From positions 30,001-62,000 of the forward strand of contig CAZPUN010000017.1 of assembly GCA_964589775.1 (NCBI GenBank): a stretch of 32,000 nucleotides of DNA, given 5' to 3'. The translations under genes were made by a program, and so were the position numbers. This stretch comes from an uncultured archaeon (GTDB taxonomy: Archaea > Asgardarchaeota > Thorarchaeia > Thorarchaeales > CAZPUN01). The notes under the pieces are model-generated. The model saw only the letters and a list, made by a program, of their open reading frames with translations, was not told the DNA's origin and searched no databases. Positions 1 to 32,000 of this stretch are shown here, in pieces. How positions within the stretch are numbered: the stretch's first letter is position 1; every line of letters begins with the position of its first letter.

Positions 1-1
1 C

Positions 2-82
2 AATCCATTATTTGGCTATGATAAAGGAAGCGGTACAACTGCAGTAGATGTAAAGATTACATTAACAAAGCTAAAAGATTAA
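2..82 (+). CDS. 3' end of probable ADP-forming acetate/acyl-CoA ligase beta (ATP-grasp) subunit, partial
   Basis: Frame 2 reads NPLFGYDKGSGTTAVDVKITLTKLKD* (TAA 80-82), resembling the ACD beta C-terminal pattern NP(L/V)FxYxxGxGxxAVDxxI. Confidence 0.65.
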   Translation, partial: NPLFGYDKGSGTTAVDVKITLTKLKD

Positions 83-90
83 AAAGCATC

Positions 91-103
91 AAACTTATAT
101 ATG
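91..103 (+). promoter_or_regulatory. Putative archaeal TATA box
   Basis: AAAC-TTATATA (95-101) lies about 21 nt upstream of the structured element starting at ~122. Confidence 0.5.
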
Positions 104-121
104 TGTAATACATAATATGAT

Positions 122-230
122 ATGAGTCTTTTACACCCGCATAAGACTCAAAGCGTGAGTAAAACCGTGTGCTAGGGGAGGATGGCCAGCCTTTTTTAAG
201 GCCTGGCCGCCTCCATCTTAGTTTTCCTTT
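122..230 (+). ncRNA. Candidate structured non-coding RNA (two hairpins, possible pseudoknot)
   Basis: GC-rich island. TGAGTCTT(123-130)/AAGACTCA(143-150) stem, long hairpin 171-222 (GGAGG/CCTCC, TGGCCAG/CTGGCCG, CCTT/AAGG), upstream TATA and T-rich tail. Confidence 0.55.
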
Positions 231-278
231 CTCGTTTATGAAATATTTATGTATATTAAATTGAAAAGGGAATAAATT

Positions 279-1232
279 ATGCAGGCAGGGGATACGACAA
301 TCAGCAAAATAAAAATAATAAAAGGGTGTCCTTGTTTTAAAAAAATAAATGATTTGAATGTCTGTATCTTGAATGATGTTGCACGCAAGATTTCAGTAAT
401 GGAATTAGATCCTGCAATTATTGGAGATAACCCCGATATTGAAACATTAAAACAATTCAAAGCAAAAGATAATGATGAATGCTATCTTCTAACCTACCTA
501 AATTATGAAGATAATCATGTATATTGTATATCAAAAGATACAAAACTCATTTTAAACAATCAAGAAATTCGAAGTAACGATGTTGAAGAAGCGCTATTTT
601 TTGTTTCGCGAAGTGAATTAGAAAGTAATGAGATCTGTTCAACATGCTTATACAAATATATAATTACAATAAATCCACTATTTGAAAATAAATATAGCCG
701 TGAAGAAAAAGCTGAGAAGATCAAGGAATACATAAAAAATATAACCGAAAGAATTATTGAAGCGCTAAGCAGCACTGAAGAAAAAATGTTCGCAGATTAT
801 TCCTTAGGCAAACCAGTAATAGATGATGCAAACTATTTTACAGCACTAAATTTATACATAGAATCATTAATGAAGCATGAAAAGTACCTAGAGCACTTGT
901 TAAAAACAACCCGATTTAGATATCGTAAAGAACGCCATCTTTTACAAAAAAGAATTGAATTGGTTAAATTAGAATACAAATTTTATTTTCAAACAAAAGT
1001 ATTAGAGAAATCAACAGATATTCAGACTACAGAAAAGATTCTTCAGATATTATTAGACACTGCAGATAAAATAATTGATGTAAATAAATCACTAATGGAA
1101 ATTATAAGTTATCTAAACACAAAGAAACGATTTGCAAAAAAGGAAATAAAAGAAATTGTTAAGAATTATCCAATAAAATCACTGGCAATTGAGCATAATT
1201 TTGGAAATCTACTAAAGATTCTAACATTTTAA
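279..1232 (+). CDS. Hypothetical protein with Cys-containing N-terminal half and helical C-terminal half
   Basis: 317-aa ORF with CPC and CSTC motifs; no family recognised. Confidence 0.7.
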   Translation: MQAGDTTISKIKIIKGCPCFKKINDLNVCILNDVARKISVMELDPAIIGDNPDIETLKQFKAKDNDECYLLTYLNYEDNHVYCISKDTKLILNNQEIRSNDVEEALFFVSRSELESNEICSTCLYKYIITINPLFENKYSREEKAEKIKEYIKNITERIIEALSSTEEKMFADYSLGKPVIDDANYFTALNLYIESLMKHEKYLEHLLKTTRFRYRKERHLLQKRIELVKLEYKFYFQTKVLEKSTDIQTTEKILQILLDTADKIIDVNKSLMEIISYLNTKKRFAKKEIKEIVKNYPIKSLAIEHNFGNLLKILTF

Positions 1233-2185
1233 CCATAGAACTCTTTTAGCCAACGTACATATTTTCGGATGCCATCTTCTGTAGAAACTTTAGATTCCCA
1301 ACCAAGATTCTTAAGCTTTGATAGGTCTGGTAATGTTATGGGTACATCACCCACCCAGCCACGGTCACCACCAGTATATCTGAATTTCACGTCTCCCAAA
1401 CTTAATTCATCAATTATGATTTTTGCAATTTCATTGACAGTTATTTGAGATTCACTACCAATATTAAACGGAATATAGCCTCCAGACACATGAGACGCCA
1501 CAAATAAACTCGCATCAATACAATCAGAAATGTACATGTAGGATTTATTCTGTAATCCATTACCTAGAATTTCTAATTCATGAGGATTCTTTTTTAACTT
1601 GAAGTAAAAATCGTATATGACACCATGATTGGAACGTGGACCAAAAATATTAGCATATCTTAGAGATACTGCAGTAAATCCATATGAGTTTGAAAAACTT
1701 GATAGGTACATTTCGATAGCTGCTTTTGCAGCACCATAATTACTAATAGGGCGTAATGGTTGATTTTCCGGAGTAGGTAACGGAGGCTTGTCACCATAAA
1801 TAGTTCCTCCTGAAGATGCAAAAACAATTTCACTAATATCATTCTTTCGCATTAGTTCTAAAATATTAATACTACCACGAACATTAATCTCAAAATCGTA
1901 AATTGGTTCCGCAATACTTTTCTTCACATCAGGTTGTGCGGCATAGTGAAAAACTAAATCAATATCACGCAGAGAACGCTTTACATCATCAATATTTCTA
2001 ATATCACCCTTTATAAACGTAATTTGATTACTTTTTATTAAACCATCTATGAATTTTGTAGTGGATGCACTTAAATTATCGAGTACAGTGATTTCATTAT
2101 CATTTACAAGCGCATCTACAAGATGACTCCCAATGAATCCAGCACCACCAGTAATTAATATATTACGATCTTTTAGCTTGACCAA
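1229..2185 (-). CDS. NAD-dependent epimerase/dehydratase (UDP-glucose 4-epimerase-like extended SDR)
   Basis: ITGGAGFIGSH, YGAAK (YxxxK), LRYANIFGP; TTG start with GAGGTG upstream. Confidence 0.93.
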   Translation of the reverse strand: MVKLKDRNILITGGAGFIGSHLVDALVNDNEITVLDNLSASTTKFIDGLIKSNQITFIKGDIRNIDDVKRSLRDIDLVFHYAAQPDVKKSIAEPIYDFEINVRGSINILELMRKNDISEIVFASSGGTIYGDKPPLPTPENQPLRPISNYGAAKAAIEMYLSSFSNSYGFTAVSLRYANIFGPRSNHGVIYDFYFKLKKNPHELEILGNGLQNKSYMYISDCIDASLFVASHVSGGYIPFNIGSESQITVNEIAKIIIDELSLGDVKFRYTGGDRGWVGDVPITLPDLSKLKNLGWESKVSTEDGIRKYVRWLKEFYG

Positions 2186-2255
2186 AAGAATACACCTCTA
2201 TGAAATTAAATCACCTACAAAAAATGGTATTAACTATATATAAGTATCGAAAAGA

Positions 2256-2807
2256 TTATTCAAAATACGCAATGATTCTTGATATAAAAGTGTATAAATC
2301 ATCGCGCACCTTTTTAGAAAAAACTAACAAATTCCAATCACGAACAAATGAGTAGAAATCATTTATTTCGGAAAGTACAATAGTGCCAAGATTAATTAGA
2401 TCATCATCAGAAATTTCATCGCCTTTTCCAATGCCTTCGCAAATAGAGTATTTAAAGGAAAATCCCCATCTTAGCCAACTATTCTCTTTAGAAAATGTAA
2501 AAGGAAATGAACGGCATACAAGAGGTCGATATTCATAAATATTACATGTATTATTACTATTAAGGAAAATACATTTGCCAGAATTATCTTTCTTCAATGA
2601 AACAATATTATTATGGTCATACAGCCGAACCGTTGGCATAACTAATGTGTGTTCAATTGGATCTAAAATCAAAGAAATTTTAGACATTACTTCTGAAATA
2701 TCATTGAATTTAAGATAAAGTCGATAAATATCTTTGTGGGTCAATGTTATGTAGATATCAGGGTCACTACAACATCGACCACACAAAGTACATTTGAATT
2801 TGACCAT
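2256..2807 (-). CDS. YkgJ-family Cys-cluster (CxxCxxCC) protein
   Basis: FKCTLCGRCC, CIFL, CNIYEYRPLVCRSFPF; start moved to ATG 2807 to avoid overlap with the aminotransferase. Confidence 0.88.
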   Translation of the reverse strand: MVKFKCTLCGRCCSDPDIYITLTHKDIYRLYLKFNDISEVMSKISLILDPIEHTLVMPTVRLYDHNNIVSLKKDNSGKCIFLNSNNTCNIYEYRPLVCRSFPFTFSKENSWLRWGFSFKYSICEGIGKGDEISDDDLINLGTIVLSEINDFYSFVRDWNLLVFSKKVRDDLYTFISRIIAYFE

Positions 2808-2862
2808 ACAAACACACCAAGAACCAAAATAAAAAAGAAAAGATAGATAAAGATTTCCAAAA

Positions 2863-4038
2863 TCACGAGATTGCAAAAACGTTTTCTTCAATGTATTTCT
2901 TGAGAAGCCCTAAGCCCACTTTTAATTCCTCTAACGATACTGAAAATGAAATTCGCAGATGACCTTGCCCAGCTTCACCAAACGCACTTCCGGGTGTTGT
3001 GCATACCCCGGTTTCTCTTAATAATTCCTCAGCAAATGTCTTATCTTCAATACCAAGTTCAGAAAAGTCAGGAAATATATAAAAAGTACCTTTCGGCTTA
3101 GTCACCTTGACACCATCAATACTCTTAACAATTTTATAAACAACATCTAATCGGCGCTTATATTCTGAAACCATTCTCTTTATTGAGTCTTGAGGCCCAC
3201 GCAAAGCTTCTATTCCAGCATATTGCACAAAACTTGTAGCACAAGTAGTAGTATTCTGTTGAATGCGGACCATATTTGAAATGACTTCAGGGTTGGATAA
3301 GGCATACCCTAATCGCCAGCCAGTCATACTATATGATTTCGAAAAACCATTAATAATCACAGTGTGCTCAAGATTTGGATCAATATCTAACATGCTTGTT
3401 ATAGGCTCATCAGTATAAATTAGCTTGTCATAAATTTCATCCGAAAAAACATGAAGATTGTAATCTTCAGCAATATCAGAAATAGCCTTCATTGCATCTT
3501 TATTTAAAATACCACCAGTAGGATTATTAGGAGTATTAATTATAATTCCTTGAGTTTTAGGGGTCAATCTAGACTTTAAAACTTCCTCATCAAAATGATA
3601 ATCGTCTCCTGCAGGAACAACAACTGGTCGAGCACGAGCCGCACGAACCATCACTAAATAAGAAGGCCATGCAGGCGTAAGAATTAACACCTCACGTAGT
3701 GGATCGATTGATGATAGAATTGATGCGAATAACGCAAATTTTGCACCAGGAGTTACAATAACTTGAGTTTTAGGGTCTATATGTCCATGCATCAGATATG
3801 TTTCGCTAATAGCTTCGCGAAGCTCAAAGATACCACGTGCAGAAGTATAACCAGTATGCCCTAATTCCAAGGCATTTCTTGCAGCATCAATAATATTTCG
3901 AGGTGTTGGAAAATCAGGCTGCCCTACTTCAAAATGATAAACACGCTTTCCAGTGGATTCACGTTCCTTTGCAAGCTCGAACATGCGCAACGTAGCAGAT
4001 TCAGGGATATAGCCCATCCATTTGCCAGTCCAATTCAT
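2863..4038 (-). CDS. PLP-dependent class I/II aminotransferase (aspartate aminotransferase-like)
   Basis: GQPDFPTP, INTPNNPTG, SDEIY, GFSKSYSMTGWRLGY, PGSAFG. Confidence 0.95.
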   Translation of the reverse strand: MNWTGKWMGYIPESATLRMFELAKERESTGKRVYHFEVGQPDFPTPRNIIDAARNALELGHTGYTSARGIFELREAISETYLMHGHIDPKTQVIVTPGAKFALFASILSSIDPLREVLILTPAWPSYLVMVRAARARPVVVPAGDDYHFDEEVLKSRLTPKTQGIIINTPNNPTGGILNKDAMKAISDIAEDYNLHVFSDEIYDKLIYTDEPITSMLDIDPNLEHTVIINGFSKSYSMTGWRLGYALSNPEVISNMVRIQQNTTTCATSFVQYAGIEALRGPQDSIKRMVSEYKRRLDVVYKIVKSIDGVKVTKPKGTFYIFPDFSELGIEDKTFAEELLRETGVCTTPGSAFGEAGQGHLRISFSVSLEELKVGLGLLKKYIEENVFAIS

Positions 4039-4208
4039 CTTAAAGACCAGACCATTATTTTTAATTGAGTAATATAATGCATTTCGTGCGGTACATTTAA
4101 TACTTTTAATCCTTACGATTTAATATATTTATTTTTTAAGTAAATAAATGTATAATATATAAAAATGATTTTCGAAATAAGTATATATATTTATGAATAT
4201 AATACAAG

Positions 4209-5252
4209 GTGAATTTTGTGACTGATCTCCTAAAAGAACGATACTCACGTCAAATTAAGGTTCCAATTATTGGACAAAAAGGCCAATTAAAAATAAAACA
4301 CGCACGAGTAGCAGTCATAGGAGCAGGAGGATTAGGATCACAATTAATTTACCAAATTGTAGGACTTGGAGTTGGATTTTTGAGAATAGTAGACCGCGAT
4401 TTTGTAAGTATATCAAACTTGCACAGACAAATTTTATACACAACAGAAGATATTGGACGCCCAAAAGTTGAAGTTGCAGAAGAAAAATGCAAAAAGATGA
4501 ATCCGGAAATATCAATCGACGCAATACATACAACGATTAACAAATACAATGCATATGAGATCGTAAAGGATGTAGATATAGTTCTAGATGGCTTAGATTC
4601 GTTCCAAGTTCGAAAATATATTGCAGATGCATGTTGGGAATTAAATAAACCATATATTTTTGGAGGTGCAAAACTACTATATGGGAACGTATCAACATTC
4701 ATACGGGATAAGAGTCCATGTTTTAGTTGTGTATTCGAAAACATGATGGACGAAGCGCCTTGTGTAGAATTTGGAATAATACCCGAAATATTAGGAGTGG
4801 TTGCATCAATACAAGTAATGGAAGCACTCTATATAATATTAGGAAAAAAGCCAAATTTAATTGGAAAGATGTTATATATTGATTTGAGTGACCTTTCATT
4901 TGAAAGAATAGACTTATTTGGAGAGAAAAATTGTAACTTATGTAATAAAGAGGATGATAAAATGATAGACAAACAGGATGTCGTCATTTCAATCTTATGT
5001 GATGGAAAAACATATGACATTTCACCAAAAAAATTCATAAATATCAATTTAAGTAAAGTCAAGGAAATTGTTGAACCAGAATATAAAGTAGATGTAATGA
5101 CAAGAAATGGTATAATTTTCTGGTATTCCCCAGAAACAAAAATAAGCTTAATGAAACGGGGATCCATGGTAATAACAGGTGTAGATACAGAAGAAAAAGC
5201 ATTAAAAATTTATGAAACGATAATGAGTAAAATAGAAGATGCCATCAGCTAG
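4209..5252 (+). CDS. ThiF/MoeB/E1-like adenylyltransferase with C-terminal TBP-like domain
   Basis: GAGGLG, DRDFVSISNLHRQ, PCFSC and NCNLC Zn pairs, putative catalytic Cys in PCVEFG; tail GSMVITGVDTEEKALKIYE. Confidence 0.9.
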   Translation: MNFVTDLLKERYSRQIKVPIIGQKGQLKIKHARVAVIGAGGLGSQLIYQIVGLGVGFLRIVDRDFVSISNLHRQILYTTEDIGRPKVEVAEEKCKKMNPEISIDAIHTTINKYNAYEIVKDVDIVLDGLDSFQVRKYIADACWELNKPYIFGGAKLLYGNVSTFIRDKSPCFSCVFENMMDEAPCVEFGIIPEILGVVASIQVMEALYIILGKKPNLIGKMLYIDLSDLSFERIDLFGEKNCNLCNKEDDKMIDKQDVVISILCDGKTYDISPKKFININLSKVKEIVEPEYKVDVMTRNGIIFWYSPETKISLMKRGSMVITGVDTEEKALKIYETIMSKIEDAIS

Positions 5253-5683
5253 GCACTGAAAAACAATCGACGACGACGATCATCAATATTTTCTTTTTCT
5301 TGCTTATTTACAATTGTCTTTGTTTCCACAGTATCATCAGACAATCGAGACCAAATATCTTCAAGATCATCAATAAATTCCGGTTGAGTATCAAATTTTT
5401 TATCCTTGTTAGGTATAGAATCATTTGATTCTGCATAATCAAAAGTTCTTCTCTTTTCATAGACACCAGATGTGACTTGACGGGAGGTATGAATATCAAC
5501 ACCAAGTAAATTAAACAGAGACTCAGTATAAGTATCACTTACCTTCTCGATGGCATTAACGATAAATTGTGCAGTTTCTACATACAGTTCAGGATTCTTT
5601 TTCAATTCTAAATATTTCTTAACAAGCAGCAGTCCATCTAAAACGCCTTTCCAGTAATCAAAGTCACTCTTGGTATTTAACAT
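5249..5683 (-). CDS. Hypothetical protein: helical N-domain plus acidic disordered tail
   Basis: ATG 5683 preceded by GGTGAA SD-like motif; divergent from the 5812 gene. Confidence 0.7.
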   Translation of the reverse strand: MLNTKSDFDYWKGVLDGLLLVKKYLELKKNPELYVETAQFIVNAIEKVSDTYTESLFNLLGVDIHTSRQVTSGVYEKRRTFDYAESNDSIPNKDKKFDTQPEFIDDLEDIWSRLSDDTVETKTIVNKQEKENIDDRRRRLFFSA

Positions 5684-5811
5684 AATTAAATTCACCAAAT
5701 AGATTTTACTGAAAAACAAATTAGACTTTATGTATTACGTGCAATCATATAAAAAAGCCTTTTATAAAGAAAATTAGATATTAGATATAATATAGACAAG
5801 GGAGATAGAAG

Positions 5812-6249
5812 ATGACAAATAAAAAGAAGAAATATCTTTTCAAGATTACCGTAGATGGTCCAAATGATGCTCTAAATCAAGATGTTTTAAAAATTATAAC
5901 ACAATCATATGTACAGATACACGGACTTGGAATTTATGAAACTACAAAAGAAACAGACAACGAACAAATAAATACTGTGATAATGTCTCCAAAGCATGAT
6001 GCAATGCATTTTATCTTATCGCTTTCATATAAAAGAAGTTCCGGAGCCTTAATTGTTTTGGAAGAAAAATATAAAGATCGAGTCCATGAATACGAAGAAC
6101 GCGTTGTCAAAAATGCAGGAGAAATTCCAACACGTATAATCGTGATACCAAAGGAAACAAATTCAGAAGAGCTTAAGAAATTAGTAGAGAAATATCTCGA
6201 CGAATTAATAGATGCAATTATTGAAATAAAAATAGGTGGAAATAAGTGA
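5812..6249 (+). CDS. Degenerate Rab/Ras-like small GTPase-fold protein (pseudo-GTPase)
   Basis: KYLFKITVDG, GLGIYETTKETDNEQINTVIMSP, SYKRSSGALIV, GEIPTRIIV follow the Rab strand/helix order; GKS/T, DxxG and NKxD absent. Confidence 0.6.
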   Translation: MTNKKKKYLFKITVDGPNDALNQDVLKIITQSYVQIHGLGIYETTKETDNEQINTVIMSPKHDAMHFILSLSYKRSSGALIVLEEKYKDRVHEYEERVVKNAGEIPTRIIVIPKETNSEELKKLVEKYLDELIDAIIEIKIGGNK

Positions 6250-6587
6250 AATACACCTATTTTATATATATTGGTTTTAGTTTAATTTTGTTAGGGAGTA
6301 TACTTTTAATTTTTGGAACTGAAAATATGGACTCTATTCTAATTATATTTCCATTTATAATTACTACAGATAATAATCCATTAATAATTATTATCACGTT
6401 TAGTATCGCAATATTCATACCACTCCTTATAATGCTTAATATTTTTAATTTTAATAATGAACAAAAATACAAGAAATGCCCAAAGTGTAAAGCAATTTCC
6501 GTAAGAGATGCAAGTTTCTGTTGGAATTGTGGATACAAGTTTGATGATGAAAATGATGAGCATATCAATTCGGAAAGCAACAATTGA
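6246..6587 (+). CDS. Small membrane protein with C-terminal zinc ribbon
   Basis: Hydrophobic segments followed by CPKC...CWNCG; GTGA overlap with upstream stop. Confidence 0.8.
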   Translation: MKYTYFIYIGFSLILLGSILLIFGTENMDSILIIFPFIITTDNNPLIIIITFSIAIFIPLLIMLNIFNFNNEQKYKKCPKCKAISVRDASFCWNCGYKFDDENDEHINSESNN

Positions 6588-7014
6588 AGATATCGATGTA
6601 ATCGTAAAAATTGAGGAATCCTGCTTTATTGATAATTGGGATTTTGATACATTTTATGAGATTTTAACTTCAGGAAGTTCGTTTAGTCTAAATAAAAGTA
6701 ACATACACATATATGTTGCAACCTTTGAAGATATTATAATAGGATACATATGTTTTTCAATCAACAAAACAGTTGGGCATATTCTTAATTTTGCAGTTTT
6801 TAGAGATTATAGAAATAAAGGAGTCGGTACCAAGTTATTAAAAAACGCAATTAACATAATGAGAGAAAACGGATGTAAAAGAATAATTTTAGAAGTTTCT
6901 ACTATTAATGAGAATGCAATATCGTTATATAAAAAATTCGGATTCAAAAATAAAAAAATATTGAAAAATTATTATCGAATGAATGATGCATATCGTTTTG
7001 AATTGATACTTTAA
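6553..7014 (+). CDS. RimI/Ard1-like GNAT N-terminal acetyltransferase
   Basis: IRKATIEDI, GHILNFAV...YRNKGVG, LEVSTINENAISLYKKFGF, YY...DAY; start likely ATG 6553 or 6556. Confidence 0.9.
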   Translation: MMSISIRKATIEDIDVIVKIEESCFIDNWDFDTFYEILTSGSSFSLNKSNIHIYVATFEDIIIGYICFSINKTVGHILNFAVFRDYRNKGVGTKLLKNAINIMRENGCKRIILEVSTINENAISLYKKFGFKNKKILKNYYRMNDAYRFELIL

Positions 7015-10000
7015 GATCCTCTCCTAAATTTTATTAGCTGAGGTCCAATGATTTCAGAATAGATTTTTACATAACCAGGATCTATTGATACCAATGAAAC
7101 AATGGGTGCTTTTTGTGCTTGTGGAGCTAATAGTAATTCTTCAGAATCCCTAAGACAAATGTAAGAAGGAATTTCTCCAGTCCAGATTTCCCAGCCTAGG
7201 TCCTTTATTTTTTGATACAACTCATGAGTTTTCTTTAATGGTGAAATAAGAACACGCTTTGCACCTGTTGGGACTTGTGATAACTGCTCAACAGAAATTG
7301 ATTCAATATCTGGAACAGATAAAATAACGATCGATTTTGTTCTACTGAGCATATCTGATATGTGGGCAATTATTGCGTCTTTTCCGGTGATATGCCAAGT
7401 GAGTTCAGAACCAGGTGGGATAAACCGATCTGTGATTTTCCATAATTCTTCTAATAATTGAGAGAATTTGGTAGTTTCAGAAATTGCAGATTGCGAACTT
7501 TCAATGATCTTCTTAAATGATTTGTTTATTTTTGTATCATATGAAGAAAGATCAGTTTTTACCTTTTTACCAATAGTGTCAAAAATTTCTTTTGTTTCAG
7601 AAATCATTTTTGAACTTTCACGATTTATAATCAAATTGAGTTCATCAGACACACTATCAATTTCGGATTTTGTTGTTTGATTTATTTGATTTACCAAATT
7701 AGATATTTTTGTCTCAAGAGATTTGATATTACGTTTAACAATTACATTAATATTTTTCCCAGTAGTTTCTGTAACTTTACGGATATTATTTATTGAACCT
7801 GAGATAATACTTTCAATAGCTTCAGTATTACCAGTTAAGTGCTGAATTACTGAATTAAGAAGCTTAGAATGCGTATCACTAATTGAATTTGCAGTGCTTA
7901 TGAATGCAGTATTAGAGCTATTTAGAGATTCTGAAACTAATGATAATGAGTTATCGATATTGTTTATAGACATATTTTGATATTCAGATAAAGCAGAATT
8001 GAACTTTGAGAATATTTCATCATGCTTTGATTTTAGTGCAGTAAAGTTATCATTTATTACGGAAACAATATTGTCATTAATTTGAGACGTTATAGTTCGA
8101 GTAATATCGATTGATTTATTGATTTCATTTTCAAGAATTGTTCGCATCTTACCAGTGAGATTTATCTTTAGTGAATTAAGTAATTCGATGTTTTCAGACT
8201 TAATGTTATCTATTTGCTCATATGAGTCCTTAATTATTATAGATACACGATCTGATGATGCTTCTGCAGTAGTTACTAAATTCAATAAGCCAGAAGAAAT
8301 TTGGTCGCGTGCATTTGCAATAAGACCATCGGTCTTCATTTTAATCGATTTAATAGTATCATCAAGGGTCTTATCTAATAAAATTCGATCTTCGGATATA
8401 GATTCAACAAGCGTATTTATAGAATTAATAAATACACTCTGTTTTTCAGATATTGATTGATCATAGAATTCATCAATTTTCGTAAATGAGTTAGATATTT
8501 CAGAGAATATATCTTGCAAAACCTCTTTTTGGGAGTTTGCATAGGATTCGACATATTTGTTAATAGATAGGGAAATTTTGTTAATCTGATTTATTGATTT
8601 AGATATAGTAGATTGAGATAATTCTCGAATTGTTGATTCAGATTCATTAATTTTTGATGAAAGAGATTCACTAACACCAGTTAATTCCTCATGGATTGGT
8701 GTAGAGATACTATCATATAGATCATGAGATCGTTGTGTATAGCTTGATAATAATTTCTTCAGAGAGGTATCAAGGGTAGAAACCATTTCTTGCGTTTCAA
8801 GAATGTTGTTGTTAACAAGTTCATTGAGTTCTGCCTGAACTGCATTAAGCTTTTCATCAACCGTTTTAACATACTTATCTAAGACACCCTCAATATTTGA
8901 TTTGATTAATTGAGAATGCTCGTTGATTTTCTTCAATTCACTGTTGACGAGTTCAGTAAATTCAGTATATGACTTTCGAATCTGAACTTTAGTATCATCA
9001 ATATGGCTTTCTAGAAACTGGTTCATAGAATATTCAAACGAATGTACCATGTCAATAAAACTTGAAATCATTTGTTCAGAGAATTTTTTGAATTCTTGCT
9101 TTATTCTTTCTTTTTCAGCATCTAGCTTTGAAACTTGGGAATCTACAAGCTTTACTACTGTCTCATTTAAAGATCCGGCATAATCATTTATTTTCGTCAA
9201 ACTAGAGGTTATCTCTTCAAAAATTACTGTGTCAAGATTGTTTAGTACATTTCTAATTTCATCACTTAGAGATTTTGAGATTTGAGAATATGCAGATTCA
9301 ACCTCATCGATCTTTGAAGATATTGAAGATTTATAACGATTTATCAAATCAAGAATTTCATCTAATGTTGATGTGGATAATTCATCACTGGACTTGCTAA
9401 ACTCATCGATATATGTTTTAACAATTTGCTGAACTTTAGATAGGGATTCATCAACCGCATTTTTTACGTCTCTAAGATTTGATATAGAGGTATTCGCAGT
9501 TGAATCAATAGTATCACGAACTTCTTTGATTAACTTCTTGTGTTCAGCATCAATACTTTTTGTTATTTCATGACTCTTAGCAGTATATTCTTCATTTAGT
9601 AATTTGAATGATTTTTCAATTTCGTCTTTGATTGTTGATTCAACACTATGTACAACTTCCTTACCAGATAGACTTATTGACTCAGCTAATGATTTTAATT
9701 GCTCTAGATATTCCTTTCGCTTTTTATACAATTGCTCGTATTCATTTAAAATTGCAGAACGAGAGTTTTTCAAAAAAGTATCTTCTAGACTATGGATTCT
9801 TTCCAATTGTGCTATTGCAGAAGATCTTATAATCTCAATATACGTATCAATTCCATTTCGCCATTCATCAATCTCGTTATTAACCGCAGCTAAGCTATCA
9901 CGCGCATTCTCAAAAGCCTTCTCCACAGATTTTAGAATTTCTTGATTACTTGTATCAATTTCACCAATTGCATGTTCTAAAGAAGTTCTTGCATCATCAC

Positions 10001-10907
10001 TCAATTTTGATAACTCTTGAATACTATCTTGAGAGATGCGTTCAATTTTCTTCGAGATTGTTGCCAATAAAGTATCTATTTGATTAGTATCCATGGATTT
10101 AATTTCAGATACGCTTTTTGCGATATCAGAAAGAACTGAAACAAAATCAGATTTAAGCTTTGATAAAACAGTCTCAATTTTTTCGGATACATTAGAAATT
10201 GTTTCATTTAAAGTATTGAGTGTCTCATCAATTTTTTTATCAGCCGACACCTTTTCATTATTAAGAGAATCAATAATTGTATCAGAACGAGTGGATATTG
10301 TTTTATTAATTTGCTCACGTACTGTATCAAGTTCAGATATTATATTTTTTAAAGACGTATCAATTTCATTTTTCAATGATGAGACGATCTCATTGATATT
10401 TGATTTGCTACTTGAACTAACACCTGAAAGGTATGAATCTATACTTTTTTCAAGTTCATCAACGATTTTCTTTATCAAGCTTTGAGTTTCGGACATAATA
10501 GCTTTTGATGTTGCTTCAATGCTTTCCGTGGTTTTTGCAAAGCTATTTTGGAAATCATCAATTATTTTTGAAATCAAATTTATTACTTCAGATGATCCAG
10601 ATTCTGCAACCTCACTCATTTTTGAAAATGACTTAGTAACCTGACGTATCGTTTCACTTAATGATTCAAATGGAGGAGCAGCTTTATATTTTACTACAAC
10701 GCCTTCAATTTTTATTATAAACTTACGGGCAATTAAATTAGACAGAATCGATTCGACTGAGCTAAGAGATAATTTTGATAAAATTGAGATTTCACCAGAA
10801 GTTAAAGGACCTGCAACCAAGATAGGTAAATATACGGAAACTTCATCAGTACTTAGCTCAAAATTTTTTGAGAGTATGTCTTGAATAACTTGATATTCAT
10901 CACTCAT
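7011..10907 (-). CDS. Giant TrmB-like protein: N-terminal winged HTH, ~1080-aa hendecad helical rod, C-terminal TrmB/PLD-like domain
   Basis: N-term LSTDEVSVYL...GPLTSGEI...KYKAAPP; C-term WHITGKDAI...MLSRTKSIVILSVP and CLRDSEELLL; nearly Pro-free amphipathic rod with 11-residue periodicity. Confidence 0.75.
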   Translation of the reverse strand: MSDEYQVIQDILSKNFELSTDEVSVYLPILVAGPLTSGEISILSKLSLSSVESILSNLIARKFIIKIEGVVVKYKAAPPFESLSETIRQVTKSFSKMSEVAESGSSEVINLISKIIDDFQNSFAKTTESIEATSKAIMSETQSLIKKIVDELEKSIDSYLSGVSSSSKSNINEIVSSLKNEIDTSLKNIISELDTVREQINKTISTRSDTIIDSLNNEKVSADKKIDETLNTLNETISNVSEKIETVLSKLKSDFVSVLSDIAKSVSEIKSMDTNQIDTLLATISKKIERISQDSIQELSKLSDDARTSLEHAIGEIDTSNQEILKSVEKAFENARDSLAAVNNEIDEWRNGIDTYIEIIRSSAIAQLERIHSLEDTFLKNSRSAILNEYEQLYKKRKEYLEQLKSLAESISLSGKEVVHSVESTIKDEIEKSFKLLNEEYTAKSHEITKSIDAEHKKLIKEVRDTIDSTANTSISNLRDVKNAVDESLSKVQQIVKTYIDEFSKSSDELSTSTLDEILDLINRYKSSISSKIDEVESAYSQISKSLSDEIRNVLNNLDTVIFEEITSSLTKINDYAGSLNETVVKLVDSQVSKLDAEKERIKQEFKKFSEQMISSFIDMVHSFEYSMNQFLESHIDDTKVQIRKSYTEFTELVNSELKKINEHSQLIKSNIEGVLDKYVKTVDEKLNAVQAELNELVNNNILETQEMVSTLDTSLKKLLSSYTQRSHDLYDSISTPIHEELTGVSESLSSKINESESTIRELSQSTISKSINQINKISLSINKYVESYANSQKEVLQDIFSEISNSFTKIDEFYDQSISEKQSVFINSINTLVESISEDRILLDKTLDDTIKSIKMKTDGLIANARDQISSGLLNLVTTAEASSDRVSIIIKDSYEQIDNIKSENIELLNSLKINLTGKMRTILENEINKSIDITRTITSQINDNIVSVINDNFTALKSKHDEIFSKFNSALSEYQNMSINNIDNSLSLVSESLNSSNTAFISTANSISDTHSKLLNSVIQHLTGNTEAIESIISGSINNIRKVTETTGKNINVIVKRNIKSLETKISNLVNQINQTTKSEIDSVSDELNLIINRESSKMISETKEIFDTIGKKVKTDLSSYDTKINKSFKKIIESSQSAISETTKFSQLLEELWKITDRFIPPGSELTWHITGKDAIIAHISDMLSRTKSIVILSVPDIESISVEQLSQVPTGAKRVLISPLKKTHELYQKIKDLGWEIWTGEIPSYICLRDSEELLLAPQAQKAPIVSLVSIDPGYVKIYSEIIGPQLIKFRRGS

Positions 10908-11725
10908 TTTTCTCCCTCCTTGATCTCATCTGAGATAAGTGAAAAAAGCGTTCTAAGACTACGTATCGGCATATTAATACCCCAATGTGAATCATTATCT
11001 TCAAAAACTTCAATAATTACATATGATTTAGATTCAGAATTTTGTATCTCAACATACTTGAATAGTTCACCCAATTTTTCAAAATATATAGACCGATCAA
11101 TCAAGTGGGGTATTTCAAATTTTAAAATGCCCCAATTCCGTATTGGATATGATAAGACGTAATCAATTGCATATATTTTCTTAAAGGATTCTAAATAAAG
11201 CTCAAATTGGTCTATCGTGGAGATTACAGAATTCGTGGGATTTACAATAGCAATACCTTTTATAAAGTTAAATTCGATTAACAGGTCATTAGCTGATATA
11301 AGAAGATATTTAGCCTTTCTAACCATAAAGTAATCGTCCCATTTATTTTTTGCAAAATTTATGAATTCGCGCATGGAACGTACTTTTACTAATTTAAATA
11401 AATCTTTAATATAAATTCGCTTATCATTAACACTCATACCATGCCCATCAATAAATGCTTTAATTTCAGTCATATGTTGAGAATAACAATACTTAGGGAG
11501 GTGCTCATGCTTCATACCAATATCAATCATCATGTTTAGAAGATTTCTATTTTCACAATCGGGCTTTATGCTGCATGTTAAACGATCTGATTGGCATTGC
11601 GCACATTTTGTTTCAACCAGTTTTAACATTTCTTGCATTATACCATTATCATCAGTTCTATTAAGAAAGCATACACGAGATGCAAAGTCAAGACTATATC
11701 GTGCATAATCCAAATTCAATCCCAC
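10904..11725 (-). CDS. Hypothetical Cys-cluster (putative metal-binding) protein
   Basis: CAQC-x6-C-x5-C and LPKYCY; ATGA overlap with the giant gene. Confidence 0.75.
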   Translation of the reverse strand: MGLNLDYARYSLDFASRVCFLNRTDDNGIMQEMLKLVETKCAQCQSDRLTCSIKPDCENRNLLNMMIDIGMKHEHLPKYCYSQHMTEIKAFIDGHGMSVNDKRIYIKDLFKLVKVRSMREFINFAKNKWDDYFMVRKAKYLLISANDLLIEFNFIKGIAIVNPTNSVISTIDQFELYLESFKKIYAIDYVLSYPIRNWGILKFEIPHLIDRSIYFEKLGELFKYVEIQNSESKSYVIIEVFEDNDSHWGINMPIRSLRTLFSLISDEIKEGEK

Positions 11726-11797
11726 CGAGATTTTAGTTTAGTTCTAAAATATAAAATAAAAAAGAAGATATTTAGCTTTTCTATTGCCCATTAAATT

Positions 11798-12484
11798 TTA
11801 TTTTCGGCGACTGAGAACTTTTTCAATTCGTTGTATCCAAGAATCAATGTCAGATTTTAATGCATTTACATCTGCATCGTTCAACGTCTGGCCCTCAGGA
11901 TATGATTTTAAATTCTTAGACCATTTTCCCATTTCGAAAAGTAGCGGTAGATATGTGGGTAACAAATCAGGCATACGATCTCGGAGGATTTCCATCGTTC
12001 TAGATAGTTCATGCGCATCTAAGTTCACTGAAATTTTTGATTTTAATTCTGTTAAAATACCAATTGCAGTGGGAGATTCGGAATTCAGTGACTCTAATTC
12101 AATACTATCTCGCTCAGGTTCAGGAACACTATGCGAAATAATTTGTGATGATGAAATTGTACTAGCAGTAGAAATATAGGGTTCACTTGATGTTTCTTTA
12201 CTCTTTTCCTCTGAAGATACAACAGCAGCTGTCTCATGAACTGCAGTCTTTTGTGACGCCAGAAAAGATTCAATTTGATTTAGCGCCTTATTGTATTTTC
12301 GCTCCAATGAATCCATTTGTTGAACAATTATTGCCACAATTTCACGAATTTCTTCTGTAAATTCTCTCAACTCATTAATTGTGGATTGCATTGAAGACAG
12401 TTCTTCAAGCTTATTTTCGATTTTTTTTAATTTTGCTATAATTTCTTTATTTTCATTACTTGTTTTCTTTTTCCCCGCTGACAT
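11798..12484 (-). CDS. Coiled-coil + Ser/Glu linker + Vps28 C-terminal-domain-like helical bundle protein
   Basis: C-term KWSKNLKSYPEGQTLNDADVNALKSDIDSWIQRIEKVL resembles the Vps28-CTD pattern W-x3-L...(D/Q)(T/E)L-x4-V-x2-L-x2-D(L/I). Confidence 0.55.
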   Translation of the reverse strand: MSAGKKKTSNENKEIIAKLKKIENKLEELSSMQSTINELREFTEEIREIVAIIVQQMDSLERKYNKALNQIESFLASQKTAVHETAAVVSSEEKSKETSSEPYISTASTISSSQIISHSVPEPERDSIELESLNSESPTAIGILTELKSKISVNLDAHELSRTMEILRDRMPDLLPTYLPLLFEMGKWSKNLKSYPEGQTLNDADVNALKSDIDSWIQRIEKVLSRRK

Positions 12485-12515
12485 AAATAATCCCTATAAA
12501 AAAAATAATTACTGA

Positions 12516-13367
12516 CTAAAAAACTTTGGCATTTTTTAGAATCTGCTTGCCCTTATAATATGGAAGACCTATCGCCTCAAAAATATCGATTAAATGACGC
12601 CTTTGCTTGCCTGAACACCCTTTCCAATCAATAATTGCAAAATCGATTTTGGAATCGGTCCGTTCAACCATCTTACGTACCATGTCTTCATCTAATTGGT
12701 CAAGTACATATTTTGCGGCCATATGTCCAATAGCGATGTCTGTCGAATACACAATATCATTAAATTTTGAGACATAGTGCCCTCCACCAAAACCAATAGC
12801 ATTCTTTTCTGAATGCTTATATTCTAATGCGATCCGCATAATAGAGCGAGCTACAGCCAAAGCACCCAATTTGTTGTTCCAATGGGTTTCATCACTACCC
12901 AATTCAACAAATATAATGGGAGTATTCAGATCAGTTGGACCATGATGCGTTGCTTCGAGCGATACATCAAAATCGTTCAAACTAAGAATTATCTTTTGAC
13001 GCATTAATTCGATAAGTGCGAGTTTTAATGCCATAGGCGCAGATACCGCAATTTCACGCGGATTTCCACCCAACGATGCATCATTACCAAGATTTCCAGG
13101 AGTATGTGCTAATAATGCAGGTACGCCAGATTTAGATTTATGACGAGATGCAAAAATAAATAGGTCGGTCTTGAATTTTTTCTCGATATGATTTGTATTG
13201 ATTAAATCTCTATCAGATGTTATTAATAATACATCAGTATCTTTGAACCTATACACGATATAGCCGTCAAATTCAATTTCAGTTGTATTAAATTCAAAGT
13301 GTGTCAACAATTGCCGTTTAATTGTCAAAGACGCCATGTCCTTAGATGATGCAATGATATAGGGCAT
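12516..13367 (-). CDS. dtdA: Archaeal D-aminoacyl-tRNA deacylase (DtdA/GEK1)
   Basis: FASRH, AHTPGN, EATHHGPT, FVELGS, GFGGGHY, GHMAAKY, IDWKG. Confidence 0.95.
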   Translation of the reverse strand: MPYIIASSKDMASLTIKRQLLTHFEFNTTEIEFDGYIVYRFKDTDVLLITSDRDLINTNHIEKKFKTDLFIFASRHKSKSGVPALLAHTPGNLGNDASLGGNPREIAVSAPMALKLALIELMRQKIILSLNDFDVSLEATHHGPTDLNTPIIFVELGSDETHWNNKLGALAVARSIMRIALEYKHSEKNAIGFGGGHYVSKFNDIVYSTDIAIGHMAAKYVLDQLDEDMVRKMVERTDSKIDFAIIDWKGCSGKQRRHLIDIFEAIGLPYYKGKQILKNAKVF

Positions 13368-13377
13368 TTATAATCGC

Positions 13378-14577
13378 CTACAATATGATTTCAACTGATT
13401 CTTCAATTCGCTCTTGAATTTCAGACTCAATCTTTAATTTATATTCATGTATTTTCTCATGATGCTTTTTAAGATCGTCTTGCGATTTTAGTAAGACATT
13501 TTGATGATATTCTAGATTGCGTTTTGCTTCTTCTAAGGCGTCTTCTAATTCCTTGAGGCGTGTATAAACATTTGAATTTTGTAATAGCTCATTCTTACGT
13601 GAAATAAGCTCTTTCGCTTTCTTTTGAATTTTTAATAATGAACCATTAATTATTTTTTCAGATTCTTCAATTGCTCGCCTTTGCAGGCGGTCCTTTAAAG
13701 AGAGATTTCCGGCATTTATCGTTTCAATTAGTCCGCGCAATGCCGCCTTTAAAGAAGGATAACCATCATCATCTTCATAAATAGCATTTAGTGGATCTTC
13801 AGAATATGATGAAATAGCCTTTGCACCACCGGGATATACCGTAGCAGTATGCTCATCCATTGCCTTTTGATACTTTTTAAAGGCTTTCTTCAATGGACTT
13901 AATTTCATTTTAAGTTCGCTTTCAAGAGATTTAATATCTGCATCTATAGACAAAAGTTCAGCTGCCTTTGTACTCTCCATAAATTTTTCAAGTTCGGTTT
14001 GTGCTTTCTCTAATTCAATTTTCGCAGTTTTAGATTTTGATTCCGCCATTTTGATTTCTTCTTCATAAAAACTAATCTTATCGATAAGAGAATACATGTT
14101 TTCAATATGATCTTTGACACGTTCAAGATCCTTTACCCATGAATAGGCCTGCATAAATTTTAGCAATTTTTGATAATCACTCTGAAGTATTTTTAATAAA
14201 TGGTCTAGATCACGAATTATCGGTTTATACTTTTTGTCTAATCTAGGGATCCAACGCCGGCCCCAATCAGTAATTTCAACGAAAAATGAACGAATACTTT
14301 TCTCCAAATTTTCAATACCGGAATATGTTATCTCTTCAGGAATTTCAATAGAATCTACAAGTTCTTTTATTTTTTCACCATATCTATAAGCAATTCCTTC
14401 AAGTTCTGCAGTTTCTTCAGGGCCACTAAGACGCTCTGCCACTTCAATTATATCAGGTAATAACTTCTTAATTGAATTTACAATTTTTTTACCATCATTT
14501 CTGAAAGACTTTGTTTTCTTACTAATCTTTTTAGAGTACCATTTCTCCAATTCCGAGATTTTAATTTTGGACGGCAA
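13378..14577 (-). CDS. Coiled-coil-rich hypothetical protein
   Basis: 399 aa, K/E-rich helical, two long coiled-coil segments flanking a small domain; TTG start. Confidence 0.8.
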   Translation of the reverse strand: MPSKIKISELEKWYSKKISKKTKSFRNDGKKIVNSIKKLLPDIIEVAERLSGPEETAELEGIAYRYGEKIKELVDSIEIPEEITYSGIENLEKSIRSFFVEITDWGRRWIPRLDKKYKPIIRDLDHLLKILQSDYQKLLKFMQAYSWVKDLERVKDHIENMYSLIDKISFYEEEIKMAESKSKTAKIELEKAQTELEKFMESTKAAELLSIDADIKSLESELKMKLSPLKKAFKKYQKAMDEHTATVYPGGAKAISSYSEDPLNAIYEDDDGYPSLKAALRGLIETINAGNLSLKDRLQRRAIEESEKIINGSLLKIQKKAKELISRKNELLQNSNVYTRLKELEDALEEAKRNLEYHQNVLLKSQDDLKKHHEKIHEYKLKIESEIQERIEESVEIIL

Positions 14578-14638
14578 TGCATCGACACACTCCTAATTAG
14601 AAAAATAAAAAACAAAAACACTTTTCAATATTTGTATA

Positions 14639-15130
14639 TTAGATAAAATCTGGCGCACGTAATCCAAGCGCCTCCATTTTGGCAAAACCTTGTGAAAATA
14701 AACTCATATAATGTCTAATCTCTGTTTCAATTTCTAATAATTCAGAAATGATTAATGATGCTTCATCTGTATCTTTTTCGCTGATTGCATCAATAAGATC
14801 TGTTAATAAATCACTAAATCGCATTAATAATTCTTCAATATTGTCAAGAATATCCAACATGGATTGAAGAACTGCACTATATTCCGGACCAGAAACAGCC
14901 GATAAAACATCGCCAATGGCTAATCTACAATTATCAACTTGAGAAAGCCTATGTGCAATTAAGACATCTCGTAAGTCTATGAGATAAGTTAACATTTCTT
15001 CATGCGTGAATTTTAATAGTTCATCAAGAGATAGATATTGAACTTGAGGACCAAATTCAGTACCTTCAAAAGACAACCATTGATTAAAAGCTTCTATTAC
15101 CCTTTCCCAGTTTTGAATAAGATCGTCCAT
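14639..15130 (-). CDS. Acidic all-helical hypothetical protein
   Basis: ATG 15130 preceded by GAGGAGGT SD; Leu/Asp/Glu-rich amphipathic helices. Confidence 0.8.
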   Translation of the reverse strand: MDDLIQNWERVIEAFNQWLSFEGTEFGPQVQYLSLDELLKFTHEEMLTYLIDLRDVLIAHRLSQVDNCRLAIGDVLSAVSGPEYSAVLQSMLDILDNIEELLMRFSDLLTDLIDAISEKDTDEASLIISELLEIETEIRHYMSLFSQGFAKMEALGLRAPDFI

Positions 15131-15192
15131 ATAATACCTCCTCAAAACGTAATATTCATATCTATAAATATTAAACGAATCATTGAATTACA

Positions 15193-16365
15193 TTGAAATG
15201 TAGAAAGCATTCACTATCCATCCTCGAACCATACTATTCGAATAATAAAATCTATGACAAATATTCATTCTTAACAAATATAAACTATTTTAAAGAATGC
15301 GAGTCAGAACTTAAAATAGCAATATATCCGTATAATATCGATGAAATTTTAGATGAAATTAAAACAATCCCAAATTTATTAGTAATCTCAAAACAGAATT
15401 ATATTTTTGTAGATCATGAATTATCAATCAATATAAACATGTTTAATGACTCAAAATTAAGAATTATAGATGTAGGAAATGTAAAATTTGGGATAATTCA
15501 AAATGACGAACTTTTTGATAATTCTATAATCGATTTGCTAATTAACGAAAAAGTCAATGCAATAATATATGTCTCATGGACACTAAACACCGAATTTTCA
15601 GAACTACTTGATAAAATCATTCAAGGCGATTCTGTAAAGCTAAATGTATTTTTTATATATCTAACATTAGGCAATCCATTAGGACCAAATAAAACAAAAA
15701 TATACAATGCAAAAGGGATAGATATAACAGAAGAAGACAATTTTAAAATTGCACCAATAAAATTAGCAAAACAAATAGAGATACGAAACTCAATTGGAGC
15801 GCCATATTTCAATTTACCAAAAATAAAGTATTCAAAAGAAAAAGGAGAGCCGAAAAGAAGAATAACAGGAAGAGACGAGGGCGGATTAATTAATTGGATA
15901 TCAATTTCTACATATGATGTAATAAATTTGAAACATGTCATAGCAAATAAGAAATTTACAATACTAAATACAAAAAATATTGCACAGATAAACCAAATAT
16001 TTAGATTTGCTATTGAAGAAAAATCCCTTGTGAAAAAGGCATATATCGAATTTCATAATGAGATTTTTGATCTTAAATATGTAATTAATAGCAATACAAT
16101 TACATTTACATTACCCAAGATGCTTTTACCTGGAGAGCAAATTACATTCCATATAGAGTATGAAATTTTTCAATCAAATGCACTTAAAGTATTAACAGGA
16201 GGATTTATGAGTTCAATTGGAGTCATTAATGTGCATAAAAAAGAGTATACATTTACAATTAATCCAAATAAAATTATAACAATGGATGGAACTATCCGAA
16301 ATGTTTGGAGCAATAACAATCTAAATAAAGATTTAGAAATTGGAATAAAATATGAACAGAAATAA
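15193..16365 (+). CDS. Hypothetical protein with degenerate nitrilase/CN-hydrolase-like N-domain and beta-rich C-domain
   Basis: IIDVGNVKFGIIQNDELF...KVNAIIYVSW and NKTKIYNAKG resemble nitrilase motifs without the catalytic Cys; start uncertain. Confidence 0.55.
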   Translation: MKCRKHSLSILEPYYSNNKIYDKYSFLTNINYFKECESELKIAIYPYNIDEILDEIKTIPNLLVISKQNYIFVDHELSININMFNDSKLRIIDVGNVKFGIIQNDELFDNSIIDLLINEKVNAIIYVSWTLNTEFSELLDKIIQGDSVKLNVFFIYLTLGNPLGPNKTKIYNAKGIDITEEDNFKIAPIKLAKQIEIRNSIGAPYFNLPKIKYSKEKGEPKRRITGRDEGGLINWISISTYDVINLKHVIANKKFTILNTKNIAQINQIFRFAIEEKSLVKKAYIEFHNEIFDLKYVINSNTITFTLPKMLLPGEQITFHIEYEIFQSNALKVLTGGFMSSIGVINVHKKEYTFTINPNKIITMDGTIRNVWSNNNLNKDLEIGIKYEQK

Positions 16366-16993
16366 TCTAGAAATTGATTTTTTGTTTAAAATATTAAAAT
16401 TATCTGTAGGCGATAAATTAGAAATAAAAGATATAGACAATATTGCGTATTACGAATCCACAAATACTATAACAATAACTCCACATCTAAAACTATTTGC
16501 AGCTGAAAAGCTCTTACAAAATCACTTTGATATCGAACAAATTTTACAGTATTCAACATGGAAAGACTTTGAATCGTTTATTGAAGAGATCCTCAAAGAA
16601 CATGATTTTATTACGGGCAAGAATATTAGATTTAGAGACAAAAGAACAAAGAAATTATATGAAATTGATGTAATTGGAATATCATATAATTATGGAATTG
16701 CCATAGATTGTAAAAAATGGAAACATCGCCCAAGTAAACACTCAGCACTTAGAGCCGCAGCGATAAAGCAAAAAGAACGTGTGATCGCAATGAAGCGATC
16801 TTATGAAAATATAGAAAAATATCCAATATTAAAAATAATAAAAGAGAAAAATGTAAGAATGTTTCCAATAATAGTAACATGGGCAAATGAAGATATGGAT
16901 ATAATTAATGGAATTCCAATAATACCAGTAGCAAATTTTAACGACTATCTATTAAAATTTGACGAGTTTAATGATTATTTATTCTCAATATAA
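16352..16993 (+). CDS. Mrr-like PD-(D/E)xK endonuclease-fold protein
   Basis: WKDFESFIEEIL, EIDVIG, IDCKKW. Confidence 0.8.
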   Translation: MNRNNLEIDFLFKILKLSVGDKLEIKDIDNIAYYESTNTITITPHLKLFAAEKLLQNHFDIEQILQYSTWKDFESFIEEILKEHDFITGKNIRFRDKRTKKLYEIDVIGISYNYGIAIDCKKWKHRPSKHSALRAAAIKQKERVIAMKRSYENIEKYPILKIIKEKNVRMFPIIVTWANEDMDIINGIPIIPVANFNDYLLKFDEFNDYLFSI

Positions 16994-17006
16994 TGAAGGG
17001 ATATAT

Positions 17007-17882
17007 ATGAAAATTGGAATAGCATATCACAAAGACATTAGTAATTGGACTACTGCAGAGTTAATTAAGGCAATTAAGGATGAAGGCGAGGAACCCGTAC
17101 CATTTCAAGTTCAAGAAGTTACTGCAGACATACCCGACAACTTTTCAATAGGAAAACAATTAGAGCCCTTGAATGATCTTAATGCAATAATATTAAGAAC
17201 ATATGGATTTGGTACAACAGACCAACTTACGTATAGAATAAGCTTATTTGAACACTTAGAAAATGCCGGGATACCCGTAATAAATTCAACCCACGCATTT
17301 AGAAAAGCTAAAGACAAATATGCCGCATTATTCACATTAAGTAAAGCCGGTATTCCAGTACCAAAAACTAGAGTCACGGAAAACTTAGATGCTGCAATTG
17401 AGTTCTTAGATCATGTGAAAAGCGTCATAATAAAGCCATTATTGGGCTCCAGGGGATATGGTATAATAAAAACTGATAATAAAGATTTAGCATATCGAGC
17501 TTTAAAATTCATATTTTCTCTTGGACAAGTCCTCTATTTACAAGAGTATATTGAAAAGCCAGATAGAGATATACGAGCTTTTGTAATTGGCGATGAAGTA
17601 ATAGGTGCCATGTATAGATATTCTACAAATTGGAAAACAAATGTCTCACAAGGTGCGAAACCGGTTGGTTGCAAATTAAGTGAGGAATTAGAGGAAATAG
17701 CAATTAAAAGTGCTCATGCAATAGGACTTGATTATACAGGAATTGATATAATTGAGGGAAAAGATGGACCCTATGTAATAGAGACAAATGCGGCGCCAAG
17801 TTGGCATGGATTAGAAGAAGCTATTGGTGAAAACGTATCAAGAAAAATAATAAGATATGTGAGAGCAAAAGCTCGAAAATAA
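17007..17882 (+). CDS. RimK-family ATP-grasp alpha-L-glutamate ligase
   Basis: KDKY, GIPVPKT, IIKPLLGSRGYG, YLQEYI, DIRAFVIG, WKTNVSQG, GIDI, IETNAAP; ATG 17007. Confidence 0.92.
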   Translation: MKIGIAYHKDISNWTTAELIKAIKDEGEEPVPFQVQEVTADIPDNFSIGKQLEPLNDLNAIILRTYGFGTTDQLTYRISLFEHLENAGIPVINSTHAFRKAKDKYAALFTLSKAGIPVPKTRVTENLDAAIEFLDHVKSVIIKPLLGSRGYGIIKTDNKDLAYRALKFIFSLGQVLYLQEYIEKPDRDIRAFVIGDEVIGAMYRYSTNWKTNVSQGAKPVGCKLSEELEEIAIKSAHAIGLDYTGIDIIEGKDGPYVIETNAAPSWHGLEEAIGENVSRKIIRYVRAKARK

Positions 17883-17894
17883 AAAGTAAAGAAA

Positions 17895-18602
17895 TTAGAG
17901 ATATTGTTCTGTTTCAGTCTTATTTAAAATTTTGAATACTTTATCAGATTCATCAATAACGGCAATCTCAACTTTAAGGTTCTTAAATGCGTCCCCTTTT
18001 ACTTTTTTGAGCGCATCTATTGCTAGTTTTATTGCCTCAGCTTGTGTGAAATCAGGCTTATAATTATCTTCAAAGTATTCACGAATAGCATCAGAGTCAC
18101 TACCAATTGCTGTAGCTTTCCATCCCCAGAAACTTCCTGAAGGATCTGTAGTGTATAATTGAGGTCCATCAGAATCAATACCAATAATTAATAGAGACAC
18201 ACCAAATGGACGAACTCCACCATATTGAGTGTGCAATTGCTTGGTATCACAAATATCAATAACTAATGAACGAATCGAAATAGGTTCATCATATGTCAAT
18301 CTGTTAATCTGACATTTTATCCTTGCTTGGTCAATTAATTTGCGAGCATCGGCAGGCAATCCAGCAATCGAAGCCCCAACGTGATCGTCAATGATATATA
18401 TTTTCTTTAGTGAATCAATATCCATTAGAGGACTGGAAACGCGTTTCTCAACAACCATAATCGCACCAGTCTTGTACTTTACACCAATTGCAAGAGTTCC
18501 ATGACGAACTGCTTCATTCGCATATTCTACTTGATATAGTCGACCTTCAGGGGAAAATACTGTAATTGCACGGTCATATCCAATTGACGATGGCATAAAC
18601 AA
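17895..18602 (-). CDS. psmA: Proteasome subunit alpha
   Basis: GYDRAITVFSPEGRLYQVEYA, RPFGVSLL, TDPSG, ATAIG; TTG start with AAGGTGA upstream. Confidence 0.97.
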   Translation of the reverse strand: MFMPSSIGYDRAITVFSPEGRLYQVEYANEAVRHGTLAIGVKYKTGAIMVVEKRVSSPLMDIDSLKKIYIIDDHVGASIAGLPADARKLIDQARIKCQINRLTYDEPISIRSLVIDICDTKQLHTQYGGVRPFGVSLLIIGIDSDGPQLYTTDPSGSFWGWKATAIGSDSDAIREYFEDNYKPDFTQAEAIKLAIDALKKVKGDAFKNLKVEIAVIDESDKVFKILNKTETEQYL

Positions 18603-18759
18603 TTAACTTCACCTTGCCTATTTTCAAATCTATTGTTCATAGATTAATTTACCTTATTAAAGTTACTCAATGTTCAAAAATTTTTTGATATAATTTACTC
18701 AATTTTGAGTATATACGCAAAATTTATTAATGAAGTGATTGTCGATTTCTTCGATAAAA

Positions 18760-19350
18760 ATGACCGAAGACAGTTTAATATATACAACTAAAACTCAAAA
18801 AATAACTGCAGCATCCATTTTTGGTGCAATTTCATTAGTTTCTGCATTTTCTGCAGCATATATTCCAAGACTTCCAGGTTGGGGTTTCGCATTGTTTGAC
18901 CCAGTATCAATAATCTGGATAGTTGCATTTTTAATATTTGGAATCACAGTTGGAATTACTACTAGTCTTTTAGGCACATTAGGTTTAATGTATTTTGATC
19001 CAACTGGAATTGGTCCATTTATGAAGCTTATTGCAACACTTCCAATGATGTTAATTCCATGGATTTTTTTCAAATATTACAGCAGCAAAACAGAGGATAT
19101 AAGTTCAGATTATATACTTAAATTCAAAATATATACAATTTCAATGATTTTCGCACTCATTGTAAGATTAGCACTAATGATACCACTCAATTTGATAATA
19201 GTCCCATTGTTTTTCTCAGATAGCTGGCCACCACTTGCAATAATGGAATATACAATGATGCTAAATATAATTCAATGGACCGGTGATGCGTGGATACCAT
19301 ATTTGGTGGTTGTAAAGTCAACATTACGAAATAGTTTCAAGTATTGGTAA
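18760..19350 (+). CDS. Polytopic membrane protein, ECF S-component-like
   Basis: About 6 hydrophobic segments, FDPVSIIWIVAFLIFG, GPFMKLIAT. Confidence 0.6.
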   Translation: MTEDSLIYTTKTQKITAASIFGAISLVSAFSAAYIPRLPGWGFALFDPVSIIWIVAFLIFGITVGITTSLLGTLGLMYFDPTGIGPFMKLIATLPMMLIPWIFFKYYSSKTEDISSDYILKFKIYTISMIFALIVRLALMIPLNLIIVPLFFSDSWPPLAIMEYTMMLNIIQWTGDAWIPYLVVVKSTLRNSFKYW

Positions 19351-19433
19351 TGATATACAGATACGATAACTAAAAATATGTATTTAACAAAATATAGTAA
19401 TATAATAAACTCAGAGAAACAGGAGCAAATAGC

Positions 19434-20273
19434 ATGCCATTTGAGAAAACTTGCCCAGTATGCGGTATGAATGTTAGTATTGATACAATTATATGTCCAT
19501 ATTGCGGTTCGAAAATAGGAGAAGAAAAACTAGAAAGAATTTTACCTTTCTTAAAGCGCGACACCACTCCCGAACCAGTCCCATTAGGAACCTTTCGAAG
19601 AATATATGGTGTATTAAGATATCCAGCATCTACATTTCGCGATATTGCATTAAGACCCGCAAAAGGATCTTTCTTTATCATAATGTTATTTGCTTTACTT
19701 AACCTTGCATTTATGTTAATTGCTGTAAGTCACATATACATTACAGAAACAGTTTATGTAACCGTCGGAAATAGTACAGTACCACAAGTAGTAGATTCAA
19801 GTATTTTACTTTCAAACACATATGGTCCTAGTGGATTACTAATAGTTTTCGGTTGGTTTATACCAATGCTATTAACAATAATAATTATTTGGTTCATTGG
19901 TTCATTCTTTGCATGGCTAGCGTACAAATTTGCTGGGGGAACAGGAAAATACAAACATACCTTAAATATGATTGCATTTACAATGGTACCATTATTATTA
20001 CTACGAACGATGTTCATACCAATTTTAATTGTGGGATTACCAAACATCCAATATGGGGGTTCAGAATATACATTTGATGCATTAAATACACTAATTGTAA
20101 ACAATCCAATATGGGGTGTACTAAATGCACTTACAGCAGTTGGTTTAATCTGGGCAGGTTTTCTATTAATCTTTGGGATTAGAGAAGTCCATAAAACACC
20201 AACATTACATGCAGTCATTCTTGCAATTATATCAACCGCAGTAATGATTGGAGTTTTTCTATGGGCACTATAG
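19434..20273 (+). CDS. Zinc-ribbon + Yip1-domain membrane protein
   Basis: CPVC...CPYCG; VLRYPASTFRDI, FAGGTGKYKHTL...FTMVP, FGIREVHK; ~5 TM segments. Confidence 0.8.
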   Translation: MPFEKTCPVCGMNVSIDTIICPYCGSKIGEEKLERILPFLKRDTTPEPVPLGTFRRIYGVLRYPASTFRDIALRPAKGSFFIIMLFALLNLAFMLIAVSHIYITETVYVTVGNSTVPQVVDSSILLSNTYGPSGLLIVFGWFIPMLLTIIIIWFIGSFFAWLAYKFAGGTGKYKHTLNMIAFTMVPLLLLRTMFIPILIVGLPNIQYGGSEYTFDALNTLIVNNPIWGVLNALTAVGLIWAGFLLIFGIREVHKTPTLHAVILAIISTAVMIGVFLWAL

Positions 20274-20299
20274 ATGCCCATAGATTGCTTTTGCTATTT

Positions 20300-21202
20300 T
20301 TATATCGCAATTAAAATATACGAAATTAATCCGATCAATGCGCCTAACTTATCCAAGGTACTGGCAATCATTTGATGTTTTGGTGATTTGTAATTAATCA
20401 ACAAAGAGATTGATGAAAATATAACTACTGACCCACCTAATATGAGTAATATGATCAAGTTTACTCCTGCATAGCCAAAATACCAAATAAGGAAAAATGA
20501 AATGACACCGATTGTATTCAAGATAATAGCAACCACTGCAGCTGTTTTTAGACCATATACTCTAGCTATCGTGCGTACATCACGTAATTTATCGCCCTCA
20601 ATATCTTCCATACCTTTAATAGTTTCACGAGCCTGCAAAATAAAGAAACTCGCCATGAAGAAAAGAATTATTGAAAAATGAATATTGTAATTTCCGATAA
20701 GAGTACCATAAATGAATGCACCATAAAAAATACCGAAACTAAACGAAAATGCAACAGTAAAATTGCCCCAAATACCAAGAATTTTGACTTTAGATGCATA
20801 ATAAAATCCAACGATAATAAATATCAATGCAACAAGGAATGCGAAAATATGTGTGAATAAAGCTAAAAGGCTTCCAATTGCTGAAAGAAATATGATATAA
20901 TATTTTGCCTGTCGCAACGACATTTTTCCACTGGGTAAAGGACGATGTGGTCGATTTATTTTGTCGATCTCAATATCATAATAATCATTTACAACATTTC
21001 CTGCAGCAGCTATAAAGAAATATGTAAAATATCCAAGAAGTAATAAAGGCATGAGCTCGTTAATTGTAAATAGAGAACCAAACATTTTATTTGACATAAG
21101 TATTCCAGCTAATACAGTAATGCCGCCAATAATACAATTTTGCGGTCTGATTATAACCAAGAATGCACTCAAGGATCGTTTCTGTTGACCGTTCGACATC
21201 AT
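20300..21202 (-). CDS. Digeranylgeranylglyceryl phosphate synthase (UbiA prenyltransferase family)
   Basis: IRPQN, NDYYDIEIDKINRPHRPLPSG, RETIKGMEDIEGD. Confidence 0.9.
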   Translation of the reverse strand: MMSNGQQKRSLSAFLVIIRPQNCIIGGITVLAGILMSNKMFGSLFTINELMPLLLLGYFTYFFIAAAGNVVNDYYDIEIDKINRPHRPLPSGKMSLRQAKYYIIFLSAIGSLLALFTHIFAFLVALIFIIVGFYYASKVKILGIWGNFTVAFSFSFGIFYGAFIYGTLIGNYNIHFSIILFFMASFFILQARETIKGMEDIEGDKLRDVRTIARVYGLKTAAVVAIILNTIGVISFFLIWYFGYAGVNLIILLILGGSVVIFSSISLLINYKSPKHQMIASTLDKLGALIGLISYILIAI

Positions 21203-21295
21203 TGCAGATACAACCTATTTAATATATATTAACATAAGATAACATATACATCATAAATATATATATTTCCAAATAAATATGATAGGAAGGTCCAT

Positions 21296-22615
21296 ATGCC
21301 AAAATATTTGTTTGTTTTAGGGAAGAACTGGAGATTAGCAATTGCTGAAATTATCGAACTTCTTCAGATATACAATATAAAATTTAAAGTTGTAGATTTA
21401 TCTCCAAAAGTATGTATTGTTAATGTAAATCGAAAACTAACATTAAAAGAACTTGATAAGATTCAGTGTAGACTTGGTGGAACCTTAAAAATTGGTTCAA
21501 TTTTATTTGAATCCCCAAATAGGCTTCTATCTGAAATGTTTGGTTATGAAAGAAGAAAGAGAGAAGAGATAGAACCTGAGAATTGGATCCCGAAAGTTTG
21601 GCAAAAAATCAAAGGAAAAAGGATAAAATTTACAATAAGTATTTATCCAATAATAGACTCAAACCCGGAGTTTAATGTAATTCAAGCAATTAATTATCTT
21701 AGCAATAAAACAAAGCAGAGATTATATGATCTAGGCGCATCCAAAGCTAGATATTATATATATAAAATAAAAAATATGGAGACATCAAACAAAAATCCAA
21801 CAAATCCATTATGGCCAAATATGATTATAAAAGAACGTTTAACAACACCACCAAATGCCGAAATCATGATTGTAGAAACATATAAAAATACATACATATC
21901 GCGAACTGCAACTGTTTATGATTCTATATGGCAACAAGCACGAGATAGAGGAAGACCATATGTTTTTCCAGAAATCTCAACAAGCCCGAAGTTATCACGG
22001 ATCATAATTAATTTAGCCAGAGCTAGAAAAAACGATACAATATTAGACCCATTTTGTGGAACCGGTACAATACTTATGGAAGCGCTACTTATGGAAATCA
22101 ATGTAATAGGAATGGATATTGACGAAAAGCAAGTAAAATATTCTAGAGCTAACCTACGCTGGCTTATTCCACATCTAAAAAGACAAATGAAAATAAAGAT
22201 AATACAAGGTGATGCGACAGAACTTAAGAGACATATACACGAAAAAATAGACGCAATTTGCACAGAACCAGATTTAGGACCGGTACAAAAAGAACAAATA
22301 CAATATAACAAAGCAATAGAGATTAAGCAAAAATTAGAACAATTATATTACAAAGTATTAAGAGAAGCCATTCAAATATTAGAACCAAAGAAGAGAATTG
22401 TACTTACCACTCCGCGATATAATACAAATAGAGGAATAATTGCTGTGGATATTAAAAATATATCTCAGAAGCTCGGATTTAAAATTGTAAAACTACTACC
22501 TAACAAATACATTTCAGAGGAACTAAAAGATTATGTTGAAATGAATAGAACGATTATAGTTGATAAAAAACCAAACCAATATGTGGAACGACAAATTATT
22601 GTGTTAGAAAAATAG
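21296..22615 (+). CDS. Trm11/TrmG10-like tRNA m2G10 methyltransferase
   Basis: LGGTLKIG, PKLSRIIINL, ILDPFCGTGTILMEA, GDA, CTEP. Confidence 0.8.
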   Translation: MPKYLFVLGKNWRLAIAEIIELLQIYNIKFKVVDLSPKVCIVNVNRKLTLKELDKIQCRLGGTLKIGSILFESPNRLLSEMFGYERRKREEIEPENWIPKVWQKIKGKRIKFTISIYPIIDSNPEFNVIQAINYLSNKTKQRLYDLGASKARYYIYKIKNMETSNKNPTNPLWPNMIIKERLTTPPNAEIMIVETYKNTYISRTATVYDSIWQQARDRGRPYVFPEISTSPKLSRIIINLARARKNDTILDPFCGTGTILMEALLMEINVIGMDIDEKQVKYSRANLRWLIPHLKRQMKIKIIQGDATELKRHIHEKIDAICTEPDLGPVQKEQIQYNKAIEIKQKLEQLYYKVLREAIQILEPKKRIVLTTPRYNTNRGIIAVDIKNISQKLGFKIVKLLPNKYISEELKDYVEMNRTIIVDKKPNQYVERQIIVLEK

Positions 22616-22624
22616 GTGATTCAT

Positions 22625-23194
22625 ATGGCAAAAGATTCAATTGATACTTTATTAGAGAATATAACAAAAGTGCTTAATGATGTAGATAGTGAACAAATAA
22701 ATAGTATGATCGAACGAATAATAATTACAAAGGTAAAAGGTGGAAATGTTTTCGTCGTTGGGGCTGGAAGAAGCGGATTAGTTGCGAAAAGCTTTGCAAT
22801 GAGATTATATGCAGTAGGATTTTCAGTTGTTGTCGTTGGAGAAACAATAGTACCAAAAGCCAGAGAGAAAGATTGTATTGTTGCAATAAGTGGTTCTGGT
22901 ACGACTCAGTTTACTGTTAATGCCGCAGAAGCTGCAAAATCACAAGGAGCAAAAGTAATAGCTATTACGTCTAGACCAAAATCGCCACTCGGGGAACTAG
23001 CTGATGAATTGGTAGAATTAAAAGGGCGAATCGAGGATGCTGATGCAGCACTAGATTATGCTCCACGACAATTAAGTGGCTTACATACACCACTACATCC
23101 ATTGGGTTCATTGTTTGAGCTTAGTGCAATGATCTTATTAGAGGCAATAATTTCAGAAATTCTTACAAAAGTAGGGATATCTCCGGCAAAATAA
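22625..23194 (+). CDS. hxlB: 6-phospho-3-hexuloisomerase (SIS domain)
   Basis: GAGRSGLVAKSFAMRL, VGET, ISGSGTT, PLGSLFE; ATG 22625 after GGTGA. Confidence 0.9.
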   Translation: MAKDSIDTLLENITKVLNDVDSEQINSMIERIIITKVKGGNVFVVGAGRSGLVAKSFAMRLYAVGFSVVVVGETIVPKAREKDCIVAISGSGTTQFTVNAAEAAKSQGAKVIAITSRPKSPLGELADELVELKGRIEDADAALDYAPRQLSGLHTPLHPLGSLFELSAMILLEAIISEILTKVGISPAK

Positions 23195-23457
23195 TTTAGA
23201 AATAAAACTACAAGAAAGCATCACTTTTGAAAGGGTGATGAATCGCCTAAACACTCATAACCGTGTAACGACATCAAATCAAGTAATTTGAGTATTTAGA
23301 ATATACTACATCTTGCATATATTATATCCAAAAACATTCTTAGAAAAATAGAGTGATACCCAAAAACCCTCTCATCTATGCATGATGTGTATATCCGTGA
23401 AATGGCTATCGCAGAGCATCTAACGTAGGATAATTGCTTATCAATGCGCGAACTGTA

Positions 23458-24303
23458 TCAGAAAACATGATATATAATATCATCATCAATTGCATAAGCT
23501 CGAATTCTAACCCAGTCTTCTTTTATATAAGGAACAATGTAATAAAATAGATTTTTTCTATAATTTTCTTCACCAATACTTTTACGAACTAAATCAGAGA
23601 TATCTTTAAGAATTTGTTCTAAGATTGCACGTATTTCGCGATATTTAAACGATTCTAATTCTTTACTGGAAAAATTAGTTAATGCGATGCCATTTCTATC
23701 GAATACAAATTTTTGAGTGTGAATATATTTGTTTAATGCTTCGGAATGCATATTTTTAATTTTGCTAATAATTTCGGCTCTATTTTCTTGATCGACCATC
23801 CGTAGCAGGCGATAATACAACTGTTCATAAACTTCAAGACTATCCATTGCTTTCTTTGCAATTACATTTTCATCAATTAATTCAAACTGCCCTACAAGTT
23901 CATCAACTTTATTATCTAGTATAGACAACGCTTTAGACAATTCTGAATTGAATTTTAAAAAGTGTTCAAGGGTTTGACCACTCTCTTTTAGATATTTTTC
24001 AAAAATTTCATATAACGTTTCCAGCATAGCTTTGATATAAGATTTGTTTATTTTTAATGCAGTTGCAGCCATTAGAACGATTGGCCCACGCTTAACCCAA
24101 ATAAAACGCGTATCCTCAGTATCTACGCTTTTCAATCGATCATCGATCATTTCATTATTTAGAATTGCATATATTCCACTAAGTTGACCAGATAATAATT
24201 CAAATTGATTATTAAATTCTGCAGCATAAGTCCTTTGATATATACTACGGCCCGATTCAGCTTCAATTATAAAGACAGCTTTAATATCATGTTTAGAATT
24301 CAA
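23458..24303 (-). CDS. Longin-like domain protein with helical C-terminal domain
   Basis: AVFIIEAESGRSIYQRTY...LLSGQLSGI...LKSVDTEDTRFIWVKRGPIVLMAAT...MLETLYEIFEKY fits the longin beta-beta-alpha-beta-beta-beta-alpha pattern. Confidence 0.7.
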   Translation of the reverse strand: MNSKHDIKAVFIIEAESGRSIYQRTYAAEFNNQFELLSGQLSGIYAILNNEMIDDRLKSVDTEDTRFIWVKRGPIVLMAATALKINKSYIKAMLETLYEIFEKYLKESGQTLEHFLKFNSELSKALSILDNKVDELVGQFELIDENVIAKKAMDSLEVYEQLYYRLLRMVDQENRAEIISKIKNMHSEALNKYIHTQKFVFDRNGIALTNFSSKELESFKYREIRAILEQILKDISDLVRKSIGEENYRKNLFYYIVPYIKEDWVRIRAYAIDDDIIYHVF

Positions 24304-24361
24304 TTTAAATCATATAAAAATAGGCACGTTTACATTTATAAAATATATTAAAGAGAACCTC

Positions 24362-24901
24362 TCACTGAGGAGAAGTTCCCATAATTTTTTGAAGAATTGA
24401 ACTAAGACCAAAACCAACTAGAAAATAGAAAGACCAAAAGTATAACCCAAAACCAAAACTTGTAGATATACCTGCCCAACCTGCTACAGGTAAAATCTTA
24501 TCTAAATTAAAAGGCAATATTGCAACAACTTCATCACCAAATAATGCGCGTAGCAAGCTAAAGAGGATCAAAAATGGTATAAAGAAGATTAACATAGGCT
24601 TAAATCGAGCTTTCATTGTATATGATTGAATTTTTGATATATATTTTTCCTTTCGTTTTACTTTTTGCAATAGCTTTTTATTTTGCGTCTTTTGTGCTTC
24701 CATTTTAAGTTTTTGAAATTCCTTAATTTCTTTAGAATATCGAGCTAATTGTTTGACATCTGTAGTTAGTTTTAACGCAATATTAGATATAAAAGAAATT
24801 GAAAGACTGACTACGACAATTAAAATTATAGACATTGGTGGATTTTTAAATCCATAAAAAACGGAAACAAACCACGCTGTAAAATCGCCCCATGGGTCCA
24901 T
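24362..24901 (-). CDS. EMC3/TMCO1/DUF106 (Oxa1-superfamily) membrane insertase
   Basis: TM1, coiled coil, KPM...IPF motif, further TM segment; canonical position after secY-adk. Confidence 0.9.
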   Translation of the reverse strand: MDPWGDFTAWFVSVFYGFKNPPMSIILIVVVSLSISFISNIALKLTTDVKQLARYSKEIKEFQKLKMEAQKTQNKKLLQKVKRKEKYISKIQSYTMKARFKPMLIFFIPFLILFSLLRALFGDEVVAILPFNLDKILPVAGWAGISTSFGFGLYFWSFYFLVGFGLSSILQKIMGTSPQ

Positions 24902-24907
24902 TCATAT

Positions 24908-25498
24908 TCACTCCATTAATGTTGAAACAAGTTCATTAATAGCGGATTCTAATTGATTATCGTAATTTTTAATAATCCGCACAGTTGCACCGGTCAGCGT
25001 ACCAACAGATATTGCTGCCACACGGTTTAATATTTGATGTTCATTAATTGCGGATACGGCTTCACCATCACGGATTCTTGCCTCATCTGTAACTCGCCTT
25101 GTGGCAATTTGCTCAGGTTCAGCCTCAATACAAACAACAGTCTTAGGAGATAATGGTTTGACAACCCATTCAGGTAGCCCAATAAGATAACCATTATTTG
25201 TTTTGATCAAGGCATGCGTATCAACAATGACAATTGAACCAGTACTTTTTTTCGCGATCTCTTCAGCAGCCCGTTTTTGTAAGTCACGTTGTATAGAGGT
25301 AGATAATTTGCGAATTTGATCTCTATTTTCAACAAGGTTCTCTTTGATAGCTAGGTTTAACATTTCTGTGCCAAAGTTTAAAAGCAGAACTTCTTTGCCA
25401 TATTCTTTTTTTATCTTTTCTATCGCACCAGTAATTACAGTTGTTTTTCCAGCACCAGGAACACCAACAACAATGACCAAATTTCTTTTTGTACTCAT
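24908..25498 (-). CDS. adkA: Archaeal adenylate kinase
   Basis: GVPGAGKTT, NFGTEM, RDQIRKL, VDTH, GYLIGLP; start moved to ATG 25498. Confidence 0.95.
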   Translation of the reverse strand: MSTKRNLVIVVGVPGAGKTTVITGAIEKIKKEYGKEVLLLNFGTEMLNLAIKENLVENRDQIRKLSTSIQRDLQKRAAEEIAKKSTGSIVIVDTHALIKTNNGYLIGLPEWVVKPLSPKTVVCIEAEPEQIATRRVTDEARIRDGEAVSAINEHQILNRVAAISVGTLTGATVRIIKNYDNQLESAINELVSTLME

Positions 25499-25602
25499 AC
25501 TATTAAACGCTCCAGTGCAGTTTATAATTATCAAATAAACGAAATAAAGTTTCATTTATAACAATTACTAAGACACATAAAAAAAGATTATAAAGTAGCC
25601 TA

Positions 25603-27045
25603 TTAGATTATACCTAATAGGCCACCAAGACCAGGTTCTGCACTTGCAAGTTGTTCTTTTGCAAGTTGTTCAGCATATTGATTAATAATGGATACCATCA
25701 GGAGAATTCCCGCACCACTAGATAACGCACCGAGAACGTCTGCAAATGCTGCAAGAAGACCAATAATTAAACCGCCCACACCGGCGACAACAGGTATATA
25801 ACGGTTCAACAATTTTTCAAGGACTTTCTCAGATCTTCTGAATCCTGGAACAATATAGCCAGAATCTAATAGCTGGCGTGCAATATCACGTGGTGCCATA
25901 CCAGATATGTCGACCCAAATAACACTGAACCAGTAACACAACAACGTTAAGATCACAGCATAAATTAATGCATGTAAAGGATCTGCAAGTGTAGATTCAA
26001 GGCCTTGTGGGGGCGTGATATAATATACCAAGCTATCAGGTTGTGGAATTAAGCGATTGCTGGTTCCTTCTTTGTAATTACCAAGTAAGTTTAACCAGAA
26101 GTTACTACCACCTGTACGTTGCCAGAGAATCTGTGTAAAGAAGATAATATTTGCATAAAGTGCTTGAGCAAGAATGACTGGAATATTTGAAGTGTACATA
26201 AGCTTTATTGGATAACGTGCTTTTATACCACGATATTGAGCATATTGAAGAGGTATCTCAACTTTCACAGATTCAAGATATATAACCGATAGGAAAATGA
26301 ATGCAGTTACAACCAAGCCCACTATACTAGGAGCATTACCGGGGCGATACAAAATTTGTAGCCAGTCTACTGGTTGACCACTAAATGCATCACGAGCTAG
26401 AGCTAGAATCGCAGTTATTACTCCACGAGGTAAGGTTGAACCACTTGCAGGGTTTGGATCAAAACTGTTAAGAAATACTTGCCCGGCTACATTTGCCATG
26501 ATAAATAGACTGACACCACTTCCAAGACCCCAACCTTTCTGAACTAGCTCATCAAGCATGATTACAATTATTCCGGCAGCAGTTAACTGAAGAAATACTA
26601 AAATTGCATTTGTAACCGATAATTGTCCAAATGCATTTCCAATAATATATGCTCCAGCTTGGAATAAAGTCATTAAAACTGCCAATACTTTTTGACCGCC
26701 GGTAAACATTGCTCGGTCTTCAGGATTTGAAAAATCAACATCAATGATTTTAGATCCTGAAAGCAACTGCATGACAAGCCCAGCAGTTACAATAGGACCA
26801 ATACCAAGTTCCATCAAGGTTCCTCTTGATGATGCCAGAATTACACGCATAGCCCACAAGTAGTCATAACCTGAACTTTCAGGATTTACACCATATAATG
26901 GTAGATGTGCCATAATGAGATAGATAATTAAAGCACCTAATGTCCACATCAATTTCTCTCGTAGAGTCAGTTCTCGCTGAGGAGATTTAACCTCAGGCAT
27001 GAATCTGATGAAAGGACTTAAGGCCCTTAGGAATAAGCTTGTCAT
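25603..27045 (-). CDS. secY: Preprotein translocase SecY/Sec61 alpha
   Basis: GTLMELGIGPIVTAG, GWGLGSGVSLFI, YPIKLMYTSNIPVIL, IVPGFRRS. Confidence 0.98.
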   Translation of the reverse strand: MTSLFLRALSPFIRFMPEVKSPQRELTLREKLMWTLGALIIYLIMAHLPLYGVNPESSGYDYLWAMRVILASSRGTLMELGIGPIVTAGLVMQLLSGSKIIDVDFSNPEDRAMFTGGQKVLAVLMTLFQAGAYIIGNAFGQLSVTNAILVFLQLTAAGIIVIMLDELVQKGWGLGSGVSLFIMANVAGQVFLNSFDPNPASGSTLPRGVITAILALARDAFSGQPVDWLQILYRPGNAPSIVGLVVTAFIFLSVIYLESVKVEIPLQYAQYRGIKARYPIKLMYTSNIPVILAQALYANIIFFTQILWQRTGGSNFWLNLLGNYKEGTSNRLIPQPDSLVYYITPPQGLESTLADPLHALIYAVILTLLCYWFSVIWVDISGMAPRDIARQLLDSGYIVPGFRRSEKVLEKLLNRYIPVVAGVGGLIIGLLAAFADVLGALSSGAGILLMVSIINQYAEQLAKEQLASAEPGLGGLLGII

Positions 27046-27146
27046 GAGTCGATTTCTCCAGTAAATTTTTTGTTTTTTATTTATAATTTCACATATTGAT
27101 TAAAATAAAAAATGTTTCGTATAAGTATTAAGAGCAGGCTGTAAGC

Positions 27147-27593
27147 CTACTCAGTTTCTTCAACGATTTTACCATTTGCCGCCTCAATTTTTTCTTTTGC
27201 CTTCGCGGAATAGGCGGACAAATTGGTAATGACAATGTTCTTTGTAACTTTTCCAGCACCAAGTAACTTGTCATAGTCTAGTTTTTCCCAATCAACTTGG
27301 TAGGTTTTACCATCAAAAGTGGCCAAACCTCGTTTGACAAGATTGGGTAACATTTCGTCTAGTTCTCCAACATTAATTGTTTTTGGAGAGTAAACTAACT
27401 TTTGAGGTCGTTTAAAGCCATGTTTTCCAAAGTACCTTGGATTTTCAATAATTGTTTTAATCCATAAATGCTTATGACGACCCGCTTTGCCGACACCACC
27501 CTTTTGTCCAGAATTGAGGTGACCACTAACTCGACCGTATCCTACAGTACGGGTCCCACGCTTCTTTCGAATTTTTTTAGGCTTACGAATCAT
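27147..27593 (-). CDS. rpl15: 50S ribosomal protein uL15
   Basis: RGTRTVGYG, YFGKHGF, INVGEL, KLLGAG; ATG 27593 after AAGGTGA. Confidence 0.96.
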   Translation of the reverse strand: MIRKPKKIRKKRGTRTVGYGRVSGHLNSGQKGGVGKAGRHKHLWIKTIIENPRYFGKHGFKRPQKLVYSPKTINVGELDEMLPNLVKRGLATFDGKTYQVDWEKLDYDKLLGAGKVTKNIVITNLSAYSAKAKEKIEAANGKIVEETE

Positions 27594-27606
27594 GATATTC
27601 ACCTTT

Positions 27607-28089
27607 TTAGATCATTCTTTGTGCGAGTTCATTAATGGCATCACCACGGTACCCGGTAATACCACCGTTCTTGTAGGCACGCATCTTCTTGCCACGGAAT
27701 CCTTTCTTGGGTGGGCGTAGACGAAACACGGGTTTTAATCCGGGTACTTCATCAGGTCTGATTTTTCCATCATATAACGCCTTTGCTAAGTCGGATATTG
27801 ATTTAAATTCAGTATTTTCTTTAAGATACTCTTCAGTTAATCTTTTATTACCTACAAGGCGCCCACGTTTTGATAGGAGCGCTTCTAAGGTTTCGAGGGT
27901 AGGTTCACCCCAAGTAATATAATCCTTAGATTTACGTATCATTCCAATGAAACTTGGGGTTTGAGGAATCAAAACTGCATGATAGAGTCGAACTAAATGA
28001 AGCATTTTCATGTTATCTTCGATATCTTGTCTGATTCCTGCAAGACCTCTTACCCTTATTACTAAGAGGGGAGTTTTTGTTTCGCTCAT
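27607..28089 (-). CDS. rpl30: 50S ribosomal protein uL30
   Basis: IRVRG, KDYITWGE, KPVFRLRPPKKG, GYRGDAINEL. Confidence 0.96.
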   Translation of the reverse strand: MSETKTPLLVIRVRGLAGIRQDIEDNMKMLHLVRLYHAVLIPQTPSFIGMIRKSKDYITWGEPTLETLEALLSKRGRLVGNKRLTEEYLKENTEFKSISDLAKALYDGKIRPDEVPGLKPVFRLRPPKKGFRGKKMRAYKNGGITGYRGDAINELAQRMI

Positions 28090-28105
28090 ATATAGCACCA
28101 CCAAA

Positions 28106-28756
28106 TTACCAATCCATTGGCGTTAGAACTTTATAGGTATGCTTAAGTGCATCGACAAATGCCTTCGCAAAGTTTGCAGTAGTTCTAGTCATTCCAAAAG
28201 ATTTGGACCATGCGTCAGTTATACCTGCAAGTCTCAATACGGTTTTGCCAACTTCTGCGGTAACAAGACCCGTGCCACGTGGAGCAGGCATAAGTTCTAC
28301 GCGAACGCTACCTGATTTTCCACGTACAGCAAAGGGTAATGAGTGAAGATCCTCACAGCGGCATTCCCAGCTACCACAGCCACGACGAATTATCGTCAAG
28401 TTCAATTTAGCACGTACTTCAGCTGCACGTATTGCAGGTACAAATTCGGCTGCTTTTCCGGTTCCTATACCAATAATTCCATTTTCATTTCCAACAACGA
28501 CAGTAACTCTAAATCGTTTTTTCTTTCCCGCATCAGTTTGTCGTTGTACCATAGTAACATCTACAACTTCCTGCTTTAAGTCAGGAACAAGGAAATCAAC
28601 AATTTCAGGTTCACGAATCTTCAAATTGCGAAGAAAGATTTCTTCGATTGAAGTGATTTGACCTTCTTTTACTAACGCACCCAAACGGGTTTTGGGTTTC
28701 CAATCACTAACAGTATCCCGTTCAGATGATCCTCTACGATTTCTACGGTATGACAT
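28106..28756 (-). CDS. rps5: 30S ribosomal protein uS5
   Basis: WKPKTRLG, VQRQTDAG, RGCGSWEC, PAPRGTG. Confidence 0.98.
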   Translation of the reverse strand: MSYRRNRRGSSERDTVSDWKPKTRLGALVKEGQITSIEEIFLRNLKIREPEIVDFLVPDLKQEVVDVTMVQRQTDAGKKKRFRVTVVVGNENGIIGIGTGKAAEFVPAIRAAEVRAKLNLTIIRRGCGSWECRCEDLHSLPFAVRGKSGSVRVELMPAPRGTGLVTAEVGKTVLRLAGITDAWSKSFGMTRTTANFAKAFVDALKHTYKVLTPMDW

Positions 28757-28761
28757 GATTA

Positions 28762-29598
28762 TTACTCACCTTCTTCGCTCTTCTTCTTTCGGCCTCTCTT
28801 CTTTGGTGCCTCTTTTGTCTCTTCCTTTGCTTCCTCAGTCTCAGTCTTCTTCTTTCGGCCTCTCTTCTTTGGTGCCTCTTTTGTCTCTTCCTTTGCTTCT
28901 GTCACTTCGCTCTTCTTCTTTCGGCCTCTCTTCTTTGGTGCCTCTTTTGTCTCTTCCTTTGCTTCTTCTTTAGAAGGCTTAGATTTTCGCTTTGAAGGCT
29001 TTTTCACCTCAGATAGAGAAATTTTACCACTAAGAATCATTTCTTTAATTTTCTCAACTTGTGTTGGGATTTCATTGGATTTAATTTTCTTATTATAATA
29101 TTCTGCAAACATGAATCCATCGGACTTTTCGAAATGTTCCAATGCCTTAACAATATGTTCGCCTTTAAGTCGGCTTTCATCAGGAAATACATCAGGACTA
29201 TGGGGGACATTTAGACCTGCATCAATAACACCTTTTAATGCAGCATAAATTCTTCCACCCTTTATAGGAAGATGAAGCCCAATATCAAGAACAGCTTCAG
29301 TATATCCTTTCTTAATTGCACGGATCCCAGCAAGGAGTCCTGTAAGATATGCGGCAGGAATATTCTTTGTAGATATATTCCATCCATATAATTTCTTTAA
29401 TTCTAAGGATATTGCAGATGCAAGTGTTTTATCACCTTGTACGTGGGCTTCTATAAGTTGAACAATTGTATTTCCATTTGTCTTTCTTATGACTAATCTA
29501 GGTTTTCGTGAAAGTAATAAACGCTTTCTACGATAATAGTTTGTTTTACCTTCACGGCGTCTTCTAAATCTTACTTTATATCGTGGTCCTTTTGCCAA
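28762..29598 (-). CDS. rpl18: 50S ribosomal protein uL18 with repetitive charged C-terminal extension
   Basis: FRRRREGKTNYYRR, PAAYLTG, LKGVIDAGLNVPH. Confidence 0.97.
   Translation of the reverse strand: MAKGPRYKVRFRRRREGKTNYYRRKRLLLSRKPRLVIRKTNGNTIVQLIEAHVQGDKTLASAISLELKKLYGWNISTKNIPAAYLTGLLAGIRAIKKGYTEAVLDIGLHLPIKGGRIYAALKGVIDAGLNVPHSPDVFPDESRLKGEHIVKALEHFEKSDGFMFAEYYNKKIKSNEIPTQVEKIKEMILSGKISLSEVKKPSKRKSKPSKEEAKEETKEAPKKRGRKKKSEVTEAKEETKEAPKKRGRKKKTETEEAKEETKEAPKKRGRKKKSEEGE
28773..28965. repeat. In-frame tandem repeat, 3 copies, 66-bp period (EAKEETKEAPKKRGRKKK)
   Basis: Identical 55-bp cores starting at 28779, 28845 and 28911. Confidence 0.97.
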
Positions 29599-29611
29599 TT
29601 AGATTCCCCCG

Positions 29612-30061
29612 TTATTTTCGATATAGTTTCTTATCGCGAATATATGTATCCAAGTGAGATACGCTACGGAACATATTTCCTTTAGCTTTAAGATATAGAT
29701 CTCGATAAACAGATACATCGATTTTTCCAGATTCTTTTAATTCCTTAAGATGTCTACGTAGGGGTCGGATTTTATTTATCCAACGTCGCTTGCTACTAAT
29801 TATGGTATTTCGACTACCTTTTCGGGAACCAGGTCCGCGTCTTTGTCCTTTTTTCTTCTGTTTTTGGATGAATCTAGTTCGTCCGCGACTGATTCCTTTT
29901 TCATATTTTTTACCAATTATACCATCCGAGATGAGCTTTCGAATATCTTCCTTTCTAATAGCAAGAGAGATCTCATCCAAATAGTCCGGATGGAACCAGA
30001 CGCGACGAACACCAACGCCAAGGACTTCAGCAGCTAATCTTTTTTGTACATCCAACTTCAA
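29612..30061 (-). CDS. rpl19e: 50S ribosomal protein eL19
   Basis: QKRLAAEVLGVG, RRGPGSRKG, LYLKAKGNMF. Confidence 0.98.
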   Translation of the reverse strand: MKLDVQKRLAAEVLGVGVRRVWFHPDYLDEISLAIRKEDIRKLISDGIIGKKYEKGISRGRTRFIQKQKKKGQRRGPGSRKGSRNTIISSKRRWINKIRPLRRHLKELKESGKIDVSVYRDLYLKAKGNMFRSVSHLDTYIRDKKLYRK

Positions 30062-30076
30062 TTATAATTCCTCCAA

Positions 30077-30478
30077 TTAGAGTTCTTCGCTTTCTTCAAT
30101 TAGTTCGCCGGGATTTACAATACGAATCATTAATGATTCTGCACGATCAATAATTTCCATACGCTTCTTACGACCAACAGAGGAGGCAATACGCGCTACA
30201 TCACGGTCGGCATCTAATTTTTCTAGATCCTTAACATTGTAAACTATATGCTCCCGCAATCCAGATGGATGAAGATATCTAACTGCACGAGGATTTCTAT
30301 AACCAACGCCGGGTTGCTTCTTATAACCGGCGCGCTTCATTCGAACCTTATTATCAATACCTCGTGGTTTTCTCCAGCTAGACTTTACACGGACTAAGCG
30401 GTCGCTTTCATGTCTGATGAATTTAGGACGCTTCTTTGCAATTTTCTTACGCAACTTAAATAATCGTTTTTCAGTCAT
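30077..30478 (-). CDS. rpl32e: 50S ribosomal protein eL32
   Basis: PKFIRHES, WRKPRGIDNKVR, HPSG. Confidence 0.98.
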   Translation of the reverse strand: MTEKRLFKLRKKIAKKRPKFIRHESDRLVRVKSSWRKPRGIDNKVRMKRAGYKKQPGVGYRNPRAVRYLHPSGLREHIVYNVKDLEKLDADRDVARIASSVGRKKRMEIIDRAESLMIRIVNPGELIEESEEL

Positions 30479-30487
30479 TTTAATCCC

Positions 30488-31054
30488 TCAATGAACTATT
30501 CTTTTCACATGATCTCCATGGCGTTTCTCATAAACATAAATACCATCCATGAAGGTTCTAACATCTTTCTTGCGGATTTTTGTTGCTTGTTGAATATTTG
30601 CAGCTGTTTGACCGACTTCCTCGATGTTAATTCCTTTTACGATGATATCATCATCTTTCACGATTACTTCTGTATCACCAACTGCTTTAGCCCGCCTAAC
30701 ATCGCGCTCACCAATTAGATTTTCAATTATGATATCGCGTCCTTGAACCTTAACAGTCATTGGAAAGTGGGAATATACAATCTTTAATTTATATTCGTAT
30801 CCCTTTGTAACACCAATAATCATGTTTCTAATGTGAGCTGCAGTTGTACCAATTAGTGCTTTTTCAAATGCGCGGGCATTTCGAACAGATAATTTCACAA
30901 CATTATCCTCTAACTTAATATCTACAGGGGTAATCCCAAAGTCACGCTTTAATGTTCCGAGGGGACCCGATACGGTTATAGATTTTCCCTCGACATTTAC
31001 GGTGACATCGGAAGGGATTTTTACTTCCTGTTCAATAAGGGGTACTTTAGGCAT
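30488..31054 (-). CDS. rpl6: 50S ribosomal protein uL6
   Basis: GPLGTLKRDF, NMIIGVTKGY, YSHFPM, FMDGIYVY; ATG 31054 after GGAGG. Confidence 0.97.
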   Translation of the reverse strand: MPKVPLIEQEVKIPSDVTVNVEGKSITVSGPLGTLKRDFGITPVDIKLEDNVVKLSVRNARAFEKALIGTTAAHIRNMIIGVTKGYEYKLKIVYSHFPMTVKVQGRDIIIENLIGERDVRRAKAVGDTEVIVKDDDIIVKGINIEEVGQTAANIQQATKIRKKDVRTFMDGIYVYEKRHGDHVKRIVH

Positions 31055-31067
31055 TCTTATTTTCCTC

Positions 31068-31460
31068 CTAGTACACATATGCGATTAATTTTCCACCGGT
31101 TCTCTGTGCTCGTGCCTCTTTGTGCGTCATAATTCCAGAGGGTGTGCTTACGATGAGAAGACCAAAGTTGTATGCAGGCAAGAACCGCTTTTCATATTCT
31201 TCAAATTGATTGTATTTAACGGCATACCTTGGCTTAATGACACCACAACTGTTTATTCTACCCATAAGCTGAACTCTAAATCTACCTGCACGACCATCAT
31301 CGATGAACTCAAATTCACCAATATATCCTTCTTTCTGAAGAACACTAAGTACGTTAGCAATTAATTTCGAAGCGGGTTTGACAATTACCTCAGTATGACC
31401 AACTTTTTCGTTATTTAGTATAGTTGTTAAAGCATCTGCTAATGGATCCAACAAAGTCAT
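31068..31460 (-). CDS. rps8: 30S ribosomal protein uS8
   Basis: [31 protein letters not shown]. Confidence 0.98.
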
Positions 31461-31470
31461 TATTTACACC

Positions 31471-31623
31471 TCATTTTAACTTCTTAAATCCAAGTTCACC
31501 AGCTACCTCTCTGAGGCATCGTCGGCAAATCATTAGTCCATATGAGCGTATTACTGCACGATGAGTACCACATCTGATACAAACCCGGCTTCCCTTTCCA
31601 AATTTTTTCTTAATAGTAGCCAT
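31471..31623 (-). CDS. rps14: 30S ribosomal protein uS14 (Zn-binding), absent from the ORF track
   Basis: Manual translation [50 protein letters not shown]; canonical position between uL5 and uS8. Confidence 0.97.
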
Positions 31624-31999
31624 ATTGATATTCCTCCTCTTTTTCTGCGATTTTAATGCCGAATTCTTCTTGCAAGAATGCCATACTTTCTTCCGGCGTC
31701 AATCTGTGACGCTTTGGAATGCGTCTTCTAGCAATATGTCTTCGTTTAATTCTAAATCCAGGACGAATAATGTTAACTGTAATATTCATACCAAATATAC
31801 CAATATTGGGATCATACTTCACACCAGGTATATCGATGTGCTCTTTTATCCCAAATGCAACATTACCTTCACGATCAAATTGCTTTTTCAGTAATGTATT
31901 GTTTTTGACCTGAAGTACTCTCTTTAGAAAGTCGATAGCAGCCTGTCTACGTAATGTTACACGAACAGCTATTGGTTCTCGTTTTCGAATACCAAACTC
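31610..31999 (-). CDS. rpl5: 50S ribosomal protein uL5 (5'-partial)
   Basis: [17 protein letters not shown]...[23 protein letters not shown]. Confidence 0.97.
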
Positions 32000-32000
32000 A

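Follow-up and report, generated by a model that had tools for sequence, protein, structure and literature searches.

The question raised by this locus is whether six co-oriented neighbouring genes, one of which ends in a bundle resembling part of Vps28, build a single machine or are several units that have been inherited side by side. No known organisms are more closely related to eukaryotes than the Asgard archaea, whose ESCRT-I/II parts have been used to reconstruct the origin of eukaryotic membrane trafficking. The genes lie in a 32,000-nucleotide stretch of DNA from an uncultured Thorarchaeal archaeon (this whole stretch is referred to here as the window), which belongs to a low-GC sister family to Thorarchaeota MAGs and has a genome GC content of 31%. 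The sequence-only reading had proposed an undescribed locus built around dtdA, which would serve division, segregation or membrane remodelling. The evidence gathered here points to a different organization: the stretch is probably a block of neighbours that Thorarchaeia have inherited together, made of at least three units and not of a single machine.

Layout of the run and its conservation

Six ORFs occupy positions 7011-15145 of the minus strand and are numbered gene 1 to gene 6 in transcription order (Table 1). From gene 1 to gene 5 they are separated by gaps of 61, 10, 31 and 72 bp, and genes 5 and 6 overlap by 4 nt (10904-10907). The ORF list bears out the earlier description of six minus-strand genes with short gaps and of the types named for each of them, including a 1298-aa rod protein with a winged helix whose gene overlaps that of the Cys-cluster protein. 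It had also been stated that five of the six lack a recognizable enzyme motif, and genes 1, 2, 4, 5 and 6 indeed have no significant Pfam or NCBIfam enzyme match. The sixth, gene 3, was correctly named as dtdA: it covers profile positions 3-203 of 205 in PF04414 (E 5e-68, 229 bits, cut-off 33.6), matches the NCBIfam model PRK03995 (E 7e-72) and is the sole copy in the genome, with one match genome-wide. By its sequence, this is the ordinary housekeeping D-aminoacyl-tRNA deacylase of the cell.

Table 1. Features of the minus-strand run, in window coordinates.
Feature	Position	Strand	Basis or remark
Gene 1, acidic helical protein, ~163 aa	14639..15130	-	ORF as called 14639-15145
T-rich tract (T5, T6, T5) just past the gene 1 stop	14601..14620	-	Candidate archaeal terminator, putative function
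Gene 2, helical protein, 399 aa	13378..14577	-	ORF
Gene 3, dtdA, DTD2-type D-aminoacyl-tRNA deacylase	12516..13367	-	PF04414 and PRK03995
T-tract between dtdA and gene 4	12498..12505	-	Read from sequence
Gene 4, coiled-coil and Vps28-CTD-like protein, 228 aa	11798..12484	-	AF2 model
T-rich, TATA-like stretch in the gene 4/5 spacer	11745..11766	-	Candidate terminator and/or promoter of genes 5-6
Gene 5, Cys-cluster protein, ~270 aa	10904..11725	-	ORF; partner gene of the rod
Gene 6, 1298-aa rod protein	7011..10907	-	PF01978 head, hendecad rod, C-terminal domain

When the intergenic DNA is read by eye, T-tracts and TATA-like boxes appear in the spacers of genes 1/2, 3/4 and 4/5, and the tracts that had been reported at approximately 14600, 12500 and 11750 are all present, with a possible role as terminators. 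T-tracts are common at 31% GC, and both the terminator and the promoter readings come from the sequence alone. A sigma-70 promoter scan of the stretch gave matches equal to those of shuffled sequences, the model not being applicable to archaea. Gene 1 (pI 4.2) probably starts at the ATG at 15130, since GGAGG and a TATA-like box lie upstream of this codon and the homologues begin at the same residue. It has homologues at 17 of 17 Thorarchaeal loci and no match to a Pfam or NCBIfam family, and because it has a promoter-like box of its own and a T-tract behind it, it would probably be transcribed alone, as a first unit. The second unit would consist of gene 2 and dtdA, which sits only 10 bp behind it and is probably co-transcribed with it, perhaps together with gene 4. 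Genes 5 and 6 would form the third, and the sole evolutionarily stable, unit.

The distribution of these genes among Asgard genomes is consistent with such a division. The six-gene order is collinear in 17 genera of the Thorarchaeal order, and so, to the same extent, are the flanks (aminotransferase, ThiF and GNAT; RimK and proteasome alpha), whose genes are unrelated to the six. Found in 17 genera and in a second family as well, the arrangement is long-lived, and gene 4 may have a lineage-specific functional tie to genes 5-6. In Thorarchaeal relatives, genes 1 and 2 are split by a wHTH gene and an opposite-strand gene (~220 aa). The gene 2 family is Asgard-wide and single-copy (about 410-430 aa), was found in 160 of 201 Asgard genomes, and appears in the sources only as ‘hypothetical protein’ or under automatic labels given to truncated copies, and in the Atlas only in unnamed archaeal clusters. 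Outside the order it has no recurrent neighbour, and at 20 loci none of the other five genes lies within 10 kb of it.

Genes 5 and 6 are the exception. Outside the order, a gene-6 homologue stands directly downstream of gene 5 on the same strand at 11 of 20 loci, which represent 8 of 14 families; these homologues measure 836-1310 aa where they are whole (the copy at L055, of 717 aa, is cut by the contig end), and several overlap gene 5. Moreover, one genome that is 94% complete (G024) keeps genes 1-4 at the conserved site and lacks genes 5 and 6 there, neither of which was found elsewhere in that assembly. Genes 5 and 6 are thus a conserved same-strand pair across distant Asgard families. Co-localization across Asgard genomes holds for this pair and breaks down for the others outside the order, and, since the pair is the only exception, the idea of a six-gene module is left unsupported.

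The Cys-cluster protein and the giant rod

The family of gene 5 was found in 140 of 201 Asgard genomes. The N-terminal half of its product is helical and carries C41, C44, C57 and C80; the C-terminal half is alpha/beta. Cys41, Cys44 and Cys80 are invariant and Cys57 is conserved in about 90% of 37 Asgard homologues, and to judge from this pattern the four residues probably form a Zn or Fe-S site. The AF2 model is confident (pLDDT 90.9, pTM 0.88), and its comparison with known folds yielded nothing convincing, either with Foldseek against the PDB (best E 7e-3, TM below 0.25), with VIA (best Z 7.8, for residues 167-273 only) or against the Atlas (TM at most 0.33).

The product of gene 6 begins with a TrmB winged helix (residues 13-79; PF01978, E 8e-10, 38.8 bits, cut-off 25.6), and its residues 8-122 match the TrmBL2 model of NCBIfam. 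By inspection, the recognition helix of this head, SLSSVESILSNL, has no Lys or Arg here and several in Thorarchaeal relatives, which makes DNA binding uncertain. The head is followed by a rod of approximately 1060 residues with a hydrophobic period of 3.66 residues (11/3) and a power of 22, against a shuffle maximum of 2.1; it is an unbroken hendecad helix with a single Pro. The length of the whole protein is nearly fixed, at 1296-1306 aa, in the orthologues of 15 Thorarchaeal loci. At the end of the rod sits a C-terminal domain, globular and about 150 aa long, whose family is present in 68 of 71 Asgard genomes and which has no Pfam match; its best hit in a PDB profile search was a weak one to FAM83B (E 0.19), and a feature score of 0.81 to Regulator_TrmB/PLDc_2 clusters, the nearest named ones in the Atlas, is a weak lead only.

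It may be proposed that both products are made together from their overlapping genes as a stoichiometric pair, in which the rod would act as a spacer or strut, the head would bind DNA or a protein partner, and the Cys protein would be a metal- or redox-dependent cofactor. That the two proteins bind each other is suggested by the overlap and adjacency of their genes and by their joint absence, and the complex prediction for residues 1-200 and 1100-1298 of gene 6 with gene 5 gave a median score of 0.16 (mark, 0.32), which is uninformative either way. A description of the pair or of the giant rod was not found in the literature searched. The notion of an undescribed locus is supported for these two conserved genes and not for a six-gene module around dtdA.

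Gene 4, the Vps28 C-terminal bundle and ESCRT genes

The AF2 model of gene 4 (pLDDT 80 overall and above 90 over the bundle) consists of a long helix (6-91), a disordered Ser/Glu/Thr linker (93-130) and a four-helix bundle (131-227). The long helix carries an invariant motif at residues 48-65; bundle and motif alike show almost no variation within the order, pointing to a conserved binding partner. One question is whether the resemblance of the bundle to the C-terminal domain (CTD) of Vps28, already pointed out from the sequence, reflects common descent. In Foldseek searches the top PDB matches are Vps28 CTD entries (2j9w, 2j9v and 2g3k), with TM values by target of 0.63-0.70 (0.70 for 2j9w), rmsd of 2.3-2.5 and E-values of 0.16-3 that are not significant. 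VIA likewise places a Vps28 chain, 2j9u_A, at the top of 48,161 chains, with 90 of 94 residues and Z 10.9, a value to be read against the chance level for helical bundles, which can be as high as a Z of about 13; the next chain has Z 8.7.

Sequence profiles provide a second line of evidence. Aligned with hhalign to canonical Asgard Vps28, the bundle reaches a probability of 78-89% (P 2e-6 to 2e-5), as compared with P 0.06-0.22 for reversed and unrelated controls; the alignment comprises 69-71 collinear columns and persists when the family is represented by a subset lacking gene 4. Homology at the sequence level is suggestive and below the level usually taken as proof. An HMM of the Asgard Vps28 CTD, run against all six-frame ORFs of the genome, has gene 4 as its best match (E 0.0037, the next being 0.7). 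With the NTD section of the Vps28 HMM for Asgard archaea, the match is to Vps22 on contig C64 (E 1e-19) and not to gene 4, and this Vps22 is also the sole Pfam VPS28 match in the genome. Gene 4 and an f2 homologue give no Pfam VPS28 (PF03997) row even at E up to 10, and the A3 profile has no direct match to canonical Vps28 genes. Searched at full length against the PDB profiles, the gene 4 alignment brought up coiled-coil look-alikes and nothing else, and domain-only comparisons were used instead. Taken together, these results sustain the Vps28-CTD-like call and make a remote homology of the bundle with the C-terminal bundle of Vps28 probable. Gene 4 would then most likely act as a protein-protein adaptor in which a coiled-coil stalk bears the bundle.

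Another possibility is that the bundle is a generic one and that its likeness to Vps28 is convergent, with no evolutionary or functional meaning. The Foldseek E-values, a VIA score within the range of chance for helical bundles, and the missing Pfam and A3 matches would all agree with this, but convergence becomes rather unlikely when it is considered that two independent aligners put the Vps28 CTD first, in one case 2.2 Z above the next chain, that the hhalign values stand well apart from those of the controls, and that gene 4 is the single best match to the CTD model in the genome.

Remote homology does not make gene 4 a Vps28. It belongs to a separate, Asgard-wide and paralogous family of short stalk-plus-bundle proteins, with four members in this genome, a description of which was not found in the literature searched. 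The ESCRT inventory of PMC9192718, a study that also assayed interactions of Thor proteins, does not include the family. Of the 44 f2 (Thorarchaeal) genomes, 43 gave no Vps28 that Pfam could detect. Gene 4 was also considered as the orthologue of a Vps28 that Thorarchaeia have lost, and this was rejected because the family coexists with canonical Vps28, at other places, in other Asgard genomes (G041, G045, G055, G074, G082 and G107).

As for its partners, gene 4 could have been recruited in Thorarchaeia as an adaptor that tethers the Cys-protein/rod pair to another complex, the three genes being then an order-specific unit. This proposal draws on the position of gene 4, which at 16 of 17 Thorarchaeal loci and in the window is the immediate upstream neighbour of genes 5-6 and shares their strand, and on the near-invariance of its bundle and helix motif, and it is nonetheless unlikely, given that G024 keeps gene 4 without the pair, that outside the order gene-4-like proteins are far from gene 5 on single contigs (G041, G045 and G055) or on other contigs, and that the spacer from gene 4 to gene 5 is T-rich and TATA-like. 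Further still goes the conjecture, to which we give little credence, that gene 4 and its paralogues are the working ESCRT-I-type adaptor that docks with ESCRT-II or ESCRT-III in a lineage where Pfam rarely detects Vps28 and the Vps28-N-like hairpin is found on Vps22; the fixed place of gene 4 upstream of the pair would then be a sign that a long rod, cytoskeletal or nucleoid, is coupled to membrane remodelling in this lineage.

The location of the ESCRT genes bears directly on the role of the run. The contig of the six genes (C17) has none; Snf7 (ESCRT-III) genes are found on C23 and C20, and Vps22 on C64 (32082-32903). At 20 loci, the gene-4 family has no ESCRT neighbours and no neighbour conserved across families. 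The sequence-only reading also referred to a closeness of dtdA and ftsZ in several euryarchaea. On the contig of the six genes there is an ftsZ gene, 13 kb past the end of gene 6 and about 19 kb from dtdA; five related genomes have their ftsZ on a different contig or at a distance above 400 kb, and on this account a linkage with ftsZ was rejected. Hence the ESCRT-positioning role ascribed to the run did not hold up, and it is highly improbable that all six genes form one module in which the rod and the adaptors (genes 1, 2 and 4) position ESCRT through the Vps28-like domain, as co-orientation, short gaps, an order kept in 17 genera, the bundle at the end of gene 4 and the nearby ftsZ might suggest, when the flanks are just as collinear, an opposite-strand gene splits off gene 1 in relatives, only genes 5-6 co-localize outside the order and are alone in being missing from G024, ESCRT genes lie elsewhere and away from the gene-4 family, and the ftsZ proximity is not shared by the five relatives.

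Significance and comparison with known systems

The reading of the stretch as a block of at least three units has a main practical result that is negative: dtdA and the other neighbours are not to be annotated as an ESCRT or division module. The gene-4 family is of interest as a probable Vps28-CTD homologue separate from canonical Vps28, in a lineage without Pfam-detected Vps28; if its bundle binds ESCRT-II or ESCRT-III, the bundle would be an adaptor domain that can be reused and that predates eukaryotic ESCRT-I. The Cys-protein/giant-rod pair, for its part, is widespread, of fixed length and structural.

The model of gene 4 and Vps28 of ESCRT-I (2J9U, 2J9W, 2J9V and 2G3K; PF03997) can be superposed over the full bundle, with an rmsd of 2.8 for 90 of 94 residues. 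The three final helices of gene 4 align with the canonical Vps28 of Asgard archaea, and gene 4 has the same order of parts (helical N-terminus, flexible linker, C-terminal bundle) and a similar size. It differs in that the headpiece of Vps28, an N-terminal hairpin that pairs with Vps23, is replaced by one continuous coiled-coil helix (a Vps28-N-like hairpin is located on Vps22 instead in this genome), and in having neither a Pfam VPS28 match nor ESCRT genes nearby. Gene 3 resembles DTD2 (dtdA, PF04414) in its full-length match and single copy, as in an archaeal housekeeping enzyme, and has nothing unusual in itself, its neighbours here being specific to the order. Finally, gene 6 is similar to TrmB and TrmBL2 (PF01978; NF041141) in starting with a winged helix and ending with a small globular domain; however, the short dimerization helix of those proteins gives way to the hendecad helix, which runs unbroken for about 1060 residues, and gene 6 is further set apart by a recognition helix without basic residues, a C-terminal domain without a Pfam match, its fixed length in Thorarchaeia and its pairing with the Cys-cluster gene.

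Gene layout and DNA signals

The six-gene observation is confirmed: six co-oriented minus-strand genes follow one another at short gaps (61, 10, 31 and 72 bp from gene 1 to gene 5), and genes 5 and 6 are coupled by a 4-nt overlap, as the sequence-only reading had described. Its statement that five of the six lack a recognisable enzyme motif is borne out as well, no significant enzyme family having been found in Pfam or NCBIfam for genes 1, 2, 4, 5 or 6. Gene 3 is an ordinary dtdA, single-copy genome-wide. The minus-strand T-tracts near ~14600, ~12500 and ~11750, suspected of being terminators, are present in the sequence: a T5/T6/T5 tract lies 3' of gene 1, the dtdA-gene 4 spacer holds a T8 run, and a T-rich, TATA-like stretch precedes gene 5. 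A GGAGG and a TATA-like box stand 5' of gene 1, ahead of ATG 15130, and 10 bp separate gene 2 from dtdA. Read as promoter- and terminator-like elements of an AT-rich genome, these signals would fit three units: gene 1 by itself, gene 2 and dtdA (possibly together with gene 4), and genes 5 and 6.

The closest relatives of the host among public genomes are "Candidatus Thorarchaeota" MAGs, and three other proteins of the window (longin, Yip1 and EMC3-like) are of eukaryote-signature type, so the host is an Asgard archaeon; its low-GC genome (31%, 2.16 Mb) represents a family sister to the usual Thor MAGs. For the 390-aa ORF that diverges from gene 1, Pfam gives no match, and neither does tblastn in 17 related loci, where its neighbours do match.

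Coordinates of the genes and features discussed (plain numbers, window; C, contig of the same genome; L, fetched locus; G149:, contig of Asgard genome G149)
Feature	Position	Strand	Basis or remark
Gene 1	14639-15130/15145	minus	ORF listing
Gene 2	13378-14577	minus	ORF listing
Gene 3, dtdA	12516-13367	minus	PF04414, E 5e-68; NCBIfam match
Gene 4	11798-12484	minus	ORF listing
Gene 5	10904-11725	minus	ORF listing
Gene 6	7011-10907	minus	ORF listing; TrmB winged helix residues 13-79
T5/T6/T5 tract	14601-14620		
T-rich, TATA-like stretch	11745-11766		
145-aa protein	5812-6249		
390-aa ORF	15193-16365	plus	
Zn-ribbon plus Yip1 protein	19434-20273		
FUZ/MON1/HPS1-type longin-domain protein	23458-24303		
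EMC3/TMCO1-like membrane protein	24362-24901		
ftsZ	C17:23201-23680		6.3 kb before window start
Second FtsZ/tubulin gene	C18:26071-26625		
Gene 4 paralogue	C18:18454-18981		175 aa; family profile E 1e-20
Gene 4 paralogue	C64:12472-13191		239 aa; family profile E 6e-10
Gene 4 paralogue	C23:24674-25378		234 aa; family profile E 1e-7
Vps22	C64:32082-32903		EAP30 E 1e-14
Gene 6 C-terminal domain, second giant protein	C12:12777-13283		1093-aa open frame
Gene 1/gene 2 insert	L013:5506-6626		
145-aa-protein homologue	L163:4527-5090		genome G041
364-aa bundle protein	L163:5197-6291		genome G041
Family f9 examples (Pfam Vps28-CTD segment, gene-4-type bundle)	G149:C121:19529-19801, G149:C214:8067-8309		Pfam segment at profile positions 87-182

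Conservation of the neighbourhood and the gene 5-6 unit

Across 17 sister-family genera, the ~20 kb surrounding the gene 4 homologue were compared; all six genes were found in the same order and orientation in 16 of the 17 loci. The flanks are also kept: one carries an aminotransferase, ThiF, the 145-aa protein, a Zn-ribbon protein and a GNAT, and the opposite one carries a 213-aa protein, a RimK-type ligase and proteasome alpha. Since these unrelated genes are equally kept, the six-gene order is no better conserved than the neighbourhood as a whole. Furthermore, genes 1 and 2 are split in relatives by two others, a small wHTH gene and, on the opposite strand, a gene of ~220 aa, and a six-gene operon is therefore not ancestral. 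This insert occurs in locus L013 and at equivalent places in L016, L017, L020, L024 and L026; most of the Thor loci examined that carry the wHTH gene there also carry the ~220-aa gene, and the present, smaller genome has neither.

Outside the order, the dtdA-centred co-localisation proposed for Asgard genomes fails, except for genes 5-6. The gene 2 family is single-copy and present in 160/201 Asgard genomes; around it, tblastn and HMMs of Thor homologues found none of genes 1 and 3-6 within 10 kb in 20 other-family loci, and no recurrent neighbour was found among such loci. The gene 5 family is present in 140 of the 201 genomes, and a gene 6 homologue lies directly downstream on the same strand in 11/20 distant loci (8/14 families), overlapping gene 5 in several of them and measuring 836-1310 aa where whole (that of L055, 717 aa, ends at a contig edge). 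In the exceptional sister-family locus (L025, from the 94% complete genome G024) genes 1-4 are in place with the GNAT directly behind gene 4, and neither a gene 5 nor a gene 6 orthologue was found anywhere in the assembly, so that both are missing together. The distant adjacency and this joint absence thus identify genes 5 and 6 as the stable unit.

Two further proximities were recorded. In G041, a single-contig 1.4-Mb Asgard genome, the 145-aa-protein homologue lies divergent beside a 364-aa protein ending in a gene-4-type bundle, an adjacency that may be chance. An ftsZ gene lies on the same contig as the six genes (C17), ~13 kb beyond gene 6, and the second FtsZ/tubulin gene has a gene 4 paralogue 7 kb away; both linkages are taken as chance, the proximity being absent from five related genomes, where every ftsZ copy is on another contig or >400 kb away.

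The rod and the Cys-cluster protein

Hydrophobicity along residues 91-1150 of gene 6 repeats with one sharp period, 3.66 residues (11/3, hendecad), whose power is 22 vs a shuffle maximum of 2.1, and the rod contains a single Pro. Even at ~20% identity, the gene 6 orthologues in 15 Thor loci all measure 1296-1306 aa. Weak leads point to a TrmB/PLD-like C-terminal domain, whose family is found in 68/71 Asgard genomes, with many discrete protein lengths (460 to ~2090 aa) and several paralogues per genome; in the present genome it also occurs on a second giant protein. In the head, the recognition helix carries several basic residues in Thor relatives and none in this orthologue, and for this reason DNA binding is an assumption. 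The gene 5 model is confident (pLDDT 90.9) and C41, C44, C57 and C80 are conserved; structure searches gave no convincing relative, and no description of the Cys-protein/giant-rod pair was found in the literature searched.

The gene 4 bundle and the ESCRT genes

Canonical Vps28, as defined by Pfam VPS28, occurs in 137/201 Asgard genomes but in only 1/44 of the Thor family. The sole Pfam VPS28 match here is a 273-aa protein on contig C64, an EAP30/Vps22 with an N-terminal hairpin that resembles both Vps23_core and Pfam VPS28 (positions 2-139); this protein is also the top match of the Asgard Vps28 HMM (E 1e-19). The Vps28-N-like part appears to be fused to ESCRT-II in this lineage. The protein is clearly the counterpart of "ThorAB25_09030 Vps22", one of the Thor proteins used in PMC9192718, whose Thor list includes no Vps28.

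The model of gene 4 (pLDDT 80) comprises a helix (6-91) joined by a disordered linker to a four-helix bundle (131-227); homologues in the sister family measure 306-422 aa because their coiled coil is longer and variable. In the Foldseek search, C-terminal domains of Vps28 came top (2j9w at a TM by target of 0.70 and rmsd 2.3-2.5; also 2j9v and 2g3k; E-values 0.16-3), and VIA-align, run without Foldseek over 48,161 chains, ranked the yeast Vps28 CTD 2j9u_A first (Z 10.9, rmsd 2.8, 90/94 residues aligned; runner-up Z 8.7). Against the equivalent C-terminal helices of 16 canonical Asgard Vps28 proteins, hhalign gave 55-78% for Thor-only gene 4 sequences, 78-89% for a 38-sequence family profile (P 2e-6 to 2e-5, 69-71 columns) and 82-84% for a family subset without gene 4, with reversed and unrelated controls at P 0.06-0.22. 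Among the genome's six-frame ORFs, gene 4 was the best match of a Vps28-CTD HMM (E 0.0037; the next ORF had 0.7), whereas the full-length Vps28 HMM matches Vps22, and not gene 4, with its N-terminal part. On the strength of these structural, hhalign and HMM matches, the proposed coiled coil with a Vps28-CTD-like end is probably right, and homology at the domain level is considered likely.

The bundle defines its own family apart from canonical Vps28, with matches in 77/201 Asgard genomes, mostly in proteins of ~170-300 aa but also in a few long ones, and its members sit at different places from canonical Vps28 within the same genomes. No neighbours, ESCRT or other, are conserved across families. 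The present genome has four members, and none of the three further paralogues adjoins ESCRT genes. Family f9 includes ~790-820-aa proteins with a Pfam Vps28-CTD segment and, separately, ~710-740-aa proteins with a gene-4-type bundle at the end. Within Asgard archaea, the Vps28-CTD-like bundle looks like a mobile adaptor domain.

The idea of a six-gene module in which a rod and adaptors position ESCRT is not supported: no ESCRT genes were found on contig C17, the Snf7-type genes are on C23 and C20, and the gene 4 family lacks ESCRT neighbours. What remains is an ordinary dtdA, the Cys-protein/giant-rod pair and, on a coiled-coil stalk, a probable Vps28-CTD homologue that may bind Thor ESCRT-II or ESCRT-III; in its predicted model, the bundle matches the fold of the Vps28 CTD.

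Follow-up and report, generated by a model that had tools for sequence, protein, structure and literature searches.

The rod protein gene P0001 occupies positions 7011..10907 on the minus strand of the window (the whole stretch of 32,000 nucleotides that was analysed). According to the list of open reading frames and its translation, it encodes 1298 amino acids and begins with an ATG start codon. Orthologs of about 1297-1316 aa were present in 37 of 40 related genomes. Directly upstream lies P0002 (10904..11725, minus strand; 273 aa), whose stop codon overlaps the ATG of the rod gene. P0002 possesses five invariant cysteines with the spacing C-x2-C-x6-C-x5-C-x22-C and was present in 142 of 201 Asgard genomes. 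It was also located directly upstream of a rod gene in eight fetched loci of four other families, and the gene pair was kept in families f1, f2, f3, f7, f15 and f21. As judged from these sequence comparisons, P0002 is a conserved partner gene of rod genes across several Asgard families. The adjacent gene, P0003 (11798..12484, minus strand; 228 aa), encodes a coiled coil, a Ser/Glu-rich linker and a small helical C-terminal domain. It was syntenic in 10 of 11 loci of relatives and was not detected by BLAST in loci of other families. Neither P0002 nor P0003 had a match in PDB sequence searches or in NCBIfam. On the other side of the rod gene, a convergent GNAT acetyltransferase gene (6508..7014, plus strand; Pfam Acetyltransf_1, E 1.7e-23) overlaps the stop codon of P0001 with its end and was syntenic in 12 loci of relatives. 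A word-based homolog search returned no more than two homologs for P0001 and two for P0002. A search for related loci gave none when started from P0001; started from a relative, it gave one 'Candidatus Thorarchaeota' contig, on which the placement of the source in the Thor group of Asgard archaea rests.

An earlier, sequence-only reading of this DNA had placed a TrmB-type winged helix at the N-terminus of P0001 and a TrmB/PLD-like domain without the HKD motif at its C-terminus, and all of this was borne out. The winged helix-turn-helix (residues 1-82; 10662..10907, minus strand) matched the Pfam model TrmB (PF01978) at residues 13-79 with 34.2 bits (cut-off 25.6) in the full-length scan, and with 39.5 bits (E 5e-10) when it was scanned alone. 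The C-terminal domain (residues 1166-1298; 7014..7412, minus strand) was assigned by AlphaFold2 and Foldseek. No Pfam model matched residues 1140-1298 at E up to 10, and a profile search of the PDB gave only a weak match, to TrmB (3qph, E 0.5). For the AlphaFold2 model of the C-terminal part (pLDDT 89.8), TrmBL2 ranked first among the Foldseek matches (5bqt, 5bpi, 5bpd and 5box; E 5e-9), followed by NucT, Zucchini, Nuc, PLD3, FAM83 and TrmB (2f5t, E 2e-6; 3qph, E 1e-5). The catalytic HxK(x)4D motif of PLD enzymes is missing: there is no HxK in residues 1166-1298, and the family alignments show no conserved His or Lys. Only W, G, L, P, D, Y, R and E are invariant or nearly so in the family, and in this domain the near-invariant residues are W, R, D and E only. 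Nor is there a sugar-binding subdomain like that of TrmB, the protein ending about 130 residues after the rod with room for one domain only. A predicted complex of residues 1-330 with residues 924-1298 scored 0.02 and was given no weight as evidence.

Judged by profile matches and structural models, P0001 carries at its ends both halves of a DNA-binding protein of the TrmBL2 type. TrmBL2 (TK0471/PF0496) is a nucleoid-associated TrmB-family protein of Thermococcales with the same order of domains, i.e. a TrmB winged helix, a helix and a single PLD-like domain, and it likewise lacks the HKD residues and the sugar-binding subdomain. The NCBIfam model of TrmBL2 (NF041141) was collinear, weakly, with residues 8-122 of P0001 only, and the score of P0001 against this equivalog was 17.9 bits, far below the cut-off of 530. 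While TrmBL2 comprises about 264 aa (NCBIfam model, PDB chains) and has a short connecting helix, the linker of P0001 extends over about 1083 residues. TrmBL2 binds and coats double-stranded DNA non-specifically. The winged helix of P0001 is acidic, with a net charge of -3 to -4 according to the exact residues counted, which makes DNA binding by P0001 doubtful; in most orthologs the charge is +2 to +7. The recognition helix (SLSSVESILSNLIARKF) has neither Arg nor Tyr at the positions which we take to be the DNA-contacting ones of TrmB.

The rod (residues 83-1165) contains one Pro and 14 Gly in about 1083 residues, in agreement with its description as an almost Pro-free linker, and its net charge is about -49. 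The 11-residue register that had been read from the sequence was confirmed by Fourier analysis of hydrophobicity, which gave a single peak at 3.66 residues with a power of 1024; none of 200 shuffled sequences exceeded 121. Among homologs of 600 aa or more, the peak lay at 3.64-3.68 residues without exception. Compact helical-bundle repeats, which had been named as the contrary outcome, are absent. Residues 360-1140 consist of 71 hendecads in a single register, in which hydrophobic residues fill 70-72% of positions a, e and h and 42% of position d. There is a weak enrichment of basic residues beside the hydrophobic face and of acidic ones on the side opposite to it. Phase profiles of P0001, 29 homologs and the family mean reveal one large register change in the rod of P0001, designated D1 (residues ~314-391; 9735..9968, minus strand), a shift of about +100 degrees within a locally heptad-like region that includes the near-invariant W349. 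A second discontinuity, D2 (residues ~831-886; 8250..8417, minus strand), is seen in the family-mean and ortholog profiles as a shift of about +50 degrees with an amplitude minimum and lies roughly opposite D1. To our knowledge, a run of about 98 hendecads in which the register is disturbed no more than twice is exceptional. Two residue pairs, W349/G885 and G183/G1050, occupy mirrored positions (sums 1233-1234); these pairs were noticed post hoc and are only suggestive.

Rod length among homologs, which the sequence-only reading had proposed to compare, proved to be invariant. It was 1085-1088 residues in about 35 representatives, including f7 loci and subfamilies without detectable rod similarity. 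The rod of P0001 is only about 15% identical to those of its orthologs and can be aligned with them almost without gaps. That the length is kept within about 2 residues of 1087 at this level of identity implies a strong geometric constraint, and because of this invariance a ruler, strut or tether fits better than an ordinary regulator, as had been supposed.

The same reading had envisaged an unbroken rod of about 160 nm. This is probably wrong. A helix break in the AlphaFold2 model, a conserved centre, mirrored charges and balanced indels indicate a reversal, and the hendecad helix most likely folds back antiparallel near residue 616, giving a rod of about 80 nm. The predicted N-arm (residues 83-612; 9072..10661, minus strand) and the predicted C-arm, which would return to the head (residues 619-1165; 7413..9053, minus strand), are hendecad helices of constant 11/3 phase. 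Between them, at the rod midpoint (624), lies a conserved, aromatic-rich stretch (residues 590-675; 8883..9140, minus strand) with a predicted turn at 613-618. Its conservation is the highest in the rod (0.53-0.71), and a profile built from it matches every member of the ~1297-aa class at one and the same position. AlphaFold2 modelled residues 460-800 as a hairpin of two helices (461-612 and 617-799) with a break at 613-616, and pLDDT dropped below 50 at 612-618. Confidence in the hairpin was moderate (pLDDT 67.6, pTM 0.34), and helices that truly pair between chains may also be folded back by AlphaFold2. The model superposed on the chemoreceptor 2ch7_A with Z 12 over 304 aligned residues; VIA-align superposition was used for model geometry only, since Z 12 is common among long helices. 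A Foldseek search of the PDB with the hairpin model gave no match at E up to 0.001.

Mirrored positions along the rod carry complementary charges. When family-mean charge at x was compared with that at S-x, the strongest anticorrelation was obtained at S = 1238, corresponding to a centre at 619 (r = -0.22; z = -4.9 relative to the 277 other S values); the mirrored r was negative in five of six arm segments. The mirror-charge centre falls at 616 to 619, the N-arm and C-arm being complementary at x versus ~1237-x, and core-to-core coincidences peak at S = 1240. In five of eight length classes the mirror-charge minimum lay 5-20 residues before the geometric midpoint. With P0001 alone the charge test was not significant (z = -2.5). 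The mirror correlation of hydrophobicity does not discriminate, because periodicity makes many values of S score alike, and side-chain volume complementarity and covariation at mirrored core positions gave no significant signal in 24 sequences.

The lengths of the two halves point in the same direction. In alignable paralog pairs the length differences of one half equalled those of the other (106/106, 99/99, 88/88, 62/62 and 55/55), and further pairs gave 44/44, 18/18, 11/11, 7/7 and 6/7. Paired indels were situated at mirrored distances from the ends, and the remaining ones precisely in the middle of the rod (-22, relative position 0.01; -29, at the centre). These balanced indels separate paralogous length classes, the class of P0001 itself being without indels to compare. 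A longer ortholog, P0012 (1537 aa), contains a 232-residue tandem duplication (75% identity) which is centred on the midpoint. An indel in one arm only would throw the pairing of the arms out of register, and the rod length would consequently be frozen while the sequence drifts.

Some observations speak against a fold-back. Hendecad phase and amplitude run unbroken through the proposed tip, as they would in a continuous helix, and D1 (~+100 degrees, near 350) and D2 (~+50 degrees, near 855) are mirrored only roughly and differ in size. The continuous 11/3 phase across the centre would suit an extended parallel homodimer, in which the unbroken helices of two chains form a straight, in-register coiled coil about 160 nm long, the winged helices being paired at one end and the PLD-like domains at the other and the length being conserved as a ruler or for lateral assembly like that of intermediate filaments. 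The helix following the winged helix in TrmB and TrmBL2 structures is a parallel dimerisation element, and intermediate-filament rods are similar in having a precise length and a register discontinuity at a conserved place. We nevertheless regard this arrangement as unlikely. It predicts neither mirrored, equal-sized or centre-clustered indels nor a charge anticorrelation between x and 1238-x, all of which were observed; it leaves the conserved stretch at the exact midpoint unexplained, and it does not agree with the helix break at 613-616 in the AlphaFold2 model.

It might also be thought that P0001 is an ordinary sequence-specific transcription factor of the TrmB type, whose long coiled coil serves for oligomerisation or sensing only. 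The winged helix does score above the Pfam TrmB cut-off, and the JGI name of the ortholog P0004 is 'sugar-specific transcriptional regulator TrmB'. However, the sugar-binding subdomain is missing and the C-terminal domain of about 130 residues is most like TrmBL2; genomes across the phylum each carry 2-7 paralogs, which fall into sharply separated length classes; regulation needs no rod frozen at 1087 residues; and the winged helix of P0001 is acidic, with a recognition helix devoid of Arg and Tyr. Such a role therefore seems quite improbable. Even less credit can be given to an apolipoprotein-, perilipin- or LEA-like amphipathic helix that would lie flat against a membrane, a lipid droplet or another hydrophobic surface, anchored there by its TrmB-derived ends: although P0001 exceeds the cut-off of Pfam Apolipoprotein A1/A4/E (PF01442) with 99.4 versus 90 bits (a paralog reaches 101 bits), matches ApoLp-III weakly and has the charge distribution around the hydrophobic face described above, the PF01442 score is the total of five weak stretches, no more than three to four of eleven positions make up the narrow hydrophobic face, the rod is strongly acidic (about -49), Pro-punctuated 22-mers, a secretion signal (the N-terminus is a cytoplasmic winged helix) and a lipid context are lacking, and balanced indels and mirrored charges point to helix-helix pairing. 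The match to PF01442 reflects the shared 11/22-residue amphipathic periodicity and not shared ancestry.

We consider it fairly probable that P0001 is a TrmBL2-type protein whose linker has grown into two arms that form an antiparallel rod of about 80 nm, a strut or tether of fixed length. In this fold-back model the ancestor would have had the layout of TrmBL2, with a winged helix, a helix and a catalytically dead PLD-like domain. The connecting helix would have been extended into a pair of arms matched in length, at about 530-545 residues per arm, both non-supercoiling hendecad helices with an a/d/e/h core. The chain would reverse at the short, conserved, aromatic-rich tip (residues ~613-618), and the arms would pair antiparallel over their whole length to give a stiff rod. 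The winged helix and the PLD-like domain would thereby meet at one end of the rod as a TrmBL2-like head, which may bind DNA or chromatin as TrmBL2 does, and dimerise; the acidic head of P0001 may bind a protein instead. A second contact could be provided by the conserved tip together with the co-encoded five-cysteine protein P0002. The whole molecule would resemble an SMC/Rad50-like arm without the ATPase, and as to its function our best guess is a strut or tether of fixed length that carries a chromatin-type head.

The predicted architecture has several features in common with the arms of SMC, Rad50 and MukB, namely a long intramolecular antiparallel fold-back, N- and C-terminal domains that form the head, a conserved arm length with compensating changes in the arms and an apex marked by a conserved element. 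The hairpin modelled by AlphaFold2 superposes on Rad50, Smc and Smc5/6 arms with Z 8.7-11.2. In contrast to these proteins, P0001 has no ABC ATPase head (no ATPase match in Pfam or NCBIfam), no hinge domain and no zinc hook, no kleisin-like partner was identified, and its periodicity is hendecad, that of SMC, Rad50 and MukB arms mostly heptad. An SMC arm measures roughly 50 nm, and the arm of P0001, at about 80 nm, would be longer. Hendecad coiled coils are known from the tetrabrachion stalk (RHCC), the E-G peripheral stalk of A/V-ATPases, Scy/FilP and Maxi. They share with P0001 the 11-residue periodicity, the a/d/e/h core and straight or slightly right-handed rods, but most are parallel between chains and much shorter, and none has TrmB-type end domains. 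The winter flounder antifreeze protein Maxi (4ke2) is itself a helical hairpin of 11-residue repeats, on which the model superposes over 196 residues (rmsd 4.6). Weak NCBIfam matches to ZorA (31 bits, cut-off 190) reflect coiled-coil composition.

A profile of the C-terminal domain matched 199 of 201 sampled Asgard genomes, usually with 2-7 copies, and a literature search found no published description of this rod-protein family. Asgard cell biology is a field with little experimental knowledge. Rather speculatively, the family might constitute Asgard-wide, ATPase-less, SMC/Rad50-like struts of lineage-fixed lengths (~45, 55, 65, 80 and 115 nm) that act as physical spacers or tethers within chromatin or between chromatin and the envelope or the cytoskeleton, with P0002 as a metal- or redox-dependent adaptor. 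If this were true, it would amount to a nucleoid- or cell-architecture system, so far undescribed, in the prokaryotes most closely related to eukaryotes. Should the head bind chromatin, these proteins would represent a new class of genome-architecture proteins with SMC/Rad50-like arms but no motor. Their predicted hendecad fold-back design would in any case be unusual among coiled-coil structures.

The gene of the rod protein P0001 is an open reading frame of 1298 codons on the minus strand (7011-10907), whose start codon (ATG) and the stop codon of the upstream gene overlap. Both ends of the protein proved to be related to TrmB, as the sequence-only reading had proposed. Residues 13-79 match the TrmB winged helix (PF01978) above the Pfam cut-off. 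The last 159 residues matched no Pfam model, and their relationship emerged from an AlphaFold2 model that drew on 84 homologs of the C-domain and was confident (pLDDT 89.8). The best Foldseek matches of this model were structures of TrmBL2 (5bqt, 5bpi, 5bpd and 5box; E 5e-9), followed by PLD-fold nucleases and pseudo-enzymes and then by TrmB itself. The residues conserved in the C-domain family are W, R, D and E; because neither a His nor a Lys is among them, the HKD motif is absent, which bears out the earlier description of a PLD-like domain without it. In its domain architecture P0001 matches the chromatin protein TrmBL2 and not the sugar-sensing TrmB.

The region between the two ends (residues 83-1165) contains a single Pro. 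Its hydrophobicity gave one Fourier peak, at 3.66 residues, with a power of 1024 compared to at most 121 in 200 shuffled sequences. The hendecad phase stays the same between about residues 90 and 320 and again from after 391 to about 1130; over residues 314-391 it shifts by about 100 degrees and the periodicity becomes locally heptad-like. Residues 360-1140 accommodate 71 hendecads in one register, with hydrophobic residues at 70-72% of positions a, e and h and at 42% of position d. The 11-residue register originally noted in an almost Pro-free linker is therefore real. As all homologs of at least 600 residues peak at 3.64-3.68, the observation is robust and holds family-wide.

The length of the rod is frozen. 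A search with the C-domain among 1.84 billion representative proteins yielded 124 clusters, whose lengths have a sharp mode at 1295-1302 residues. With profiles setting the boundaries, about 35 representatives have 1085-1088 residues between winged helix and C-domain, among them members of subfamilies whose rods have no detectable similarity to each other (those of the homologs P0030, P0056, P0061, P0078 and P0118). A rod of this length also occurs in loci from another Asgard family. In a set of 22 representatives sharing at most 50% identity with one another, the rod alignment is nearly gapless at a mean identity of 26% (15% for P0001 against the rest). The phase shift around residue 350 has kept its position. 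Other paralog classes have sharp rod lengths of their own, namely 759 (4 representatives), 870-873 (7 representatives), 883-885 and 1547-1549 residues (3 representatives); over the whole family, lengths cluster at about 533-548, 616-655, 759, 870-873, 883-885, 1003-1029, 1085-1088 and 1547-1549. Exactly 42 hendecads separate rods of 1087 and 1549 residues; the remaining steps do not correspond cleanly to multiples of 11 or 22. The sole large length change within the otherwise invariant 1087-residue class was found in P0012, a longer ortholog of 1537 residues carried by one genus. It is a tandem duplication of 232 residues (gapless copies, 75% identical) which is centred on the midpoint and takes in the conserved central stretch, giving the protein two 'tips'. 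An open frame for 1574 residues on another contig (G029:C115) is probably of the same form.

It had been supposed that the rod is unbroken and would reach about 160 nm. The AlphaFold2 predictions and the comparative sequence analysis argue instead that it is likely to fold back on itself, with two equal arms paired antiparallel. Such a rod would measure about 535 residues x 0.15 nm, i.e. roughly 80 nm. Residues 460-800, modelled with 24 orthologs, formed two helices with a break at 613-616, which is 15 residues off the centre of the supplied fragment and within about 10 of the midpoint of the full rod. This model could be superposed from end to end on several long antiparallel hairpins, namely the chemoreceptor 2ch7 (304 aligned residues), the arms of Rad50 and Smc, and the 11-residue-repeat antifreeze protein Maxi. 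The most conserved stretch of the rod, residues 590-675, is rich in aromatic residues and lies on the midpoint. When the family-mean charge at position x was compared with that at S-x, the strongest anticorrelation occurred at S = 1238, corresponding to a centre at 619 (r = -0.22; z = -4.9 relative to 277 other S values), and five of six arm segments showed the signal. Core-to-core coincidences peaked at S = 1240, and in five of eight length classes the charge minimum fell 5-20 residues before the geometric midpoint.

Length differences between paralogs point in the same direction. In all reliably aligned pairs they were either exactly central (-22 and -29 residues) or split equally between the halves (106/106, 99/99, 88/88, 62/62, 55/55, 44/44, 18/18, 11/11, 7/7 and 6/7). 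Insertions that form a pair mirror each other in their distance from the two rod ends. For instance, insertions of 44 and 44 residues are found at distances of 48 and 54 from their respective ends, those of 44 and 46 residues at 114 and 97, and those of 11 and 11 residues at 160 and 180. The duplication in P0012, with its centre on the midpoint, likewise favours the fold-back. On the other side, the hendecad phase runs unbroken through the proposed tip, the other register irregularity, near residue 855 (about +50 degrees), mirrors the first only roughly, the confidence of the AlphaFold2 hairpin is moderate, and the length class of P0001 itself provides no indels.

The best lead to the function of the rod protein is its pairing with the gene directly upstream. 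P0002 (10904-11725, minus strand; 273 residues) has five invariant cysteines spaced C-x2-C-x6-C-x5-C-x22-C together with conserved NP and NW motifs, and belongs to an unnamed family without a match in Pfam, NCBIfam or PDB. All 11 related loci have an ortholog of P0002 in front of the rod gene, and these orthologs, with 28-34% identity, are better conserved than those of the rod protein itself (18-23%). A single copy of P0002 is present in 142 of the 201 Asgard genomes sampled, and in eight loci, belonging to four further families, it lies directly upstream of rod genes, on the same strand; the products of these are of 836, 1028, 1230 and 1307-1310 residues. The gene pair is old.

The winged helix and the PLD-like domain might reunite as a TrmBL2-like head which would bind DNA or chromatin and dimerise. 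The conserved tip and P0002 could supply a second contact, in which case the rod protein would serve as a strut or tether of fixed length. The head of P0001 is acidic and its recognition helix lacks Arg and Tyr, so that DNA binding by P0001 itself is uncertain; the heads of most orthologs are basic. A full-text literature search found no description of the family. The present analysis adds the mirror-charge test, the tally of balanced indels, the finding that the rod keeps to 1087 residues from one subfamily to the next, and the pairing of the P0002 gene with the rod gene.

The C-domain profile matched 199 of 201 sampled Asgard genomes (26 of 27 families), mostly with 2-7 matches per genome, and the length classes are lineage-specific. 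The genome containing the window encodes a second rod protein, of 1091 residues (L002:1492-4767, equivalent to about 10032-13307 of contig G000:C12, plus strand), with a TrmB winged helix, an 873-residue hendecad rod and the same C-domain as P0001; the protein scores 101 bits against the Pfam Apolipoprotein model. Its gene is preceded by one for a DUF530/DUF1699 protein and followed by one for an AAA_22/AAA_16 (STAND-like) ATPase (L002:5156-5695), which runs off the end of the locus.

Beyond P0002 lies the gene of P0003 (11798-12484, minus strand), a protein of 228 residues with a coiled coil at its N-terminus, a linker rich in Ser, Glu and Thr, and a small C-terminal domain, which is helical and conserved in Thor-group relatives. 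Synteny of this gene and of a convergent GNAT acetyltransferase gene is limited to the Thor group. Next along the window come a D-aminoacyl-tRNA deacylase gene (12516-13367) and, further on, a RimK-like ATP-grasp gene (16959-17882); the four sizeable open reading frames between them (13378-14577 and 14639-15145, minus strand; 15193-16365 and 16352-16993, plus strand) had no match above cut-off in Pfam or NCBIfam. On the other side of P0001, the plus strand encodes a ThiF/E1-like protein (4209-5252; E 1.4e-69), whose last 70 residues are weakly TBP-like at a sub-threshold score, and a 145-residue protein without family match (5812-6249), which is kept beside the locus in several relatives, with identities reaching 38% over 135 residues. 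The window has a G+C content of about 31%. The genome, that of an Asgard archaeon of the Thor group, comprises 2.16 Mb at 96.8% completeness, and all of its relatives come from the same order but from a sister family.
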